IMG/VR virus record: IMGVR_UViG_2900261899_000001
Coordinates: 32,001 to 96,000 of that record
Length of the DNA stretch: 64,000 bases
Strand: one strand, 5' to 3'
Source of the DNA: a virus
Lineage: Duplodnaviria; Caudoviricetes
Every line of letters starts with the position of its first letter. Within the stretch, counting starts at the first letter, position 1. Below the pieces are notes generated by a model that was given only the letters and a program-made list of their open reading frames with translations, was not told the origin of the DNA and did not search any database. Positions 1-64,000 of this stretch are shown one piece after another. The translations under genes and the position numbers were made by a program.

Positions 1-550
1 ACAAAATGGCGACCGACCGTTCGATCATCTTCCGACGTGACGAGGGTTTCCGTTCGACGTCCTGATCGTCGCGAGCATCTGCGGCTTCCGGGAAAAGCGG
101 AACCGGTAGGGAATCCTTCTGTCGGTTCCCTTGTCGGTTAGATGTCGGTTCAAACGTAGTGTGTCCGGAACGGCGTTCCGGGGGGGCCGGAAACCGGTTC
201 CTACCCCCCTGGAAGCTCTTTCCGGGGGGGGCGCTGCTGTTGTCCTGACATGCGTTGGCGGAGAGAAGACTTGGTTGGGCTGCTCCAAGTCTCAAGGTCA
301 GGATGTCCGTAGAGCGGCCACCGTCTTTCCGCGATCGCTCCTCACGCACCAGCAGGCCGCGTTCTTCCAGCGTGGCTAGTGCAGCGCGAACAGTCCGATC
401 TGTCAGTTCGGTGTGGCGCGCGATCTCCCCCTGAGAACGCCAAGTCTGGCCGTCGTCATCAGCAAAAAAAGCGACAGCGTTCAAGACAGCTTTGACGGAG
501 GAACTACCCGCTTTGATGTGCTGCGCCCAGATCTGCGCCTTATAGGACAT
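1..550 (-). CDS. Winged-HTH phage replication initiator, 3'-truncated by the window edge
   Basis: Not in the ORF track. Hand translation from ATG 550: MSYKAQIWAQHIKAGSSSVKAVLNAVAFFADDDGQTWRSQGEIARHTELTDRTVRAALATLEERGLLVREER..., open to base 1; iteron-like repeats (AACCGACA x3, CCCCCCGGAA x2) at ~120-231. Confidence 0.75.
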   Translation of the reverse strand, partial: MSYKAQIWAQHIKAGSSSVKAVLNAVAFFADDDGQTWRSQGEIARHTELTDRTVRAALATLEERGLLVREERSRKDGGRSTDILTLRLGAAQPSLLSANACQDNSSAPPGKSFQGGRNRFPAPPERRSGHTTFEPTSNRQGNRQKDSLPVPLFPEAADARDDQDVERKPSSRRKMIERSVAIL

Positions 551-1136
551 CGATGTCCTCCGCCGATGGCGCAATCTTGCTCGAAGACTGTTGCCACTCC
601 TCGATGAGCTTGGCGCCCTTCGAGCGGTTACAGGGGCGGCAGGCCACGCCGAGGTTGTCCGGATGATCCGAACCTCCCCGCGCGCGGGCCAAGATGTGAT
701 CGATTTCGAATGGGCCTTCGTCGTCGAGGCAGTACCGACAAAAGGAGCCGTCACGGCCGAAGACGAGCTCGCGGAGGGCCTGCCAGTTCGGTGGCGCCCG
801 CCGACCGATCAGGTAAGGGTTTGGCTCGAGCAGGTGTGCGGCATGTGATCCGCGCCACGCTAGTTCCGCGTGGGTTTCCGGCATGTCGAGGCGGCCGTCG
901 ACGGTAAGAACGACCTTACCAGCCTCACCCAGAACCGCGAGCGTTTCCGCAACCTTGCGAGGCGGCAACTTGGTAGCCGCTGCGAGCGACCCGACGTCAT
1001 CGGCGACTGGACCGCCTTGGGCATGGATCCGAAGCATGAGGGTGACGTACGTCCACCCTTCGTGCGTAAGCATGCCAGCGATCTCGCTGAGCGCAGCCGA
1101 CGGCCTAAGGCGGAACCAGGATATGCGCCTCGTCAT
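540..1136 (-). CDS. DUF1376/YdaU-like N-terminus fused to HNH endonuclease
   Basis: CRYC...EIDHILARARGGSDHPDNLGVACRPCNRSKG HNH motif; N-terminus resembles YdaU replication proteins. Confidence 0.75.
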   Translation of the reverse strand: MTRRISWFRLRPSAALSEIAGMLTHEGWTYVTLMLRIHAQGGPVADDVGSLAAATKLPPRKVAETLAVLGEAGKVVLTVDGRLDMPETHAELAWRGSHAAHLLEPNPYLIGRRAPPNWQALRELVFGRDGSFCRYCLDDEGPFEIDHILARARGGSDHPDNLGVACRPCNRSKGAKLIEEWQQSSSKIAPSAEDIDVL

Positions 1137-1921
1137 GACGCCTCCCCGTCCGGCTCAACCGGATCGAACAGCGGCGTCTCCGCCTCCCAGGCGTAGCGGC
1201 GGATGTCCTCGACGGTCAGGAAGCGGCGCTTCTGGCCCGGCGGCAGCCAGACGAAGGCGGGATCGCGCGCAGCGTGGAAGCCCGCAGTGGCGCGCTCCTT
1301 GACCCAGACGACCCAGACGTAGTCCGTCGCCGTCGAGCCGCCGGGAACCCAGCGGCCGCGGTGCATCGGGACGCGCTCGGCGTACTGGACGATGAGCGTC
1401 GGCGGATGGTGCGCGAAGACCTCGAGGTAGCGGTCCTCGGTGGCGAGCCACTGGGTGCGCACGAGGACGGCGACGCCCACCCGTGCCAGTTCCAGTCCGT
1501 GCAGGACGAACTGAGCAGCCGGATTGAAAGGCGGGTTGGTGACGAGCCAGTCGATGCCGTAGGGCGCCGGCAGGGCGTCATCGAGGAAGTCGCGCACGCC
1601 GCCCCAGCCGGGCGGGTGGGGTTCGCGGACGCCGCCATGCGCGAAGACGTCGGTGGCCAGGACCTCGCCGAAGTAGTCCTGCAGCGGGCCCGACATATGC
1701 CCCTGCCCGCAAGCCGGATCCCAAGCGTGTTGGTACCGGTTCGCGAGATGGCGTTCCTGCAGCAGCGTGCAGAAGGCCCGCGTCGCCCACGGGGGCGTCG
1801 GGAAGAACTCCAGCGAGTCCGGCGGCTCGCGGCGCTGGCCCATGATCGAGCGGGCGCCACCGGGGAGAACCGCCGGCGTGCAGGCTTTGGCACCGGCCGT
1901 GACGATCTTCGGGGCGCTCAT
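1133..1921 (-). CDS. Phage DNA amino-methyltransferase (N6-A/N4-C)
   Basis: FFPTPPWAT, WDPACGQGHM (motif I), TNPPF (motif IV). Confidence 0.85.
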   Translation of the reverse strand: MSAPKIVTAGAKACTPAVLPGGARSIMGQRREPPDSLEFFPTPPWATRAFCTLLQERHLANRYQHAWDPACGQGHMSGPLQDYFGEVLATDVFAHGGVREPHPPGWGGVRDFLDDALPAPYGIDWLVTNPPFNPAAQFVLHGLELARVGVAVLVRTQWLATEDRYLEVFAHHPPTLIVQYAERVPMHRGRWVPGGSTATDYVWVVWVKERATAGFHAARDPAFVWLPPGQKRRFLTVEDIRRYAWEAETPLFDPVEPDGEAS

Positions 1922-3162
1922 GCCGATGCTCCGATGAGAAGCGGCTGCACGGTCCCGTCGGGGAAGATCGCGTCCATCGGGAGATCGGCGACCGGCTCGT
2001 CACCGGTCCAGCGCTGCGGCCATGTGCCGAGGTCGATCAGCTCGCGGATGCGAGCCTCCTCCTCCCCGTTCAGCAGATCGACGACGGGCCGATCGAGGCG
2101 GGCGGCCTCCGCATTGCAGGTGGCCTGGATCGCCAGGATGCGTTCGAGCGCGTCGAGCCGGGCCGGAAGCGTGATTGGCCCCATGCGCTGCTGGTTCGGG
2201 ACAAGTGTCCCGTCGCGGCGGGTCTCGCCGCCGGGCTGGCGCAGACGGTTTCGGGGCAGCCGAAGCTCCCGGTAGATCGGGCGCAGACCGAGCAGCGGGC
2301 GCAGGTACGACCAGGCCGGAAGCTCGACAACGGCTTCGAGCGCCTTGTCCTGGCTCGCGAGCGGGCAGCCGATGCAGCCGGTTCGGGCGTTGCGATCCTC
2401 GGCGTCGTCACCACCGTAGGCGTCGGCGAGCATGGCCGTCGCCCATCCGCCGTAGGCCTGCATCGGCGCGAAGACCTTCAGCCAGTCCCAGACGTTGCAG
2501 ACCCGCCAGTGCAGGATCGGCGCAAGCGTCGCGATCCGGCCGCGGATGCCCTTCATCCCGGGCAGGACCTGCTGGTACCAACCCTGCCCGCACTCAGCAC
2601 CGTCCTTCGAGCATGACATCTCGATGCGGCGATCGCGGATCGCGCTTTCGCCCTGACGGACGCCCGTGATCGTCAGCACGGTCTCGGTAACGGGCAGGTG
2701 CGCGAGGTCCGCCTCGATCGCCGCCGCCATCGGGTCGATCTTGATCTGCCGCGTGCACCAGCGCAGCGTGTTGTTGTTCGGCGGCGGAACACCGCGGCCG
2801 AGGATGTAGACCAGGAACCGGCGGTCGAGCGGCGCCGTGACGACCCGGACGCGGATCCAGGGGAAGCGCGCCAGTCGAGCCATCACGTCGGCGGCGGCGA
2901 TCGCCAGCGGCGTCAGTTCGAGCCGCGTGTCGGCATAGTAGACCGTGAGCGTCTTCGGACGGGCCAGTCGGCCGGTCTCGATCAGGTGGACGATCAGGGT
3001 CAGCGTTGCCGTCGAGTCCTTGCCGCCCGACCACGCGATCGCCCAGTGGTCGTGCTTCGCCCCGTACTCGGCGAGCGACATCAGCGTCATCTCGACGGCG
3101 TCGTCGTAGACGAGGCGCGTCGCGGTCGCCGTGAACAGGTCGGATTGCGCGCGCGCGTTCAT
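1918..3162 (-). CDS. PAPS-reductase family protein, DndC-like
   Basis: SGGKDS PP-loop, GRGVPPP..LRWCT..IKIDP, GVRQGES, RTGCIGC. Confidence 0.85.
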   Translation of the reverse strand: MNARAQSDLFTATATRLVYDDAVEMTLMSLAEYGAKHDHWAIAWSGGKDSTATLTLIVHLIETGRLARPKTLTVYYADTRLELTPLAIAAADVMARLARFPWIRVRVVTAPLDRRFLVYILGRGVPPPNNNTLRWCTRQIKIDPMAAAIEADLAHLPVTETVLTITGVRQGESAIRDRRIEMSCSKDGAECGQGWYQQVLPGMKGIRGRIATLAPILHWRVCNVWDWLKVFAPMQAYGGWATAMLADAYGGDDAEDRNARTGCIGCPLASQDKALEAVVELPAWSYLRPLLGLRPIYRELRLPRNRLRQPGGETRRDGTLVPNQQRMGPITLPARLDALERILAIQATCNAEAARLDRPVVDLLNGEEEARIRELIDLGTWPQRWTGDEPVADLPMDAIFPDGTVQPLLIGASA

Positions 3163-3839
3163 GCCCCGGCTCCTTCAGCCCGAAGCCGGGCTACATGCGC
3201 CCTCCCTGTCTCGGTCAGCGCCCACCAGTTCGGGCGGACGCGAGCGACAAAGCCGGACTCCTTCAGCGCGGTGAGGCGCACGCTGCCGATCGACCGCGTC
3301 GGCCGATCCGCCGACCGGCCGGTCATCGCGACGCCGAACTGCATGGCGGTGCCGCCGGCATGGCCGAGGCCGGCGAAGACGAGCAGCAGGCGATCGAGGG
3401 CGGTGCGCTGGCGCTCCGCGGCCGTGCGCGCGGCTGTCGGCGAGACCCGGCAGCCAAGACGATGCAGTTCGGCGAGCCCAGCGTCGGTGAGGGTGTAGCG
3501 GGCGTGGCCGGTGCGCGTGACGAGGCCGTGCCGGACGAGCGCCGCCAGAAGGCTGCCGCCGAGAGCGCCGGCTTCGGCCGTGATCAGCGTCGGCTCGAGC
3601 GCATGACCGAGCGTGAGCGGCGAGACGTTGCCGCCGAGATCCGACACGGTCAGCAGGGCGAGTTCGCGCGAGGACTGTCGGGTCGCATCCGGCTCGCACG
3701 ATCCGCTCGCGTGGTCCGCGGGCACAGCCTGGAGGCCGGTCCGGACGACGTCGATCCGCGCGAGCACGGCCTCGGCCGGCGCACCGGCGCGAACGGCATC
3801 GGCAACGGAGGCGATGAGGGTGAGAAGGTCGGCGCTCAT
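3159..3839 (-). CDS. Hypothetical protein with tandem winged-helix-like segments
   Basis: ATG 3839 overlaps the upstream stop; two L..GLV...Y/W.LT..G motifs. Confidence 0.6.
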   Translation of the reverse strand: MSADLLTLIASVADAVRAGAPAEAVLARIDVVRTGLQAVPADHASGSCEPDATRQSSRELALLTVSDLGGNVSPLTLGHALEPTLITAEAGALGGSLLAALVRHGLVTRTGHARYTLTDAGLAELHRLGCRVSPTAARTAAERQRTALDRLLLVFAGLGHAGGTAMQFGVAMTGRSADRPTRSIGSVRLTALKESGFVARVRPNWWALTETGRAHVARLRAEGAGA

Positions 3840-4717
3840 CGGATCACCCCGAGATGCGCGGGCCGGCGGACCACGTCGGAGCAGGCGTCGGAGGGCCGGA
3901 CGTCGCGAACGGCAGAGGCCCCGAACGGGCTGCCGCAGACGACGCCGCGCCGGCACGTGCCGGTGAGGTCGCGGCCGACGAAGGCGGTGGCGTAGGCGTC
4001 GAGCTCGCTGCAGCGCAGGGGCGCGTAGCCGCGGATCACCACATCCCTGAAGCCGTAGCGCTCGGCGGTGTTGCGGGCGCCGTCGGGATCGCTGCCGCAG
4101 GCTGACAGCGGCAGCAGGAGCGCGAGGCCGGCCACGGCGCCGACGGTAGGGCTCGAAATAGCTGTGGCCTTCAGGCTGCCAATGAAAGCATCCCGGGCAG
4201 CAATCGCATCATCTATCGTTGCGAACCATCCAACATTAACGCGAATATTGAACCGCCTTACCCGCACACGATAAGGTTTTGCGCTGTTCATTGCAGGCGC
4301 ATACGCAATGCATGCGTGGCCGGTCCTATTGTCTTTACGTACGCTTAGATTCCCATTCTGGACGAAACGATTAGCAGGACGAAGATTTCCAATTCGATTG
4401 TTGCCGCGATCTCTATCTCTGTGGTCAATTTCTTCTGACGGCCAATTCCCTTTGATCAACAGCCAGGCGACACGATGGACTAAGAATCGCTGTCCCTTGA
4501 AGCCGAGTCGTCGATAGCCGTCACCGTTATCGCCGCCGGCTTCGTTGCCGCGCCGGGCATTGGCCGCAACGTCCTTCGACCAAAAGAGCTTGCCGGTAGC
4601 GGCCTCATACCTGAGGCACGACATAAGCTCGGTCGCTACATCGTCGGTCTCCGACCGATAGTCGTTATCATCTGCGTTCTGAGACGCGCCGGAGCGCGAA
4701 AGGGAAAAGGCGATCAT
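3836..4717 (-). CDS. HNH-AP2 homing endonuclease fused in frame to a lipoprotein-like C-terminus
   Basis: HRVAWLL..G.WP..EIDHRDRDRGNNRIGNLR; AP2-like VGWFATIDDAIAARD; then AVAGLALLLPLSAC lipobox. Confidence 0.8.
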   Translation of the reverse strand: MIAFSLSRSGASQNADDNDYRSETDDVATELMSCLRYEAATGKLFWSKDVAANARRGNEAGGDNGDGYRRLGFKGQRFLVHRVAWLLIKGNWPSEEIDHRDRDRGNNRIGNLRPANRFVQNGNLSVRKDNRTGHACIAYAPAMNSAKPYRVRVRRFNIRVNVGWFATIDDAIAARDAFIGSLKATAISSPTVGAVAGLALLLPLSACGSDPDGARNTAERYGFRDVVIRGYAPLRCSELDAYATAFVGRDLTGTCRRGVVCGSPFGASAVRDVRPSDACSDVVRRPAHLGVIR

Positions 4718-4944
4718 GCCGCGCGCGCCTCCGCGTTGAGGTGGCTGGCGGCGGCACGCGCCTCGTCATGCCGGTAGAGGCAGGCCCGGATGCCGTCGCC
4801 GTAGGCCAGTGCGTTGGCGCCGTCGGAACCGGCGACGATCCAGAGCCCGTCGTGCGGCTTGGTGGTGTCGGCCGGCGCGGCCCGGAACGGCTCCTGGCCG
4901 GACGCGAGCAGGACGGCGTTGCCGAGGCGGATCATCCTGCGCAT
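4714..4944 (-). CDS. Hypothetical phage protein
   Basis: ATG 4944; stop overlaps the next start; operon context. Confidence 0.5.
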   Translation of the reverse strand: MRRMIRLGNAVLLASGQEPFRAAPADTTKPHDGLWIVAGSDGANALAYGDGIRACLYRHDEARAAASHLNAEARAA

Positions 4945-5333
4945 GAGGCGGCCTCGCATTCGTCGTTGAGGCGTCGCGCGGCCTCTGCGCCGGCCGGCGT
5001 GATCCGCCAGCCGTCGGGGTCCTTGCGGGCGTGGCCCAGCGCGATGAGCTGCCCGAGGCGCAGTCGGCCATGGCGCTCGACCGCGACCGGCGGCGTGCCC
5101 GGCAGGAGCTTGATCCCCAGCGCCGACGGGCTGCCGATGTGCTGCAGGCGCGCCATCACGCGCAGGGCCGGGGCGAGTTCGGGCGAGCCGGCGCGGGGCC
5201 GGCGGCGAAGCGCCGGCTGCAGGTCGACCTCGACCGCGCGCAGCAGGCGCACGAGCTCGGCGCGCGCCGGCATCGGCTGCATCGTGCCGTCGAGGCGGGC
5301 GATGAGGGTGCGGACGTCGGCGAGGGCTGTCAT
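4932..5333 (-). CDS. Hypothetical protein (wHTH-like C-terminus)
   Basis: ATGA overlap with upstream gene; LIALGHA...WRITPAG. Confidence 0.55.
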   Translation of the reverse strand: MTALADVRTLIARLDGTMQPMPARAELVRLLRAVEVDLQPALRRRPRAGSPELAPALRVMARLQHIGSPSALGIKLLPGTPPVAVERHGRLRLGQLIALGHARKDPDGWRITPAGAEAARRLNDECEAASCAG

Positions 5334-5773
5334 CCGCCCACCTCGACGACTTCGAAGCCACCGACGCCGGCCTTCGACGGCCACGCGAAGAAGAACCGAA
5401 ATGGGTAGACTTCACCCGCGATCTTCATCTTCGCGTTGGCGTCTTCCTCGATGAGGTGCTTCGCGCCTTTGGTGTCGTGAAATTCGAACACGCCGGTCGA
5501 CGGCAGCACGGCGAAATCCGGCGTCAGGTGCGTGTTGTCGGCGAGCCGAAGCTTGATTGCCTGGAACGCCCACCAGAAGACCTCGCCCGAGGCGCGGCGC
5601 GCTTCGAGCACGGCCGCGTAGCGGGTCTCGGTCCGGTTCATGCGGCCGGCCTTCATCCGGCCGAGCGCGCGGTAGGCCTTGCCGGGGCCCGACCGGGTCG
5701 CGCCGGTCAGCACGCGGTAGGCGGCCGCGGTGATGACGGCGGGACGCACAGCGTTGGCGGGGCCGCGGCGCAT
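5330..5773 (-). CDS. DUF1064-like PD-(D/E)xK endonuclease / resolvase
   Basis: MNRTETRYA, TPDF...EFHDTKG. Confidence 0.75.
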   Translation of the reverse strand: MRRGPANAVRPAVITAAAYRVLTGATRSGPGKAYRALGRMKAGRMNRTETRYAAVLEARRASGEVFWWAFQAIKLRLADNTHLTPDFAVLPSTGVFEFHDTKGAKHLIEEDANAKMKIAGEVYPFRFFFAWPSKAGVGGFEVVEVGG

Positions 5774-5776
5774 GGC

Positions 5777-6055
5777 TCAGACCACCATCCCGAGGGCCTG
5801 CTGATACAGTTCGAGGATCGCCTCCTCTTCCTGGCGTTCAGCGTGGTCCTTCTTGCGCAGGCGCAGGATCGTGCGAACAGCCTTTACGTCGAAGCCGCGA
5901 CCCTTCATCTCGGCGAACACTTCTTTGATGTCGCCGGAAATAGCTGCTTTTTCTTCTTCCAGGCGTTCGACGCGTTCGATGAACTGTCTAAGCTCATCGG
6001 CGGCGACGCCTTCGGACGACACGTCTTGCGTCGAAACGGAATGTGTGCTTTGCAT
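5777..6055 (-). CDS. gapR: GapR-like DUF2312 nucleoid-associated protein
   Basis: [49 protein letters not shown]...[10 protein letters not shown]. Confidence 0.92.
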
Positions 6056-6130
6056 TGCGAAACCTCAGAGCGTGAATTCACCGCTCGGTCCCCGCTTGGC
6101 GGTTGGGGACCGGGCGGTTTTCGTTTGGGG

Positions 6131-6607
6131 TCAGGGGTGCCGTCGGCGCCCGTAGAGCGGCCGGTAGCCGGGCTTCGGCTCCGTACGGGCCGGCTGGCCG
6201 CCACCACCGCCGCCGACCGTGCGCATCACGAGACGCAGCGTCGGCGGTTCGGGCGCGCCGGCACCGTTGTCGAGCCGCAGCAGCGCGTCTTTCATCCGCG
6301 CCACGGTCTCGATCCGGGCGAGCTCGTTCAGCATCTCGCGATTGAAGCGCAGCAGCGTCAGCGCGACCGGGGCCGCATTGCCGCGCAGGTGCTCGTTCTC
6401 GGCCATGAGCGCATCGCTGAGCACCCGGACGCGCTGGACCTCCGAGCCGCAGGACAGCGCCGCCGCAAGATCCAGGGTATCGCCGCCGGCCGCCGTTTCC
6501 GATTTCTCGGAGTATAGCGAATGGACCGCGGCTGTACCCGAAAGCTCAGCCTGCGTATCCAAGACGGGCGGCAAGTCGAACCGCAGAGCGAGAGCGCCTC
6601 TAGACAT
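6131..6607 (-). CDS. Hypothetical protein
   Basis: ORF overlapping upstream stop in the cro operon. Confidence 0.5.
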   Translation of the reverse strand: MSRGALALRFDLPPVLDTQAELSGTAAVHSLYSEKSETAAGGDTLDLAAALSCGSEVQRVRVLSDALMAENEHLRGNAAPVALTLLRFNREMLNELARIETVARMKDALLRLDNGAGAPEPPTLRLVMRTVGGGGGGQPARTEPKPGYRPLYGRRRHP

Positions 6608-7142
6608 GAGCCGATCCCCGGGTTTCCCGATAAAGCTTCTGGTGCGTGGCGGCGGCAGTTTCGGCCGCGATCTCGCGGTGCCGGGCCAAGTGGTGCCGCC
6701 GGCAGAACCACGTCACAACGAGCGGGCGGGCGTAGTCCTCGTGATGGGCCTCGACGCGCTTCGTCGTTCCGCAGGTCGCGCAGGGGCCCTTCGTCAGGGT
6801 GCCGCTGCGCAGCGCCCGGCACACCGCCTGATGCGCGCGGCGTTTCTCTGGGTTCGCGCACTGCCAGCGGCGGTTCTTCGTCGTCGAGAAGCCGGGATGT
6901 GCGGCGCGGTAGGCCTTCTGCTTGGCGCTGTTGCAGCCCGAGCAGAACAGACGGAACCCCACGCCGGAGCCGTCGGAACGGCGCACCAGCTGTCGCTCGC
7001 CGCCGCAGGCTGGGCAGTGGCGCAGGGGCGCCCTGCCGTCGCGCAAAGGGGAACCCTGCGGTGGCACGTCGGTAGGGGGAACCACCGCAGGGATCGGCCC
7101 GTGCATTCGGGCGCGATGGGGATTGGGGGTGAGAGCCGACAT
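6600..7142 (-). CDS. Zn-finger/HNH-like phage protein
   Basis: CATCG...VEAHHEDYARPLVVTWFCRRHH; two further CxxC pairs. Confidence 0.7.
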   Translation of the reverse strand: MSALTPNPHRARMHGPIPAVVPPTDVPPQGSPLRDGRAPLRHCPACGGERQLVRRSDGSGVGFRLFCSGCNSAKQKAYRAAHPGFSTTKNRRWQCANPEKRRAHQAVCRALRSGTLTKGPCATCGTTKRVEAHHEDYARPLVVTWFCRRHHLARHREIAAETAAATHQKLYRETRGSAHV

Positions 7143-7399
7143 CAGGCGACCCTCTTTTCGAGGATCCGCTGGCGCCGTCTCGGTACACGCAGTGCGTGGA
7201 TGCGGACGAGACAGTCGTTGTCGATCGGTAGAGCGTTCGCCGTCGCGTAGTCGACGATGCAGGGCCAGTAATCGACCGGAATGGAGCCGCGGGCGAGGAT
7301 ATCGCTCCCTCGAGCACCGGGATTTTTCAGAAAGCCGCAGATGCGCCCAAACTTGGTTGGACCACCCAGCGCTTCCACGATTTCGCGTACGGAGTTCAT
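7142..7399 (-). CDS. Cro-like repressor
   Basis: IVEALGGPTKFGRICG...RGSIPVDYW; divergent from CI. Confidence 0.8.
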   Translation of the reverse strand: MNSVREIVEALGGPTKFGRICGFLKNPGARGSDILARGSIPVDYWPCIVDYATANALPIDNDCLVRIHALRVPRRRQRILEKRVA

Positions 7400-7412
7400 G
7401 GCGGGGCAAGCA

Positions 7413-7453
7413 TTACGCCTAATGCGTAACGACTGTCAACGCACAATGCGTAA
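7413..7453. promoter_or_regulatory. Operators between cro and cI, overlapping the cro promoter
   Basis: TTACGCCTAATGCGTAA (7413-7429), CAACGCACAATGCGTAA (7437-7453); TTGACA on minus strand at 7434-7439. Confidence 0.8.
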
Positions 7454-7475
7454 CAGGCCGTGCGTATCTCGGCGG

Positions 7476-8081
7476 ATGGATACCCCGGCCGAACGCCTCC
7501 AATTTCTCCGTAAGCGCGCTGGCTTCGAAACAGCCTCGGATGCGGCCCGAGCCTACGGTTGGACGAAGTCCACCTATCTTGGGCACGAAAACGGGGACCG
7601 AAACCCGTCGCGTGAAAGCGCGAAACGCTATGCGAAGGCGTACAAGGAGCGGTGGGAGTGGATCATCGACGGCGAGCAAAAGTCGCCGGGCGGTGATGCC
7701 GACACGGTGCCGATACTCGGCGATGTCGGCGCAGGGGGGAAAGTCTACTTCTCTGGCGCGCCCGAAGGTGGCTACGACCGCGCACCGCGTCCGCCTGGTG
7801 GTTCCGCAACGACTGTTGCCGCCCGGGTCCGTGGAGATTCGATGCCCGGCATCGCCGAAGACCAGTGGCTGATCTACTACGACAGCCGCGTGGCGAGCGT
7901 GCCGGACGAGTTCCTCGGCGAGTTGTGCGTCGTGTGGCTCTCCGACGATCGCGTCTACGTCAAGAAGGTGTACCGGGGGCGAGACCCCGGCACCTTCGAT
8001 TTGATCTCCTCGGGCTACGAACCGTTGCGCAACGAGGACGTCGAGTGGTGCGCGAAAGTGACCTGGATCAAGCCGCGCTAG
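7476..8081 (+). CDS. CI-like repressor (XRE HTH + S24 peptidase)
   Basis: RLQFLRKRAG...TYLGHENGDR HTH; VRGDSM and YVKK catalytic motifs. Confidence 0.92.
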   Translation: MDTPAERLQFLRKRAGFETASDAARAYGWTKSTYLGHENGDRNPSRESAKRYAKAYKERWEWIIDGEQKSPGGDADTVPILGDVGAGGKVYFSGAPEGGYDRAPRPPGGSATTVAARVRGDSMPGIAEDQWLIYYDSRVASVPDEFLGELCVVWLSDDRVYVKKVYRGRDPGTFDLISSGYEPLRNEDVEWCAKVTWIKPR

Positions 8082-8326
8082 TAGTCGTCGTGCTCGGGCA
8101 CGTCACCGATTCTGGACAAGAATGTAGGCACCGTACACTCGTCTGATCTGTCGTCACTCGATGTTGAGAAAGCCAAGGCTCCGATGGCATGTCGCTGTTC
8201 GACGAGCCTTTCGGCGAGCCGTTTAGCGCTATCAGCTGTACTGCACATTTGGATTGGCGCGGTCTTGATCGGTCCGCGACCGGTTCGCACGAACGGTTGA
8301 ACGCCGAAACTCTGGGAACGCGCCAT
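8078..8326 (-). CDS. Small SOS-boxed hypothetical protein (related to 31119-31373)
   Basis: GGAG-type RBS; VQPF...A.RLAE....A.AF...GDVP pattern. Confidence 0.7.
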   Translation of the reverse strand: MARSQSFGVQPFVRTGRGPIKTAPIQMCSTADSAKRLAERLVEQRHAIGALAFSTSSDDRSDECTVPTFLSRIGDVPEHDDY

Positions 8327-8367
8327 CTGAAACTCCTCGTGGAGACCAGAAGCTGATCCTAAAAACG

Positions 8368-8382
8368 GAACGAAACAAGAAC
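8368..8382. promoter_or_regulatory. Alphaproteobacterial LexA (SOS) box
   Basis: GAAC-GAAACAA-GAAC. Confidence 0.75.
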
Positions 8383-8398
8383 AAAAGTGCGCTTTGGG

Positions 8399-8491
8399 TT
8401 ACGCATGCTGCGGCCCTGTGGATAACGGTGACGAAAAAATCTCGGACATGTTACGCATTTTGCGTTGACGTATATTACGCATTCGGCGTAA
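8399..8491. promoter_or_regulatory. Second operator cluster and early rightward promoter; includes a DnaA box
   Basis: TTACGCATTTTGCGTTG (8451-8467), TTACGCATTCGGCGTAA (8475-8491), weaker copy 8399-8415; TTGACG 8465-8470; TGTGGATAA 8417-8425. Confidence 0.75.
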
Positions 8492-8521
8492 CGTCTGGTC
8501 ATTCCGAAGCCGGAGCGACCG

Positions 8522-8809
8522 ATGTCCCAGAGCGCGCCGAACCCGAAGCCCCTTGCACCGCCGGACCGCCTCACGGCGTTCTTCGCGACACTCGACCGCC
8601 AGCTCGCCTTCCTCGCGCGGCCTGATCACCAGATCGACGAGCTGAACCTGCGCATCGCCCACAACGAGCGGTGCAAGAGCTACCTCTGCCGGGTCGGTTC
8701 GCAGAACTATGACGCCTTCGATCTGACCGCGATCGACGCCGGGCTCCACGGTCGGTTGGCCGATGCCATGGCGCGGCGCGACGCACCTGCGATGCAGGAG
8801 GCCGCATAG
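8522..8809 (+). CDS. Hypothetical early protein
   Basis: GGAG RBS; first gene after the operators. Confidence 0.65.
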   Translation: MSQSAPNPKPLAPPDRLTAFFATLDRQLAFLARPDHQIDELNLRIAHNERCKSYLCRVGSQNYDAFDLTAIDAGLHGRLADAMARRDAPAMQEAA

Positions 8810-9079
8810 ATGGCCACCCACACCTTCAAGACCCAACTGAAGCTCGGCTTTGGTGCCGGCCCGGCGATCCCGGTCGATCTGCTCCTGACCTACGATGTGG
8901 TCGACGGGACCGAGATCGATATCCTCTCGGCCACCGCCACCGGCAGCCCCCTGCCGGCGGGTATGCTCCGCCTGATCGAACTCTACCCCGGGCTCAAGAG
9001 CGAGCTTCTCGCGAAGGCGAGGCAGGATGCCGTCGACCGCCGCCGCAGCACGGTCCGGTCCCTCGCGAGGGCGGCATGA
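8810..9079 (+). CDS. Hypothetical early protein
   Basis: Abuts upstream stop; typical codon usage. Confidence 0.65.
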   Translation: MATHTFKTQLKLGFGAGPAIPVDLLLTYDVVDGTEIDILSATATGSPLPAGMLRLIELYPGLKSELLAKARQDAVDRRRSTVRSLARAA

Positions 9080-9238
9080 ACCCGCTCGCCGCCGTCTCCC
9101 TCTTCCTCGTCGGCACGATCGCGGTCGGGATGATCCTGATCCCGATCCTCGATGATCAGTATCGCCGCGCCGTCGACGCCTGGGCCAGCGCCCGGGTTCG
9201 CGCCGCCAACCCCGTGACCGTCGAGAGCGAGGCCGACC

Positions 9239-9463
9239 GTGGCTGATCTCCTCGACGACGCCACCGCCCTCCGCCTTGTCGCGGACGGCCGCAAGATCCC
9301 GAGGTCGAAGTTCACCTGCCTCGTGAAGCGCGGGCTGATCCGCCTGCGCGGGCACGGTGCCAAGACGCGGCCGGTGCTCACCGGCTCCGGCGAGGCAGCG
9401 CTCCGCACGGTCCGCCGCGCGGCGCGCCGGGCTCGGCCCGACGCCCACGCCCACCATCCCTGA
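9239..9463 (+). CDS. Small wHTH-like hypothetical protein
   Basis: LVKRGLI...VLTGSGEAAL. Confidence 0.5.
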   Translation: MADLLDDATALRLVADGRKIPRSKFTCLVKRGLIRLRGHGAKTRPVLTGSGEAALRTVRRAARRARPDAHAHHP

Positions 9464-9649
9464 TCCTGCTCAAGGGCCACGCCCTGCTCTCGTGGAGTCC
9501 ATCATGTTTTCGATCCTCGCCACCCTGCCCGCCACCACCGCGATCGCCGTCACCCTCCTGGGACCGCCGGTCCTGGTCCTCGTGACCGTCTTCGGTCTCA
9601 GCGAGGGTGTGCGGGTCGTGCGCTTTGCTCGGGCTCGGGGGCGCTGATC

Positions 9650-9934
9650 ATGGCCGGCCACCCCCCAACCGCCATCGACGTCCGTGTCGGCCGCCGCCTC
9701 GCCGAGGCCCGAAAGGCCGCCGGCCTGTCCTGCAAGGAGATCGGCGCCGTGCTCGGCATCAGCGCCTCCCTGTTCTGGCGGTATGAAACCGGCCAGCGAC
9801 GCATCAGCGTCGGCCACATGCAGATGGTGGCCGACCTCCTCTACCTGCCGGTCACGACGTTCTTCGACCCGCCCGCCCCGGCCGGCGTCGAGCCGCCCTC
9901 CCCTGCCCTCTCCACCGATGCCGCGGGGATCTGA
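9650..9934 (+). CDS. XRE-family HTH regulator
   Basis: DVRVGRRLAEARKAAGLS...RYETGQRRIS. Confidence 0.85.
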   Translation: MAGHPPTAIDVRVGRRLAEARKAAGLSCKEIGAVLGISASLFWRYETGQRRISVGHMQMVADLLYLPVTTFFDPPAPAGVEPPSPALSTDAAGI

Positions 9935-9936
9935 TC

Positions 9937-10230
9937 ATGGGCATCCGTCGCTCATCAAGATCGATCGAGGTCTTCGTCAATGTCGGGGATGTACTCGGCG
10001 AACTGACCGACGAGGAACTAGTCGAGGAACTGAAGTCACGGCGGATCGACGACCCGAACTTGCTGGGTTGCGATCGGTCAGATGCCGAACACGCGATCGA
10101 CCTTATGCGGTCGCGACACTTCAAGGATGCGCTCACGCTCTTGGAGCGCGCCCTCTACCCGAAATTTCAGTCTCGTGACGCATGCGCAAGCGCCATCGCC
10201 GAGATCCGCTTGAGGGCGTCACACCGATGA
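9937..10230 (+). CDS. Hypothetical protein
   Basis: Coupled ORF in the early operon. Confidence 0.55.
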   Translation: MGIRRSSRSIEVFVNVGDVLGELTDEELVEELKSRRIDDPNLLGCDRSDAEHAIDLMRSRHFKDALTLLERALYPKFQSRDACASAIAEIRLRASHR

Positions 10231-10481
10231 GCCGTCGCAGCGCCCTCTCCCACCGAGCTGTCGCCGACCTTCTTGTCGACGCAGGCTTCACGGACCGCCT
10301 GCCCGCCGACGATCTCGGCATGGCGCACCTGATCTGCCGGGCGGTCGACCGCACCGAGCACAAGCTCGGTCAGGTCCCCGGCACGCCCGACGACTTCGAC
10401 GAGATACGGTTCGAGCACCGGCTGCTGGTCGGGGCCCGCGAGGCCGCGCCGGTCCGCACCATCCATGCGGGGGTGCACTGA
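10227..10481 (+). CDS. Hypothetical protein
   Basis: ATGA overlap with upstream gene. Confidence 0.55.
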   Translation: MSRRSALSHRAVADLLVDAGFTDRLPADDLGMAHLICRAVDRTEHKLGQVPGTPDDFDEIRFEHRLLVGAREAAPVRTIHAGVH

Positions 10482-10635
10482 CCATGGCCGCGATGAACCC
10501 CGCCGCCGCGGTCGTCTGGGTGATCCTGCTGGGTCTGCCCATCGGCTTCGCGTTCCTGGCGCTGTCGCGCCTGAGCTCACCGCCCGCGGCCACCGGGGGC
10601 GATCTCGACACCAACGAACAGCGGGGGCCGCGCTC

Positions 10636-11946
10636 ATGAAGATCTTTCGCCTCGAAGCCGAGAACGTGAAGCGGCTCAAGGCCGTCTCCATCACGCCCGA
10701 CGGCAATCTCGTGGAGATCACGGGCCGTAACGGCCAAGGCAAGTCGTCGGTCCTCGACGCGATCTGGTGGGCGTTGTCCGGAACGAAGCCGATTCAGGCC
10801 GTGCCGATCCGGAAGGGTCAGGATGAGGCCCGCATCCGGCTCGACCTCGGCGAGATCCGGGTCACCCGCACCTTCAAGAAGCGCGATGGCGCCGAGTTCA
10901 CCACGGCGGTGGTCGTCGAGAACGCAGACGGCGCGCGCTTCGCCCGTCCGCAGGAGCTTCTCGACAAGCTGCTCGGCCAGTTGTCGTTCGATCCGCTTGC
11001 CTTCACCCGCATGGACGGCCGGCAGCAGCTCGACGCGATGAAGCGTTTCGTGCCGGGCTTCGACTTCGCCGGCACGGAGAAGGCGAACAAGGACGATTTC
11101 GCCGGGCGGACCGAGGTGAACCGTTCTGCGAAAGCGCTGCGCGCTCAAGCCGACGGCATCACGGTCCCGTCCGGCACGCCCGAGGCCCGCATCGACACCG
11201 CCGCGCTCGTCGCGGAGATGGAACAGGCCGGCGAGCACAACACCGACATCGAACGGCGGCGTGGCCGGCGTGAGCAGGCCGAGCGTGCCATCGAGGCCTA
11301 TGCCGAGACCGCCGCGGGGAGCCGCAACCGGGCCGCCGCGTTGCGGAAGGAAGCGGACGAAGCCGAGGCTCGTGCCGACCGCGACGATGCCGAGGCCGGG
11401 CGGATCCGGGCAAGCCTCGCTGAGGCCTCTGCCCTGCCCGATCCCATCGACACCTCGGCGCTGCGCCAGCGCATCGCCGCCGCCGGCGAGACCAACGCCG
11501 CCGTGGCGCGCCGCGAGGAGCGTGACCGGATCGACGCCCGCGCCAAGGAGGCCGAGGCGAAAGCGGCCGCGCTCACCAAGGCCATCGAGGGCCGCGTCGC
11601 CGGTATGCGCTCCGCCATCGCCCAAGCCGACCTGCCGGTACCGGGCATTGCCTTCGGTGACGACGAGATCCTGCTGAACGGCGTGCCGTTCGATCAGGCC
11701 TCGTCCGCTGAGCAGCTGCGCACCTCCGTCGCGATCGCCATGGCGGCCAATCCGAAGCTGCGCGTGATCCGCGTCCAGGACGGGTCGCTGCTCGATGCCG
11801 AAGCGATGGCGATCCTCGGCGAGATGGCCGACGCGGCCGACTGCCAGGTCTGGGTCGAGTGTGTGCAGTCGGGCCGCTCGACCGCGATCGTCATCGAGGA
11901 CGGCGAAGTCCTCGGCGCAACCGCCACCCCCATCGCCGCGGAGTAG
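10636..11946 (+). CDS. SMC/Rad50-like AAA ATPase
   Basis: GRNGQGKSS Walker A, coiled coil, QASSAEQ signature, VIRVQDGSLLD. Confidence 0.88.
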   Translation: MKIFRLEAENVKRLKAVSITPDGNLVEITGRNGQGKSSVLDAIWWALSGTKPIQAVPIRKGQDEARIRLDLGEIRVTRTFKKRDGAEFTTAVVVENADGARFARPQELLDKLLGQLSFDPLAFTRMDGRQQLDAMKRFVPGFDFAGTEKANKDDFAGRTEVNRSAKALRAQADGITVPSGTPEARIDTAALVAEMEQAGEHNTDIERRRGRREQAERAIEAYAETAAGSRNRAAALRKEADEAEARADRDDAEAGRIRASLAEASALPDPIDTSALRQRIAAAGETNAAVARREERDRIDARAKEAEAKAAALTKAIEGRVAGMRSAIAQADLPVPGIAFGDDEILLNGVPFDQASSAEQLRTSVAIAMAANPKLRVIRVQDGSLLDAEAMAILGEMADAADCQVWVECVQSGRSTAIVIEDGEVLGATATPIAAE

Positions 11947-11951
11947 CCCCC

Positions 11952-12893
11952 ATGAAGATCGAACGCATTCCCTACACCACGCGCGATGCCTGGCTTGCCG
12001 GCCGCGCGAAGGACATCACCGCCTCGGTCGCCGGCGCGGTGCTCGGCGCCCACGAATACACAACCGCCTTCGAACTCTGGGCGCTGAAAAGTGGTCTCCT
12101 GTCGGAGGATCCGACCGAGACGCCGGCGATGCGCCGCGGCCGCCTCCTCGAGGACGACGCCCTGCAGATGCTGGCCGAGGATCGCCCGACCTGGACGGTC
12201 GAGCCGGGCGGCAACGTCTACCTGCGGGCGCCGGACTTTCGCATCGGCGCGACCCCGGACGCCTACGCCGTGGATCCGAACCGACCAGGCCGTGGCGTCG
12301 TGCAGGTCAAGACCGTCTCCGATCTGATCTTCCGCAAGAAGTGGAAGGATGACGACGGGTCCCTGAACCTGCCGGTCTGGATCGCCTGCCAAGCCATCGT
12401 CGAGGCGAAGCTCACCGGGGCATCCTGGGCCTGTGTCGTGCTGATGGTCGTCGGCCACGGCCTCGACCTCCACGTGATCGACATCCCGCTTCACGCCGGA
12501 ATCTGGGACCGCCTCGTCGATGAGGCCGCGGCTTTCTGGGCTCGTGTCGACAGCGGCGAGGCGCCCCCCGCCGACTACGCTCGCGACGGCGACACCATCG
12601 CCGATCTCTGGCCGCCGGATGCGACCCGCGAGGTCCTCGATCTGTCCGGCGACAACCTCATCCCGATGCTCGTCGACGAACTCGACGACGCCAAGGGCCG
12701 CATCAATCTCGACGAGACCCGCGTCAAAGAGATCAAGGCCGAACTCGTCGAGAAGCTCGCCGGCGCCACCGTCGGCCGCCTCGCCGACGGCCGCGAGATC
12801 ACCCGCACGATCCAGCGGCGCGGCGAATTCACGGTCAAGGCGACCAGCTTCCCCGTCCTGAAAATCCGCGCACCGCGAAAGGCCGCAGCATGA
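11952..12893 (+). CDS. YqaJ / lambda-exonuclease family protein
   Basis: WLAGRAKDITAS, RRGRLLE, ATPDA, VQVKT. Confidence 0.88.
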   Translation: MKIERIPYTTRDAWLAGRAKDITASVAGAVLGAHEYTTAFELWALKSGLLSEDPTETPAMRRGRLLEDDALQMLAEDRPTWTVEPGGNVYLRAPDFRIGATPDAYAVDPNRPGRGVVQVKTVSDLIFRKKWKDDDGSLNLPVWIACQAIVEAKLTGASWACVVLMVVGHGLDLHVIDIPLHAGIWDRLVDEAAAFWARVDSGEAPPADYARDGDTIADLWPPDATREVLDLSGDNLIPMLVDELDDAKGRINLDETRVKEIKAELVEKLAGATVGRLADGREITRTIQRRGEFTVKATSFPVLKIRAPRKAAA

Positions 12894-13855
12894 GCCACGC
12901 TCTCGAACTCACCCAAACCGAACGCAAGATCGCGGAACGCATCGATCCGTCCTCGATGGACGGGCTGACGGTTTCGTCGTCCGCCGGCGGCATCGTGTTC
13001 GCCAACGCCGCCGAGGTCATGAACTACGCGAAGATGATGGCCGTCGCGAATAGTGGCGTCCGTAAGCACCTCCGCGGAAACGTTGGCGCCTGCCTCGCGA
13101 TCGTGACCCAGGCCGTCGAGTGGGGCATGTCGGCCTACGCGGTGGCGAACAAGAGCTACTTCTTCAACGACCAGATCGCCTTCGAGTCTCAGCTCGTCCA
13201 GGCCGTGATCCTGAAGCGGGCGCCGATCAAGGGCCGGATCAAGTTCGAATTCACTGGCGAGGGCGAGAAGCGCAAGTGCCGGGCCTGGGCGCGCCTTGCC
13301 GACGATCCCGAAGAGATCGCCGAGTACATCTCGCCCGAGTTCGGCAAGATCACCCCGAAGAACTCGCCGCTTTGGAAGTCCGACCCGGATCAGCAGCACT
13401 GCTATTATGCCGGTCGCGCCCTGTGCCGCCGCCATTTCCCCGACGTGCTGCTCGGCGTCTACGGCGAGGACGAACTGACCCCTCCTCCGCCCGGGCCGGA
13501 CAACGCGCGCGACGTCACGCCCGCGAAGGGGTTGAACGCGAAGCTCGATGCCCTCGCCGCCCGGCCGAAGTCGCAGATCGATCACGCCGAGGATGCCGAG
13601 TTCAGCGAGGCGTTCACCGGTGGCGACCATGAGACCGGCGCCAACGAGACGGTACCCGAGTCGGACGGAGGCGGTGACGATCCGGCCCCCGACATCGATC
13701 CGCAGAGCGCCGCCTACAAGCTCGGCCACGACGGCGGGATGAAAGGCTTTCGGAAAGGGCTGACGGCCGCGATCAAGGAAGATCCGGCGCAGTTGGCGAA
13801 CTACGAAGCCGGGTATTCGGCCGCCCTGCATGAAAAGAACCGGGAGGACGACTGA
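12890..13855 (+). CDS. recT: RecT-family ssDNA annealing protein
   Basis: CLAIVTQAVEWGMSAYAVANKSY, SPLWKSDPDQQ, RRHFPDVLLGVY; follows YqaJ. Confidence 0.85.
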   Translation: MSHALELTQTERKIAERIDPSSMDGLTVSSSAGGIVFANAAEVMNYAKMMAVANSGVRKHLRGNVGACLAIVTQAVEWGMSAYAVANKSYFFNDQIAFESQLVQAVILKRAPIKGRIKFEFTGEGEKRKCRAWARLADDPEEIAEYISPEFGKITPKNSPLWKSDPDQQHCYYAGRALCRRHFPDVLLGVYGEDELTPPPPGPDNARDVTPAKGLNAKLDALAARPKSQIDHAEDAEFSEAFTGGDHETGANETVPESDGGGDDPAPDIDPQSAAYKLGHDGGMKGFRKGLTAAIKEDPAQLANYEAGYSAALHEKNREDD

Positions 13856-14304
13856 TGTCGGTCTCCCCGGACCCCAAGACCAGCGCCGCCGCCGCCGTGG
13901 ACAAGCTGCCTATCGTCATCACGCGCGATGATGGCCGGTACTTCGCGATCGAGGCCGCAGGGCGCCGTGCTGTCGGTCTCGGCTTCGACGAGATGCTCGG
14001 CGCCGTGGTCGGGCTCGCGCACCCCGAACTCACGACGGTGCCCGCGTACATGCGGGGTGCCGGATCTCTCGCCGTCGCGAAGGATGCGCCCTCAGCCACG
14101 ATCACGATCCCGCTCGCTCTCGCGGAGAGCATTTCGGCGGAGATGGCCGACCTGCTCTGCTGGTGCCGCGGCTTCGTCACTGCTCTTCCCGACAATGCCG
14201 ATCGTCACCCGATGGGGCTCGACCTGACCCGTGAAATGCGGATCAGGCTCGATGTGGCGATCGCGGCGGCGAAGGGCATCGAACCGCAGGAATTCCCCTT
14301 CTGA
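13855..14304 (+). CDS. Hypothetical protein
   Basis: TGATG overlap. Confidence 0.6.
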   Translation: MSVSPDPKTSAAAAVDKLPIVITRDDGRYFAIEAAGRRAVGLGFDEMLGAVVGLAHPELTTVPAYMRGAGSLAVAKDAPSATITIPLALAESISAEMADLLCWCRGFVTALPDNADRHPMGLDLTREMRIRLDVAIAAAKGIEPQEFPF

Positions 14305-14540
14305 TGTCGATCCCCGCTCGCGCGGCCGAGCAGGCCGTCACCGTCAGTGTCGCTCGCTGCCCGTGCGGGCTCTGCGACCACGTCATCGGCCTGCTGCACG
14401 ACGAGACCGGCGAGGTTTTCGCCGAATTCTCCCTCGCGCCGGATGCGGCCCGCGGCTTCATCGCCGACGTCCAGACGGTTCTGGACGCCCTGCCCCCCGT
14501 CGGAAGCCTCACCGGCATCCGCTGCGAGGGCACGGCCTGA
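14304..14540 (+). CDS. Hypothetical protein (CxCxxC)
   Basis: TGATG overlap. Confidence 0.55.
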   Translation: MSIPARAAEQAVTVSVARCPCGLCDHVIGLLHDETGEVFAEFSLAPDAARGFIADVQTVLDALPPVGSLTGIRCEGTA

Positions 14541-14579
14541 ACGACCTTCCCCTCCCCTCCTGACCCACGGTCACCGCTC

Positions 14580-15062
14580 ATGGCGCCCCCGATCCTGACC
14601 TCATCCTCCACCGTCTGCCGCGGCCAGATCCAGGCCCGCGAATACGGCTCCGAAGCCGAGATGCGGTCCTCCTATGCCGCGATCCAGAAACGCATGATGG
14701 CGCCCTCGCCACCGCCTTGCCCTCGGCCGGCACCGCGTGCCCCATCCGGCGCGCCGGCATGCTCCTGGGATGCCCAGGTCGTCGCCACGCTCGGCGCCGA
14801 CCGGATCTACCGGGAGCCCCGGCGCATCATCGCCCGCATCGCCGAGGCGCACGGAGTGACCTCGGCCGACATCACCGGGCCGAGCCGTAAGACCCTCCAC
14901 TTCAAGGCCCGTCTCGCCGCGATCGCAGAGGTGCTCGACCTCAACCCGCGGCTGTCGATTCCGCAGCTCGGCAAGATCTTCGGGGGGCGGGACAGCACGA
15001 CGATCCGCAACGCCTTCCGGCACCTCGGACACGAGCCGCAGCCCGTGGGGGCCCGCCAGTGA
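14580..15062 (+). CDS. DnaA C-terminal (domain IV)-like HTH protein
   Basis: IAEAHGVTSADITGPSRK...LSIPQLGKIFGGRDSTTI. Confidence 0.8.
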   Translation: MAPPILTSSSTVCRGQIQAREYGSEAEMRSSYAAIQKRMMAPSPPPCPRPAPRAPSGAPACSWDAQVVATLGADRIYREPRRIIARIAEAHGVTSADITGPSRKTLHFKARLAAIAEVLDLNPRLSIPQLGKIFGGRDSTTIRNAFRHLGHEPQPVGARQ

Positions 15063-15625
15063 ACCTCACGGTGCGCACTGCATTCCCCGCCTCGGCAATA
15101 CCGATGCCGCCGGGCCTCGACCGACCGTTCGCCGGCAAGACCGGGGTCATCGCCGACCGCCTCGTTGCGGCCGAGGGCAACGCCGTTCCGGCCGGCGTGC
15201 TGGCGGAGACGGCATTCGGTGCGGACAACCTCCGCTGCCGGCAGTCCCTGCGCGGGGCCGTCCAGACGCTCCGCAAGGCGTTGGCGCGCACCGGATCGGA
15301 CGACCGGATCATCGAGACCGGCCGGGGGCCGACGCTGACCTATGCGTGGGTGCGGTCGACGCCGAAACCCGAGATAGAACCCGTCGCACCACCCGCCGCC
15401 ATGCCGGTGCACGCCTCGAACCCGCGCGCGATCACCCTGGCGCCATGCGGCTACGCGGCGTGGTCGTATGTGCCTGGCACGAACATCCGCGGGCCGGTTC
15501 AGGTGATCCGCCGGCACGGCGAGGACGAGGAGCGCCGGCTGACGCAACTCGACATCGCGAACGGCCGGCCGACGACGGAGCACGCGCGGTTTGCGACCGA
15601 GGATGACGATGGGGGCGAGGCTTGA
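15059..15625 (+). CDS. Winged-HTH protein
   Basis: LRGAVQTLRKAL...IIETGRG. Confidence 0.55.
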   Translation: MNLTVRTAFPASAIPMPPGLDRPFAGKTGVIADRLVAAEGNAVPAGVLAETAFGADNLRCRQSLRGAVQTLRKALARTGSDDRIIETGRGPTLTYAWVRSTPKPEIEPVAPPAAMPVHASNPRAITLAPCGYAAWSYVPGTNIRGPVQVIRRHGEDEERRLTQLDIANGRPTTEHARFATEDDDGGEA

Positions 15626-16113
15626 GCGCGCCCGAGATCATCGATCGGCGGCTCGACCGGCCTAAGGACGTGAAGGCTTTCCGGCGCTGGCTCGCCCGGA
15701 ACGGTGCCGAGATGCTCGACCCAACGAACGCGTACGAGGTGGTTCGATTCCGGGGCACGGCGGGGCTGTCGATCGTCTACGCGAATGGCAGCGGACGGTC
15801 CCACGCGCTGACCGGTCAGGCCGAGGACGCTTGGACGGCCTTCTGCGACGGGCGGTCGCTCGACCTCGCGCCGCAGGCGGCCTGGATCGACGATCCCGAT
15901 CAGCGTCCCGCTGCGATGTCAGATGCGGACCTGATCGAACAGGCCGGTCGCATGCCCATCACCATCGCGTTCCTGATGGAGCACGACGCCTTGCCGATGC
16001 GGGAGGCGTCCCAGCGCCTCTTCGGACTCGAACGTAGCGGCCGACTGGTTCGCTCCGGCGGCCGGCCCGGCACGGCCCTGACGTGGAACGTCGCTGCCGA
16101 GGTGCGGGCATGA
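15622..16113 (+). CDS. Hypothetical phage protein
   Basis: Overlapping start/stop. Confidence 0.55.
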   Translation: MSAPEIIDRRLDRPKDVKAFRRWLARNGAEMLDPTNAYEVVRFRGTAGLSIVYANGSGRSHALTGQAEDAWTAFCDGRSLDLAPQAAWIDDPDQRPAAMSDADLIEQAGRMPITIAFLMEHDALPMREASQRLFGLERSGRLVRSGGRPGTALTWNVAAEVRA

Positions 16114-16586
16114 TCCGCCACGAGGACGTCATTACTCGCGAGATGGTTAGATCTGAGCCAAATACCTTGTTCGTATTTGGCGATAACCTGCAGCGTCGTG
16201 GGCGAGGCGGTCAAGCTAAAGAGATGCGCGGCGAACCGAACGCCGTTGGCATCCCTACGAAGCGATGGCCGAGCCGAAACATCAACGCATACTTCTCCGA
16301 TGCGGATTTTGCAGAGGTGAAGGCCGCAGCATCGCCTGATCTCCAAAGATTGGCCGATCATCTGCGCGCGGGCGGCACCATCGTCTGGCCTTATGCCGGC
16401 ATCGGCACCGGTCGGGCCGAACTCAAGGAGCGAGCGCCCCACGTCTGGTTTTGGCTGTTCCGCGCCAAGCATCGCCTTCTGCAGATCGTAGCGGAGCGCG
16501 AGGGCCATGCAGTTTGCTCGCTCGAATCCGCCCTTGGGGCCGAGGATTACGCGCGGTTCGTAGCGATGGGGGCCGGTCATGCCTGA
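16110..16586 (+). CDS. Macrodomain-like phage protein (A1S_2505-like)
   Basis: FVFGDN..RGRGGQA...AVGIPTK, GIGTGRA. Confidence 0.7.
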   Translation: MIRHEDVITREMVRSEPNTLFVFGDNLQRRGRGGQAKEMRGEPNAVGIPTKRWPSRNINAYFSDADFAEVKAAASPDLQRLADHLRAGGTIVWPYAGIGTGRAELKERAPHVWFWLFRAKHRLLQIVAEREGHAVCSLESALGAEDYARFVAMGAGHA

Positions 16587-16610
16587 TACGCTTGACCGAG
16601 GTGCACCGGT

Positions 16611-17141
16611 ATGACGGCACCCATCTGCCCGACCTGTGCGACAGCGGCCGTCCTGACCACCGGCGCCGCTGTCTACCCGAACCGTCCCGATCTGGCCGCG
16701 AAGCCGATCTGGCGATGCGAGGGCTGCGGCGCCTATGTTGCCTGCCATCCCGACACGACCGTTCCGCTCGGCACGCCGGCCGATGCCGCGACACGCGCGG
16801 CTCGGATGAACCTGCACCAGAAGCGTCTCGATCCACTGTGGAAGGAGGCTTGGCGCGAGCCGGCCTATGCCAAGAACGGCTGCGGGCCGAAGACGCGCCG
16901 GAGCATCCAGAAGGCCGCCCGCGAGCGTGTCTATGCCTACCTCGCGGGCCGGATGCGGCTGACGCCGGCCGAGTGCCACACCGGCCTGTTCACACGCGAG
17001 CAGTGCCGCGTCGCCTGGGGCGTCCTGTCGGCAACCTCCTACGCGGAGATCCGCACCTGGGCTCGGGCCCTGAACCCGAAGCCGCGCCGCGAGCGCAAAG
17101 CCCCCTCCCCTTCTTCCGACATCCAGCGGATTGCCCGGTGA
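16611..17141 (+). CDS. DUF3268-like zinc-finger protein
   Basis: CPTC, CEGCGAYVACHPDT..PLGTPA, ECHTGLF. Confidence 0.8.
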   Translation: MTAPICPTCATAAVLTTGAAVYPNRPDLAAKPIWRCEGCGAYVACHPDTTVPLGTPADAATRAARMNLHQKRLDPLWKEAWREPAYAKNGCGPKTRRSIQKAARERVYAYLAGRMRLTPAECHTGLFTREQCRVAWGVLSATSYAEIRTWARALNPKPRRERKAPSPSSDIQRIAR

Positions 17142-19243
17142 TCCAGACCCCTATCATCGATTCCCTCGCTGGGCCCGGCGGGCGCCGCGCAGCGCCCAGA
17201 CGCAAGCTCCTCGTCGCCGACCTCCTCTGCGGAGCCGGCGGATCCTCAACCGGCTGCCAGCGTGCGCTGGCCGAGCTCGGGCTCGAAATGGACCTCGTCG
17301 CGGTCAATCACTGGCCGACCGCCATCGCGACGCACGAGAAGAACCACCCGACCGCCCGGCACTACGTCCAGGACATCGCGACGGTGCGCCCGCACTTGCT
17401 GGTGCCGGAGGGCTACCTCGACCTGCTGATGGCCTCGCCAACCTGCACGCACCATTCGGTGGCGCGCGGCGGCAAGCCGACCTCGGACCAGCAGCGTAGC
17501 GATCCCTGGCACATCATCACCTGGCTCACCGAGCTGCGGGTGAAGCGCCTCATCATCGAGAACGTGTGGGAGTTCGTCGGCTGGGGCCCGATCGACCACC
17601 GCACCGGCAAGCCCGTCGCCTCGCGCAAGGGCGAATACTTCCGCGCCTGGATCGACACAATCAAGCGGCTTGGCTTCCAGCCAGAGTGGCGCAAGCTCAA
17701 CGCGGCCGACTTCGGCGACGCCACGACGCGATCGCGCTTCATCCTGATGGCGCGCTCGGACCGCAAGCGACTGGTCTGGCCGGTCGCGACGCACCGCCGC
17801 CGTGACGGCACCATCGACCTGTTCTCAGGCGCGAAGCCGTGGCGCCCGGCCCGCGAGATCATCGACTGGTCGATCACCGGCCGATCGATCTTCGATCGGA
17901 AGAAGGCCCTAGCCCCGAAGACGCTCGCACGCATCTACGCTGGCGCCGTGAAGTTCCGCTGGCCGGAGCCGTTCTTGGTAATCCTGCGCAATCACATGGC
18001 GGCGCAGGGCATGGATGGGCCGCTGCCGGCGATCACCGCTGGCGGGACGCATATCGGCCTCGCGCAGCCGATGCTGATCAAGCAGAACTTCCGGCGTGAC
18101 GTGCAGGGCGTGGATGAGCCGGCACCAACGGTCATGACGCAGGCGCGGATAGGTGTCGCCGAGCCCGTCATCGTGAATATGAAGGGGCAGTCGCTGGCGG
18201 ATGGCGTTGGCCTACCGCTCCCGACGCAGACGGCTCATGCCGCGCATATCTACCTCGCAGAGCCGTTCGTGATGGCCCCGGGAAGCACCGGCGCGCCGCG
18301 CGCTACCGAGTCCCCCCTTCCAACGATCACCACCGGGGGTGCTGAGTCCGAAGACCCGGGGTGCGCACGGCCCATGCCGGTCGAGCCGTTCGTCGTCTCG
18401 GCCGCCCACGGCGTCGATGCGTCCGAGGCGGACCCGCACAGCCGTCGCACGAAGAGCGTCGACGAGCCGATTGGCACCGTGCACGCCGGCGGGGGCAACT
18501 TCGGTGTCGTCGAACCCTTCGTTTTCTCGCGCCACGCCGAGGGCGCGCCGCGATCGATCGACGAACCGACGCCGACCCAGGTCGCCAAGCACTCGCACGT
18601 CCTGATCTCGCCCTATTACGGCTCCGGCTCGGGCGAGACCTGCACCGAGGCAGAAGTTCCGCTGCCGACAGTTACTTCAAAGGGCCGGTTCGGCATGGTC
18701 GTGCCGGTGACCCAGTCGAACGGTGGCGCGCTCGCGAGAGACGTCGCCGAGCCGGTGCCGACGATGACTACGGCCAAGGGCGGCGAATTCGCTGTCGTCA
18801 TGCCCATCACACATCACGACAGCAGCTACCGTGTACGCGACGCCGCGATCGACCCTTTGCCGACGGTCACCGGCGCGAACCGGGGCGAGCTCGCCTTCAT
18901 CGCCGCGCATTTCGGCGAGCGCGATGGTCAGGCGCCGCGCACCCACGACATCGAGGAGCCTGCGCCGACACTCTGCGCCACTGGCCGCGTGAACCTCGTC
19001 CGGGGCACCGACCGCTACGACATCCTCTTCCGGATGCTGGAGCCGCACGAACTGGCGGCTGCCATGGGCTTCAACGAGGGCGAGGCCCGCTACGAGTTCA
19101 CCGGGACGAAGACGGAGCAGATCAAGCAGATCGGAAACGCTGTCTCGGTCGCGAAGATGAAGGCCTGCGTCAGCGCCATCATGGCCGACGCGGCCCCAGT
19201 CCGGCGCGACGATGCGCCCGTCATTCTGATCGCGGCTGAGTAA
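17138..19243 (+). CDS. DNA (cytosine-5) methyltransferase with a repeat-expanded variable region
   Basis: LLCGAGG, ASPTCTHHS, IIENV, RSRF, QIGNAV. Confidence 0.92.
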   Translation: MIQTPIIDSLAGPGGRRAAPRRKLLVADLLCGAGGSSTGCQRALAELGLEMDLVAVNHWPTAIATHEKNHPTARHYVQDIATVRPHLLVPEGYLDLLMASPTCTHHSVARGGKPTSDQQRSDPWHIITWLTELRVKRLIIENVWEFVGWGPIDHRTGKPVASRKGEYFRAWIDTIKRLGFQPEWRKLNAADFGDATTRSRFILMARSDRKRLVWPVATHRRRDGTIDLFSGAKPWRPAREIIDWSITGRSIFDRKKALAPKTLARIYAGAVKFRWPEPFLVILRNHMAAQGMDGPLPAITAGGTHIGLAQPMLIKQNFRRDVQGVDEPAPTVMTQARIGVAEPVIVNMKGQSLADGVGLPLPTQTAHAAHIYLAEPFVMAPGSTGAPRATESPLPTITTGGAESEDPGCARPMPVEPFVVSAAHGVDASEADPHSRRTKSVDEPIGTVHAGGGNFGVVEPFVFSRHAEGAPRSIDEPTPTQVAKHSHVLISPYYGSGSGETCTEAEVPLPTVTSKGRFGMVVPVTQSNGGALARDVAEPVPTMTTAKGGEFAVVMPITHHDSSYRVRDAAIDPLPTVTGANRGELAFIAAHFGERDGQAPRTHDIEEPAPTLCATGRVNLVRGTDRYDILFRMLEPHELAAAMGFNEGEARYEFTGTKTEQIKQIGNAVSVAKMKACVSAIMADAAPVRRDDAPVILIAAE

Positions 19244-19247
19244 GGCG

Positions 19248-20138
19248 ATGTCCGACTTCACGCGCGGATCTTGGGCCGGTGGGCTCGCGGAATGGATCGA
19301 TGGCGACACCGTCTTCCTGTCGGTCGCCTTCACATGGAAGCTCGATGACGCCTACCAGCGGGCGATCTTCTGGAAGGCGCAAGGCTACAGGGTTCGCGCG
19401 GGCGGACCGGGGATCTTCACGCGCAAGCACTACCTCGCCGACGTCGCCGAGATCGGCGGAAGCGCCCCTGATGCCGTGATCCGTCACAACCCGATGGCGA
19501 CGGTCGCCAGCCGGGGTTGCTCGGTCGGCTGCTGGTTCTGCATCGTCCCAAAGATGGAGGGGCGCACCTACACCGAACTCCCGGATTTTCCGGTGCGGCC
19601 GGTGCTCTGCGACAACAATCTCTCCGACCTGTCACGCGAGTACCAGGAGCACATCGTGTCCCGGTACCGCGCAACGGGCGTGCCTCTCCTCGATGCGAAC
19701 AGCGGTTTCGAGCCGCGCACCTTCGACGACGAGGTCTACCGGCGCTGGCAGCCGATCCTGCGCGGCCCATGGCGGTTCGGCTTCGATGAGGCGACCGAGG
19801 GTGCCGATGTCGAGCGGGCTTTCCGTCTGCTGAGAGATGTCTCGTCGCGTCGGAAGCAAGTCTACACGATGATCGGCCATGAGCCGTTTGCCGTGTGCAT
19901 GGAGCGGATCCGGCGCGTGATCGCATGGGGCGGGGAGCCGTACGCCCAGCCGTTCATGAAGCTCAACGCGCTCGAGAAGCGTCCGCACGTCCGGCACGAC
20001 TGGACACCGCGCCTGCTGAGCGACGTGGCCCGCTGGGTGAACCGACGCGGGTGGAAGTCCGGCGACTTCGACACGTACCGTCGCTCCGCTCGCAATCGGC
20101 ACCCGGCCCAGGCCGACCAATTGGAGCTCGCCGCCTGA
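19248..20138 (+). CDS. Radical SAM protein
   Basis: SRGCSVGCWFCIVPKMEG (CxxxCxxC). Confidence 0.85.
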   Translation: MSDFTRGSWAGGLAEWIDGDTVFLSVAFTWKLDDAYQRAIFWKAQGYRVRAGGPGIFTRKHYLADVAEIGGSAPDAVIRHNPMATVASRGCSVGCWFCIVPKMEGRTYTELPDFPVRPVLCDNNLSDLSREYQEHIVSRYRATGVPLLDANSGFEPRTFDDEVYRRWQPILRGPWRFGFDEATEGADVERAFRLLRDVSSRRKQVYTMIGHEPFAVCMERIRRVIAWGGEPYAQPFMKLNALEKRPHVRHDWTPRLLSDVARWVNRRGWKSGDFDTYRRSARNRHPAQADQLELAA

Positions 20139-20869
20139 TGACCGACCGACCCATGATCTTCTCCGCACCGATGGTGCGCGCTTTGCTCGAAGGGCGGAAG
20201 TCGCAGACGCGGCGGCTGCTGAAGGGTGGCGTGCCCGAGGCGCCGGGGATGGGCGTCCACCCGAGCCACGTTGCCAATCGCCCGGCACCGTACCTCGACG
20301 CCTATTGCAGCGAGCGCAAGTCCGTCGCGAACCCGCGGGGCATGTCGACCCTATGGTGCTGGTGGACGCGCGACGACCGGATGGGGCGGGACTTCCGGGT
20401 GGCCTACAAGCCGGGCGACCGGCTCTGGGTCCGCGAGAACTGCCGGGCTGAAGAATTGCCGGAAGGCCAAGACGGTGTCCGGTTTCGGGCTGACGACACC
20501 TTCGTCAACATCGCAGCGAACCGTGACGCGGCCGACGCCTGGCTCGCGCTCTTCTACTATCGCGGGCGAGGCAAAGCCGGGATCGGTAATCCGGTCCCTT
20601 CAATCCACATGCCGCGCTGGGCCTCGCGCCTCACGCTTCTCGTCACCGACGTGAAGGTCGAGCGGCTTCAGGACATCAGCGAGGCGGACGCCCAAGCCGA
20701 GGGCGCGGTGGGCATGCCGACCTGGGGTAGCCACCGCAACGGCTTCAACGCGATCTGGCTCGACATCCACGGTGCCGAATCCTGGAACGCGAACCCATGG
20801 ATCGTGGGCGTTTCGTTCGAAGTGGTCCGCGCGAACATCGATGCGCTTCCGGCAGCGAGGGCGGCATGA
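20138..20869 (+). CDS. Conserved phage protein (ASCH/PUA-like)
   Basis: PMIFSAPMVRALLEGRKSQTRR, PSIHMPRWASR, ERLQDISEADA.AEG, NPWI. Confidence 0.8.
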   Translation: MTDRPMIFSAPMVRALLEGRKSQTRRLLKGGVPEAPGMGVHPSHVANRPAPYLDAYCSERKSVANPRGMSTLWCWWTRDDRMGRDFRVAYKPGDRLWVRENCRAEELPEGQDGVRFRADDTFVNIAANRDAADAWLALFYYRGRGKAGIGNPVPSIHMPRWASRLTLLVTDVKVERLQDISEADAQAEGAVGMPTWGSHRNGFNAIWLDIHGAESWNANPWIVGVSFEVVRANIDALPAARAA

Positions 20870-21354
20870 CGCGCTGCTACGCCGCCGACACGTCAGTCCC
20901 GATGGACCGCAGCATTTCGGAGATCCGCACGACGGTGCGCCGCTACGGGGCGACTGAGTTCGCGCACATGGAGAGCGACGACCAGGCTGCGATCACCTTC
21001 ACGATGAAGGGCCGGCGCATACTATTCCGGCTGGCCATGCCGGACCGCAAGAGCCGCGAGTTCACGCACACCGAGGCAAAGCGCCAGGCGCGCAGTGCCA
21101 CGGCCGCCGAGGCCGCCTGGGAGCAAGCCTGCCGATCTCGGTGGCGGGCTCTCGCGCTCGTCATCAAAGCAAAGCTGGAGGCGGTCGAAGTCGGAATCGT
21201 GGTGTTTGAAGATGAGTTTTTAGCGAACACTGTCCCCCCAGGGGCCTCGGTCACCTTCGGCGAAACCGTGCGCGAGAGCATGCGGATCGCCCACGAGACC
21301 CGCGAACTGACGCCGCTCCTCCCGCACATCAGAGGGGGGGACCCTCGTGGTTGA
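20866..21354 (+). CDS. Conserved phage protein
   Basis: WRALALVIKAKLEAVEVGIVVFEDEFLA. Confidence 0.75.
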   Translation: MTRCYAADTSVPMDRSISEIRTTVRRYGATEFAHMESDDQAAITFTMKGRRILFRLAMPDRKSREFTHTEAKRQARSATAAEAAWEQACRSRWRALALVIKAKLEAVEVGIVVFEDEFLANTVPPGASVTFGETVRESMRIAHETRELTPLLPHIRGGDPRG

Positions 21355-21925
21355 CTTAAAAGGCAACACGACCGCCCGTCCTGTGATCCAAGGATCCGCG
21401 GAATTCTCCGACTGCGGCTTCTACCGTCATCGGCTCGACCGGTGGTGGGGCGAGGCCCCGCGCGCCCTTGTGATCGGCGCGAACCCGAGCCGCGCCGGCG
21501 CCGACGATAACGACCCGACGATCTGCCGGCTGATCGCGCTGCTGTCCTGGCGGACCGACATCGGCGGGTTCACGATGATGAACGCCGACGACTTCATCGC
21601 GACCGACCCGGCCGATCATGTCCGCTGGCGCGACGGCCTCGACATCACGGCGCTGAAGTTCGTGCGGGGGCAGAACCTGCAGCGCATCCGCGATGTGTCG
21701 ACCACGGCGGCCGTTCGCATCGTTGCCTTCGGCAACCTGCTGACGCCCGGTCTCCACCGCGACCGCGTACTGGCCGCCCTCAGTCTCGACGGCCGACACC
21801 CCCTGTTCGCCTTCGGTCTGACCGACAGTGGGGCACCGAAGCATCCGCTGGCGCGCGGTCACCACCGGATCCCGAACGACGCGCCGCTGATCGAATGGCG
21901 GCCGGCCTTGAGGAGCGCGGCATGA
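21347..21925 (+). CDS. DUF1643 family protein
   Basis: YRHRLDRWW, NPSRA...DPT, PKHPL. Confidence 0.85.
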   Translation: MVDLKGNTTARPVIQGSAEFSDCGFYRHRLDRWWGEAPRALVIGANPSRAGADDNDPTICRLIALLSWRTDIGGFTMMNADDFIATDPADHVRWRDGLDITALKFVRGQNLQRIRDVSTTAAVRIVAFGNLLTPGLHRDRVLAALSLDGRHPLFAFGLTDSGAPKHPLARGHHRIPNDAPLIEWRPALRSAA

Positions 21926-22203
21926 GCGAGACCCCTGCCCTCACCCGCGTGTTCCTCACGCTGCCCGACGTTCTCGAAACCGGCATCGTCGAGATCGAGG
22001 TGGAGATCGTCAGCGCCGAGGTGATCCGTCGGAGCGACGGCTTCTTGCTCGGCGGCTTCGGCGTCACCTGGCATCGCCATCGGGCCAGCGCCTGGCGTCG
22101 TGCTGGCGAGATCCGGCGCGCGCGCGTCGAAAGCCTCCTGACCGAGATCGATCGCGTCAACGCCCTCGACTTCGGGGCCAGCAGCGGAGGCTTCCGTGGC
22201 TGA
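21922..22203 (+). CDS. Hypothetical protein
   Basis: ATGA overlap. Confidence 0.5.
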   Translation: MSETPALTRVFLTLPDVLETGIVEIEVEIVSAEVIRRSDGFLLGGFGVTWHRHRASAWRRAGEIRRARVESLLTEIDRVNALDFGASSGGFRG

Positions 22204-22242
22204 AGTGCGCCCTGCCCTGCCTTGTCACCCGGAGCACCTTCG

Positions 22243-22548
22243 ATGACGGCCCCGTCGCTGATCACCGCTGCCCGCAACGCGCCTGACGCCCGTGACCGCA
22301 TCCTCGAAATGGCGGTCCTGATGCAGGAGCACCGTTTCGGCCCCGAGGGCGGCTGCACCGACCATCACCTCGAGGTCGCCGGGTTCACGCGAGCCGAAAT
22401 CGAGGTCTACGCGAACTCCGCCCGCGCGGTGCTGGCGCGCCGGCCGTCTGAGTTGCGCACCACGCGGCCCGGCCGCGTCACGGGACGCACGCTGGCAAAG
22501 CGCGCCGAAGCGATCCGGGCTCGGATCAAGGGAGGCGGCCGTGGCTGA
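22243..22548 (+). CDS. Hypothetical protein
   Basis: GGAG RBS; overlaps next start. Confidence 0.55.
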   Translation: MTAPSLITAARNAPDARDRILEMAVLMQEHRFGPEGGCTDHHLEVAGFTRAEIEVYANSARAVLARRPSELRTTRPGRVTGRTLAKRAEAIRARIKGGGRG

Positions 22549-23521
22549 GACTACAGGCATCTCGTGGTGCGACCGGACGTGGTCGCCTTGGATCGGTTGC
22601 ACCAAGATCAGCCCGGCGTGCGACGGCTGCTATGCCGCGCACCTGATGGACACCCGGATGGGTCGCGTCGAGTGGGGCCCGCATGGTGTCCGGCAGCGGA
22701 CCAGCGAGACCTACTGGCGCAACCTTGGAAAGTGGGATCGGGAGGCGAAGGCTGCCGGCAGGATCATCACCGTGTTCCCGTCGCTCTGCGACCCATGGGA
22801 CAACGCGGCCGACCCAGGTATCCGGCGCGAGTGGTTCGCCGTCATGCGCGAGACGCCGAGCCTGATGCACCTGCTGCTTTCGAAGCGACCGCAGAACGCG
22901 GTCGCCATGGCGCGGGCTGCCGGCGGATTGCCGAAGAACGCAGCGCTTGGCGCGACTTGTGAAAATCAGGAGGTAGCGAACCGGAACGTACGCCACCTGC
23001 TCGACGCCGCACGCGAACTCTACCCGGCCTTCACCTTCGTCTCGGCCGAGCCGCTGCTCGGGCCGATTGACTTCACCCGGATCGACTACGGCACCATTCG
23101 CGGCCACACGGTCATTCGCGATGCCCTGAAGGCATCCGACATCGAACGTATCGATTGGGTAATCACGGGTGGAGAAACGGGTCAGGGCCAGCACAAAGCT
23201 AGACCGTCCCATCCGGATTGGTTTCGATTGATCCAGGAACAGTGCACTGCCGCTGGCGTCCCCTACCACCATAAGCAGAACGGCGAATGGTCCACCACGC
23301 ATCCGAATTGGCCGCGCGCCCACCCGACCGTCATGGCGAACGACGGTACGCTCTACCGGCCCGAGGACCTCGCCTACCCTGACGGTCCTCGATACGGCGA
23401 GGCCATTCGCGCGAACCACGACAAGGCGCACCTGACCAACATCTACCGCGTCGGCAAGAAGCTCTCTGGCCGGCTCTTGGACGGCGTCGAGTACAACGGC
23501 ATGCCGGAGTTACGGCCATGA
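22541..23521 (+). CDS. DUF5131 (Gp37/Gp68) family protein
   Basis: ISWCDRTWSPWIGCTKISPACDGCYA, LLSKRP, SAEPLLG, WVITGGE. Confidence 0.9.
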   Translation: MAETTGISWCDRTWSPWIGCTKISPACDGCYAAHLMDTRMGRVEWGPHGVRQRTSETYWRNLGKWDREAKAAGRIITVFPSLCDPWDNAADPGIRREWFAVMRETPSLMHLLLSKRPQNAVAMARAAGGLPKNAALGATCENQEVANRNVRHLLDAARELYPAFTFVSAEPLLGPIDFTRIDYGTIRGHTVIRDALKASDIERIDWVITGGETGQGQHKARPSHPDWFRLIQEQCTAAGVPYHHKQNGEWSTTHPNWPRAHPTVMANDGTLYRPEDLAYPDGPRYGEAIRANHDKAHLTNIYRVGKKLSGRLLDGVEYNGMPELRP

Positions 23522-23910
23522 ACATTACGGTCCCCTGCCCTCGCTGCTCCGGCACCGGGTACGACACGTTCGAGGACCGGCACGCTGAGACCAATCACGA
23601 CGTCTGCAAGGCGTGCGGCGGCGAGGGCGTGATCCCGGCACGGACAGGCGAGACGCGGGAGGCGTCAGCCGTGCCGGAGGGTGGGCTAGCGCCCTCGCGA
23701 CGGGATTGTGTGCTCGCGATCGCCGACGGCGAGGTGATCGGCGCGGGGCCAGTCAACGAAGCCGGCTCCTGGTTCGCCCAGGAGCCCGCGGTGACGGAGG
23801 TCGTGCGCATGCCCGCCGAGGCTGCCGGCCGATTCCTATTCCGAGCATGGCCCGGCCGAGCGGCTGCGCTGAACATCCTCGGCGAGACTGGCTCCGCCGT
23901 GGCGCTGTAG
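23518..23910 (+). CDS. Zn-finger hypothetical protein
   Basis: CPRCSGTG / CKACGGEG. Confidence 0.55.
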   Translation: MNITVPCPRCSGTGYDTFEDRHAETNHDVCKACGGEGVIPARTGETREASAVPEGGLAPSRRDCVLAIADGEVIGAGPVNEAGSWFAQEPAVTEVVRMPAEAAGRFLFRAWPGRAAALNILGETGSAVAL

Positions 23911-23919
23911 GATCATCGA

Positions 23920-24468
23920 ATGGCGAAGATCATCGAACTGAAGCAATTCCGCCGCGGTAGCGTCCGGTGCCCGGCGATCGGGCTCGTGTTCCCGCAATTG
24001 TACCGCCGGCGTGGGGTGAACTGGACCTATCCGCCCGGCAAGGACGATAGCAATTTCGAAGAGCTCATTCCGGGCATTCATCCTGATATCAATTACACCC
24101 TGACCACCGAGGATGATGGCACCGTCGCCAATCCCGAGTGGGATCCCATCGAGCATCCCTCGCCCGAGTACGAGACCGGGTGGATCATCGTCCGGCATCA
24201 CCAATCCCATGCCCACGTCGAAGGCTATCTGGATGGGTATGGCGACATGGTCGCCACGGACCGTCTCGGCAGAATGGTGTTCGAGACATCGACTGGTCTT
24301 TTCACGGTTCTGCAGCGTGATCCTCTCCCGGGACAACCGCAACCGCTCATCGCGTACGCGACGAAGGTCCCCCATCCGATGGTCGGGGAAGATCACTGGT
24401 ACAAGGTGCTCGGCATCGATGGCGTCGAGCATGAGTCGAGCGTGCTCTTGCCGGACATCATGTTCTGA
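23920..24468 (+). CDS. Hypothetical protein
   Basis: 182-aa ORF with protein-like composition. Confidence 0.6.
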   Translation: MAKIIELKQFRRGSVRCPAIGLVFPQLYRRRGVNWTYPPGKDDSNFEELIPGIHPDINYTLTTEDDGTVANPEWDPIEHPSPEYETGWIIVRHHQSHAHVEGYLDGYGDMVATDRLGRMVFETSTGLFTVLQRDPLPGQPQPLIAYATKVPHPMVGEDHWYKVLGIDGVEHESSVLLPDIMF

Positions 24469-24583
24469 CCGGCGAGGACGCCGGACGAGCGGCTCTTGCT
24501 TTTGACTCGACACCCTTCCCCGAATCGGCGTTCTTGCTTAACGCTTAAAGTTTCTCGGTCCGATTGGCCGATTTTCTGAAAAC

Positions 24584-25816
24584 GTGTTCGGGGCAATGAA
24601 CCAACGTGCGGTCGTAGTACCACCCACGGAACGGGCGATCGAGGCGCCAGGCGCCCTCATCGGCCACGACGCTGCGACTCTGCGTAATCGGCTGCAGTCG
24701 ATCAGCTCCGGCCTGTTTCCACCGGACGCCGCGAAGACGCTTCGGCGGTTCGCGGCAAGCGAGGCGGCCAAGATCCTCGGGGTGACGGTTCAGCGGCTCA
24801 GCCAGCTGGAGGGCGACGAGGCCGTTCCGGACCCGGAGGTTTCGAACACGGGTCGGCGCTCCTACAGCCTCGATGACATCCATGCGATCCGGCTGCACCT
24901 AGACAAGGTGACGAAGACCGACCGGCGGTACGATCCCCGCCGCGAGGACGGCGAGCACCTTCAGGTCATCTCGGTCGTCAACTTCAAGGGCGGGTCCGGC
25001 AAGACCACCACGGCGGCGCATCTCGCGCAGTCGCTGGCGCTGCGCGGCTACCGGGTGCTGGCGATCGATCTCGACCCGCAGGCCAGCCTGTCCGCGCTGC
25101 TTGGCGTGCAGCCCGAGATCGACGTCGCGCCGAACCAGACGCTCTACGCCGCCATCCGCTACGACGACGACCGCCGGGCGTTGAGCGAGGTGATCCGCAG
25201 GACCTACTTCGCCGGTCTGGATCTGGTCCCGGCCAACCTCGAACTGCAGGACTTCGAATTCGACACGCCGCGGGCTTTGACCAGCCGGCAGCCGGGCGAA
25301 CCGCTGTTCTTCGAGCGGATGGCGCGGGTGCTGGACGAGGTCGAGGCCGAGTACGACGTCGTGGTCGTCGATTGCCCGCCGCAGCTCGGCTACCTGACGC
25401 TCTCCGCGCTCAGCGCCGCGACCGCACTCCTGGTCACGGTCCACCCGCAGATGCTGGACGTCGCCTCGATGAGCCAGTTCCTGGCGATGGTCGAGGACCT
25501 GCTGTCCGTCATCTCGGAGCAGGGCGCCACACTGAGCTACGATTGGATCAGCTACCTGATCACGCGCTACGAGCCCCAGGACGGCCCGCAGACGCAGGTC
25601 GTCGGCATGCTCCGCGACCTGTTCGGCGATCGCGTCCTGACGAGCCCGATGTTGAAGTCGTCAGCTGTGTCCGATGCCGGGCTCTCGAAGCAGACCCTCT
25701 ACGAAATGGGACGCGCCGGGGTGACGCGCTCGACCTATGACCGTGCCCTCGAGGCGGTCGATCTGGTCAACAGCGAGATTGAAGCCAAGATGCAGCGCGG
25801 TTGGGGCCGGGCATGA
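24584..25816 (+). CDS. repA: Plasmid partition ATPase RepA
   Basis: VNFKGGSGKTT, IDLDPQASLS, DCPPQLGYLT, HPQMLDVASM. Confidence 0.96.
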   Translation: MFGAMNQRAVVVPPTERAIEAPGALIGHDAATLRNRLQSISSGLFPPDAAKTLRRFAASEAAKILGVTVQRLSQLEGDEAVPDPEVSNTGRRSYSLDDIHAIRLHLDKVTKTDRRYDPRREDGEHLQVISVVNFKGGSGKTTTAAHLAQSLALRGYRVLAIDLDPQASLSALLGVQPEIDVAPNQTLYAAIRYDDDRRALSEVIRRTYFAGLDLVPANLELQDFEFDTPRALTSRQPGEPLFFERMARVLDEVEAEYDVVVVDCPPQLGYLTLSALSAATALLVTVHPQMLDVASMSQFLAMVEDLLSVISEQGATLSYDWISYLITRYEPQDGPQTQVVGMLRDLFGDRVLTSPMLKSSAVSDAGLSKQTLYEMGRAGVTRSTYDRALEAVDLVNSEIEAKMQRGWGRA

Positions 25817-26913
25817 GCAGAAAGGCGAACCTCAGCGCCCTGCTCGCCGGCAAGACTGCGCCTGCCCCAGGGCCGCAGACGGACGCGCCGGCGGGGAACT
25901 TGGCAGCTGCCAAGATCACCCCTGCCCCCACTGACAAGCCCGACTTGGCAGCTGCCAAGAAAGCGCCGCCGGACTGGTCGGCGCGGCCTCGAAGCGGCGC
26001 GATCCGCGGCATGGAAGCGACGCTTCGGACGCTGGCAGACGGACCAGGGCGGCCCGAGGACGGCACGTCGGTCGTCGAACTGGATCCGACCCTGCTCGAC
26101 CCGTCCATGGTCGTCGACCGCGTTGCCGATCCCGGTGATCCGTCTTTCGCGGCGCTCGTCGACAGCATGCGTGATGGCGGACAGCAGGTCCCGATCCTGG
26201 TGCGCCGACATCCGCAGAGCACCGGCCGGTTCCAGATCGCCTATGGGCACCGTCGCTGGCGCGCCGCAGCCGAACTCGGCCGGCCGGTTCGGGCCCTCAT
26301 CAAGCCCCTGACGGACGATGAACTCGTCGTCGCGCAAGGCAAGGAAAACCTCGAACGGCGTGACCTCAGCTATATCGAGCGGGCACTGTTCGCCGCCCGC
26401 ATGGAAGCCCAGGGGTTCAAGCGCGAGACGATCTGGTCCGCGATGGGGACCGTCGAGTCGGAGATCAGCCGGTACGTCGCGATCGTCGCCAACGTGCCCG
26501 AGCATCTCATCGCGGCGATCGGGCCGGCCCCGAAAATCGGGCGCCCGCGCTGGGTGGCTTTCAGCGATCGGTTGAGGGCGGTGGGCGCTGGTCTTGCCGA
26601 AGCCGCCGTGGCTGAGCCCGGTTTCGCAGAGAAGGCGACCGACGACCGGTTCGCCGCCGTGTTCGCGGCGCTGACCGCGAAGCCGGCAGCGAAGGCACAG
26701 AGGCCGCAAGTCTGGAAGGACCCCAGAGGTCGCAAGGTCGCGCGCGTCGAGCGCAGCGGCGGCCGCTTCATTCTGTCGATCGATGAGACGCTGGCGCCCA
26801 GACTTGGGCCCGCTCTGTTCGAACGGCTTCCCGAGATCCTGGCCGCCCTTGAGGCCGGCGAGGACGAACCCGTTCCGCAACGCGAACCGAAAGGAGACCG
26901 ACCCCCGGAATAA
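25813..26913 (+). CDS. repB: ParB-family RepB
   Basis: GQQVPILVR, YGHRRWRA, QGKENLERRDLSYIERALFA, GPAPKIGRPRW. Confidence 0.95.
   Translation: MSRKANLSALLAGKTAPAPGPQTDAPAGNLAAAKITPAPTDKPDLAAAKKAPPDWSARPRSGAIRGMEATLRTLADGPGRPEDGTSVVELDPTLLDPSMVVDRVADPGDPSFAALVDSMRDGGQQVPILVRRHPQSTGRFQIAYGHRRWRAAAELGRPVRALIKPLTDDELVVAQGKENLERRDLSYIERALFAARMEAQGFKRETIWSAMGTVESEISRYVAIVANVPEHLIAAIGPAPKIGRPRWVAFSDRLRAVGAGLAEAAVAEPGFAEKATDDRFAAVFAALTAKPAAKAQRPQVWKDPRGRKVARVERSGGRFILSIDETLAPRLGPALFERLPEILAALEAGEDEPVPQREPKGDRPPE
25899..25959. repeat. Two parS-like palindromes inside the 5' end of repB
   Basis: CTTGGCAGCTGCCAAG at 25899-25914 and 25944-25959. Confidence 0.8.
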
Positions 26914-26970
26914 GAAAAGGCCCCCCGAACCGCGTCCGGAAGGCCCTCTCTATTAGTCCTGGCAGACGTA
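26913..26970 (-). ncRNA. repABC counter-transcribed RNA (ctRNA)
   Basis: In the repB-repC gap; minus-strand TTGACG (26994-26999) and TATGAT promoter, then GGCC-stem hairpin plus U-tract; ends approximate. Confidence 0.75.
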
Positions 26971-27059
26971 GAGAATCATACCTCCCGGCACATCGTCAAG
27001 CGATTTGACGCCGACCCGTTTCGGCGAACGCCCGATCTTTGCCCGGCTTCGGCCACGCC

Positions 27060-28334
27060 ATGATCGATCATTTCACGACGCCCTTTGGGCGGCGATCGCT
27101 GACGGCTGCGCAGATCCAAGCGCAGGCGAAGGCAGCCGCATGCCCGCCCGAGACCACCGCCGACAAATGGGCAGTGGTCCGCCACGTCTCGACGGCCCGC
27201 TGCGAACTGGGGTTGGCCGATCGCGCCATCGCGATCCTCTCGGCCCTGGTGAGCTTCCATCCGGAGACCAACCTCCAAGCCGGGGAGGGGGCACAACTCG
27301 TCGTCTTCCCGTCCAATGCGCAGATCCGGCTGCGCGCCCACGGCATCGCTGAGACGACCCTGCGGTACCACCTCGGGGCGCTCGTCGAGGCCGGCATCCT
27401 CATTCGCCGCGATAGCCCGAACGGGAAACGCTACGCCCGGAAAGGACAGGGCGGCGAGATCGCTGAAGCCTTCGGCTTCGACCTGACGCCGCTGGTGGCG
27501 CGTGCCGCCGAGTTCGCGGCAATTGCCGACCGGATCGCGGCGGCCGAACGCGCCGAGCGCCTGGCCAAGGAGCGGGTGAGTCTGAAGCGGCGCGATCTCC
27601 GCAAGCTGATCGAATGGGCGGCCGAGGCCGGCGCTGCTGGTCCGTGGGGAGCCCTGTCCCGGCAGCTTGAGGATCTGATCGACGGCTTTCCGCGCCGCCC
27701 GTCCGGCGAGGCCCTGGCGACGATGGATGCCGCGCTCGGCTCGCTCCTGACCGAAGCCCACAAGCATCTGGATGTCGTTGCGGAATCCACGATTCACGAT
27801 GGCAATGCCAGCGAAACACGACGGCACCATCATAATTCAAAACCAGAGACCGTTAGAATCGAACATACAAACGGCGGGAGCCCAGAAGAACCGGTGGCGC
27901 CACAGGACCGAGAGGGCAGGGCCGGGTCGACGTACCCGTTGCCCATGGTGATCGAGGCCTGCCCCGACATCGTCGACTATGCTCGGGGTGGCGTCAGGAC
28001 GTGGGGCGACTTGATCGATGCTGCCGAGCTCGTCCGCGGCATGCTCGGGATCAGCCCAACCGCCTGGCGCGAGGCTCGCGACGCAATGGGACCGGAAACG
28101 GCGGCCGTAACGGTGGCGGCGATCCTGCAGCGGGCCGAGCACATCCGAAGCCCAGGCGGCTACTTGCGGTCTCTGGTCGAACGAAAGCGGGGAGGGCTGT
28201 TCAGCCTGGGACCGGTCCTGCAGGCGCTGCTGCGAGCCCGCGATCCGGCGACGATGCACGCGGGGAGGGATAAGTTCGGCGTTCCGCGGCCGTCAGGGGT
28301 GCCCAGCATGGCCCCGCGCAGGGCAGGCGGGTAG
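27060..28334 (+). CDS. repC: Replication initiator RepC
   Basis: TTPFGRR, VVFPSN, RRDSPNGKRYARK, AFGFDLTPL, IRSPGGYLRSL. Confidence 0.96.
   Translation: MIDHFTTPFGRRSLTAAQIQAQAKAAACPPETTADKWAVVRHVSTARCELGLADRAIAILSALVSFHPETNLQAGEGAQLVVFPSNAQIRLRAHGIAETTLRYHLGALVEAGILIRRDSPNGKRYARKGQGGEIAEAFGFDLTPLVARAAEFAAIADRIAAAERAERLAKERVSLKRRDLRKLIEWAAEAGAAGPWGALSRQLEDLIDGFPRRPSGEALATMDAALGSLLTEAHKHLDVVAESTIHDGNASETRRHHHNSKPETVRIEHTNGGSPEEPVAPQDREGRAGSTYPLPMVIEACPDIVDYARGGVRTWGDLIDAAELVRGMLGISPTAWREARDAMGPETAAVTVAAILQRAEHIRSPGGYLRSLVERKRGGLFSLGPVLQALLRARDPATMHAGRDKFGVPRPSGVPSMAPRRAGG
27780..27870. promoter_or_regulatory. Probable oriV inside repC
   Basis: AT-richer patch with GANTC sites at 27783, 27791 and 27856. 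Confidence 0.6.
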
Positions 28335-28378
28335 GTTTTCGTCACGGGCAACGCCCGGCTCTGAAGGAGACCTGACCC

Positions 28379-29437
28379 ATGGCCGATATGCACCGCAAGC
28401 TCGACATCAACCTGTACGACACGCACATCGGCATCTGGCAGGACGATGCGAACGATCCTTCGTTCCAGAAAGAGATCTTCGGACCGCTCATCCGCCTGCT
28501 GCACGATCACGGCTGGGTCGTCCGAGCCGACGGTCTGACGCGCTACCGGTCCCTGCGGCCAAACTATCGCCTCGGATGGCGTGGCGACTTGCGGGTCGCG
28601 ATCCAAATCAGTGGGCGTTGCATTGAATTGGTTTTCTGGTCGGGGCTCGCCGAGCCGAGCAATCCGAACGGCCTCCGGTACGACTTCGACAAACGGAAGC
28701 GTGCCCCGTACCTCGACCGGGTCCGCATTGATCTGGAAACCCGGCGCATCCTCACATGGCTGCGCCAGCGCGCGGCGCTCACGATCTCGCCGCCGCGTCA
28801 CGTCCCATGCGGGATCGGTTTTGGTGAGATGAGCGCCGACACTTACATTGATCGATCGATCCGCTCATCCGGCCACTACGTGCCGGAACTCGGGCGCGCA
28901 CGCTTCTACAACGAGCCGCGCGAGCAGACGTCCGGGGACCGCCGGCAGCTCTCGCACGACTCCACCGTGTGGTTCCGCGACCGGAAAGGCCGCGTCCTGC
29001 GCGGGCGCGCCTTCTATAGCCTGGGTCAGAATTGGCTCGTCGCGGCGGGTCGCTGGGGCGTCTACCACGTCCAGCATTGGGATCTGTTCGTGGCGCCACC
29101 CGCGGACCTTCGCGGCAAGAGCAATGCGCGCGCGCGCCGCTCCCGCCTCGAGGGCGAGTTGACGAGGGCCTTGCGGCGCGACGACTACCGCCGCGCCGAG
29201 GTGCTGAAGCAGATCCTGTTCGGTAATGCCCCGATCTACCGGATCTGGTCGCGGAAGAACGACTGCTACTACGCGCCGAATTCGAGCGGCTACACGAGCG
29301 ACGCCTTAGGCGCCGGCCGGTACATGCGCGACGAGGCTGAGAGCGAGGTCCGTCGTGTCCCGCACATCCTCAGTTTGGTAACGCCGGATGGGCGACACCT
29401 CCGGGCGGAAGAACTCGATCAGGCGAAGGCCGCATGA
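28379..29437 (+). CDS. Hypothetical phage protein
   Basis: 352-aa ORF with AGGAG RBS. Confidence 0.75.
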   Translation: MADMHRKLDINLYDTHIGIWQDDANDPSFQKEIFGPLIRLLHDHGWVVRADGLTRYRSLRPNYRLGWRGDLRVAIQISGRCIELVFWSGLAEPSNPNGLRYDFDKRKRAPYLDRVRIDLETRRILTWLRQRAALTISPPRHVPCGIGFGEMSADTYIDRSIRSSGHYVPELGRARFYNEPREQTSGDRRQLSHDSTVWFRDRKGRVLRGRAFYSLGQNWLVAAGRWGVYHVQHWDLFVAPPADLRGKSNARARRSRLEGELTRALRRDDYRRAEVLKQILFGNAPIYRIWSRKNDCYYAPNSSGYTSDALGAGRYMRDEAESEVRRVPHILSLVTPDGRHLRAEELDQAKAA

Positions 29438-29757
29438 CACCGGAAGAAATGACGGCCGCGCGCCATGCGCTCAGCAAGCTCTGGGGGCTCGGCCGTCTGC
29501 TGACCTACGGCGAGATGGCGCACATCCTCCGGCTCCGGCCGGAGAACGGGTCCGACACCGTCACCAAGTGGGAATCCGGGAGGTCGCCGATCAGCGGGCC
29601 GGTCTCGGTCGCGGTCGAGATGATGCTGGCCGGCGCGATCCCGCCGACGAAAGATGAGGCGCTGGCGCTGACCCATGCGCGCACCAGCCCGCGGGGGCCG
29701 TTGGGAGAGAACGCAGTGGGGTGGAAGAAGGGGCAGCGAGGAAAGCACGATGAATGA
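29434..29757 (+). CDS. HTH protein (antitoxin-like)
   Basis: TYGEMAHIL...TVTKWESGRSPISGP. Confidence 0.7.
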   Translation: MTPEEMTAARHALSKLWGLGRLLTYGEMAHILRLRPENGSDTVTKWESGRSPISGPVSVAVEMMLAGAIPPTKDEALALTHARTSPRGPLGENAVGWKKGQRGKHDE

Positions 29758-30343
29758 CGGGGAGGCTCCTCAACCCGAAGACCGGATTGAAAACCATCGA
29801 CCGTATCAATATCTCGCGGCATACGTGAAGTTACGCAACGACATCAGCGAAATATGGTATGACAAGTCCGCAGACGCACTAAAACACTCTGTTGAGTTTA
29901 GTAAGCTCATAATCACCAACCTTCAGATCATCAATGCAGGCGGTCTTCTGGCGGTGCCAACCGTATCGGCAAGCGTTCTTGGGCTGACCGGACTGAATCA
30001 TACTGAAAGGTTGTTATACCTTGGTCTTCCGATGGCTGTTTTTGCCCTTGGGCTCCTGCTCGCTACCCTATGCTCCTACTTTACATACCGGAACTATCTC
30101 GCGCACGCGCACACAGCGGATGCCCAGGCATGGAGATCGACTCTTGAAGTAGAGAATGCGCTGCCGAACCTTGCACTTGATCGAATAGAGCAGACAATCA
30201 GAAACTTGGAGGAGATTGACAAGCTACAGCTGGGGAATCTGGCTGCTGTTCAAAATAATTACATCCGCGTCTTGGTCTGTGGGTGGCTATCGGTCACTTG
30301 CTTTGTAGCTGCTTGCATTATTCTGGCTTTGTTTTCAAAATAG
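29750..30343 (+). CDS. Low-GC membrane protein (moron)
   Basis: Three hydrophobic segments, INAGGLLA motif, lower GC. Confidence 0.7.
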   Translation: MNDGEAPQPEDRIENHRPYQYLAAYVKLRNDISEIWYDKSADALKHSVEFSKLIITNLQIINAGGLLAVPTVSASVLGLTGLNHTERLLYLGLPMAVFALGLLLATLCSYFTYRNYLAHAHTADAQAWRSTLEVENALPNLALDRIEQTIRNLEEIDKLQLGNLAAVQNNYIRVLVCGWLSVTCFVAACIILALFSK

Positions 30344-30354
30344 GAATCTCAGCA

Positions 30355-30555
30355 ATGCGCGATGACGCGGAGCAGGCAATTAACCGTGCCGAAGCCGTCT
30401 TCGTACTGATTGATCCGGCCTATGCCGGCCGCCTCCGTTACGTTGAAATCACCAAGGAGACCGCACTTCGCCTCGTCCTGGCGGATGCGCCCGGACGGGA
30501 GCTCCGACTGGATTGGGCCGACACGGCTCTGTATCTGTTGCCGCCTCTGGGCTGA
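30355..30555 (+). CDS. Hypothetical protein
   Basis: Short ORF with RBS. Confidence 0.45.
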   Translation: MRDDAEQAINRAEAVFVLIDPAYAGRLRYVEITKETALRLVLADAPGRELRLDWADTALYLLPPLG

Positions 30556-30563
30556 CGCGGCGC

Positions 30564-31019
30564 TCAGCGCCTCCCCCGGACAAGCGGCCTGTGCAGCCGT
30601 AGCGACGTAGTGACGACGCCCCAGATTTCGGCTTCGGCGATGTCCTCGATCGGTGTCGCCGGCAGATCTGGGCTGTCGAAGGACAGAAGCGCCCGGTTGC
30701 CTTTCAGGCGATAGCGTTTCAGCGAAGCGGTCCCGTCTATGATCGCGAGCACGATGTCGTCGTGCGCCGGGGTGACGCTGCGATCGACCACGACGATGTC
30801 TCCATCGTGGATGCCGGCGCGGATGACCGACGAGCCCGATACGCGCCATAGGAAGGTCGCCGGCGGATTCGGCACCAGCCAGCGCGGCAACCCAAGCGCC
30901 TCCTCCATGAAGTCGTCGGCCGGGGACGGAAACCCGGCGCACACGGCCGGCCCCATGAGGGGCACCTCGATCGTTCCGAGGCTGTCCACGGGTAGTTCGT
31001 CGTACGTGACGAGATGCAC
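30564..31019 (-). CDS. umuD: UmuD/LexA-like S24 peptidase
   Basis: VCAGFPSPADDF, RVSGSSV, DGDIVVVDRS, SLKR, WGVV. Confidence 0.85.
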   Translation of the reverse strand: MHLVTYDELPVDSLGTIEVPLMGPAVCAGFPSPADDFMEEALGLPRWLVPNPPATFLWRVSGSSVIRAGIHDGDIVVVDRSVTPAHDDIVLAIIDGTASLKRYRLKGNRALLSFDSPDLPATPIEDIAEAEIWGVVTTSLRLHRPLVRGRR

Positions 31020-31040
31020 CTTGTTCTCCCTCGCAGACAG

Positions 31041-31055
31041 GAACACAACGGGAAC
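31041..31055. promoter_or_regulatory. LexA (SOS) box between divergent genes
   Basis: GAAC-ACAACGG-GAAC. Confidence 0.8.
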
Positions 31056-31118
31056 AAGCAGCCGGCGGTTCAATGGTCAAGGCGGCCTTTGGGCAGCCTG
31101 TGGAAAGCGGGGACGACG

Positions 31119-31373
31119 ATGGCGATCAAGACCACCCACCTCGTGCAGAGCTTCGTGATCAAGCGGAAGCGACTGGTGCCCGGCGACCAGCAGCTGGCGC
31201 CGACCGAAAGCGGGGCGCTGAAACGCGCCGAGGCCATGGCCGGGCGGATACCGGGAACGGCCGCGATCCGGATCATGGCCGACGATGAAACCGGCGAGTT
31301 GGAGAGCGCGACGATCCTCGGTCAGTTCGGCCAGGTGCCGGACGACTTCGCCGAGCAGCTTCAAGGCGGCTGA
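31119..31373 (+). CDS. Small SOS-boxed hypothetical protein (related to 8078-8326)
   Basis: VQSF...ALKRAEAM...GTAAI...GQVP. Confidence 0.7.
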   Translation: MAIKTTHLVQSFVIKRKRLVPGDQQLAPTESGALKRAEAMAGRIPGTAAIRIMADDETGELESATILGQFGQVPDDFAEQLQGG

Positions 31374-31662
31374 GATAGCTCGGCCCCGCCGCCCGATCTG
31401 ATCACGGGCTGGCGGGGGAGCGCTTGAATCTCACCAGCGGGTTGGGCCGATACGCAACATGGCCCGGAGAGCATAAGGCCGGCGGCCGGTTAGCCCGGGA
31501 TCAACGGTGCCGCCTCAAGCATGTGTCGGTCTGAGACGACCCGAGGCGTCGGCTGCTTGAGGCCGGCGTGTGGATAGCGGGGATTGCGGGCAAACCTCTG
31601 CGTGCCGTGAACCCAACTTCATCCATCCAACGTTGAGCACCCTGATCGTTCGAGGCCCACCG

Positions 31663-31836
31663 ATGTTCGAGTTCTGGGAAAACGCGCCGGGCTGCTGGCG
31701 CTGGGCCTTCGTCTTCCGGGGCGAACAATTGGCGCGCGCCGAGGAAGACTACACGAGCCGGGGCAAGGCCGCGGCTGCTGCGGAGGTCTTCGCACGAGAC
31801 GTCGATCGTGCTCGGAAGCGAATGGACGTTCGCTAG
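31663..31836 (+). CDS. DUF1508/YegP-like small protein
   Basis: FEFWE...WRW......LARAEEDYTSR..A. Confidence 0.6.
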   Translation: MFEFWENAPGCWRWAFVFRGEQLARAEEDYTSRGKAAAAAEVFARDVDRARKRMDVR

Positions 31837-31958
31837 GTCCAGGAACGCCAAAAGCGCCCGCCACCTCGAAAGGCAGCGGGCGCTATCGCATCGTGACGGC
31901 GGAGATCGGACTTACGGCGGCGGCCGGCTCCCAGCCTCGACGCGAGGGCATTGCGAAA

Positions 31959-32606
31959 TCAGCCCGGAGGCTGGCCGCGTCCTGTGTCGAGAGCGTCGAT
32001 CCGGTGCTGCTGGCGATCGTTGAAAGCCCGGATGTGCTCATCGACGGAACCGCGAAGCATGCCGACGACCCGGTCCTGGGCCTCGAAGCGGCCGGTCAGC
32101 TCCGAGCGGGAGACGACGTTGTCCTCGAGGCGCTTCAGATCGGCGGCGAGCTGGTCGTTCCGCTTCTCGGCCCGCGCCTCGACCCGAGCGATGCGATCCC
32201 GCTGAAAGTCGTAGTCCCGCTCTTGGGCCCGCCAATGCAGTTCGTGCTCGGCACGAGTGACCTGGGTCGCCGCAACCTGCTCGGTCCGCTTATCGGCCCT
32301 ATCCTGCATGACCTGAAGGGCGGTCTTCAGATCGGACATGCCGGAGGTGAGCGGCCAGAAGGCCAACCCACCGACGACGGTAAGGACCGTTATACCGACG
32401 CCGACAGCTGACCAGATCACACCCCAGGGCGTCTGGCCCCGGCGATCGAGCTTGTCGCTCAAGCCAGTGACGGCCGAGGCGACGCTCTGCAGGGTGCCGA
32501 CAATGCCCTCGACCCGTGTTTCCAGCGCCGAGAGGCGGGAGTCGGAAGTCGGCTGCATCTGTTGCTGCTGCATCTGCTGAGGATGCTGGAAGGACTGCTG
32601 GGTCAT
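31959..32606 (-). CDS. Lysis-region membrane protein with coiled coils
   Basis: One TM segment flanked by coiled coils. Confidence 0.65.
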   Translation of the reverse strand: MTQQSFQHPQQMQQQQMQPTSDSRLSALETRVEGIVGTLQSVASAVTGLSDKLDRRGQTPWGVIWSAVGVGITVLTVVGGLAFWPLTSGMSDLKTALQVMQDRADKRTEQVAATQVTRAEHELHWRAQERDYDFQRDRIARVEARAEKRNDQLAADLKRLEDNVVSRSELTGRFEAQDRVVGMLRGSVDEHIRAFNDRQQHRIDALDTGRGQPPG

Positions 32607-32734
32607 GTCATTGAGCCCCCACGGGCAAAAAGACCCCCCGGCCAATGACCGGAGGGTGCGCGCCGATGTTTCGGTCGAGCGGGTGCGGAATTCTCGCGAA
32701 ACCTTCGCGGGAGTTGTGACGGCGGTCGCGCCGG

Positions 32735-33142
32735 TTATCTCGTGAAGATCTTGCGGACGGTGCCGGCGATACCCGTCACACCGATCACGGCCATGACGAT
32801 CGCCCATTCCATCTTGTCGTAGGGCTCGGGCAGAGCGGCCACACGCCAATGGAACAGGAAGGTCGAGTCGAGCACGATCGCGCCGAAGTGCAGCATGCAC
32901 AGCGCGAAGGCGAAGGGGATCATCCATGCGGTCCACGGCGAGAGGTGCTGGGCCGCCCGCTCGGCCGCGATCACCTTCCGCTCCTCGACGTAGGCCGTGA
33001 GCTGCGCCTGGGCGACCGTCGTATCACCGGTGACGTTCTGGCCGTTCGTCAGAACGCTGTTGTCGGACCGCTTGCCGAGGTAGTCGAACAGCTTCCCGAT
33101 GACGCCGGGAAGGCCAAGCACGAGCGACGCGAAGAAGCCCAT
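32735..33142 (-). CDS. Holin-like membrane protein
   Basis: 2-3 TM segments, downstream of endolysin. Confidence 0.65.
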   Translation of the reverse strand: MGFFASLVLGLPGVIGKLFDYLGKRSDNSVLTNGQNVTGDTTVAQAQLTAYVEERKVIAAERAAQHLSPWTAWMIPFAFALCMLHFGAIVLDSTFLFHWRVAALPEPYDKMEWAIVMAVIGVTGIAGTVRKIFTR

Positions 33143-33387
33143 CAGCGTGGTCCTTCGCCGGGTCCGGCCGGCCGCGCCGCATCGCGGATGCTCTTCAGCA
33201 CCGGCGGCAGCGCCAGGCGCGCAAGGGTCAACACCGCGCCGATCTTCACCCCGTACTCGGGCGGCAGAATCAGCGACCAGTCGAAGCCGACCACCGCGTT
33301 GAGGATGTCCGGCAGCGAGAACAGAAGGGCGAGCAGGTAAATCCGCACGCCGACGAGGCGCGCGTTGATGCGCTGGACCATGTTCAT
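33142..33387 (-). CDS. Small 2-TM holin-like protein
   Basis: Hydrophobic, coupled to endolysin. Confidence 0.6.
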   Translation of the reverse strand: MNMVQRINARLVGVRIYLLALLFSLPDILNAVVGFDWSLILPPEYGVKIGAVLTLARLALPPVLKSIRDAARPAGPGEGPR

Positions 33388-33388
33388 G

Positions 33389-34189
33389 TCAGACGTCCTT
33401 TCGCGACAGGGCGGCGTGGAGACGCGACCAGAAGCCGGGCGCGTTGTCGTTGGAGGCCGGCGGCTCGACATCGGCCTTCGCGACCACCGGCACGGTCACG
33501 GGCTTTCCGAGAGCTCCAGGAAGACGCGCGGCGGTCAGCGGCATGCCGCCGGCGACGAGCGCGGCCTCGATCGTCACGGCGTAGCCCGCGATCAGCGCGG
33601 CCTTGTCCGTGCCGTTCACGGTGCGGCGGGCGCCGACGTAGTCGCAGCGTGAGCCCGCGATGAAGTCCTCGAGAGCTCTGCCGGTGAAGTCGCCCTTCAG
33701 CGACAGGCCGCGCGTCACGCCCTCGATCAGGATCTGCGCGGACACGTCGGGCAGGAGCGCCAGGTCGGGATTGCCGGCGAGGTCGAGCCCGAGGAGCGCA
33801 CCCATCTTGCGATAGTTGTCCTCGTGCGTGAGCTGCACGTCGCCGCGGCCGTAAAAGGAGCGCCCGGCGGCGTTCGGCAGCGCGTAGTTCCGGCTGATCC
33901 GTCCCGACGCGAGCAGCCGCGCGACGGCGGCGCGCGCGCTGGCATCTGAGACGGCGAAACCCTCGCGCACCGGCAGCATGCGCCGGCCGGTCTCGTGGAA
34001 GCTCGTCGCCAGGATGTAGGCGAGGTGGCGCCGGTCGAGGATCAGCGCGTGGAGGAAGAAGGCATCGAGCAGCCGGTTCACGCCGTCGACCTGCGACTGG
34101 GCCAGCGCGCCGAACAGCGGACGGACGCCGTCGAAAAACTTGCCGCGATCGAGGCGCGCGAAAGCGCCCGCGTCGGTGGACGTCGCCAT
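33389..34189 (-). CDS. Endolysin, GH19 family
   Basis: LAYILATSFHET, YGRGDVQLTHEDNY, ARRTVNGTDKA. Confidence 0.9.
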   Translation of the reverse strand: MATSTDAGAFARLDRGKFFDGVRPLFGALAQSQVDGVNRLLDAFFLHALILDRRHLAYILATSFHETGRRMLPVREGFAVSDASARAAVARLLASGRISRNYALPNAAGRSFYGRGDVQLTHEDNYRKMGALLGLDLAGNPDLALLPDVSAQILIEGVTRGLSLKGDFTGRALEDFIAGSRCDYVGARRTVNGTDKAALIAGYAVTIEAALVAGGMPLTAARLPGALGKPVTVPVVAKADVEPPASNDNAPGFWSRLHAALSRKDV

Positions 34190-34299
34190 GGTGGTCTCCG
34201 ATTGTCGGGTGGGCCAGTTTTGATCGCGGGCGGGCGATCTGATCCAATGCGCTGAAAATAACGTTTCAGATCAGAAGCTTAGCGATTGACCGAAGTGGT

Positions 34300-34794
34300 C
34301 TATTTTTGACGGGATTTTGATCGGTTGGCCCGGTAAGTCCCGAACACCCGGTCCCAGGCCGTCGTGACGACGCCGAAATTCGCCTCGACGCCGCAGTGAT
34401 GCGCGGCGTGGCGCAGCTTCAGCGCGTAGAGCGGATGCCCCGGCGCGATGGTCCAGTGATGCACGGCGTGGTGGACCGTGATGTAGCCGAGGTAGCCGAG
34501 CGCGAAGCCGGCCAAAATCCCGGCCGGGAGGACGAGGGCGAGCCCAGCGAAGACCGCCAGCGAGTGCCAGGACGTCACGCCGGTGCGGCCGCACGGCTTG
34601 GCGTGGTGCGCGTCGTGCGCAGCCCGGAAGCCCGGCACGCGGTGGAACAGCACCCGGTGGATCGCGTACTCGGCGAGCGTCCAGGTGAAGAGGCCGGACA
34701 CAATGCCGACGAGACCGGCATCACCGAGAACGATGAGCAGCAGGGCTAGGACCGGCATCGTGACGAAGTCGGCATAGTAGGCCAGGCGCGACAT
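34300..34794 (-). CDS. Fatty-acid hydroxylase / sterol desaturase family protein
   Basis: EYAIHRVLFH, HDAHH, HHAVHH, RHAAHH, NFGV...WDRVFGT. Confidence 0.88.
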   Translation of the reverse strand: MSRLAYYADFVTMPVLALLLIVLGDAGLVGIVSGLFTWTLAEYAIHRVLFHRVPGFRAAHDAHHAKPCGRTGVTSWHSLAVFAGLALVLPAGILAGFALGYLGYITVHHAVHHWTIAPGHPLYALKLRHAAHHCGVEANFGVVTTAWDRVFGTYRANRSKSRQK

Positions 34795-34847
34795 ACGCTT
34801 ACTCCTGTCGCACCGGCGCCCAATGGTCGGGCCCCGGTGCGGGTGGC

Positions 34848-35012
34848 TCAAAACACTTTCGCCAAGATCACGGCGGCGACGATCGCCACGATGGCCGTTA
34901 CGGTCGCGAAGCGGGGGTGGGCGGCGACCTGGGCGACAAGCGCGCGCAGGCCAGATTTGGCGGCGGTACCTGCGCCGGCGGCGGCCTCGGTCTCGATGGT
35001 TTTGAGGTCCAT
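34848..35012 (-). CDS. 54-aa protein with C-terminal TM
   Basis: Hand translation MDLKTIETEAAAG...TVTAIVAIVAAVILAKVF; AGGAG RBS. Confidence 0.55.
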   Translation of the reverse strand: MDLKTIETEAAAGAGTAAKSGLRALVAQVAAHPRFATVTAIVAIVAAVILAKVF

Positions 35013-35091
35013 GCTGGTTCTCCTTCAGGGGGCTTACGGCTGCGGGAGCGCCAGATGACGTATCCCGCGCCGATCTTTGGATTCCTGGGGC

Positions 35092-35436
35092 TCAGCCGCC
35101 GTGCGCTAAGCCGACGCGACAGACGCCGGCGCAGCCGATCGCCCGCGCCGCCCCGGCCGAGAGATCGATCGCGCGTCCCTTCACGAAGGGACCGCGATCG
35201 TTGATCCGCACCAGCACCGAGCGGCCGGTGGCTTCGTTCGTCACGCGTATCCGGGTGCCGAACGGCAGTGTCTTGTGCGCGGCGGTGAGGGCGTTCTGGT
35301 CGAACCGCTCGCCGTTGGCAGTCTTCCGGCCGTGGAAGCCGGGTCCGTACCAAGAGGCGATGTCGGCGTGAGCGGGCGCGACGCTGAGCAGGGCGCAGAC
35401 GATCGCGGCCCGCAGCGCGAGGCGCTGCAGGAGCAT
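35092..35436 (-). CDS. rlpA: RlpA-like DPBB lytic transglycosylase
   Basis: [35 protein letters not shown]...IDLS; signal peptide. Confidence 0.92.
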
Positions 35437-35470
35437 CGGGGATCTCCGATTTCAGTTGAGGGGAGGGGCC

Positions 35471-35854
35471 TCAGGGGCCGATCGCGAGAACGCTGACGGT
35501 CAGGCCGGCGCCGGCACGTTTCTCGGGCATGCCGCCGATCGCGATGGTGTTGGGCAGGTTCACGAAACCGGATGCCGCAACGAGGGTCCGGCCGGTAGTG
35601 ATCGCGACGGCCGAGTTTGCAATCGTCGTGTCGGCCGACAGCGCCGAAGCGAGGATCTTGGGAACCGCCGTGAACCCGGCCTGCGACAGGTCCACCGACC
35701 AGGCGCCGGTGGACGTGGTGCTCGCTTCGCCAATCCAGAGCTTGCAGGCCGCAACGACGCCCGAGGCGCCGTAGGCGGGGATTGGGATCGTGTCACCGGC
35801 CGGCATCTCGGCGAGGCCGGTGGCCAAGAGGGCGACCGGCTTGCGCTGTGCCAT
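35471..35854 (-). CDS. Virion accessory protein
   Basis: Late-region context. Confidence 0.6.
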   Translation of the reverse strand: MAQRKPVALLATGLAEMPAGDTIPIPAYGASGVVAACKLWIGEASTTSTGAWSVDLSQAGFTAVPKILASALSADTTIANSAVAITTGRTLVAASGFVNLPNTIAIGGMPEKRAGAGLTVSVLAIGP

Positions 35855-35865
35855 GGCCGTCGACC

Positions 35866-36384
35866 TCAATTCCGGGAGACAGGCTCGCCGCGGGTGAACT
35901 GGAGCGTGTTGGCGTCGAGCACCTTGCCGACCTTCTGCCAGGTCTGACCGGCTGTCGCGGCCCCGGCTGTGGCGACCGCGCCGGGCGTCGAGGGCGACAG
36001 GAATGCGTCGCCGACGGTCAGGCCGGTGAAGCCGGGCACGACGCCGCTGCCGAGATAGACGCGGGCGGTGCCGTTGGCCGCAACCGGTCCGAGAACGTAG
36101 CCGTCAGCCGGCTTGCCCTGCGTCGAGCCGTCGGCGTTGCGTGCCGTCGCGGCGCCGCTGTTGGCATAGACGTTCACGAGGCACGGACCGGCCAGCGCCT
36201 CGGAGGCCGGCATGTCCTTGATGTCCGCCGCGACGCCGGGCGGCATCATGGTCGGATCCCAGGTGCCGGTCGTCGGATCGAGGGCGGGGATCTTACCGGC
36301 ATTGGCTGCGCCGCCGGTGGTGACGGGAACGGCCTCGGCGAGTGACGTAGCGCCCTGCACAAGGAAACGCTGGACAGCGGCCAT
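35866..36384 (-). CDS. Virion accessory protein
   Basis: ADGYV...GLTVGD.FLS..PG motif seen in phage structural proteins. Confidence 0.65.
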   Translation of the reverse strand: MAAVQRFLVQGATSLAEAVPVTTGGAANAGKIPALDPTTGTWDPTMMPPGVAADIKDMPASEALAGPCLVNVYANSGAATARNADGSTQGKPADGYVLGPVAANGTARVYLGSGVVPGFTGLTVGDAFLSPSTPGAVATAGAATAGQTWQKVGKVLDANTLQFTRGEPVSRN

Positions 36385-36397
36385 GAATAGCTCCGGA

Positions 36398-37000
36398 TCA
36401 GGATGCGAGGATGACGGCGGGGCCGAGCGCCAGGATCAGGCGGCTCGGTGTCACGAAGGTGCCGACAGGGAACCGGAACCCGGCCTCCGGCGGGATTTGC
36501 ACGAGCGTCCCGGCCGGCCCGAGAAAGGCCGGCCCAGGCGCGTAATTCCACGACGGCTCCTCGACGGGGCCGCAGGTCAGGACGTCGACGGTGGCATCGG
36601 CGAGGGCGGCGCCGAGCGTGAGGCCGAGGACGCTGTCGGCTTGTCTCGGGTCGTCGCAGGACGCGAGCGCGACGCGCCCGGACCCGGTTCTTCGCACGAG
36701 GCGGTGGCCGCCGAGATCGCCGTCGGCGATCAGGGCTTCGACCGGCGAGCCAACGGGGCGCCGGGCGAGCGTGGCCGCGAGATAGCCGAGGCAGTCTGCG
36801 GCCGTGGCATAGGCCTGCTCGTCGAGGCCAGTGATCAGCCCGTAGGGCGCGCAGACGATCACCTCTCCGGTGGTCGCGCGAGCAATACTGATCTGGCCAT
36901 CGACGCGCAGGCTCGCGATCAGCTCTCGCGCCTGAAAGATGCTGGTGTCGCCGCTGATCCGGACGCCCCCGAGCGCCGCGTCGTAACCGACCGCGATCAT
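36398..37000 (-). CDS. Virion accessory protein
   Basis: ATG 37000 overlaps the upstream stop. Confidence 0.6.
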   Translation of the reverse strand: MIAVGYDAALGGVRISGDTSIFQARELIASLRVDGQISIARATTGEVIVCAPYGLITGLDEQAYATAADCLGYLAATLARRPVGSPVEALIADGDLGGHRLVRRTGSGRVALASCDDPRQADSVLGLTLGAALADATVDVLTCGPVEEPSWNYAPGPAFLGPAGTLVQIPPEAGFRFPVGTFVTPSRLILALGPAVILAS

Positions 37001-37716
37001 GTCGAGGATCCCACGAACGTGCTCTCGGGATAGACCAGGACCGAGCGTTTCAGGATGTGGATCGGCACGGTCGAGGTCAGGAACAGGGCCGCCCCGTTCG
37101 CCATCACCTTGTCGAGCGTCTGAAACTCGACCACCAGCGTGACCCGTTCGGGATCGGGGTCGCCGGCGTCCTTGAACAGGTCGGCCGTGTCGGTCGCCAG
37201 AGGCGGCGTCGAACCGGGAACGACACCGGCATCCACGTCGAGGAGGATCGTGCCGTTGGCCTGCATCGAGCGGACCAGCAGGTTCACCTGGATCTTGAAG
37301 CGGTCGGCGAAGGCGCGGCCCCTGACACGGGCGCCGTCCCACAGCGTGAGGCCCGCAAACGGGGGGTTGAGATACAGCGAACTCAGGGCCGGATCGGGCG
37401 TGAAGGCGATCGGCGTGCGGGTCCGCTGCGCGAGGAGGTCCCCCGGTTCGCGCACCGTTCGGCTGTAGCCGACCTGACCGCCGCCGATCGGACCGGGCGG
37501 GCCTTGCGGTCCATCCCGGCCCGGTGGCCCCTGAAACAAGGCTCGCTCAGCTTCGCTCAAGCCGCGCGCGGGAGACGGCGGAGGCGCCCGCCGCGCCCAC
37601 GCCGGCACGTTTCCAGAGGTCGCACCCGGAACCGGCCGCACCGGCGACGCCGGCTGCCCGAAGGGTGGCGCGGACACCGCGGCACCCAAGCCAAACGATC
37701 GGGGATCGGGCATCAC
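36997..37716 (-). CDS. Structural protein with a short collagen-like segment
   Basis: GPPGRDGPQGPPGPIG. Confidence 0.6.
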   Translation of the reverse strand: MMPDPRSFGLGAAVSAPPFGQPASPVRPVPGATSGNVPAWARRAPPPSPARGLSEAERALFQGPPGRDGPQGPPGPIGGGQVGYSRTVREPGDLLAQRTRTPIAFTPDPALSSLYLNPPFAGLTLWDGARVRGRAFADRFKIQVNLLVRSMQANGTILLDVDAGVVPGSTPPLATDTADLFKDAGDPDPERVTLVVEFQTLDKVMANGAALFLTSTVPIHILKRSVLVYPESTFVGSST

Positions 37717-37848
37717 GGCCTCGGGTGACGGTGGCGACGATTGGAGGGGCCCAGTCCTTCAGCCGCCTACCGCGACCGAGGGAGGGGGATTAGACTTGGC
37801 CAGTCGTCTCGCTCGGTTGCCCGCCTTGCGGGGTGACGGCGGGTCGGG

Positions 37849-37885
37849 ATCGTCAAATCGACGATCCCGACCCGCTTGGCCTTAC
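37849..37885. terminator. Perfect 16-bp stem-loop in intergenic region
   Basis: GCGGGTCGGGATCGTC-AAATC-GACGATCCCGACCCGC; no clear U-tract. Confidence 0.45.
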
Positions 37886-37955
37886 GCCGGCGTGGCCAGC
37901 AGGAGGGCGGGGAGCGCTGGGCGCATCATTGATAGGCCGCCTCTGGACACAATCG

Positions 37956-39887
37956 TCAGCCGCCCGCCGTGAGAGTAAGCGATTTCAGCGTCCCGCCATC
38001 GTTATAGTAAAACTTCACCGTCCCGGTGGATGTATTCTTCCAGAGCAAGAACTGGCCTGCCGGGATGAAGCCGGCGGTCGCGTCTGATCCGAGCCGGAAC
38101 GATCCGAACCGTGGTCCCCACGCGCCTTTGCCGACATATTCGACCGTGACGTCGATGTCCGTGCTGTCGCTCGGCGCGAACGTGATAGCGTTGCCGGCAA
38201 TGGCCCCTTTCAGCGTCATGAAGTTGGCCATGCTCGCGACAGGCAAGACGCTAAGCGCCCCAAGGCCGTTGGTCGCCTTTCCGACTTTTACCGAGCCGAG
38301 AAGCGGGTCCAGCGCCTCCGATCCGGAGAAGCGCGTCGCCTGCAACACGGGCACCTCGATCGCCGCGATCCCGAGGGCGTTCATGTGGTTGAGGGTGTTG
38401 CCACCGCCGGCCGTCGTGTTGGTATAGGTCTCGAAGTCCGTAACCGTCGGCGTGTAGGTTCGCGAAACGCCGAGGGTCGCAGATGCCACCGTCGTGCTGA
38501 CGCCAGCCACGTTCGAGCCGACACCAGCAATCGACGGGGTGAATGGCCCGCCGAACAGGGGGACCAGTTCGCTGTAGACCTGAACCCCGTTCCACAGCAC
38601 GGTCAGAACGCCCGCTTTGACCTGCACCTCCAGCGCAAGATCGCCCGCGCCAGAGGCAGGCACACCGCCGACGATGAAGCCGGCGTAGCTGCGCCCTGTG
38701 CCTTCGTAGACCTGGAGCGTGAGGTTGCCGCTGCCGCTGTCCTTGCCCAGGACGAGGATGTTGTCGGACCTGTTACCGATCTGAACCGTGAGGTTGGTCA
38801 GGTTCGACCATAGGCTCGACCCCTGACCGGGGAATGTCGCCTTGAGATCATAATCGCCATCGGTCTTGCCGAGCGTAACGGGCAAGGACAGTCCAGCAAC
38901 ACCAACCACGGATTGCTGCATGCGCTGGTCGACCGGGTCGACACCGTCGCGCATCAGGCGCTGCCAACGGTTGAAGTCGATCAGGCCGAGCCCCTTGGCG
39001 CGGGCATAGGTGCGCAGGAAGCCGGCCGCGACGTAGCGGGGCTCCTGACCAAGCGGGTAGCCACCAAAAGAGCCAACCGGGTCATAGGCGGTCTGCTTGT
39101 TGGTGATCAGCACGACGTCCGGAACTTTCGTCCACCCGGCGATCGTGTCGAGCACGGTGTGGAAGGCGTCGAGATTGATCGGCGTGGCGTCGGGGTTCAT
39201 TCCGAAGTTGAGGAACAGCAGATCGGGGCTTTGAGCCTGGACGAGGCTAAGCCAGTTCGCCGAGGTTGGCGTGTACCAGGACGGGAAGTTGGACGTCGCC
39301 GCACCGGCAGCGGAAGTCCAGGTCTGCGACGCCACGGCCCGGTTGACGAAACTGATGCTCTTGCCGGGGTTGTCCGCCTTGATCCTGCGGATGATCGTCG
39401 GCCACATGTACTCCGTCGTCGCGATCTCGTCGGCGGTGTCGGTGCTCGTCGAGTCGCCCATGATGACGACTTTGGCCGAGCCGGCAGCCAGAGCCTTTGC
39501 GAACTGCTTGAGATGCTGGCTCGGGATCAGGTCGGTGCTAGGCGGCGGTGTCGTTCCGCCCGTTAGCGGCGTGACTTGCCTGTAGCTGGCTCCGGTCAGC
39601 CGGCCTTCGCCCACGAGGATCGTGCGCGACAAGCCTTTGCCACCCTGACCGATCGCGGGCGCGTAGTACAAGCCCGGCGGGAAATAGAGGTAACGGTAGC
39701 CGTTGGCTGCGGCATAGGCATCGGCCGAGACCAGCGCCGCGCTGTCGTCGGTCGCGCCGTCGCCCTTGGCCCCTCGGTCTTTGACGTTCAACCAGTCAGA
39801 TGCACGAACGACACTGCTACGAGCAGTGTTGCCGTTGCCGGCGACAAAAGGTGTTTGAGATCCGAACGGCGGAAGGCTTGAACCCAT
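37956..39887 (-). CDS. Tail spike-like protein with SGNH/GDSL esterase domain
   Basis: NVKDRGAKGDGATDDS, MGDSTS, NFGMN, NHMN..G. Confidence 0.8.
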   Translation of the reverse strand: MGSSLPPFGSQTPFVAGNGNTARSSVVRASDWLNVKDRGAKGDGATDDSAALVSADAYAAANGYRYLYFPPGLYYAPAIGQGGKGLSRTILVGEGRLTGASYRQVTPLTGGTTPPPSTDLIPSQHLKQFAKALAAGSAKVVIMGDSTSTDTADEIATTEYMWPTIIRRIKADNPGKSISFVNRAVASQTWTSAAGAATSNFPSWYTPTSANWLSLVQAQSPDLLFLNFGMNPDATPINLDAFHTVLDTIAGWTKVPDVVLITNKQTAYDPVGSFGGYPLGQEPRYVAAGFLRTYARAKGLGLIDFNRWQRLMRDGVDPVDQRMQQSVVGVAGLSLPVTLGKTDGDYDLKATFPGQGSSLWSNLTNLTVQIGNRSDNILVLGKDSGSGNLTLQVYEGTGRSYAGFIVGGVPASGAGDLALEVQVKAGVLTVLWNGVQVYSELVPLFGGPFTPSIAGVGSNVAGVSTTVASATLGVSRTYTPTVTDFETYTNTTAGGGNTLNHMNALGIAAIEVPVLQATRFSGSEALDPLLGSVKVGKATNGLGALSVLPVASMANFMTLKGAIAGNAITFAPSDSTDIDVTVEYVGKGAWGPRFGSFRLGSDATAGFIPAGQFLLWKNTSTGTVKFYYNDGGTLKSLTLTAGG

Positions 39888-40012
39888 AGCTCAGCCCTCC
39901 CGCGCGAAAGCGAAGGTCGTCATCGGTCGGTCTCCGGGCATGGCGAGAGAGCCCAGCGGCACGAGGCGCGGGCGGATCAGACGTTGAGGGTCAGGTCAGG
40001 CGTTGAGGGCGA

Positions 40013-41710
40013 TCAGCCCTTCAGGACGAAGACGGACGATCCGCTCGCCGAGATCGCGAAGATGTCGACGAGCGTGACGAGGCCGGTGTCCCAGCCACGG
40101 CTCCCGCCCTGGTCGCCGGCGGTCGGAGCCGCCGCGAAGGGCATCCCCGAACCGACGACGGCAGCGGCCCCGAAGCTCGCGGTGAACAGGGTGGTCCCGT
40201 TGTTCGTAATCTCGAAGAGGCGGTCGCCCGCGCTCGCGATCTTCGTCGAGGTGTTGGCAGGGAGCGCAATCGTCGACCCGGCGAGGTTCGCGGAGGGGCC
40301 AACGACCGGCAGCGGGTTGTTGGCAGGCGTCCCGACCCGGATCGACTTGTTGCCGATCGCCGCCCGCATCAGGGCCGTGACGGGGCCGTTGGTGATCGCC
40401 GTGGTGGCGCGAACCCGCACGGCCTTGAGGCCGGTGGCCGTGCCCTCATAGATGCCGGGTGCCGTGAAGGTGGAGACGGCAGGACCACCGCCGTAGGGCA
40501 GCAGGGACATCGCGGTGGCGTCGGAATAGTCACCGAGTGCCGAGCCTTCGATGACGATCGAGCCGGTCCATGTCCCTGTCGGAAGGGCCAAAATGATCGT
40601 GTTGCGGCCGGACATCTCGACGGAGACGGTGTCGCCGACGAGCGAGAGCGCGCTCGAGGCTTCGCGCGGCGGCGTCAGGACGCTCAGCAGGCCACCCGAT
40701 ACAGTACCCGCCAGCGTCCCAAGGTACCCGAGCGAGCGCTTGAACAGGGCGACGAAGGAGAAGGCGCCCCCATCCGACGTCGCGGCCGTGTCGGCCTGCA
40801 GACCGAAGTTCGTGGCGAAGGGGCCGTCCGAGGACAGTACCACCGGGAGGGATTGTGCCGCCGGTTTCGTGCCGAGGGATGTGGGAAGCTGGCTTGTCGT
40901 CGCGAGCGTGCCCAGCGCCGTCAGGATGCTCGTGAGGGTCGCGGCCGCGACGTCCTGCTTGGCCGCCGTCGAAGCGCCCTGAGGCAGGCTGAGCGGCGCG
41001 GCGAGCAGCGCTCGGATCGCTTCTGCCTTGGTAGCTGTGGTGGCATCCTGGGCCGCGAGGTACTTCAGGACGGCGACGGCCGTGGCCGACGCGGCCGAAC
41101 CGTCCCAGGCCGCATCGGACGCCTTGCCGAAGCTCGTCACGAACACGCCGTTCGTCGCGAAATCCACCGGCAGGCTGTTCGAGGACGGCGCCGGACCTTG
41201 GGCCGGGACCTTGCTGGCGAGCGACGCGAGGTCTGCGTTCTGCATCGTCAGCGTGCCGGAGACCGGCACCGGGTTGCCGGTGTCGTTGCTGATCTCGACC
41301 TGATTGGCGACGGTAATGTTGCCGTCGACGTGGATCGTCGCCCCGCCGACATCGACCGGGATGCGCTGGCCGGCCGGCGCGGTGACGGCCAGCGTGCCGG
41401 CGAGGAGCGCGCGGACCTGCTCGTTCTTGGCGAGCAGCGTTGCGAGGGCCGCCTCAATCCCCGCTTCGGTGGCGAGCGCCTGCAGCACGGCCAGAGCCGA
41501 AGCCTGACCCGCCGCGGTCGCGAGCCCGGCAGTCTGCGCGTCGAGGGTGACGTGCCCCGGCGTGGCCTGCGTGAACAGCGAGGCTCCGGCTTCCGTCGAG
41601 GGCACCGAGCGCGGCGCGCGGATCGGTACGCCGGACGGATCCAGCCCGAGATCCGCGTCGGCATAGATCACCGGCGCGCCGAGCGCGTTTTTGTAGACAG
41701 TCCCCGTCAT
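40013..41710 (-). CDS. Tail fibre-like structural protein
   Basis: Ala/Thr-rich with repeated SLPV segments. Confidence 0.65.
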   Translation of the reverse strand: MTGTVYKNALGAPVIYADADLGLDPSGVPIRAPRSVPSTEAGASLFTQATPGHVTLDAQTAGLATAAGQASALAVLQALATEAGIEAALATLLAKNEQVRALLAGTLAVTAPAGQRIPVDVGGATIHVDGNITVANQVEISNDTGNPVPVSGTLTMQNADLASLASKVPAQGPAPSSNSLPVDFATNGVFVTSFGKASDAAWDGSAASATAVAVLKYLAAQDATTATKAEAIRALLAAPLSLPQGASTAAKQDVAAATLTSILTALGTLATTSQLPTSLGTKPAAQSLPVVLSSDGPFATNFGLQADTAATSDGGAFSFVALFKRSLGYLGTLAGTVSGGLLSVLTPPREASSALSLVGDTVSVEMSGRNTIILALPTGTWTGSIVIEGSALGDYSDATAMSLLPYGGGPAVSTFTAPGIYEGTATGLKAVRVRATTAITNGPVTALMRAAIGNKSIRVGTPANNPLPVVGPSANLAGSTIALPANTSTKIASAGDRLFEITNNGTTLFTASFGAAAVVGSGMPFAAAPTAGDQGGSRGWDTGLVTLVDIFAISASGSSVFVLKG

Positions 41711-41713
41711 GGG

Positions 41714-42310
41714 TCAGATCCGGCAGATGAGAGGGGCGAAGCCGGTCATGGTGAACCGGTGGAAGTTGAGGTTCGGCGGCGCGAGCAGGTCGGCGTTGAG
41801 CGCCGTCACGGCGTCGATCTGAGCTTGCAGTTCGGCGACGCGTTGATCGGTGTAGGCGGTGTCCGTCGGACCCTGCGGACCGGTGGTCAGCGCCGGCAGC
41901 ACCACGCCCGAACCGGGCTGGCCGGCCACGAGGATCTGCGTGAAGGCCGCCTGCTGCCGAACCAGGGCGCTGTCGGTGGCCGGAAGAACCCGGACCGATG
42001 ACCGCCCGAGCCATTCGTCGATCGTCGACCCCGTCACCGTCCGGTGAACGTCGAACACGAGCGTCGTCGGGGTCGAAGCGAGCCAACCCCCGCGCGCCGC
42101 CTTCGGGACCGATAGGATGAGACTGTCCGTCAGCCCGTTCGTGTCCGCGATCCAGGTGATCGCACCGTTCGCACTATCGAGCGCCACGGCCTCGGGACCG
42201 CCGAAGCTGCCTGTCATCGTGGCCGTGAGCCGCGATCCCGTCAGGTTCAGGGGAACGACGAGTGGGACAATGACCCGCCAATCCGCGGTATCGAGGCATG
42301 TAGCGGGCAT
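41714..42310 (-). CDS. Tail-associated protein; its first 15 codons match array A
   Basis: 198-aa ORF in the fibre cluster. Confidence 0.7.
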   Translation of the reverse strand: MPATCLDTADWRVIVPLVVPLNLTGSRLTATMTGSFGGPEAVALDSANGAITWIADTNGLTDSLILSVPKAARGGWLASTPTTLVFDVHRTVTGSTIDEWLGRSSVRVLPATDSALVRQQAAFTQILVAGQPGSGVVLPALTTGPQGPTDTAYTDQRVAELQAQIDAVTALNADLLAPPNLNFHRFTMTGFAPLICRI

Positions 42311-42364
42311 GGAAGACCTTCAGATCGACTTGCTCCCGCAAGGGACCGGGAATACCGTCGTGAC

Positions 42365-42483
42365 TAGCGCGGCATGGCACGGCACCGTTCGGCGTGGCAT
42401 GGCGAGGCACGGCGCGGCGAGGCTGGGTCGGGTCTGGCGTGGCGTGGTAGGGGTGAAGAGGTCGGCGTGAGCCGGCCTTTTCC
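42365..42483 (+). ncRNA. GGY-NN pentamer array A (putative guide RNA)
   Basis: TAGC, 16 pentamers at 42371-42450 (15 begin GGC/GGT), then GGGTGAAGAG-GTCGGC-GTGA-GCCGGC-CTTTTCC. Confidence 0.8.
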
Positions 42484-42614
42484 GCTTTTTGGAGCTACCG
42501 ACCGTCGTCGCCCTGCCAGAGGGCCTGATCGGCCTGTGCGGGTCTGGACATGGTGGATCTCGCATGAACGACTGCGCGGGCGCGCGGGCGAATGCACTCG
42601 ATCCGAGCGCCGCT

Positions 42615-42705
42615 ACGCCTCGGTGTTGCCGGCGCCGGGTTCGAGGAAGGACCGCGTGCCGTTGGTGACGGCCGACCGTGTGCGCGGACTGCGTTGCTTG
42701 GTCAT
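42615..42705 (-). pseudogene. Gene remnant
   Basis: MTKQRSPHTRSAVTNGTRSFLEPGAGNTEA* resembles a common rhizobial phage N-terminus and stops early at TAG. Confidence 0.35.
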
Positions 42706-42926
42706 GGGTCGCGCCTTGGCGTCCCCACTGTCTCTGATGTGGTCGAGCGATCAGTCTTCGAATAGTTGATCGTATCAAGCAGGGCGGGCGGTGACTGATC
42801 GGGATTGGCAGTAAAGGCACGGCCCTGCGCCAAGGCCGAAGCAAGCAACTGGATATGGATGCCACGAGGTCTTTTGAACCGTCCAGATGCTGCTATTTTT
42901 TTCTCCAAATCGTCTGACATTTTCAC
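42702..42926 (-). CDS. Hypothetical low-GC protein
   Basis: 74-aa ORF. Confidence 0.4.
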   Translation of the reverse strand: MKMSDDLEKKIAASGRFKRPRGIHIQLLASALAQGRAFTANPDQSPPALLDTINYSKTDRSTTSETVGTPRRDP

Positions 42927-42931
42927 CTATC

Positions 42932-45130
42932 TTAACCAAAATTGCGGTCAACGAATTTGTTCGTTGCGCCTGAGTTGTCGATAATACCTCCGGTGACGAG
43001 GTTTCTGGCGCTATTCTCAGTCACCCAGAAGTAATCACCGCATCCAGAGTCTAAGCGAACGCCAAATCCCTGCTTGGCCCCAGGCTGAGAGAAGTCGACG
43101 TTGAACTTGTTGCGGCTGATGTGAAAATCGGCATTGCCAGAACCGCCCACGCGAACGCCGCCGCTGCCGTTAATCGAAATATTGCAACTTTCGATGTTGA
43201 AGTTTTTGTTGTTGTTGTTGACTGCAAAGCCAATGTTTCGGCTTGCGCCAATGTCGCAGCCTATGAACTTGAGGCCGTCAGTGCTGTCCATCTGCACGGC
43301 GTTGCCGCCATGGTTCCAAGACCAGCATCCGATGTACATGCTCTGTGCGATCTGCGAGAGCAGCATCCCCTCGTGCGACGTATCCCAGAATACGTTCGCA
43401 TAGCGGTTGTAGCCTGAGCACTGACCACGGGTGAGGCTCGGCGAGCCAATCGTCTTGGCATAGAGCCCGCCGATGAAATCGCCGTCGCTGAGGATGATGG
43501 CCTCGCAGGCCCCGACCTGTCGCAGAGAACCAAGGCTGAAGTCGTAATCAATTGAGCTGATGGTGCCGACGGCGCCTGATGTGTTGCCCGTCACCGTCGT
43601 GCCAGCGGCCAGCTGGTTCGGGATCAGCATTCGGTACTGCGATCCAGTGAGCTGGATGATGTTCAAGCCCGTGTAAGGCGAGCCGGAGATCGTCAGCCCC
43701 TCGCCGGCCTGGAATGTGCCGTTGACGCTTGAGAAGTTGATGGTGTCGCAGATTGAGGCAGTAACGAACTGCGAGAGGAACACGTCGTTTGAGTTCTCGA
43801 TGTAGACGGCGGTCTCTCGGCCGTCCGACACGCCGAAATCATAGCCACGGACGCCCGCACTGTTCTTGACTGATATGCCTCGGTAGGCGGTCGAGATGTT
43901 GATGTCGTTGAAGTAGCCCGACACCTGCATGTCGAGGGCAACGCCAGCGGTCGGGCGAACCGAGAGCGACACCGGCCCCATGTCGATCCCGGAGATGCGG
44001 GAGCCGGGAACGCCGGTGGTGCGGATGAAGTTGGTGGTTCCCGTCGACCAGCGCACGCGGGTGATCGCTCGGCCCCGGCCGACGAGGCTCTGCCCGCGGG
44101 TGGCCACCAGCGTACCGCCAGCCGCACGATACTCGCCGGCGCCCATCAGCCCGAGGCCATTGTTTACGAGGGCGTCGATCGCCTTCTGAGTGGCCGCGAT
44201 GCAGTCGGTCGTCGTGTTCTTGAAGCCGTGAAACCAATCGACTTCGCAGACCGCGAGCCCAGCGATGGAGCCACCGGCCGACAGGTCGAAGATCTGATAG
44301 GCACCTGCAGTCAGACCCGCCGTGAAGGTGACCGTGACGCCGTTGTCCGGCTTCAGCATCACGCCACGCGGGAAACGATAGTGAGCCGAGAGGGTGATGT
44401 TGGACGAAATCCGGATCGTGCCGGGCTTAAGTAGCCATTCCCCGAAGCCTTGAAGCGCATCGGCGAACGAAAGATTTGCGGCATCGTCGGCCGTACCATT
44501 AGCGACCAGATTATTGAGAACAGGCGCCTTGGCGGCCAGAGACGCGGCTGTCGCCGCAGCATCGGCTGCTCCAACGTCGCTGGCGATGAGATTTATTGAC
44601 GATCCGGATTTGCCATTGACCGTCGTCGGATTGCCTTGAGGCCCTTGCAGGCCCGCAGCGCCAGTGGCGCCTTGCGGTCCTTGCGCGCCCTGTGCTCCAG
44701 CCGCGCCGGCAGGCCCTCGAATTTGGCCGACGTTGTGCCAGTTGCCGCCGGGGCCGGCGTCGTTGCCGGAGGCGGTGTAGACGTAGCCGTCGCCGCTGGA
44801 ATAGCCGGTCCCGTTCGACGTCATCAGGTAGACGTCGCCAAGCGTGTTGCCGGACGACGGAAGGTCCGAGGGGGTAGCCCGCGATCCTTTGATCGTCGTT
44901 CCCGCGCCTTGGTCGCCCTTCGGGCCAGGGTCGCCCTTCGGGCCAGGGTTGCCCTGCTGGCCGGGGTTGCCGCGCTCGCCACGCTCGCCCTGCAGACCGC
45001 GTTCGCCCTGGCCACCGGGCAAACCGGGGGCACCGGCGCCCCCAGGGAGGCCGCGTAGGCCCGGGGCGCCGCCGCCGAGCACGACCTGAGGCACGACGCC
45101 CGCGGAGGACGCGCCCAACACGTACGGCAT
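42932..45130 (-). CDS. Tail fibre/spike: collagen repeats plus beta-helix domain
   Basis: G-X-Y runs, WHNVGQIRGPAG, pectate-lyase-like repeats, GC drops toward the C-terminus. Confidence 0.82.
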   Translation of the reverse strand: MPYVLGASSAGVVPQVVLGGGAPGLRGLPGGAGAPGLPGGQGERGLQGERGERGNPGQQGNPGPKGDPGPKGDQGAGTTIKGSRATPSDLPSSGNTLGDVYLMTSNGTGYSSGDGYVYTASGNDAGPGGNWHNVGQIRGPAGAAGAQGAQGPQGATGAAGLQGPQGNPTTVNGKSGSSINLIASDVGAADAAATAASLAAKAPVLNNLVANGTADDAANLSFADALQGFGEWLLKPGTIRISSNITLSAHYRFPRGVMLKPDNGVTVTFTAGLTAGAYQIFDLSAGGSIAGLAVCEVDWFHGFKNTTTDCIAATQKAIDALVNNGLGLMGAGEYRAAGGTLVATRGQSLVGRGRAITRVRWSTGTTNFIRTTGVPGSRISGIDMGPVSLSVRPTAGVALDMQVSGYFNDINISTAYRGISVKNSAGVRGYDFGVSDGRETAVYIENSNDVFLSQFVTASICDTINFSSVNGTFQAGEGLTISGSPYTGLNIIQLTGSQYRMLIPNQLAAGTTVTGNTSGAVGTISSIDYDFSLGSLRQVGACEAIILSDGDFIGGLYAKTIGSPSLTRGQCSGYNRYANVFWDTSHEGMLLSQIAQSMYIGCWSWNHGGNAVQMDSTDGLKFIGCDIGASRNIGFAVNNNNKNFNIESCNISINGSGGVRVGGSGNADFHISRNKFNVDFSQPGAKQGFGVRLDSGCGDYFWVTENSARNLVTGGIIDNSGATNKFVDRNFG

Positions 45131-45245
45131 GCCGGAACTCTCGAAGACAGGGGGAGGCGCGCGTGGAAAAGCCCGGGGCGATTGGGCCGGGACGCGCGGC
45201 TTGCGGTCGGGCAGAAGCTGGCCGTATGGACCGCCCGAGGGGCGG

Positions 45246-45905
45246 TCAGAGCAGGTAGACGACGGCCTCGACGAAGGTCAGCGGACCGTAATAAGCAACC
45301 TTGCGTCGGTCATCGCCGAACGCGAGGAGCTCGTAGACGTAGTCGCCCGGAAGCAGACGTCCTGATCCCATCGTTGTGTAGGGGACCATCAGACCGGGAG
45401 CGCCAGTTCCGTTGCCCTTCACGATGAGGGGATCGGAATTGTCCGTTGGGTCGGACAACGCCTCGAAGATCAGCCGTTGGATGGTGTCGGCGCGCCGGAC
45501 CTGCAGCACATAGCTGATGCCGGTGTCGTTGATCGTCGCGGGCGTCGGCTGCACCGCGAAGGCGTCGCCAACCCTGAACGGGGTCGAGCCCGGTGTGACC
45601 GTCAGGACGAGACCGCCGGCGGAGAGTGGTGCGCCGGCGTATCCCAGAGCCGTGACGGCGCCGTTGGGATCGGTGACCGTGATGCCGACGAGATTGTCGG
45701 TCGAGGTCACCACGACGGCGTGGCCGCCCAAGGGCGTGCGGGGTTCGACGCTCTGGACGCTGACGGACCCGTTGCCGGTGTTGCCGCTGCCGACAACGAC
45801 GCCCGCGGTGCCGGCTTGATATAGCGGAAAGCTGTCCGTCCAGTCGTCGTTGAGCGCGACGCGCAGGGGCTGGTAACGCGGCTGGATCGCCAGGATGTTC
45901 GTCAC
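45246..45905 (-). CDS. Tail-associated structural protein
   Basis: GNTGNG, PF.VGDAF, YVYELL. Confidence 0.65.
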   Translation of the reverse strand: MTNILAIQPRYQPLRVALNDDWTDSFPLYQAGTAGVVVGSGNTGNGSVSVQSVEPRTPLGGHAVVVTSTDNLVGITVTDPNGAVTALGYAGAPLSAGGLVLTVTPGSTPFRVGDAFAVQPTPATINDTGISYVLQVRRADTIQRLIFEALSDPTDNSDPLIVKGNGTGAPGLMVPYTTMGSGRLLPGDYVYELLAFGDDRRKVAYYGPLTFVEAVVYLL

Positions 45906-45914
45906 GGACCGGCC

Positions 45915-46349
45915 TCAGGCGACGAGTTCGTTGGCCCGGATCAGCAGCGCATCGACCTGCGCCGGGCTGTAACTGCGCGCCGCGATCATCGCTTGCGTCA
46001 GCGGGTCGACGCGACGGATCTCGGTGGCCAGATCCCAGTCCTCTTGGAGGTCGGGATTGGACGCGAGCGCTGCCTTTACCGCTGGCCATTCCGGCTCCGG
46101 AAACACGGCCAGCTCCCCGGTCTCGGCCAGGGCGCGTTTCAGTCCGAGCTTCGAGGCCGAGGTCGGCACGACGACAACGACGGGCGGCGGCGGTGGGGCC
46201 GCAAAGCCGTCATCGGTCGCAAGCCAGCCGATGGCGATGTCCGCCACGTGGGAGACGTCCCGGACGTCGAACAGGTCGTGCGGCCATGCGTCCTCGCCTT
46301 CGGACAGGGCGTGCACGATCCCGCTATTCACGAGCGCGAACAGAGCCAT
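45915..46349 (-). CDS. Tail fibre assembly-like protein
   Basis: IGW....GFAAPPPP; follows the fibre gene. Confidence 0.65.
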   Translation of the reverse strand: MALFALVNSGIVHALSEGEDAWPHDLFDVRDVSHVADIAIGWLATDDGFAAPPPPPVVVVVPTSASKLGLKRALAETGELAVFPEPEWPAVKAALASNPDLQEDWDLATEIRRVDPLTQAMIAARSYSPAQVDALLIRANELVA

Positions 46350-46359
46350 GCTTCAATCC

Positions 46360-48309
46360 TCAGACGGTAAGGGTGACGCGGCCGGGCGAGCCGTTGCCGC
46401 CGGGATAGTTGCCCGACGAACCGTTGCCGCCGACGCCGGGGGCGGTCGACGTGTTGCCGGCCGCGCCGTAGTTGAAATTCGGGGATCCGCCGGCGCCCGG
46501 GGACGCGCCGCCGACGCCGCCGAGATAAGATGGTCCGACGGGGAGGCCGTAGCCGCCGGCATCGCCGTTGTCGTTGATGTCGCCGCCCGACGCGATGCCG
46601 CCTGCCCCGAACTGCGAGTTGTTGGCGCCGGACGTCGAGAAGTACCCACCACCACCGCTCGTCGCTGCGCAGAGGGTCTGCCCGGCGTTGAACGTGGTAC
46701 TGTTGGCATCGACAACCGATCCGCTGGCGACCGTGATCGAGGTGGTGCCCCCGGCCGCTCCGTTCTGCGGGGACGCACCACCGGCACCGCCTGCCCCTCC
46801 AGCGCCAACGACGATCGTCAAAACGGTGTCGACGACCGCTGTGGCCACCTTCTGAGCATTGCCACCGCCGCCGCCGCCGGAACCCGCTGAGGTCGAAGCG
46901 TTGGCGCCGCCGCCGCCTCCGCCTGGACCGCGGCATTCCCGGACCAGGAACGTGCGGTTCGCTGGGATCGAGAGCGAGTAGGAGCCAGGTGTGATGTACT
47001 GCTTCGGCGAGGCGCCCGGGATCTTGAGCGTGTTGATGTAGGTGACGGTCGGACCGTTGCCGGAATTGGTCAGACGAAGCTCGGAGCCGTTGTCGGCGAG
47101 GATGATTTCGGCGTTATCCAGCCAGTCGCCGACCTGGATTGGCGTGCCGTCGAACCGCTTCACGGGGCGCGTGCCGAGGCCGTCGAGATTGGCCGTTGTG
47201 CCGCCGTTCGCCGAAGCCAGGGCCGTCGTGATCGTGTAGAGCGCCCCCTGCTCGTAGGCGGTGATGTTCGGGGCGACGTCGACGACGAGGTTGGTGGCCG
47301 TGGCGGCCCCGCCAGTCGCGACGACGCCGGTGTGGACCAGCTGCAGCGAGGGGACTGTCTGCGCGAGCTCGGATCGCGCCGCGGTCCGGAAGCGCCAGGC
47401 GCCGCTCTTGAAGACGACCTCGATGATCTCGCCCGAGATGTCGCCGGCCTTGAGCGCCGCGCCACCACGGGTGACGACGGCCGCGGCCGCATTCCCGTTC
47501 AGCGCCAGCGTCACGGCGCCCGTGTTCGTGTTCGGGCAGAACAGGCGCACCGCGAGGCCGTCGATCAGCGCGGCCGGGGCCGGGCTGACCGAGGCGGTGA
47601 GGTCGTTGGTGCCCGTGGCGACACCGTAGACCCACTTGCCCGACTGAACGGCGGTCGGCAGGCCCGGCAGCTTCGTCGGGATGAAGGGCGCCGACGCGTG
47701 CTGGACGATGTTGCCGGCCGTGATCGTGGTCTGACCGGCGTTCAGCGTGACGATGAACAGCGGTGCCCAGCCCGCATCGGGGGAGGGCGGCTGCTGGGTG
47801 CCGGCGGTCGCGGCGATACCGGCCTTCACCTGGACGGCAGCGGCGCCGCGGCGGGCGGTGTTCTGCGCGGTGCCGGCATTGCCCGGACCGGCGAAGGGCT
47901 GCGCCGGGTTGGCGGCGTTGTAGTACGGCAGCACCTTCGCGCCGTCATCGACGTCCTGGTACTGGACCTCGACGAGGAAGGCCTGCGAGTAGCCCGCCGT
48001 GCTCGGGGGCGCGAAGGTGAGCGCAGTGGCGTCGAGCGCCTTGCCGATCTTCACGATCGAACGGCTGTCGGCCGCAATCGAGCCGAAGGTCGTCGCGTCG
48101 ATATTCGCGGTCTGGAAGACGACGCCCGGCGACAGCGTCGCGATCAGCGAGGCCGGTGCAGTCGGGCTCAGCGAGAAGCCGTCGACGACGATGCCGGTCC
48201 CGAGAAAGGCCTGCGCGAGCAGGCCGTCGGATACCATGGCATTCTTGGCGAGCGTCAGGATGTCGGTGTCGCGCGGAAGCGCACCGGCGTAGACCAAGGG
48301 CCTATCCAT
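46360..48309 (-). CDS. Baseplate-attached tail fibre with Gly-rich C-terminus
   Basis: MDRPLVY..., LPYYNAANP, NTGAVTL, GPGGGGGG. Confidence 0.85.
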   Translation of the reverse strand: MDRPLVYAGALPRDTDILTLAKNAMVSDGLLAQAFLGTGIVVDGFSLSPTAPASLIATLSPGVVFQTANIDATTFGSIAADSRSIVKIGKALDATALTFAPPSTAGYSQAFLVEVQYQDVDDGAKVLPYYNAANPAQPFAGPGNAGTAQNTARRGAAAVQVKAGIAATAGTQQPPSPDAGWAPLFIVTLNAGQTTITAGNIVQHASAPFIPTKLPGLPTAVQSGKWVYGVATGTNDLTASVSPAPAALIDGLAVRLFCPNTNTGAVTLALNGNAAAAVVTRGGAALKAGDISGEIIEVVFKSGAWRFRTAARSELAQTVPSLQLVHTGVVATGGAATATNLVVDVAPNITAYEQGALYTITTALASANGGTTANLDGLGTRPVKRFDGTPIQVGDWLDNAEIILADNGSELRLTNSGNGPTVTYINTLKIPGASPKQYITPGSYSLSIPANRTFLVRECRGPGGGGGGANASTSAGSGGGGGGNAQKVATAVVDTVLTIVVGAGGAGGAGGASPQNGAAGGTTSITVASGSVVDANSTTFNAGQTLCAATSGGGGYFSTSGANNSQFGAGGIASGGDINDNGDAGGYGLPVGPSYLGGVGGASPGAGGSPNFNYGAAGNTSTAPGVGGNGSSGNYPGGNGSPGRVTLTV

Positions 48310-48383
48310 CGCGGGACTTTCGGTCGGAGGATGTTCGGGATGCGCTGGGGCCGACCGTCAGCGGTCGGGCGAGCGGCGGCGCG

Positions 48384-49154
48384 CTAGGATTGGATCGCGG
48401 TCCAGCCGATCGTGCCGGCCGCGACAGTCGCGGCAATGGTCGCGTAGATCTCGGCGTCCGTGACCTGCGCCTCGGACTGGCTGAGATCCGCGTAGGCGAT
48501 CACGCCGACGCCGTAGCCGCCGCCCGGGCTGCCGTATCCGGAGAGCTCCGGGATGCCGGCCGTTGCCGGGCGGAAGGCGGTGATGAAGGTCTGGTAGGGG
48601 TAGGCGAGCGAGCCCCAGGCGCCGGCACCGCCCGACACCATCTGGCTCGGTGCGGGGACGACGTAGGCGAAGGTGCCGATCCCATAGGCGCTCGGGTTGT
48701 CACCGTAGCCTGAGACTGGCTGCTCGCCGGTCCCGCTGCCCGCATAGGCGATGGCGCCGATGCCGTAGCCACCGCAGTCGCCCGGATTCCAGAGTTCCTG
48801 CAGGACCGGTTCGCGGCCCGTCAGATCGACGAGCGCCCGCCGGATCGCCTCGCGCGTCGCGCGCGGCCGCAGCAGTTCGCGCAGGATGCGGGGACGAAAG
48901 GCGTCGTCGGTCTCGGCCGCACGGCGCAGGAAGCGCAGGCCGAAGAAGTCGAAGGCGATGAGGTCGAGCCAGCCGCCGGTGGCCGTGGCGATCCGCGTCT
49001 GCGCCTTGGCGTATGCGATCAGGCCATGGACGAAGGCCAGGAGCGCCGCGATGCCGCCGAGCAGACCGTCGAGGATCGGGGCCTCGTCCGGAAACCAGGG
49101 CGGCAGGAGCGTGCGCAGGCGCGCCAGCATGTCGTCCGCATCGCCAACGGCCAT
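48384..49154 (-). CDS. Baseplate wedge protein (gpI-like)
   Basis: QTRIATATGGWLD, ETDDAFR.RI. Confidence 0.8.
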   Translation of the reverse strand: MAVGDADDMLARLRTLLPPWFPDEAPILDGLLGGIAALLAFVHGLIAYAKAQTRIATATGGWLDLIAFDFFGLRFLRRAAETDDAFRPRILRELLRPRATREAIRRALVDLTGREPVLQELWNPGDCGGYGIGAIAYAGSGTGEQPVSGYGDNPSAYGIGTFAYVVPAPSQMVSGGAGAWGSLAYPYQTFITAFRPATAGIPELSGYGSPGGGYGVGVIAYADLSQSEAQVTDAEIYATIAATVAAGTIGWTAIQS

Positions 49155-49158
49155 GGTC

Positions 49159-50286
49159 TTATCCGATGACGATGGTGGGCGCCTTGATCGTGACCTGGGG
49201 GGAGGGGGCGATGTCCTCCTTGGCCCCGTTGACGGTCAGGCCGGTGACGTTCTTCACGCCGGGGGAGGCGTCGTAGGCGACCTGGACCAGCCGGGTGTAG
49301 GTCAGGCCGGCGCCGAGCCCGAGGCCGTTCACGAACGTGCTGATCGCTTTCGAGACCGCGGCCTCGACGTCGGCGAGCAGGTACCCGAACGCGGCCTCGA
49401 CATGCATCTCGATGCGGACGTTGCGCACCGTCGGCGGGAACACCGCGTAGATGATGCCCGACGCTCGCACGGCGTAGATCGCCGTGGTGACGTCGGCGAG
49501 GAGGTCGTCGCCCGGTGCGCCGGTGCCGTCGTCGACGACGACGTAGATGAAGCCGGGGTTCGGGCTGCCGTCGCGACTCTCGTTCTCGACGATCTGATAC
49601 TGGATCCCGAGTTCGAGGCTCGACACCGCGAAGGCGATGGCGGGGTTTGTGGCCTTGGCCAGGGAGGCGAAGAACAGCGTCTTGCGCACCCGCAGCGCCT
49701 CGTCGGTCTCGGCGTCGGAGCCGTTCGCGAAGGCGACGAGGTTGATCACGGTGTCGATGCCGGGCGTGGCCGACGTGATCACCGTGATGGTGTTCTTGAG
49801 GACGTTGCTCGCCGCCGACGGGATGTCGGCCTTCACCGGTACTGCGGCCTGCGCGACGCCGATCGGCACCACGTAGCCGTTCCGGGCTAGACTGAAGGAC
49901 GGCACCGTGCTGTCGGCGACGACCGTGAAGGTCTGCGAGCCATCCTCGGTCTGAACGGTGGCGCCGACCGGGATCAACGCTTCGACGGTCGCTGTGAACC
50001 GCGAAAACACGACCGAGCCGCTCGACGGCGCCGCGCCGAGACGCGTCAGGCCGAAATCGTTGACCCAGGAATCGAGATCGGCGCCGCTTGAGGTCGCGGC
50101 GCGGGTCAGGGTCAGGACGTAGACAATCAGGCTTTCGAGCCAGAGCGTCAGGTCCGCGGTGGCCTCGGCCACGGCGCGCAGGACGGCGCCGACCGAGAAG
50201 TCGACGAGCGCAGTCGCGCGGCCCTGTACGCCCGCCGCGAAGTTCTCCACCAGCGTGACGAAGTTGCGGATCGGAATCGCCGCCAT
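49159..50286 (-). CDS. Baseplate J / gp47 family
   Basis: GADLD, IPVGATVQT, NGSDAETDEALR. Confidence 0.92.
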   Translation of the reverse strand: MAAIPIRNFVTLVENFAAGVQGRATALVDFSVGAVLRAVAEATADLTLWLESLIVYVLTLTRAATSSGADLDSWVNDFGLTRLGAAPSSGSVVFSRFTATVEALIPVGATVQTEDGSQTFTVVADSTVPSFSLARNGYVVPIGVAQAAVPVKADIPSAASNVLKNTITVITSATPGIDTVINLVAFANGSDAETDEALRVRKTLFFASLAKATNPAIAFAVSSLELGIQYQIVENESRDGSPNPGFIYVVVDDGTGAPGDDLLADVTTAIYAVRASGIIYAVFPPTVRNVRIEMHVEAAFGYLLADVEAAVSKAISTFVNGLGLGAGLTYTRLVQVAYDASPGVKNVTGLTVNGAKEDIAPSPQVTIKAPTIVIG

Positions 50287-50648
50287 CACGGTACCTCGAA
50301 GGACAGCGTCTGCTGCCGGCCGGTGGCGGCGTCGGCGTAGATGATCCGGACGTGGACGCCGTTCAGGATCGGCGTCACCACGATGACGGGGTCGGGGTCG
50401 CGGGCAACGGAGGCCTCGCGAAAGATTTGCGACCGGATCAGTGCTGACAGCTCATCGGCGTCGATCAGGCCACCGACGCGAAGCTGAACGCCGGCGCCGT
50501 ATCCGAGGTTCTGGATGTACGTCCCGGCCACCGTCAGCAGGCGGCGCAGGACGCGCTGGACGCCGCGCTGGGTGCCGTCGACGAGCAGCAGGTCGCCGGT
50601 CGGCCCGACGGAGAGGTCGGAGCCGATCATCAGGCTGAGATCAGGCAT
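50286..50648 (-). CDS. Baseplate gp46/gpW-like protein
   Basis: GDLLLVDG..QRVLRRLLT, YGAG. Confidence 0.8.
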   Translation of the reverse strand: MPDLSLMIGSDLSVGPTGDLLLVDGTQRGVQRVLRRLLTVAGTYIQNLGYGAGVQLRVGGLIDADELSALIRSQIFREASVARDPDPVIVVTPILNGVHVRIIYADAATGRQQTLSFEVP

Positions 50649-50675
50649 AGGTCCGACCGGGTCGTGGGAAGCGGC

Positions 50676-51284
50676 TTAAGCGGTCAGGACGCCCCGGCCG
50701 CCGGAGGTGACGCCGCCGGCACCGGCGATGGTCTCGGAGGCGGTCACGGAGCCGTCCACGGTCACCGGCCCCTTGATATTGATCCCCTTGCCCTTGAAGC
50801 TCTGCGAGCCGGCGCCGGAATCGACGGTGATGTTCTTGCCCTTGGTGTCGACGCTGACGTGGCCGTCCTTGTCGAACTTGAAGGAACCGCCGTCCTTGTG
50901 GGTGACGGTGATGCCGCCATCCTTATCGAAGAGCATCGAGCCCTTGGTGCCGTGCATCAGCAGCATCTCGCCGGCCTTCACCTTCGGCGGCTTTTGCTTG
51001 TCAGAATAGATTCGGGAAATGATGACGGGGGTGTTGTGATCGCCCTCGATGTGGGCGACGACAAATTGGTCGCCGATGTTGGGCCCTATGGCGATACCAA
51101 AACCATTCCCGATATGTGCAGATCCCAGCGGTACCCAGCCGCTCGAATTGCCTTCCGGCATATACTTCAAAACAACCGAATGGCTGTCCTCGTTGTACGA
51201 GGTCACTTCGGCGATGCGTATCGGGGCTCGCGAGGCGTCCGCGTAGGACGACTCACGACGGATCAGGTTCGAGAGATCCGACAT
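50676..51284 (-). CDS. Baseplate spike (gpV/gp45)
   Basis: SGWVPL, P.IGDQ, beta-helical C-terminus. Confidence 0.88.
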   Translation of the reverse strand: MSDLSNLIRRESSYADASRAPIRIAEVTSYNEDSHSVVLKYMPEGNSSGWVPLGSAHIGNGFGIAIGPNIGDQFVVAHIEGDHNTPVIISRIYSDKQKPPKVKAGEMLLMHGTKGSMLFDKDGGITVTHKDGGSFKFDKDGHVSVDTKGKNITVDSGAGSQSFKGKGINIKGPVTVDGSVTASETIAGAGGVTSGGRGVLTA

Positions 51285-52342
51285 CAGGACATCTTCCGGT
51301 CTTTGGACGCCGCCTTCGCCGTGATCGGGCAGCGGTAGCCCTCGTCATCGTTGATCCGGTGCTCGACGCTCTCGATGTCGTAGCGCTGGTCGAACGAGCA
51401 CCCGGTACCGGACAGGTCGAGCTTCATCCGGGCGGTGATGCCGGGATCACCGGGCACGTTGAGGCTGATCTGGCGCTCCTGCTTGGTGGCGCGCTTCAGA
51501 CGCTTTTCTGCGATTCGATCCGCGCGATTCTGTTTCAGGCCCGGCGCCCGGTATTCGTAGGTGATGCCGTCGCCGTCCTTGCCGACGCCGGTGGCCGCTG
51601 CGAGGGTCTTCTTCGCCTCGATGCTCTTGCCGGTGCGGTGGTCGTGCGACTTGACCTTCACCGTCGCCTTCTGCGCGAGGTCGAGGTTGCGCTGGCCTGA
51701 CAGGGTGATGAAGTCGCCGCGCGCGAAGCTCTCCGGCGTCGGCTCTTCGTAGACCACCTGCAGGATCGGCAGATCGTCTTCGCTGTCGGAGCGCAGATGC
51801 AGGGTGTCGCCCTTGACGAAGGGCACTAGGCCCTCGGCTTCGGCGAGGTAGTTGATCACGTCCCAGTCGGTGTAACCGTTCGTGGTGTGGACGTGGTCGA
51901 TGTCGTACTGCCGGCCGGCCTTCAGCGTATCGCTGTCGACATCGAGCTTCAGCCCGGACCGCTTTGCAATCTCGGAGGCGATGTCGCCGGATTTCTTGTT
52001 TTTGAAGCTCTCGTTCGACTTCTTGTCGATGAGCTTTTTCGTCTTGTCGTGGCCGTTGACGTCGATCCGGCGCTCCAGCCACTTCGGGGCGACGGCGGTG
52101 ACCGTGCCTTCGAAGATCGGTGCGCTGAAATCGGCACCGTCGATGCCGACGACGACCTTGATCTCGATTTCGGGCGTGTCGCACCAGTAGGCGGTGTCTC
52201 GGCCCGGTGGCAGTCCGGACATCGCCAGCGTGGCGTGGAAGGTATCGGACTTTGCCTCGCGGCCGAGATGCACCTCGATCGAGATGCACTCGACGGGAAC
52301 GCCCCCGGCGAGGATGTAGCCCCGCGGGCGCCGGTCGGACAT
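51284..52342 (-). CDS. Baseplate hub (gpD-like)
   Basis: IFEGTV, TDWDVINYLA, PGDPG. Confidence 0.85.
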   Translation of the reverse strand: MSDRRPRGYILAGGVPVECISIEVHLGREAKSDTFHATLAMSGLPPGRDTAYWCDTPEIEIKVVVGIDGADFSAPIFEGTVTAVAPKWLERRIDVNGHDKTKKLIDKKSNESFKNKKSGDIASEIAKRSGLKLDVDSDTLKAGRQYDIDHVHTTNGYTDWDVINYLAEAEGLVPFVKGDTLHLRSDSEDDLPILQVVYEEPTPESFARGDFITLSGQRNLDLAQKATVKVKSHDHRTGKSIEAKKTLAAATGVGKDGDGITYEYRAPGLKQNRADRIAEKRLKRATKQERQISLNVPGDPGITARMKLDLSGTGCSFDQRYDIESVEHRINDDEGYRCPITAKAASKDRKMS

Positions 52343-52346
52343 CGGT

Positions 52347-52562
52347 TCAGGCCCCGATCACGCCACTGGTCGTCTGGCCCTTCGGGGGCCGATCCGGCAG
52401 CACCAGCGTGACGACGCCGGTGAGGAAGGGGTCGCGCAGGCCGTTGAGGCGCGCGATGCGGGCCCAGAGGGTGTGGTCGCCGAGTTCGCGGGCGGCGATC
52501 TCGTACAGGTTGCCGCCGGAGACCGTGACGACACGGGCGTTGCGGCCGACCTGGATCTGCAC
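52347..52562 (-). CDS. LysM / tail X-like protein
   Basis: LYEIAARELGD..LWARIARLNGLRDP. Confidence 0.8.
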   Translation of the reverse strand: MQIQVGRNARVVTVSGGNLYEIAARELGDHTLWARIARLNGLRDPFLTGVVTLVLPDRPPKGQTTSGVIGA

Positions 52563-52566
52563 CGGG

Positions 52567-53325
52567 CTACCCGATCAAGGAGAGGTTCGCGGAGAGTCGA
52601 CCGACGCCGCCGCGCAGCGTGGTCAGGTTCGATTGAGCCTGGATCGCCGCGAGTGCGCCCGTGACGGAGGCCGCGAAGCCCGGCGCCAGGAGCGCGTTCG
52701 GGTCCGGCGCCGCTGCTGCGGTGATCGCGGCATCCCCGGCGGCGATCGCGGTGTCGAGCGTGGCGACAGCGACCGAGGCCGTGTCTTGCAGCGGCCCGAC
52801 CCGCGACAGCGGGATGTCGGCCAGACTGCCGACTGCGTTAACTGCCGAGAACAGGCCCGACATCGCATCGCCGACGAGGCCGCCGGCCAGGGCGGCCAAC
52901 GGAAGGGCCGAAGCGATGTCGGCGCCGATCAGGGAGCCGATGCTCGATCCGATGTCCTCAGCCGCCGAACCGCCGTCGTCGACGACGTAGCAGGTAATCC
53001 GATAAGGAAGATCGAATTCGCGCTGATAGTCGGCCTCGAACTCCTCGACGATGACCGTGAAGTAGAGGCCGCCCCACGACAGCGGGACCTGGGAGCCGCG
53101 CTTCGCCATCGCGTTGATGGCGAGCGCCCGGGCCTTGGCGTCTGCACCGCGGAACCGGCCCTCCCACTTCGCGTCGCAGAACTCGAAGCCCATCGCGTCG
53201 GGGACGCGCTTGCCCCCGATGAGGACGTTCTTGGCGATCCGCTGCTTGCCGCCGAACGGGATCTTCGACGGGACCTCATGGCCGCGCAGCGTGATGCCGC
53301 CGATCGAAACGGTGGAACTGGCCAT
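52567..53325 (-). CDS. Tail tube initiator-like protein
   Basis: EVPSKIPFGGKQ, W.GRF.G, LSWGG; downstream of tape measure. Confidence 0.75.
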   Translation of the reverse strand: MASSTVSIGGITLRGHEVPSKIPFGGKQRIAKNVLIGGKRVPDAMGFEFCDAKWEGRFRGADAKARALAINAMAKRGSQVPLSWGGLYFTVIVEEFEADYQREFDLPYRITCYVVDDGGSAAEDIGSSIGSLIGADIASALPLAALAGGLVGDAMSGLFSAVNAVGSLADIPLSRVGPLQDTASVAVATLDTAIAAGDAAITAAAAPDPNALLAPGFAASVTGALAAIQAQSNLTTLRGGVGRLSANLSLIG

Positions 53326-53520
53326 GGCCCCTCCCGAGGCGAGGGGTGGACGCAGAAACGGCAACGGCCCCGGCAGAAATCTGCGCGGGGCCGTTCGTAG
53401 GGTCCCTTATACGTCAAGGAACTCTTGGCGACTAGACGGAGGCGCAGCCATAACAGGCCACCGGCGCGCACATTGTAATAGCGCACGTGGTGCGCTATTT
53501 TAGGGATGGGAGGCGGGAAT

Positions 53521-53754
53521 GTGCCGACGTTAAAGCGCTTCGACCAATTCAAGATTTGCGTCTTCGCTGACGATCATCCGCCGCCGCATTTCCATGTGAT
53601 CGGGCGCGGGTTTAAGGCAACGATCTTGTTCGAGACGCTATCGCTTGATGTCGGAGAATGCCCCCGGAAGGTGTTCGCGGAGGCGGTGACTTGGGCCGCC
53701 GTGAATCGCGAAGCCCTCGAAGAAGCTTGGAGGAACCTCAATGAGCGATCGTGA
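53521..53754 (+). CDS. DUF4160 family (putative toxin)
   Basis: DHPPPHFHV. Confidence 0.85.
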   Translation: MPTLKRFDQFKICVFADDHPPPHFHVIGRGFKATILFETLSLDVGECPRKVFAEAVTWAAVNREALEEAWRNLNERS

Positions 53755-54496
53755 CATGATCCGCGCCGGGGATCCTATTCCGTCGATCGGGGCCGTAGAG
53801 GTTGGCAACGGTCCTTACGACGTCCTTATCACCTGGGCCGATGGTCATCGAGCCGGCCAGCAAATCCTCATCGACCTCGCCCCAGTGATCCTGACCTACA
53901 AGGTCTTCATTCCGTTGCGCGATGACCGCCGTCTTTTCGCAACCGTGCGCGTGGCCGAGTACGGCGAGGCCATCGAGTGGGGTGATAACGATGATCTGGC
54001 GGTCGCTGGGACGACGTTGGAGCGCCTTGCCAACGAAACGATGACCAATGTCGATTTTGCAGCATTTCTGAAGCGCAACAGGCTCACACTAGATGCCGCA
54101 GCTGGGCAGCTCGGGATCGGTCGTCGTCAGGTGTCATACTACGCCAAAGGGCGGGAGATTCCGAGATATATCTCCCTCGCTTGTAAATATATCGAAGAGC
54201 GCAAAGCAGTAGATGATATAAATAATTATTTATCTGCCGGCAACACGCTTACTAAGATAGGATTGCACAACTGTGTTATAACTGACGGGAATAACAACTT
54301 CGATTGCGTGGCTCAAGCTACCGCGGCCTGGGACAGTAATGTCGTGATTATCAAAGATGGGGGGGTGATAGAAGGCTATTATGTACCACCGGGTGAGAAA
54401 CCTGAAGTGATAGTTAAAGGCGGTACGATTAAGGTAGGTTCGGGAAATGTAACTGGCACAAGGCGTGCTAAATTAAATCTTGATAAAATTAGATAA
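53741..54496 (+). CDS. DUF2442 + HTH antitoxin with low-GC C-terminal extension
   Basis: PLRDD..FATVRV..G.AIEW; AAGQLGIGRRQVSYYAKG.EIPR. Confidence 0.8.
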   Translation: MSDRDMIRAGDPIPSIGAVEVGNGPYDVLITWADGHRAGQQILIDLAPVILTYKVFIPLRDDRRLFATVRVAEYGEAIEWGDNDDLAVAGTTLERLANETMTNVDFAAFLKRNRLTLDAAAGQLGIGRRQVSYYAKGREIPRYISLACKYIEERKAVDDINNYLSAGNTLTKIGLHNCVITDGNNNFDCVAQATAAWDSNVVIIKDGGVIEGYYVPPGEKPEVIVKGGTIKVGSGNVTGTRRAKLNLDKIR

Positions 54497-54631
54497 TAGC
54501 CATGACCGACCGATCTCTCACCGCCGGGCACCGCGATGATATTCTTCTACGCACCTTAGACGGCGATTAGAAAAGACTGAGACATTACCCATTTGGGGTA
54601 GGATGATATACTAGATTAGGATACCTCAATC

Positions 54632-54937
54632 GTGCAGCTTACAATTGAAGTGGGCGAACTTAAGGTTCTGGCGAGCGGTGTACTGCTTGTCGATTCCGGT
54701 CGAGATGTAAAGTTTACAATTGAAGGAAATGTGTTTGAGCTTATGATTGATAAAGATGGGCCGCCATATGAAAAGGTTGGCACAAATCATATTCGAGCCT
54801 ACTTTAACACTGATAAAATGGTCAGTACTAGTTCAATGATCGGCGATTATAATGGTAGGCCGTTAATGATCTCAATCCGTGTTCAGCAGCAAGGTACCCA
54901 CATTAGGCAGGTTTTTTATACACTGGGTCATCATTAA
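54632..54937 (+). CDS. Low-GC beta-rich hypothetical protein
   Basis: 101-aa ORF; TAATG coupling to next gene. Confidence 0.6.
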   Translation: MQLTIEVGELKVLASGVLLVDSGRDVKFTIEGNVFELMIDKDGPPYEKVGTNHIRAYFNTDKMVSTSSMIGDYNGRPLMISIRVQQQGTHIRQVFYTLGHH

Positions 54938-55239
54938 TGGCTGTCCGTCTAGATCTTCCGCCTGACAAAACTTTGGCAACCCGTGTAATTGAAACGGAAG
55001 CCGAGCACAATACGCGAAAACTTGAGCGCGGTTTAATGGGTTTGATCTTTGGTCTCGCCACCGAAAAACCCGGAAATATCGCTGGCTTTGCGCTGATAGC
55101 TTTCTGCCTCATGTTTGCGGGGGTTTTGATTTGGGGCACCGATAGCAGCAGTCTATCAAAGAAAGACGTACTTTCGCTTATAGGTGGTTTTATCACCTTA
55201 ACGCTCGGCTTCGTATTTGGTCGAACATCATCGTCTTAG
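54937..55239 (+). CDS. Low-GC small membrane protein
   Basis: Two TM segments; LGFVFG end. Confidence 0.65.
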   Translation: MAVRLDLPPDKTLATRVIETEAEHNTRKLERGLMGLIFGLATEKPGNIAGFALIAFCLMFAGVLIWGTDSSSLSKKDVLSLIGGFITLTLGFVFGRTSSS

Positions 55240-55276
55240 ATGTGTGGTGCAACGAAGTCATGGACATGAAGAAAAT

Positions 55277-55371
55277 GGAAAAGGCCGGCGCGAGCCAGCC
55301 CTTTCACCCTTGCCTCGCCTCAACAAACCCCGCCCCGCGGTACCCCGCCTTGGCCGGCCGTGCCTTAGCTA
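55277..55371 (-). ncRNA. GGY-NN pentamer array B (putative guide RNA)
   Basis: Minus strand: TAGC-TAA, 11 pentamers at 55364-55310 (8 GGY), then GGGTGAAAG-GGCTGGC-TCGC-GCCGGCC-TTTTCC. Confidence 0.78.
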
Positions 55372-55456
55372 GATCTCGAGCCTAGGATCGGTCCAGCGGC
55401 TGGGCAAGACAGAGGGTGTGTTTGTCCCTCCCGGTGTACGAGAGGGACGGCCGCCG

Positions 55457-57976
55457 TCAGGCTAGGACGCGACCGCCGTACCCTACCGGCGTTTTCAGCG
55501 TCGAATCGTCGAACGAACCGGTCCCGTTTCTCGTGTTCGCTTCGGCGACCTGATGGTGCGTCACGGACCGACCGACCGTGCGGCCGTCGAGATGCACCGA
55601 GCTGGCAACCTGGATCGGGGCGGAACGCCCCTTGTAGATCAGGGAGCTCGATTTGCCGGGTGTCGCACCGCCACCGCCACCGCCGCCGGACGCGCCGCTT
55701 CCGAGATCGGCGCCGCCCGCCGGTTTGGCGCTTGCGCTTCCGATCGCGGCACGAGCAGCAGCCGCTACCCCGCCGATCCAACCCGCAAGCGCGTTCAGCG
55801 GGCCGCCAGCGCCTTGCGCCGCTTGCCCCGCCTTCTGAGCGCCAGACGCAGCCTCATTGAGCGTGGAGACCGCACCAGCTGCCGTAGACGCGAGCCGCTG
55901 CTTGGCCGCTTCGATATTCTCCGTCGAAAGGCCCAGCCCTTCGGTGCCGATGTGACGCCGCGGGTTTTCACCACCGCCCGTCATGAATCCGTCGGGACCG
56001 CCGAACTCGAATGGCGTGGTACTTTTTCGGCGCTGCTCGGATAGAGTGTCGGCAAGTTTGCGAGCTGGCTCGCCTGCGATCTTATCCCACGGAAGCGTGA
56101 CGGCGGCGATGGTGACAGCCGCACCGGCACCGACAGCCAGCGCTGGAAGGCTGAGCGTGCCGACGGCGGCAATAGCTAGTGCTGCAATACCCGCAGCTGC
56201 CGCACCACCGACAACAGCGGCCGTGGCGCCCATCGCCGTCTCGGCTGCGACTGGATGCTTCTCTAGTGTGTTTGCCACGCCTCCAAGCGCTGCGTTCAAG
56301 CGGTTAAGGTTGTCGACAAGGTTTGGGATTGCTGGCTCCGAGAGTGCGGTCGCCACTGCGCCGCCCTGCGATTTGGTGCCCTGCAGAGCCGCATAGGGGT
56401 CGTCGCGCCTATAGGCCGTGGTATCGCCGGAAGTCTTATCGTACCCGGCGAAGTCTTTTTCGATCTTACTTTTTTGCTGCGCCAATTCGAACAAAAATCC
56501 GTAGGCGTTCTTGTCGGTAAAAATTTTACCGAGGGTACGAAGCAGATCGGTCTTGTCATCAGTATTGACGCCACCCGCTTTGAGCTTCGGAATGACGTTG
56601 TTGTAAAGCCATAGATCCGGGTCCTTGGCCCGGTCATAAGTTTTTCCGTCCAAGCCCACATCTGAAAATTGAGCACCCGGCTGGACTAACGTGTGTTTCT
56701 TGTTCCAAGTGACAGTTGGTTCTTGAAGAAGATTATATTTGTAGGCTTCAGTGAGCCCCGAGCCCAGCATACGCAAGCCACCGACACCCTTTGCCGCGAA
56801 GGTCGCGAACTGGGTACCGGCGCGCTGTCCAATTTCCTGCGAAAGCGCCGCGAAGGCGCCGTAGCGAAAGTGGTCGCTGGTCAGATTTAGCATCTGACCG
56901 CCGTTTTTCTGTGCGGTAAAGTAGTTCGATGGGTTGAGCTTGTCGCCGTACCAGAAGGCCAACCTCATCAGCGAGTTGGCGTGCTTCTTGACCCCCTCCG
57001 AGGTAATCTCGTTAGCTGTTTCAGCCGATTTCACGGCCGTGTAAATCTCGTTTACAGCGTTCTTAGCGCCGTGATTGCCGGCTTTGGCCTTCAGTGCCGA
57101 GAACTCTGGTAGCAATTCTGGCGCTTCGTGAATTGCTTTGTCGATGTCGCCAAGAATACCGCGGAGATCGTTGATGTGCTCGAAGATCTCGACAGGGGAT
57201 AGATTAGGAAATTGTTGCGAACCCTTATATGAAAGTTCCTTGGCATGATCGATCTGCGCTGGGCTAGCTCCGGTCTGCCGCATGCCGAGTTCAATGTGGC
57301 GCATATCGACGCCGGTCTCGATGACCTCAGAGAGCGTATGGACCCCGCCGGAGACCCCAATGACGCTTGCAAGTGCCGAGCCTTCATGGCCGACGAGACC
57401 ATGCGTTCCGTGACTGCGCCGGCCATGCCCCCTGCCACGCGTGGCGCGCCCGGCACCGGTGCCAGCGCCCCCGGCCCCGCCGCCACCCCGGACGGGCGTT
57501 GGCAAGTTCACATTGCTCGCGGCTGACTGCAGGCGACGCATGGCGCCGGCCGCCGAATTGATCCGGCTCGTCCAACCCGAGATCGACTGCGTGACACCCC
57601 GCGCCGCTGAAGCGACGCCTTGGGTCTCGCGGCGCATGACGCGCATCTCGGCGATGGGCTTGCCGATGGCGCTGGCCCAGCGCTGCATTTCACGGTCCAG
57701 ACCGTTGCCACCCTTCAAGCCAGACATGGCACGCGAGATCCGCGCGACCTCGCGCTCGATCTTTTGGCCGGCGGAGGAGGACTTCGACAGTTCGCGGTTC
57801 AGTTGGCCGGCGGCGGACGCAGCGCGGTTCAGGGGCGAGACCCAGCGACCGAACGATTTCTCAACGGATTTGGTTTTAGAGTCGACATCGCTCAGGGTCT
57901 TGAGCAGGCGCGTCATCTCGGGCACGAGATTGCCCGCGAGCGTCATGCTCGTCTGGATGCGATACACGTCGCTCAC
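55457..57976 (-). CDS. Tail tape measure protein
   Basis: 839 aa, helical and Ala/Gly-rich, VHLDGRTVG near end; position in tail operon. Confidence 0.85.
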   Translation of the reverse strand: MSDVYRIQTSMTLAGNLVPEMTRLLKTLSDVDSKTKSVEKSFGRWVSPLNRAASAAGQLNRELSKSSSAGQKIEREVARISRAMSGLKGGNGLDREMQRWASAIGKPIAEMRVMRRETQGVASAARGVTQSISGWTSRINSAAGAMRRLQSAASNVNLPTPVRGGGGAGGAGTGAGRATRGRGHGRRSHGTHGLVGHEGSALASVIGVSGGVHTLSEVIETGVDMRHIELGMRQTGASPAQIDHAKELSYKGSQQFPNLSPVEIFEHINDLRGILGDIDKAIHEAPELLPEFSALKAKAGNHGAKNAVNEIYTAVKSAETANEITSEGVKKHANSLMRLAFWYGDKLNPSNYFTAQKNGGQMLNLTSDHFRYGAFAALSQEIGQRAGTQFATFAAKGVGGLRMLGSGLTEAYKYNLLQEPTVTWNKKHTLVQPGAQFSDVGLDGKTYDRAKDPDLWLYNNVIPKLKAGGVNTDDKTDLLRTLGKIFTDKNAYGFLFELAQQKSKIEKDFAGYDKTSGDTTAYRRDDPYAALQGTKSQGGAVATALSEPAIPNLVDNLNRLNAALGGVANTLEKHPVAAETAMGATAAVVGGAAAAGIAALAIAAVGTLSLPALAVGAGAAVTIAAVTLPWDKIAGEPARKLADTLSEQRRKSTTPFEFGGPDGFMTGGGENPRRHIGTEGLGLSTENIEAAKQRLASTAAGAVSTLNEAASGAQKAGQAAQGAGGPLNALAGWIGGVAAAARAAIGSASAKPAGGADLGSGASGGGGGGGATPGKSSSLIYKGRSAPIQVASSVHLDGRTVGRSVTHHQVAEANTRNGTGSFDDSTLKTPVGYGGRVLA

Positions 57977-57997
57977 GGCGTACCCCGGGGAGAAGTC

Positions 57998-58444
57998 ATG
58001 AAGGGGTTATGGCTCGCCGTTCTTGCGGCGATCATACTGGCGCCCCCAGCGGCCGCGCAGACCCAGCAGGGCTGGGCGCAATGCCGTACCGTTGCGGACA
58101 GCCTGGAGCGGCTGAAATGCTTCGATGGTCTTGGGCCCGCGCCGGTGGCGCAGGTGGGTGCCTACGAGAAAATGACCTTGATCGATTGGAAGACCGACAA
58201 GGCATCGCTACAAGGAAAAAAGGTCGAGGTCGAAGGTCTCGCCATGCCGTTTGCCGGCGGAGCGCTGCTGTCGATCCAAGCGGGCGATGTCAGTCCGGTC
58301 TTCCTTGATGTCGAGCGCGTGCCGCGGGATCAACGCAGGCGGCTTCTAGGCTGCTCGCCTATGTGCCGATTGTCGGTGCAGGGTAGCGGTGGCACGGTAC
58401 AATATCAGCAGGGTATCATCGCCGATACTTTGAGTTTCCGCTAA
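57998..58444 (+). CDS. Secreted protein (moron)
   Basis: Signal peptide, C...D..ERL.CFD motif, OB-fold-like tail. Confidence 0.7.
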   Translation: MKGLWLAVLAAIILAPPAAAQTQQGWAQCRTVADSLERLKCFDGLGPAPVAQVGAYEKMTLIDWKTDKASLQGKKVEVEGLAMPFAGGALLSIQAGDVSPVFLDVERVPRDQRRRLLGCSPMCRLSVQGSGGTVQYQQGIIADTLSFR

Positions 58445-58521
58445 TTTATTAGTCAGACGACTAACATTAAAGTCTTAGCGGATCACCCGATGCCCTGGCT
58501 GCGGCAATGGACGGAAATGAA

Positions 58522-59028
58522 TTATCGAGGCGGAAACAACAAAAGCGTCAAAAAGGCCGTTTTGCTATCTTCGCTAGCGGCCTCAAGCCCGGTCAACGCC
58601 GACTTTGCAATAAGAATAAAGTGCTCGACTTCTGACACAGTTAAGACGTGTGATGGGTCATAATCGGCTAGCATACGCTGTTCATATAGGTCAATAAATG
58701 CGTCGGCGTACCCGGTTATTTGCGCATCAAATCCGCCTGCCGGCCAATACCTGCTGTATTTCTGGCTTGGATTCTGCTTTTTTATTTCAACACAAAGAGA
58801 CCTCATTTTGCCGTGATCTATTGATCTGTAAGCCAAGCTATAAAGGCTGCTGCCTCTTTTATCCTCTCCGACGGACTGGTCGGCGGCCGCCTTCAGACCG
58901 GCATGGAACACGGCATAATAGGTAGCCGATACTGCTCTACATCTGTCAGCCAAGCGCGGTCGTTCCTGCCCAGGCAGCACAGCGAGCAGGCGTTCGGCCT
59001 GCTCAACCAAATGTGCGGGTTCGATCAC
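58522..59028 (-). CDS. HEPN (UPF0332-like) protein
   Basis: RAVSATYYAVFH, RMLADYDP. Confidence 0.75.
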   Translation of the reverse strand: MIEPAHLVEQAERLLAVLPGQERPRLADRCRAVSATYYAVFHAGLKAAADQSVGEDKRGSSLYSLAYRSIDHGKMRSLCVEIKKQNPSQKYSRYWPAGGFDAQITGYADAFIDLYEQRMLADYDPSHVLTVSEVEHFILIAKSALTGLEAASEDSKTAFLTLLLFPPR

Positions 59029-59317
59029 GCTGAAGCTCTATCCAATCTTCCATTCGGGCAAAGCTAACTAGTGGCACACGGTCCTCACCGGCCCTGTGTA
59101 ACTCGCTTTTCATCCTACTGATGATATTGAGCAGTTGTGTTCCTCCAAAGTCGTCGGCGTTTGCCTCTGGGTACACAATAGTTATTTTGAGCGCATCGGA
59201 CCCATCGGATGTTTGAGCGCCCGCTATTGCTGTCGATATTGGGACAAACTTACCCAAAACATCCCGAGATGTTTCCTTCGCCAGTCTTGATATTTCACCT
59301 AAATCTAGCCGCATCAC
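59003..59317 (-). CDS. HEPN partner (MNT-like)
   Basis: Overlaps the HEPN gene; DGSDALKITIV, P.VSF. Confidence 0.55.
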   Translation of the reverse strand: MMRLDLGEISRLAKETSRDVLGKFVPISTAIAGAQTSDGSDALKITIVYPEANADDFGGTQLLNIISRMKSELHRAGEDRVPLVSFARMEDWIELQRDRTRTFG

Positions 59318-59325
59318 CGCATGCC

Positions 59326-59580
59326 TCAGCCCTGTATTCCCAGGACGGGCGCCTTCAGCCGGACGCCCGGCCCCCCGCCGTTCTCTGCGATGAACTCGAG
59401 CCCAGCCTCCGCAAGCGCTTTCTCAACCTTTGCCAGATTGTCGGTGATAGCCTTGGGAACCCCCTCGCTCTCCTCCATCCGTTTGATTGTTGCGGGGGAC
59501 ACCCCAGAGGTATCCGCTAAATCCCTTACGGACCACCGAAGGTAGCCGCGTGCCATCCGAATCTGGGCCCCGGTGACCAT
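59326..59580 (-). CDS. XRE HTH repressor
   Basis: TGAQIRMARGYLRWSVRDLA..SGVS..TIKRME, ENGGGPGVRL. Confidence 0.88.
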   Translation of the reverse strand: MVTGAQIRMARGYLRWSVRDLADTSGVSPATIKRMEESEGVPKAITDNLAKVEKALAEAGLEFIAENGGGPGVRLKAPVLGIQG

Positions 59581-59611
59581 AAAAGCTAAATGACCCATAT
59601 TTGGTCTAGCG

Positions 59612-59659
59612 TGAGCTAAATTGGTTGACACGGGCGCCTCCATGAGCCAATTTAGCTCA
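59612..59659. promoter_or_regulatory. Operator pair and promoter of the cassette leading to HNH + RAMP-like gene
   Basis: TGAGCTAAATTGGTTGA (59612-59628) and inverted near-copy TGAGCCAATTTAGCTCA (59643-59659); TTGACA 59625-59630. Confidence 0.65.
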
Positions 59660-60051
59660 TGGCCGCTGCAAATGAAAGCGACCTTACCACTAAGAGGATC
59701 GCGCCGATGCCCGTGAATGCAAAGATCCCCACCCCCCTGCGCGCAAACATCATGGCCAGGGCCTGGGAGTTATTCCGCAAGCGCTACAATTACCCCCGCA
59801 CCCCGTTCCGTTCGATCGGCCGCGCATGTTTCGCGTCGGCTCTAAAAGCCGCGTGGGCGGAAGCCCGTGAGACTGTTCGTCTTGTCGGTTTCGGGGCCGA
59901 TGCCCTGAGGCGCTCTATCGAGGCACTTTCCTCTCCGGCTCACGCGGTAGGCCTTTCCTCAAGCTACGCGCTTGGCCCTCAGGCCGCGATGGAGCGGTAT
60001 CAACAAAAGCTCGCTTTAACGGCCGCCCTGAACTTCGCGATTGCGGCTTGA
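59659..60051 (+). CDS. Hypothetical protein
   Basis: IMARAW...FASALKAAWAEA. Confidence 0.6.
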   Translation: MAAANESDLTTKRIAPMPVNAKIPTPLRANIMARAWELFRKRYNYPRTPFRSIGRACFASALKAAWAEARETVRLVGFGADALRRSIEALSSPAHAVGLSSSYALGPQAAMERYQQKLALTAALNFAIAA

Positions 60052-60062
60052 GGGAGGGAGCT

Positions 60063-60560
60063 ATGCAAAATCGGAGAGCAATCCTCACGGCCCTTATTGC
60101 GGTACCGCTGACTGGGCCGTTGTGTGCGGGTCAGCCTCATCTTGACGCGGCCCTGCTCGACCTCGGCAGGCGCTTCGATGCCGCCGTGGCGGCGCACAAA
60201 GCCCACGTCCGGGCCTACTTCGCGGCTGACGAGGCCCATACCCAGGCGCTCCAGGCCGCTAAGTCGGCTGGGCGGTTCAAGGGGCTCGACGCTGAAGCCT
60301 ACGCAGCGCTCCACTCGCAGCTAATTGAGCCGTTCAACGCGGCGCTAGAGAGGGACGACGAACTCCACGACGCCTGCGGCAAGCTGGGCGAGCAAATCAT
60401 CGCGATCCAACCCAAGACTCTGGATGGAATCGCTGTTCTTGCCCGTGTCTGCCAGTTCGAATCGCGGCAGGCCTGGGAAGCGCCGAAGAGCCGCGAGTAC
60501 GATGAGGACGTCCTCGTTGCCCTCGTCGACGGCATCTTGGCCGTGGCCGCTACGGCGTGA
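60063..60560 (+). CDS. Hypothetical helical protein
   Basis: GGAG RBS; DAALLDLG, PKTLDGI.V.AR. Confidence 0.65.
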   Translation: MQNRRAILTALIAVPLTGPLCAGQPHLDAALLDLGRRFDAAVAAHKAHVRAYFAADEAHTQALQAAKSAGRFKGLDAEAYAALHSQLIEPFNAALERDDELHDACGKLGEQIIAIQPKTLDGIAVLARVCQFESRQAWEAPKSREYDEDVLVALVDGILAVAATA

Positions 60561-61000
60561 CCTACGAGGAATACCTTGCATCCCCACGATGGGCCGAGCT
60601 GCGCCGGCTGAGGCTAGCCCTCGACGGATTCCGCTGCCGGGGCTGCGATACCGCCGACAATCTTGAGGTTCACCACCGGCGCTACGGCACCCCGCTGGGC
60701 AGCGAGACGGTCGACGACCTGACGACGCTCTGTGGCGGCCCCGAGGGCTGCCACCACGCGATCACCACCATCATCCGCCGCCGCCTGTACGCGACCCGTC
60801 AGTATGACGTGACCGCAGTCGCTCGGCTGGCCCCCGGCAATCTGGAGAAGAACGATGTCCCAGGACTACGAGCGTTTAAGATTTCGGCTCACCGGCGTGT
60901 CGCCCCTGGTCATGCACAACGGTCGCTTGGCGAACCCGCTGGACTCGTTTGCGAAGGCGCTGAAGGCGGTCTCGGGAAAGCGCGGCAAGACGGACGCTGA
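60557..61000 (+). CDS. HNH endonuclease
   Basis: YEEYLASPRW, CRGC...LEVHHRRY...LTTLC....CH. Confidence 0.85.
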   Translation: MTYEEYLASPRWAELRRLRLALDGFRCRGCDTADNLEVHHRRYGTPLGSETVDDLTTLCGGPEGCHHAITTIIRRRLYATRQYDVTAVARLAPGNLEKNDVPGLRAFKISAHRRVAPGHAQRSLGEPAGLVCEGAEGGLGKARQDGR

Positions 61001-61430
61001 CTTCGAGGAGATGGCCCGTATCGAGTTCCTGGGCGGCCTCTATGTCGGCGACGATGGTCCTTGCATCCCCGGCGAATTGATCGAAGCGGTCCTGATCGCG
61101 GCGGCCAAAAAGAACAAGCGCGGCATGCAGGCCAAGGCCGGCATCCTTTCGGACGGCAACCACCGGGTCGAGTACCACGGCCCCAGAGGGGCAGAGGAGC
61201 TGTGGGCGGACGACCGCTTCCGCCTCGTTGCCGGCGTTCGTGTCGGACAGGCCCGTGTGATGCGGACCCGCCCGATCTTTCGGGAGTGGTCGTCAGAAAT
61301 CTTCGTTGACTTCCTGCCGGGTCAATTGAACCGGGCGGACGTCGCGGGAATGGTTAGAACCGCAGGCACCATCGTCGGCATCGGCGATTGGAGGCCGCGG
61401 TTTGGAAGGTTCACAGTGGAGACGCTGTGA
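60855..61430 (+). CDS. Stand-alone RAMP/Cas7-like protein
   Basis: LTGVSPLVMH start, PCIPGELIEAVL, Gly-rich C-terminal loop GIGDWRPRFGRF; GGAG RBS at 60844. Confidence 0.7.
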   Translation: MSQDYERLRFRLTGVSPLVMHNGRLANPLDSFAKALKAVSGKRGKTDADFEEMARIEFLGGLYVGDDGPCIPGELIEAVLIAAAKKNKRGMQAKAGILSDGNHRVEYHGPRGAEELWADDRFRLVAGVRVGQARVMRTRPIFREWSSEIFVDFLPGQLNRADVAGMVRTAGTIVGIGDWRPRFGRFTVETL

Positions 61431-61521
61431 TAGCCCGGTAGGGCAAGGCGGGTCGCGGCATGCCTCGGCAAGGCGTGGTTCGGTAGGGGTGAAAAGGGCC
61501 GGCTTTCGCCGGCCCTTTTCC
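61431..61521 (+). ncRNA. GGY-NN pentamer array C (putative guide RNA) with terminator hairpin
   Basis: TAGC, 10 pentamers at 61437-61486 (8 GGY), then GGGTGAAAAGGGCCGGC-TTTC-GCCGGCCCTTTTCC. Confidence 0.8.
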
Positions 61522-61524
61522 ACA

Positions 61525-61962
61525 TCAGCGGTTTGTCGCTCCGCTCAGGTGCCGGAACACGGCTTCGCCGAGGATGCGGTGAACCTCGCCCTCCTTGCGG
61601 ACAGCAGCTGTCTTCAGGACCGGGCGAGGCGGGATCCCGCGGGAGGTTCCCAACTCCTGCCACGTCGCCTTCGGATCGTCGGACCCCACGGCGGCTTCGT
61701 GGTCGCTCACAACGGTGCGCGCGTAGGCATCGCGCATGGCGCCGGTTTCGAGCAGTGGGCTATCGCCCGTGGCTTTTCGAGCCACGGTCTCGCTCTGCAA
61801 GGCTGGCCACCCGGGTTGGTAGGTCCCGGGCAGCCGCTTTGCCTCATCGAGAACGACCTCCGAAGCTTGTTCGAGCCCGCGGCGTTGAGCGGCCGGCAGG
61901 GTAGCGACGCGGCCGCGCATAAAGCCGACGAACGCACCGATCGACGAGAACGTGCGCGCCAT
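61525..61962 (-). CDS. HK97 gp10-like tail component
   Basis: PLLETGAMRD, ELGTSRGIPPRPVL. Confidence 0.82.
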   Translation of the reverse strand: MARTFSSIGAFVGFMRGRVATLPAAQRRGLEQASEVVLDEAKRLPGTYQPGWPALQSETVARKATGDSPLLETGAMRDAYARTVVSDHEAAVGSDDPKATWQELGTSRGIPPRPVLKTAAVRKEGEVHRILGEAVFRHLSGATNR

Positions 61963-62138
61963 CGATCATCCGTCTTGCCTGCGCCAGGACCATGAGCCCC
62001 AGTCGAATTCGCCGCCCCGGTTCTTGCCGTGGGTGATGACGAGAGCTTGCCGCATCGTGCTGTCGAGGCTGAACGCCACATCGAACGGGACCCCGGCACT
62101 GACGAGCGCCATGCACTCCTGCAGCTCGGGGTCCTCGG

Positions 62139-62570
62139 TCAGTTTTTTACCGCGTCCGGATCGAAGGTGTCGGGCTCGGCCGTCTTGAAGACCTTGCCCA
62201 TCTCGTCGGTGAGCTCGTCCCAGTCCTCGCCAATGCGGAACACGAGAGCCTCGATCTGGCTCTGCGAGGACGGCATGGAGACCGGCTGCCGATCGATGGC
62301 GGTCACCGAGCAGGCGATCATCGCATAGTTCGCGTACAGCGCGTTCACGACATGCTCGGAACCGATTGCCTTCGAGGCGAGCATCCGATCCAGTGGGCCG
62401 AGCTTGCGAACCGTGAAGGTTCGGCCACTCGACAGTTCGATCTCGGCAACCTTTTTCGACGGCGCCGCCGCCACGATGGTCTGAGACGGAGTCGGCGTCT
62501 GCACAGCCGGCGCCACCGGGCCGGTCTCGGGTGCCGCGGTCTCGCCGGCCTGGATGATCTTCACGCCCAT
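62139..62570 (-). CDS. Tail assembly chaperone (-1 frameshift form extends to 61966)
   Basis: Ends GTA AAA AAC TGA; the -1 frame is open to 61966. Confidence 0.8.
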   Translation of the reverse strand: MGVKIIQAGETAAPETGPVAPAVQTPTPSQTIVAAAPSKKVAEIELSSGRTFTVRKLGPLDRMLASKAIGSEHVVNALYANYAMIACSVTAIDRQPVSMPSSQSQIEALVFRIGEDWDELTDEMGKVFKTAEPDTFDPDAVKN

Positions 62571-62661
62571 AACTGTGTCTCAGCCTGCTTCGGTGGAGGA
62601 AAGGTGTCGACGCGCGCGTGAAACCGTCCGAGGGTCCGGTTGTCTCGGGCAAGGAATTTCG

Positions 62662-62892
62662 ATGCGGCGAATGATGTACGGCGCGCTGGCGGCGATCGCA
62701 GCGCTATGGTTGGTGGCGCCGGCGCCCGCGCAAGCGACGCCCGGCATGCTGAATGCCCAAGGGTGCCATGGGCATCCCCGGCACTGTCACAGCCGCTCAG
62801 ACTGGAGCACCAACAGCAGGGGACGACACTATGTGGCGGGGCACTTCGGCGGCGGTCATCGGCATCGTCGCCGCGGTCATCGGCGCCGGTAG
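62662..62892 (+). CDS. Small secreted His/Cys-rich protein
   Basis: Signal peptide, LNAQGCH...HCH. Confidence 0.55.
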   Translation: MRRMMYGALAAIAALWLVAPAPAQATPGMLNAQGCHGHPRHCHSRSDWSTNSRGRHYVAGHFGGGHRHRRRGHRRR

Positions 62893-63526
62893 CGCCCGCG
62901 CCGAACCGATCGTCGGTCGCGCGTCGGTGATCGACGGCGACACGATCGAAATCCGGGGGCAGCGATTCCGGCTACAGGGCGTCGACACGCCCGAGAGCGC
63001 ACAACTCTGCCAGGATGCCGGCGGGAAGGACTACCGCTGCGGGCAGAAGGCGTCGCTCGCCCTGGCCGACAAGATCGGCGCCGGCAACGTCTCCTGCGAA
63101 CCCGTTACCACCGACCGCTACGGCCGTACTGTCGCGATCTGCTCGCTGAACGCGCTCGACCTGAACGGATGGCTCGTCGAGCAGGGGCTCGGCATGGCCT
63201 ACCGGAAGTACTCGACAGCCTACGTCGGGCAGGAGGAGGCCGCGAAGGCCGCTCGGCGTGGGATCTGGCAGGGTGCGTTCACGCCGCCGTGGGACTGGCG
63301 GAAGGGCGAACGGATCGGGCCGGAGGGGCAAACTGTGCCCCCGCCCGTTCACACGGCCGGGGCCTGCGATATCAAGGGCAACATCAGTCGAGGCGGCGAT
63401 CGGATCTACCACCTGCCCGGCTCGCGCAGCTACGAGAAGACGGTGATCACAGAGTCATCGGGCGAGCGGATGTTCTGTTCCGAGGACGAAGCGAAGGCGG
63501 CCGGTTGGCGACCGCCTCGCGGTTGA
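62831..63526 (+). CDS. Secreted thermonuclease (SNase) with C-terminal extension
   Basis: VIDGDT, RLQGVDTPE, DRYGR, IKGNIS...IYHLPG, MFCSEDEA.AAGWR. Confidence 0.9.
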   Translation: MWRGTSAAVIGIVAAVIGAGSARAEPIVGRASVIDGDTIEIRGQRFRLQGVDTPESAQLCQDAGGKDYRCGQKASLALADKIGAGNVSCEPVTTDRYGRTVAICSLNALDLNGWLVEQGLGMAYRKYSTAYVGQEEAAKAARRGIWQGAFTPPWDWRKGERIGPEGQTVPPPVHTAGACDIKGNISRGGDRIYHLPGSRSYEKTVITESSGERMFCSEDEAKAAGWRPPRG

Positions 63527-63610
63527 GTGGTGAGCGCCGTGTCTCCAGGCGCGTAGACTTTCGGCATCGGTGGATGATACCATCTGCCCGGGATCTCATC
63601 GGGGCGATCC

Positions 63611-63958
63611 GTGACCATCGAGTACGAAACCGACACCGTTCTGCCGCCGATGCACCCCGGCGAGGTGCTCCGCGAGGAGTTTCTGCTCCCGCTGCGCCTC
63701 AGTCCCTACAAGGTGGCCAAGGCCTGCGGGGTCCCGCGGACCCGGATCGAGCGAATCGCGCGCGAGGAGATGGGCATCACGGCCGACAGCGCGCTGCGGC
63801 TCGGCCGCTACTTCAACACCAGTGCCGATCTGTGGCTCAACCTGCAGCGCAAGTTCGAGGTCGAGATGGCAAAGCGTGCCATTGGGGACGAGTTGGCCGC
63901 GATCGAGCCTCTGAAGCGCGAAGCCGACGGGTCCGATCAGCCGATCACTGCACCTTGA
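63611..63958 (+). CDS. higA: HigA-family antitoxin
   Basis: HPGEVLREEFL, ITADSALRLGRYF...WLNLQ. Confidence 0.9.
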   Translation: MTIEYETDTVLPPMHPGEVLREEFLLPLRLSPYKVAKACGVPRTRIERIAREEMGITADSALRLGRYFNTSADLWLNLQRKFEVEMAKRAIGDELAAIEPLKREADGSDQPITAP

Positions 63959-64000
63959 TGCGGGTCGAGGCCGACCAGTCGAGCTTGAGCACGACGGTCT
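63945..64000 (-). CDS. 3' end of the upstream tail gene (probably tube)
   Basis: ...TVVLKLDWSASTRIKVQ*; position only. Confidence 0.4.
   Translation of the reverse strand, partial: TVVLKLDWSASTRIKVQ

Follow-up and report, generated by a model that had tools for sequence, protein, structure and literature searches.

The RNA-guided DNA-silencing system VIPR was described in 2026 (bioRxiv 10.64898/2026.04.26.720920). According to that description, its central component, Vipr, is a minimal RAMP protein that polymerises on a vrRNA made up of 9-16 YNNGG units and a 3' tail. Each GGY is buried by the protein while the NN dinucleotides are presented, and these pair with double-stranded DNA in such a way that every third base of the target is skipped (10.64898/2026.04.26.720920). 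Rival phages, prophages and satellites are given as the natural targets, and targets were found for 20 of 41 vrRNAs of the SUSP1 clade, 44 of 63 of type III and 23 of 39 of type V (10.64898/2026.04.26.720920). The same report notes that internal degeneracy of vrRNAs is frequent, and that perturbed GGY motifs abolished silencing; in the available portion of its text, no self-targeting matches at 80% or more of NN are reported on the source contigs (10.64898/2026.04.26.720920). Types III-V are described there as carrying predicted nucleases or helicases, some systems as having one vrRNA, and HNH appears among the Vap domains in a legend (10.64898/2026.04.26.720920). Solo vrRNAs, defined in a second report as having no Vipr on the contig or within 20 kb, include guides without an obvious phage target, among them decoys against host REP elements (10.64898/2026.10.15.759431).

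Here we analyse a pentameric array, array C, in a 64,000-nucleotide stretch of phage DNA (hereafter the window, meaning the whole of that stretch). The initial annotation had read array C as a gapped guide, and the code that it used is the 1-nt-skip rule published for VIPR. On the sequence evidence, array C is a vrRNA of a prophage-borne VIPR system, because the gene that adjoins it encodes a Vipr, as judged by homology to the SUSP1 protein, a Cas7-like predicted fold and retention of the residues that contact GGY. It is thus of a known kind, and is explained rather than new.

A vipr gene and its array in a prophage tail module

The product of the gene adjoining array C (Table 1) was assigned to phrog_4652 (E 1e-52) and had no Pfam match. 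When used as a tblastn query it matched 136 phage records, including those of Felixounavirus, Gordonia, Mycobacterium and Pseudomonas phages. Against Escherichia phage SUSP1 (NC_028808) it gave a single match, at 28495-29055(-), with 37% identity (E 6.9e-34), and BLASTP of the window protein against SUSP1 Vipr aligned residues 7-190 with 36% identity over 187 amino acids (E 1e-41). The matched SUSP1 gene is accompanied by one array upstream, a second gene of 146 amino acids and three arrays downstream, and the layout of this locus as fetched is the one given for VIPR in the published description (10.64898/2026.04.26.720920). An AlphaFold2 model of the window protein (pLDDT 93.6, pTM 0.86) produced 31 Foldseek matches in the PDB at E<=0.001; all of those among the matches listed were Csm3/Cas7-type or Cas6 RAMP chains of CRISPR complexes, with TM-scores ranging from 0.3 to 0.55, and the top matches were Csm3/Cas7 chains at 0.4-0.55. 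A C-terminal G-rich loop, GIGDWRPRFGRF, is visible directly in the product. What had been annotated simply as a RAMP-like gene is, by its SUSP1 homology (36-37%) and its predicted RAMP fold, a genuine vipr.

The published structural account, as far as it is available, names H17, K33, E71, R138, D177, W178 and R179 as the residues that contact G1, G2, Y3 and the skipped base (10.64898/2026.04.26.720927). Counted by hand on the BLASTP alignment, their counterparts in the window protein are H21, K37, E74, R139, D178, W179 and R180; this mapping assumes an inferred numbering offset of five codons, and the named residue T175 reads V in the SUSP1 ORF. Across 39 homologues there is no variation at R139, W179 and R180, and conservation is at least 90% at H21, D178 and E74; K37 is present in the window protein and absent from the conserved columns listed for these homologues. 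Of 20 loci examined (L001-L004, L011-L017, L019-L023, L078, L024 and both copies in the own genome, with L014-L016 near-identical to one another), 19 have a period-5 GG array beside the vipr homologue, and the lone locus without an array, L024, has only a partial vipr gene. In each of the four phage loci fetched, the vipr homologue adjoins a period-5 GG array.

Upstream of vipr, and overlapping it, is an ORF with matches to HNH endonuclease families of PHROG (E 1.3e-6 at best) and none in Pfam; two relatives have this ORF upstream of vipr with the same overlap, at 63% and 64% identity. The vap1-like family phrog_5926, which partners vipr in all four of the phage loci, had no match in the own genome, nor in the control genomes of the same search. 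Together with an HTH gene and small ORFs, the VIPR locus makes up a cassette. In the relative G090:C45, the gp10-like gene (72% identity) is followed by 259 nt and then the tape-measure gene, with no cassette; judged by this gene order, with G090:C45 as the reference, the cassette is an insertion. Genes for baseplate J, a gpV/gpD-like hub, the tape measure, tail fibre, tail completion and endolysin surround the VIPR locus and point to a viral or proviral location. The host is an alphaproteobacterium of 67.6% G+C, and homologues carry the names Methylobacterium and Microvirga.

Table 1. Positions of the VIPR locus, its arrays and associated features in the window
Feature	Position	Strand	Description
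Array A (tract and tail)	42369..42488	+	sibling vrRNA; 16-17 units; same tail; 18.4 kb from vipr
Array B (tract and tail)	55272..55366	-	sibling vrRNA; 11-12 units; same tail; ~90 nt past the tape-measure stop
Near-self site of array B	55506..55537	-	3' end of own tape-measure gene; codons NTRNGTGSFDD; 19/22 NN
Cassette	57977..61524		3.5 kb between the tape-measure gene and the gp10-like/tail-completion gene
HNH-type ORF	60557..61000	+	candidate accessory (vap) gene; 147 aa; overlaps vipr by 146 nt
vipr gene	60855..61430	+	191-aa stand-alone RAMP/Cas7-like protein
vrRNA C, whole (guide tract and tail)	61431..61523	+	~91-93 nt, from the vipr stop codon to the hairpin end
Array C unit tract	61435-61489	+	11 NNGGY pentamers
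Array C guide tract	61435..61484	+	10 YNNGG units; NN = CC AG AA GG GC AT TC AA GT TC
Array C tail	61485..61523	+	AGGGGTGAA box, then 12-15 bp hairpin and TTTTCC

Array C starts 4 nt past the TGA (61428-61430) of the vipr ORF, and its pentamers are CCGGT, AGGGC, AAGGC, GGGTC, GCGGC, ATGCC, TCGGC, AAGGC, GTGGT, TCGGT and AGGGG. The string of dinucleotides previously read by eye (CC AG AA GG GC AT TC AA GT TC AG) is exact over this tract. Canonical GGY is present in nine of the 11 units, the exceptions being unit 4 (GTC) and unit 6 (GCC). The orthologous array of L011 has the identical two variants, which suggests that they are tolerated. The NN of array C are unlike those of the orthologous arrays in L011, L019 and L020, and the GGY motifs and the tail are kept. 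The 11th unit (AG GGG) probably belongs to the tail, since AG GGG or AA GGG before TGAA recurs in several arrays; the guide would then consist of 10 dinucleotides, and it reads CCxAGxAAxGGxGCxATxTCxAAxGTxTC under NNx. The length of the whole vrRNA C (Table 1) agrees with the ~100-nt vrRNAs of published VIPR.

The tail itself is shared. AGGGG or AAGGG followed by TGAA (an A[AG]GGGTGAA box) and then a hairpin are common to arrays A, B and C and to two arrays of the relative L011. An alignment fold of five tails predicted 15 pairs, six of them with compensatory changes. For vrRNA C the minimum free energy is -52.4 kcal/mol (z -3.7), and none of 200 shuffles folded equally well. The hairpin of array C was not called in a simple terminator scan, since the T run there is just 4 T long. 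The end previously assigned to the array, 61521, falls inside this tail, which runs to about 61523.

The rarity of the pattern was assessed by counting GGY at period 5 over 10 consecutive units on both strands of the 4.64-Mb genome. Two places only have at least eight GGY units out of 10, namely array A (10) and array C (8), and five places genome-wide have at least seven. Control periods of 4, 7 and 8 gave 0, 2 and 2 places at seven or more and none at eight or more in the whole genome; at period 6, codon periodicity inflates the counts. The pattern of array C is beyond chance. A scan of the window at Rfam gathering thresholds returned no families.

Sibling arrays and the gapped code

The unit tracts of arrays A and B occupy 42369-42453(+) and 55366-55307(-), respectively. 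Both arrays lie inside the tail-gene module, array B at a distance of 5.5 kb from vipr (see Table 1 for array A), and a fourth array is found on contig C2 of the own genome, directly 3' of a vipr paralogue. Targets were scored as NNx, in which each NN stands for two bases out of three in the target, in line with the published 1-nt skip.

Scored in this way, the guide of array B (AA AC CG AA GG AC GG GG TT GA GA) finds its sole best match in the whole genome over the final codons of this phage's tape-measure gene, 170 nt upstream of array B (Table 1), and none of 30 permuted guides reaches 19/22. The mismatches at this site include a synonymous AGA-for-CGN arginine codon. In the genus genomes the pattern of array B occurs in six places, versus none for a reversed-pattern control. 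The own genome accounts for one of these places; of the other five, two are orthologous tape-measure C-termini, in the related prophages G065 and G090, each at 19/22, where the sites read DTRNGTGGFDS and DTRNGTQGFDD. Because array B matches tape-measure 3' ends, the sequence comparison indicates that the 1-nt-skip code holds in this prophage, and also that the genus search is able to find targets.

Array A has its best match, 23/32, over the first codons of a gene that starts 56 nt away, and its last 10 units score 17/20 at this neighbouring gene start (counted by hand). The score is not significant by itself, as 8 of 30 permuted guides reach 23; what stands out is the position.

The search for a target of array C

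The initial annotation had seen no convincing target for array C in the regions that it inspected. An exhaustive scan of both strands of the window is likewise at the null level, with a best score for array C of 15/22 against a mean of 15.3 (sd 0.67) for guides with permuted NN order (n=300). The window is without a target for array C. Two alignments that had been put at about half the bases were rescored at 11/22 (61568-61599) and 12/22 (57984-57953(-)), in agreement with that estimate. In the own genome, array C scored 18/22 at best, which was equalled by 10 of 40 permuted guides, and the top matches were in unrelated genes; the own contig C32 contained no match for array C at 16/22 or above. 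With skip rules 0 and 2, which served as own-genome controls, array C reached 17/22, and rule 3 recovered only the array itself. Unlike arrays A and B, array C has no near-match in an adjoining gene within 1.8 kb. A multi-copy match of array C in the host genome was not found either, the counts at 14-16/20 being similar to what skip rules 0 and 2 gave as controls.

Beyond the genome, a mismatch-tolerant search covered species-representative genomes (146 of the genus and 401 of the family sample), and the large collections were scanned for exact sub-patterns. In the 146 genus genomes, 11 units at up to three mismatches gave two places, versus one for the reversed control, in unrelated contexts that do not look like phage. 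The family sample comprised 53 genera, with the host genus represented by only 17 genomes besides the own genome. Here, 10 units at up to two mismatches gave nine places versus none for the control, again in unrelated contexts, and one of the places had a single mismatch (G408); the rough expectation under uniform composition is ~5 places at up to two mismatches and ~0.2 at up to one.

Viral contigs were covered by six exact scans. NN2-10 gave one match, on a giant-virus MAG contig of 37% G+C; NN1-9 gave none, and nor did NN1-10 with NN4, NN5 or NN7 wildcarded. With NN6 wildcarded, NN1-10 gave one match of 20/22, in an ORF for an 89-aa hypothetical protein on a 315-kb viral contig of 50% G+C, and we judge this match to be due to chance. 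Neither of the two viral-contig matches is in a plausible rival of this phage. In the genome collection, exact NN1-10 matched once (21/22); the matched gene is chromosomal and acyltransferase-like and comes from a gammaproteobacterial MAG, and about one such match is expected by chance.

Three places for the target had been suggested initially: a more diverged relative, an empty-site junction, or somewhere outside the window. The first was not borne out, since the regions of four relatives (75.7 kb) scored 15/20 at best, which is the null level. In 19 fetched loci (loci of the vipr family and two tape-measure-match loci; 83 kb) the best score of array C was 14/20, equal to the null mode. Rival vipr genes were also considered as a target and rejected, on the basis of this 14/20 in the 19 loci and of 120 Vipr-family proteins, which matched at no more than 6/10 residues in either guide reading. 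The empty-site junction fared no better, as discussed below. A location outside the window is what published VIPR predicts, and to that extent the suggestion stands; none was demonstrated there, the genus, family, viral, genome and metagenome scans all being at chance. The check that the initial annotation had proposed, a gapped-pattern search on both strands of the replicon, genome and relatives, thus returned only chance-level matches for array C. Its corollary, namely that the code would be weakened for this copy if no match were found, goes too far, because array B validates the code in the same prophage and because only part of the published guides have targets.

Interpretation and comparison with known systems

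These results are, in our judgement, probably best explained if array C works as a vrRNA, or did so until recently, and has its target in a rival element outside the collections searched. The target would most likely be carried by a competing element of the same host genus, whether phage, prophage or satellite. That such a rival has yet to be sampled is a reading drawn from the known behaviour of the family, in which targets are found for only part of the guides, and is not itself a result. Array C would probably be produced as an RNA of ~90 nt, either together with the vipr transcript or directly following it. By analogy with the published systems, Vipr protomers would polymerise along this RNA, one per pentamer, with GGY buried and NN presented; the NN would pair with double-stranded DNA, the third base being skipped, and the bound DNA would be silenced. 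The overlapping HNH gene might add cleavage. Two observations count against this explanation, namely that GGY is broken in two of the 11 units, and that array C departs from the neighbour-match pattern of its siblings.

Both observations would fit a decaying or non-targeting vrRNA, which may still load Vipr while its guide matches nothing now, or never did. Array C would then persist as the 3' end or terminator of the vipr transcript, or else as a competitor for Vipr loading, and the report on solo vrRNAs does describe vrRNAs that can compete for or redirect Vipr (10.64898/2026.10.15.759431). The failure of every search to yield an above-chance match also points in this direction. However, the tail is undamaged and folds well, canonical GGY is kept in nine of the 11 units, and the recurrence of the GTC and GCC variants in the orthologous L011 array suggests that they are tolerated. 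Furthermore, the description of VIPR, as far as it is available, notes that internal degeneracy is frequent and leaves one third to half of the guides likewise without identifiable targets (10.64898/2026.04.26.720920). We regard a decayed or non-targeting guide as unlikely, although it is the main rival to our reading.

A further idea, which we consider rather doubtful, is that vrRNAs are stationed beside genes whose rival alleles they police, their guides being made from, or co-evolving with, the phage's own neighbouring sequence. If adjacency were a rule in this sense, it would amount to allelic exclusion among sibling prophages. Were it true, array C, which has no such neighbour match, would be aimed at a rival cassette or gene in the gp10/tape-measure gap of competitors, a variable 'moron' slot.

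Metagenome contigs contained 42 loci with an exact match to NN2-10 (~19 lineages by count), and 17 of these match antisense within genes for PAS/HisKA_2-HWE sensor histidine kinases, where the conserved motif DLETFDIAPFL is encoded and the bases skipped by the code fall on wobble positions; 11 loci score 21/22 and six score 20/22. It might be supposed from this that the guide silences a chromosomal kinase gene, but we find this very improbable. Since the code ignores wobble positions, a protein family inherits a single chance match, and the 17 loci, which form one protein lineage, count as one event; from the ~19 lineages, chance is estimated to give roughly one at 21/22 or better among the NN2-10-perfect matches. 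Moreover, the source names are Phenylobacterium, Caulobacter, Roseiarcus and Micropepsaceae and not the host genus, and the gene context is chromosomal. No such match was seen in the 146 genus genomes (up to three mismatches), in the 401 family genomes (up to two) or among the own-genome matches at 16/22 or above. We therefore treat the kinase cluster as chance.

We think it similarly far-fetched that the array is not a guide at all, being instead a repeated protein-binding site or a G-rich 3' UTR element for termination or mRNA stability. TRAP binds 11 (G/U)AG repeats, and array C has 11 triplets with 2-nt spacing directly before a terminator-like hairpin; its GG-N3 spacing could also, as we infer, form G-quadruplexes. 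Against this, the adjoining protein is homologous to an experimentally characterised Vipr, with the GGY-binding residues conserved. In addition, the NN of array B spell a real segment of a gene of related phages under NNx, which does not follow from a model in which they are only spacers. Given the Vipr homology and the array B result, a TRAP-like, ring-protein or G-quadruplex 3' UTR element was dropped.

Finally, an empty-site target had first been suggested from the sequence. The guide would then be directed at the vacant gp10-like/tape-measure junction of cassette-less relatives, in a homing-like arrangement with the HNH gene, which we find scarcely credible: G090:C45 does show the cassette to be an insertion and the HNH ORF is part of the locus, but array C scores only 12/22 (11 units) or 11/20 (10 units) at the junction of this one cassette-less relative, and 11-12/22 at the window's own flanks.

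The locus provides a further, alphaproteobacterial prophage example of VIPR, with a candidate HNH partner overlapping vipr, a hairpin tail and vrRNAs dispersed within the tail operon. It also calls for caution. A guide of 10-11 dinucleotides has only 20-22 informative bases, so that near-perfect matches are expected by chance in terabase collections, and these multiply in conserved protein families because the wobble positions are skipped. It follows that targets are callable only within the host's own mobilome, and against permuted-guide controls. A missing target for a single vrRNA guide is ordinary.

How does this locus compare with known systems? It resembles class 1 CRISPR complexes in the RRM/RAMP fold, with a glycine-rich loop and a thumb, and, according to the VIPR papers, in the use of one protomer per short RNA period, with flipped bases (10.64898/2026.04.26.720920, 10.64898/2026.04.26.720927). 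It differs from them in that the VIPR period is 5 nt with two informative bases, versus 6 nt with five in CRISPR, and in that the VIPR target is double-stranded DNA read with gaps. Tandem Repeats Finder detected no array of 20-50-nt period in the window beyond short repeats of 2-3 copies, and among 36 ORFs lying between 32.7 and 64 kb, neither Pfam nor PHROG named another cas gene. Arrays A and B are like the solo or orphan vrRNAs of the second report in standing apart from vipr and sharing the cognate tail; in contrast to solo vrRNAs as that report defines them, none of the three arrays A, B and C is more than 19 kb from vipr. The HNH-type ORF, a candidate accessory gene, and the single vrRNA beside vipr recall VIPR types III-V as published. 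However, types III and V are mainly described from chromosomal defence islands, whereas the locus here is a cassette inside a prophage tail operon.

The locus is also close to the type II VIPR of SUSP1, from which it differs in several respects. It has an overlapping HNH ORF upstream of vipr instead of a phrog_5926 match, and a single vrRNA next to vipr, the other two being scattered through the tail module. Its tail is a plain hairpin followed by TTTTCC, whereas a pseudoknot is described for the tail of the SUSP1 clade. With regard to targeting, a guide match to a rival at 80% or more of NN was obtained for array B (19/22 in two related prophages), and for array C no match rose above chance in the searches made. 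Self-targets at this level are absent for array C (15/22, or 68%, in the window), and array B is borderline, with 19/22 (86%) on its own contig. What the locus has in common with SUSP1 VIPR is a homologous Vipr with a predicted RAMP fold, a YNNGG vrRNA within the range of 9-16 units, a conserved 3' tail and a phage-borne location, together with a 1-nt-skip code that applies, in silico, to the sibling array B.

The cassette and its HNH-type ORF

The VIPR locus sits within a 3.5-kb cassette inserted between the tail-completion (gp10-like) and tape-measure genes, which in a related prophage (L085 11129-11807) are just 259 nt apart. As well as the ORFs listed in the table, the cassette carries small ORFs of unknown kind.

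Features of the prophage and of the second VIPR locus
Feature	Position	Strand	Remarks
Array A	42369-42488	+	vrRNA
Array A best match	42267-42313	-	start codon and first codons of gene 41714-42310(-)
Tail-fibre-like gene	42932-45130	-	collagen triple-helix region near N-terminus (Pfam Collagen, E 7.5e-9)
Array B	55272-55366	-	vrRNA
Array B near-self site	55506-55537	-	final codons of this phage's tape-measure gene
Cassette	57977-61524		between gp10-like and tape-measure genes
HEPN-like ORF	58522-59028		in cassette; weak match (Pfam, E 0.0035)
HTH gene	59326-59643		in cassette
HNH-type ORF	60557-61000	+	overlaps vipr, 60855-61430(+)
Second VIPR locus	C2:132833-133520		Vipr paralogue and array

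The HNH-type ORF and vipr overlap by 146 nt in different frames. Both the overlap and a full-length HNH alignment (63-64% identity) are kept in two related genomes, G023 and G110, which suggests that this is a genuine overlapping gene pair, with HNH as the accessory gene of this clade. The second VIPR locus, on another contig (C2) of the same genome, encodes a Vipr paralogue of 42% identity, beside which tblastn found no HNH homologue. The array at this locus shares its first pentamers with the final codons of the paralogue, and its phase moves by 1 nt past the third unit. The tail hairpin of the C2 array (GACGCCCGAG...CTCGGGCGTC) is unlike that of the window arrays.

In the DNA of the collagen region of the tail-fibre-like gene, an 18-nt unit is tandemly repeated in 3.4 copies (44911-44971).

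Conserved motifs as apparent targets

Since the VIPR code skips wobble positions, 17 of the 42 metagenome loci hit by the nine-dinucleotide core of array C are members of a single histidine-kinase family, with the match in the motif DLETFDIAPFL (within L027-L067; e.g. L049 8163-9365). A like effect was seen in a second family, with four loci carrying ...W(R/N)(F/Y)ET(F/L)DIAPFL.... As the kinase loci show, apparent 'convergent' target matches are inflated by conserved protein motifs.

Matches of arrays A and B close to the arrays

Array A had one top match in the whole genome (23/32), spanning MPATCLDTADWRVIV at the start of a gene that begins 56 nt from the array. By our own count its last 10 units match there at 17/20; the first six match poorly, and one of these has a broken GGY (CGT). 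By itself the score is at the level of permuted guides, and the odd point is the closeness of the match to the array.

For array B, the top match under the NNx code in our genome-wide scan was the 3' end of the phage's own tape-measure gene (19/22; 86%), 170 nt upstream of the array. Among the mismatches are AGA for CGN, a synonymous change at an arginine codon, and one codon for Ser in place of Gly. Two related prophages (G065:C55 and G090:C45) likewise scored 19/22 at the orthologous tape-measure sites. Because the first preprint on VIPR (bioRxiv 10.64898/2026.04.26.720920) reports no self matches of at least 80% on source contigs, the own-contig match of array B is a borderline exception.
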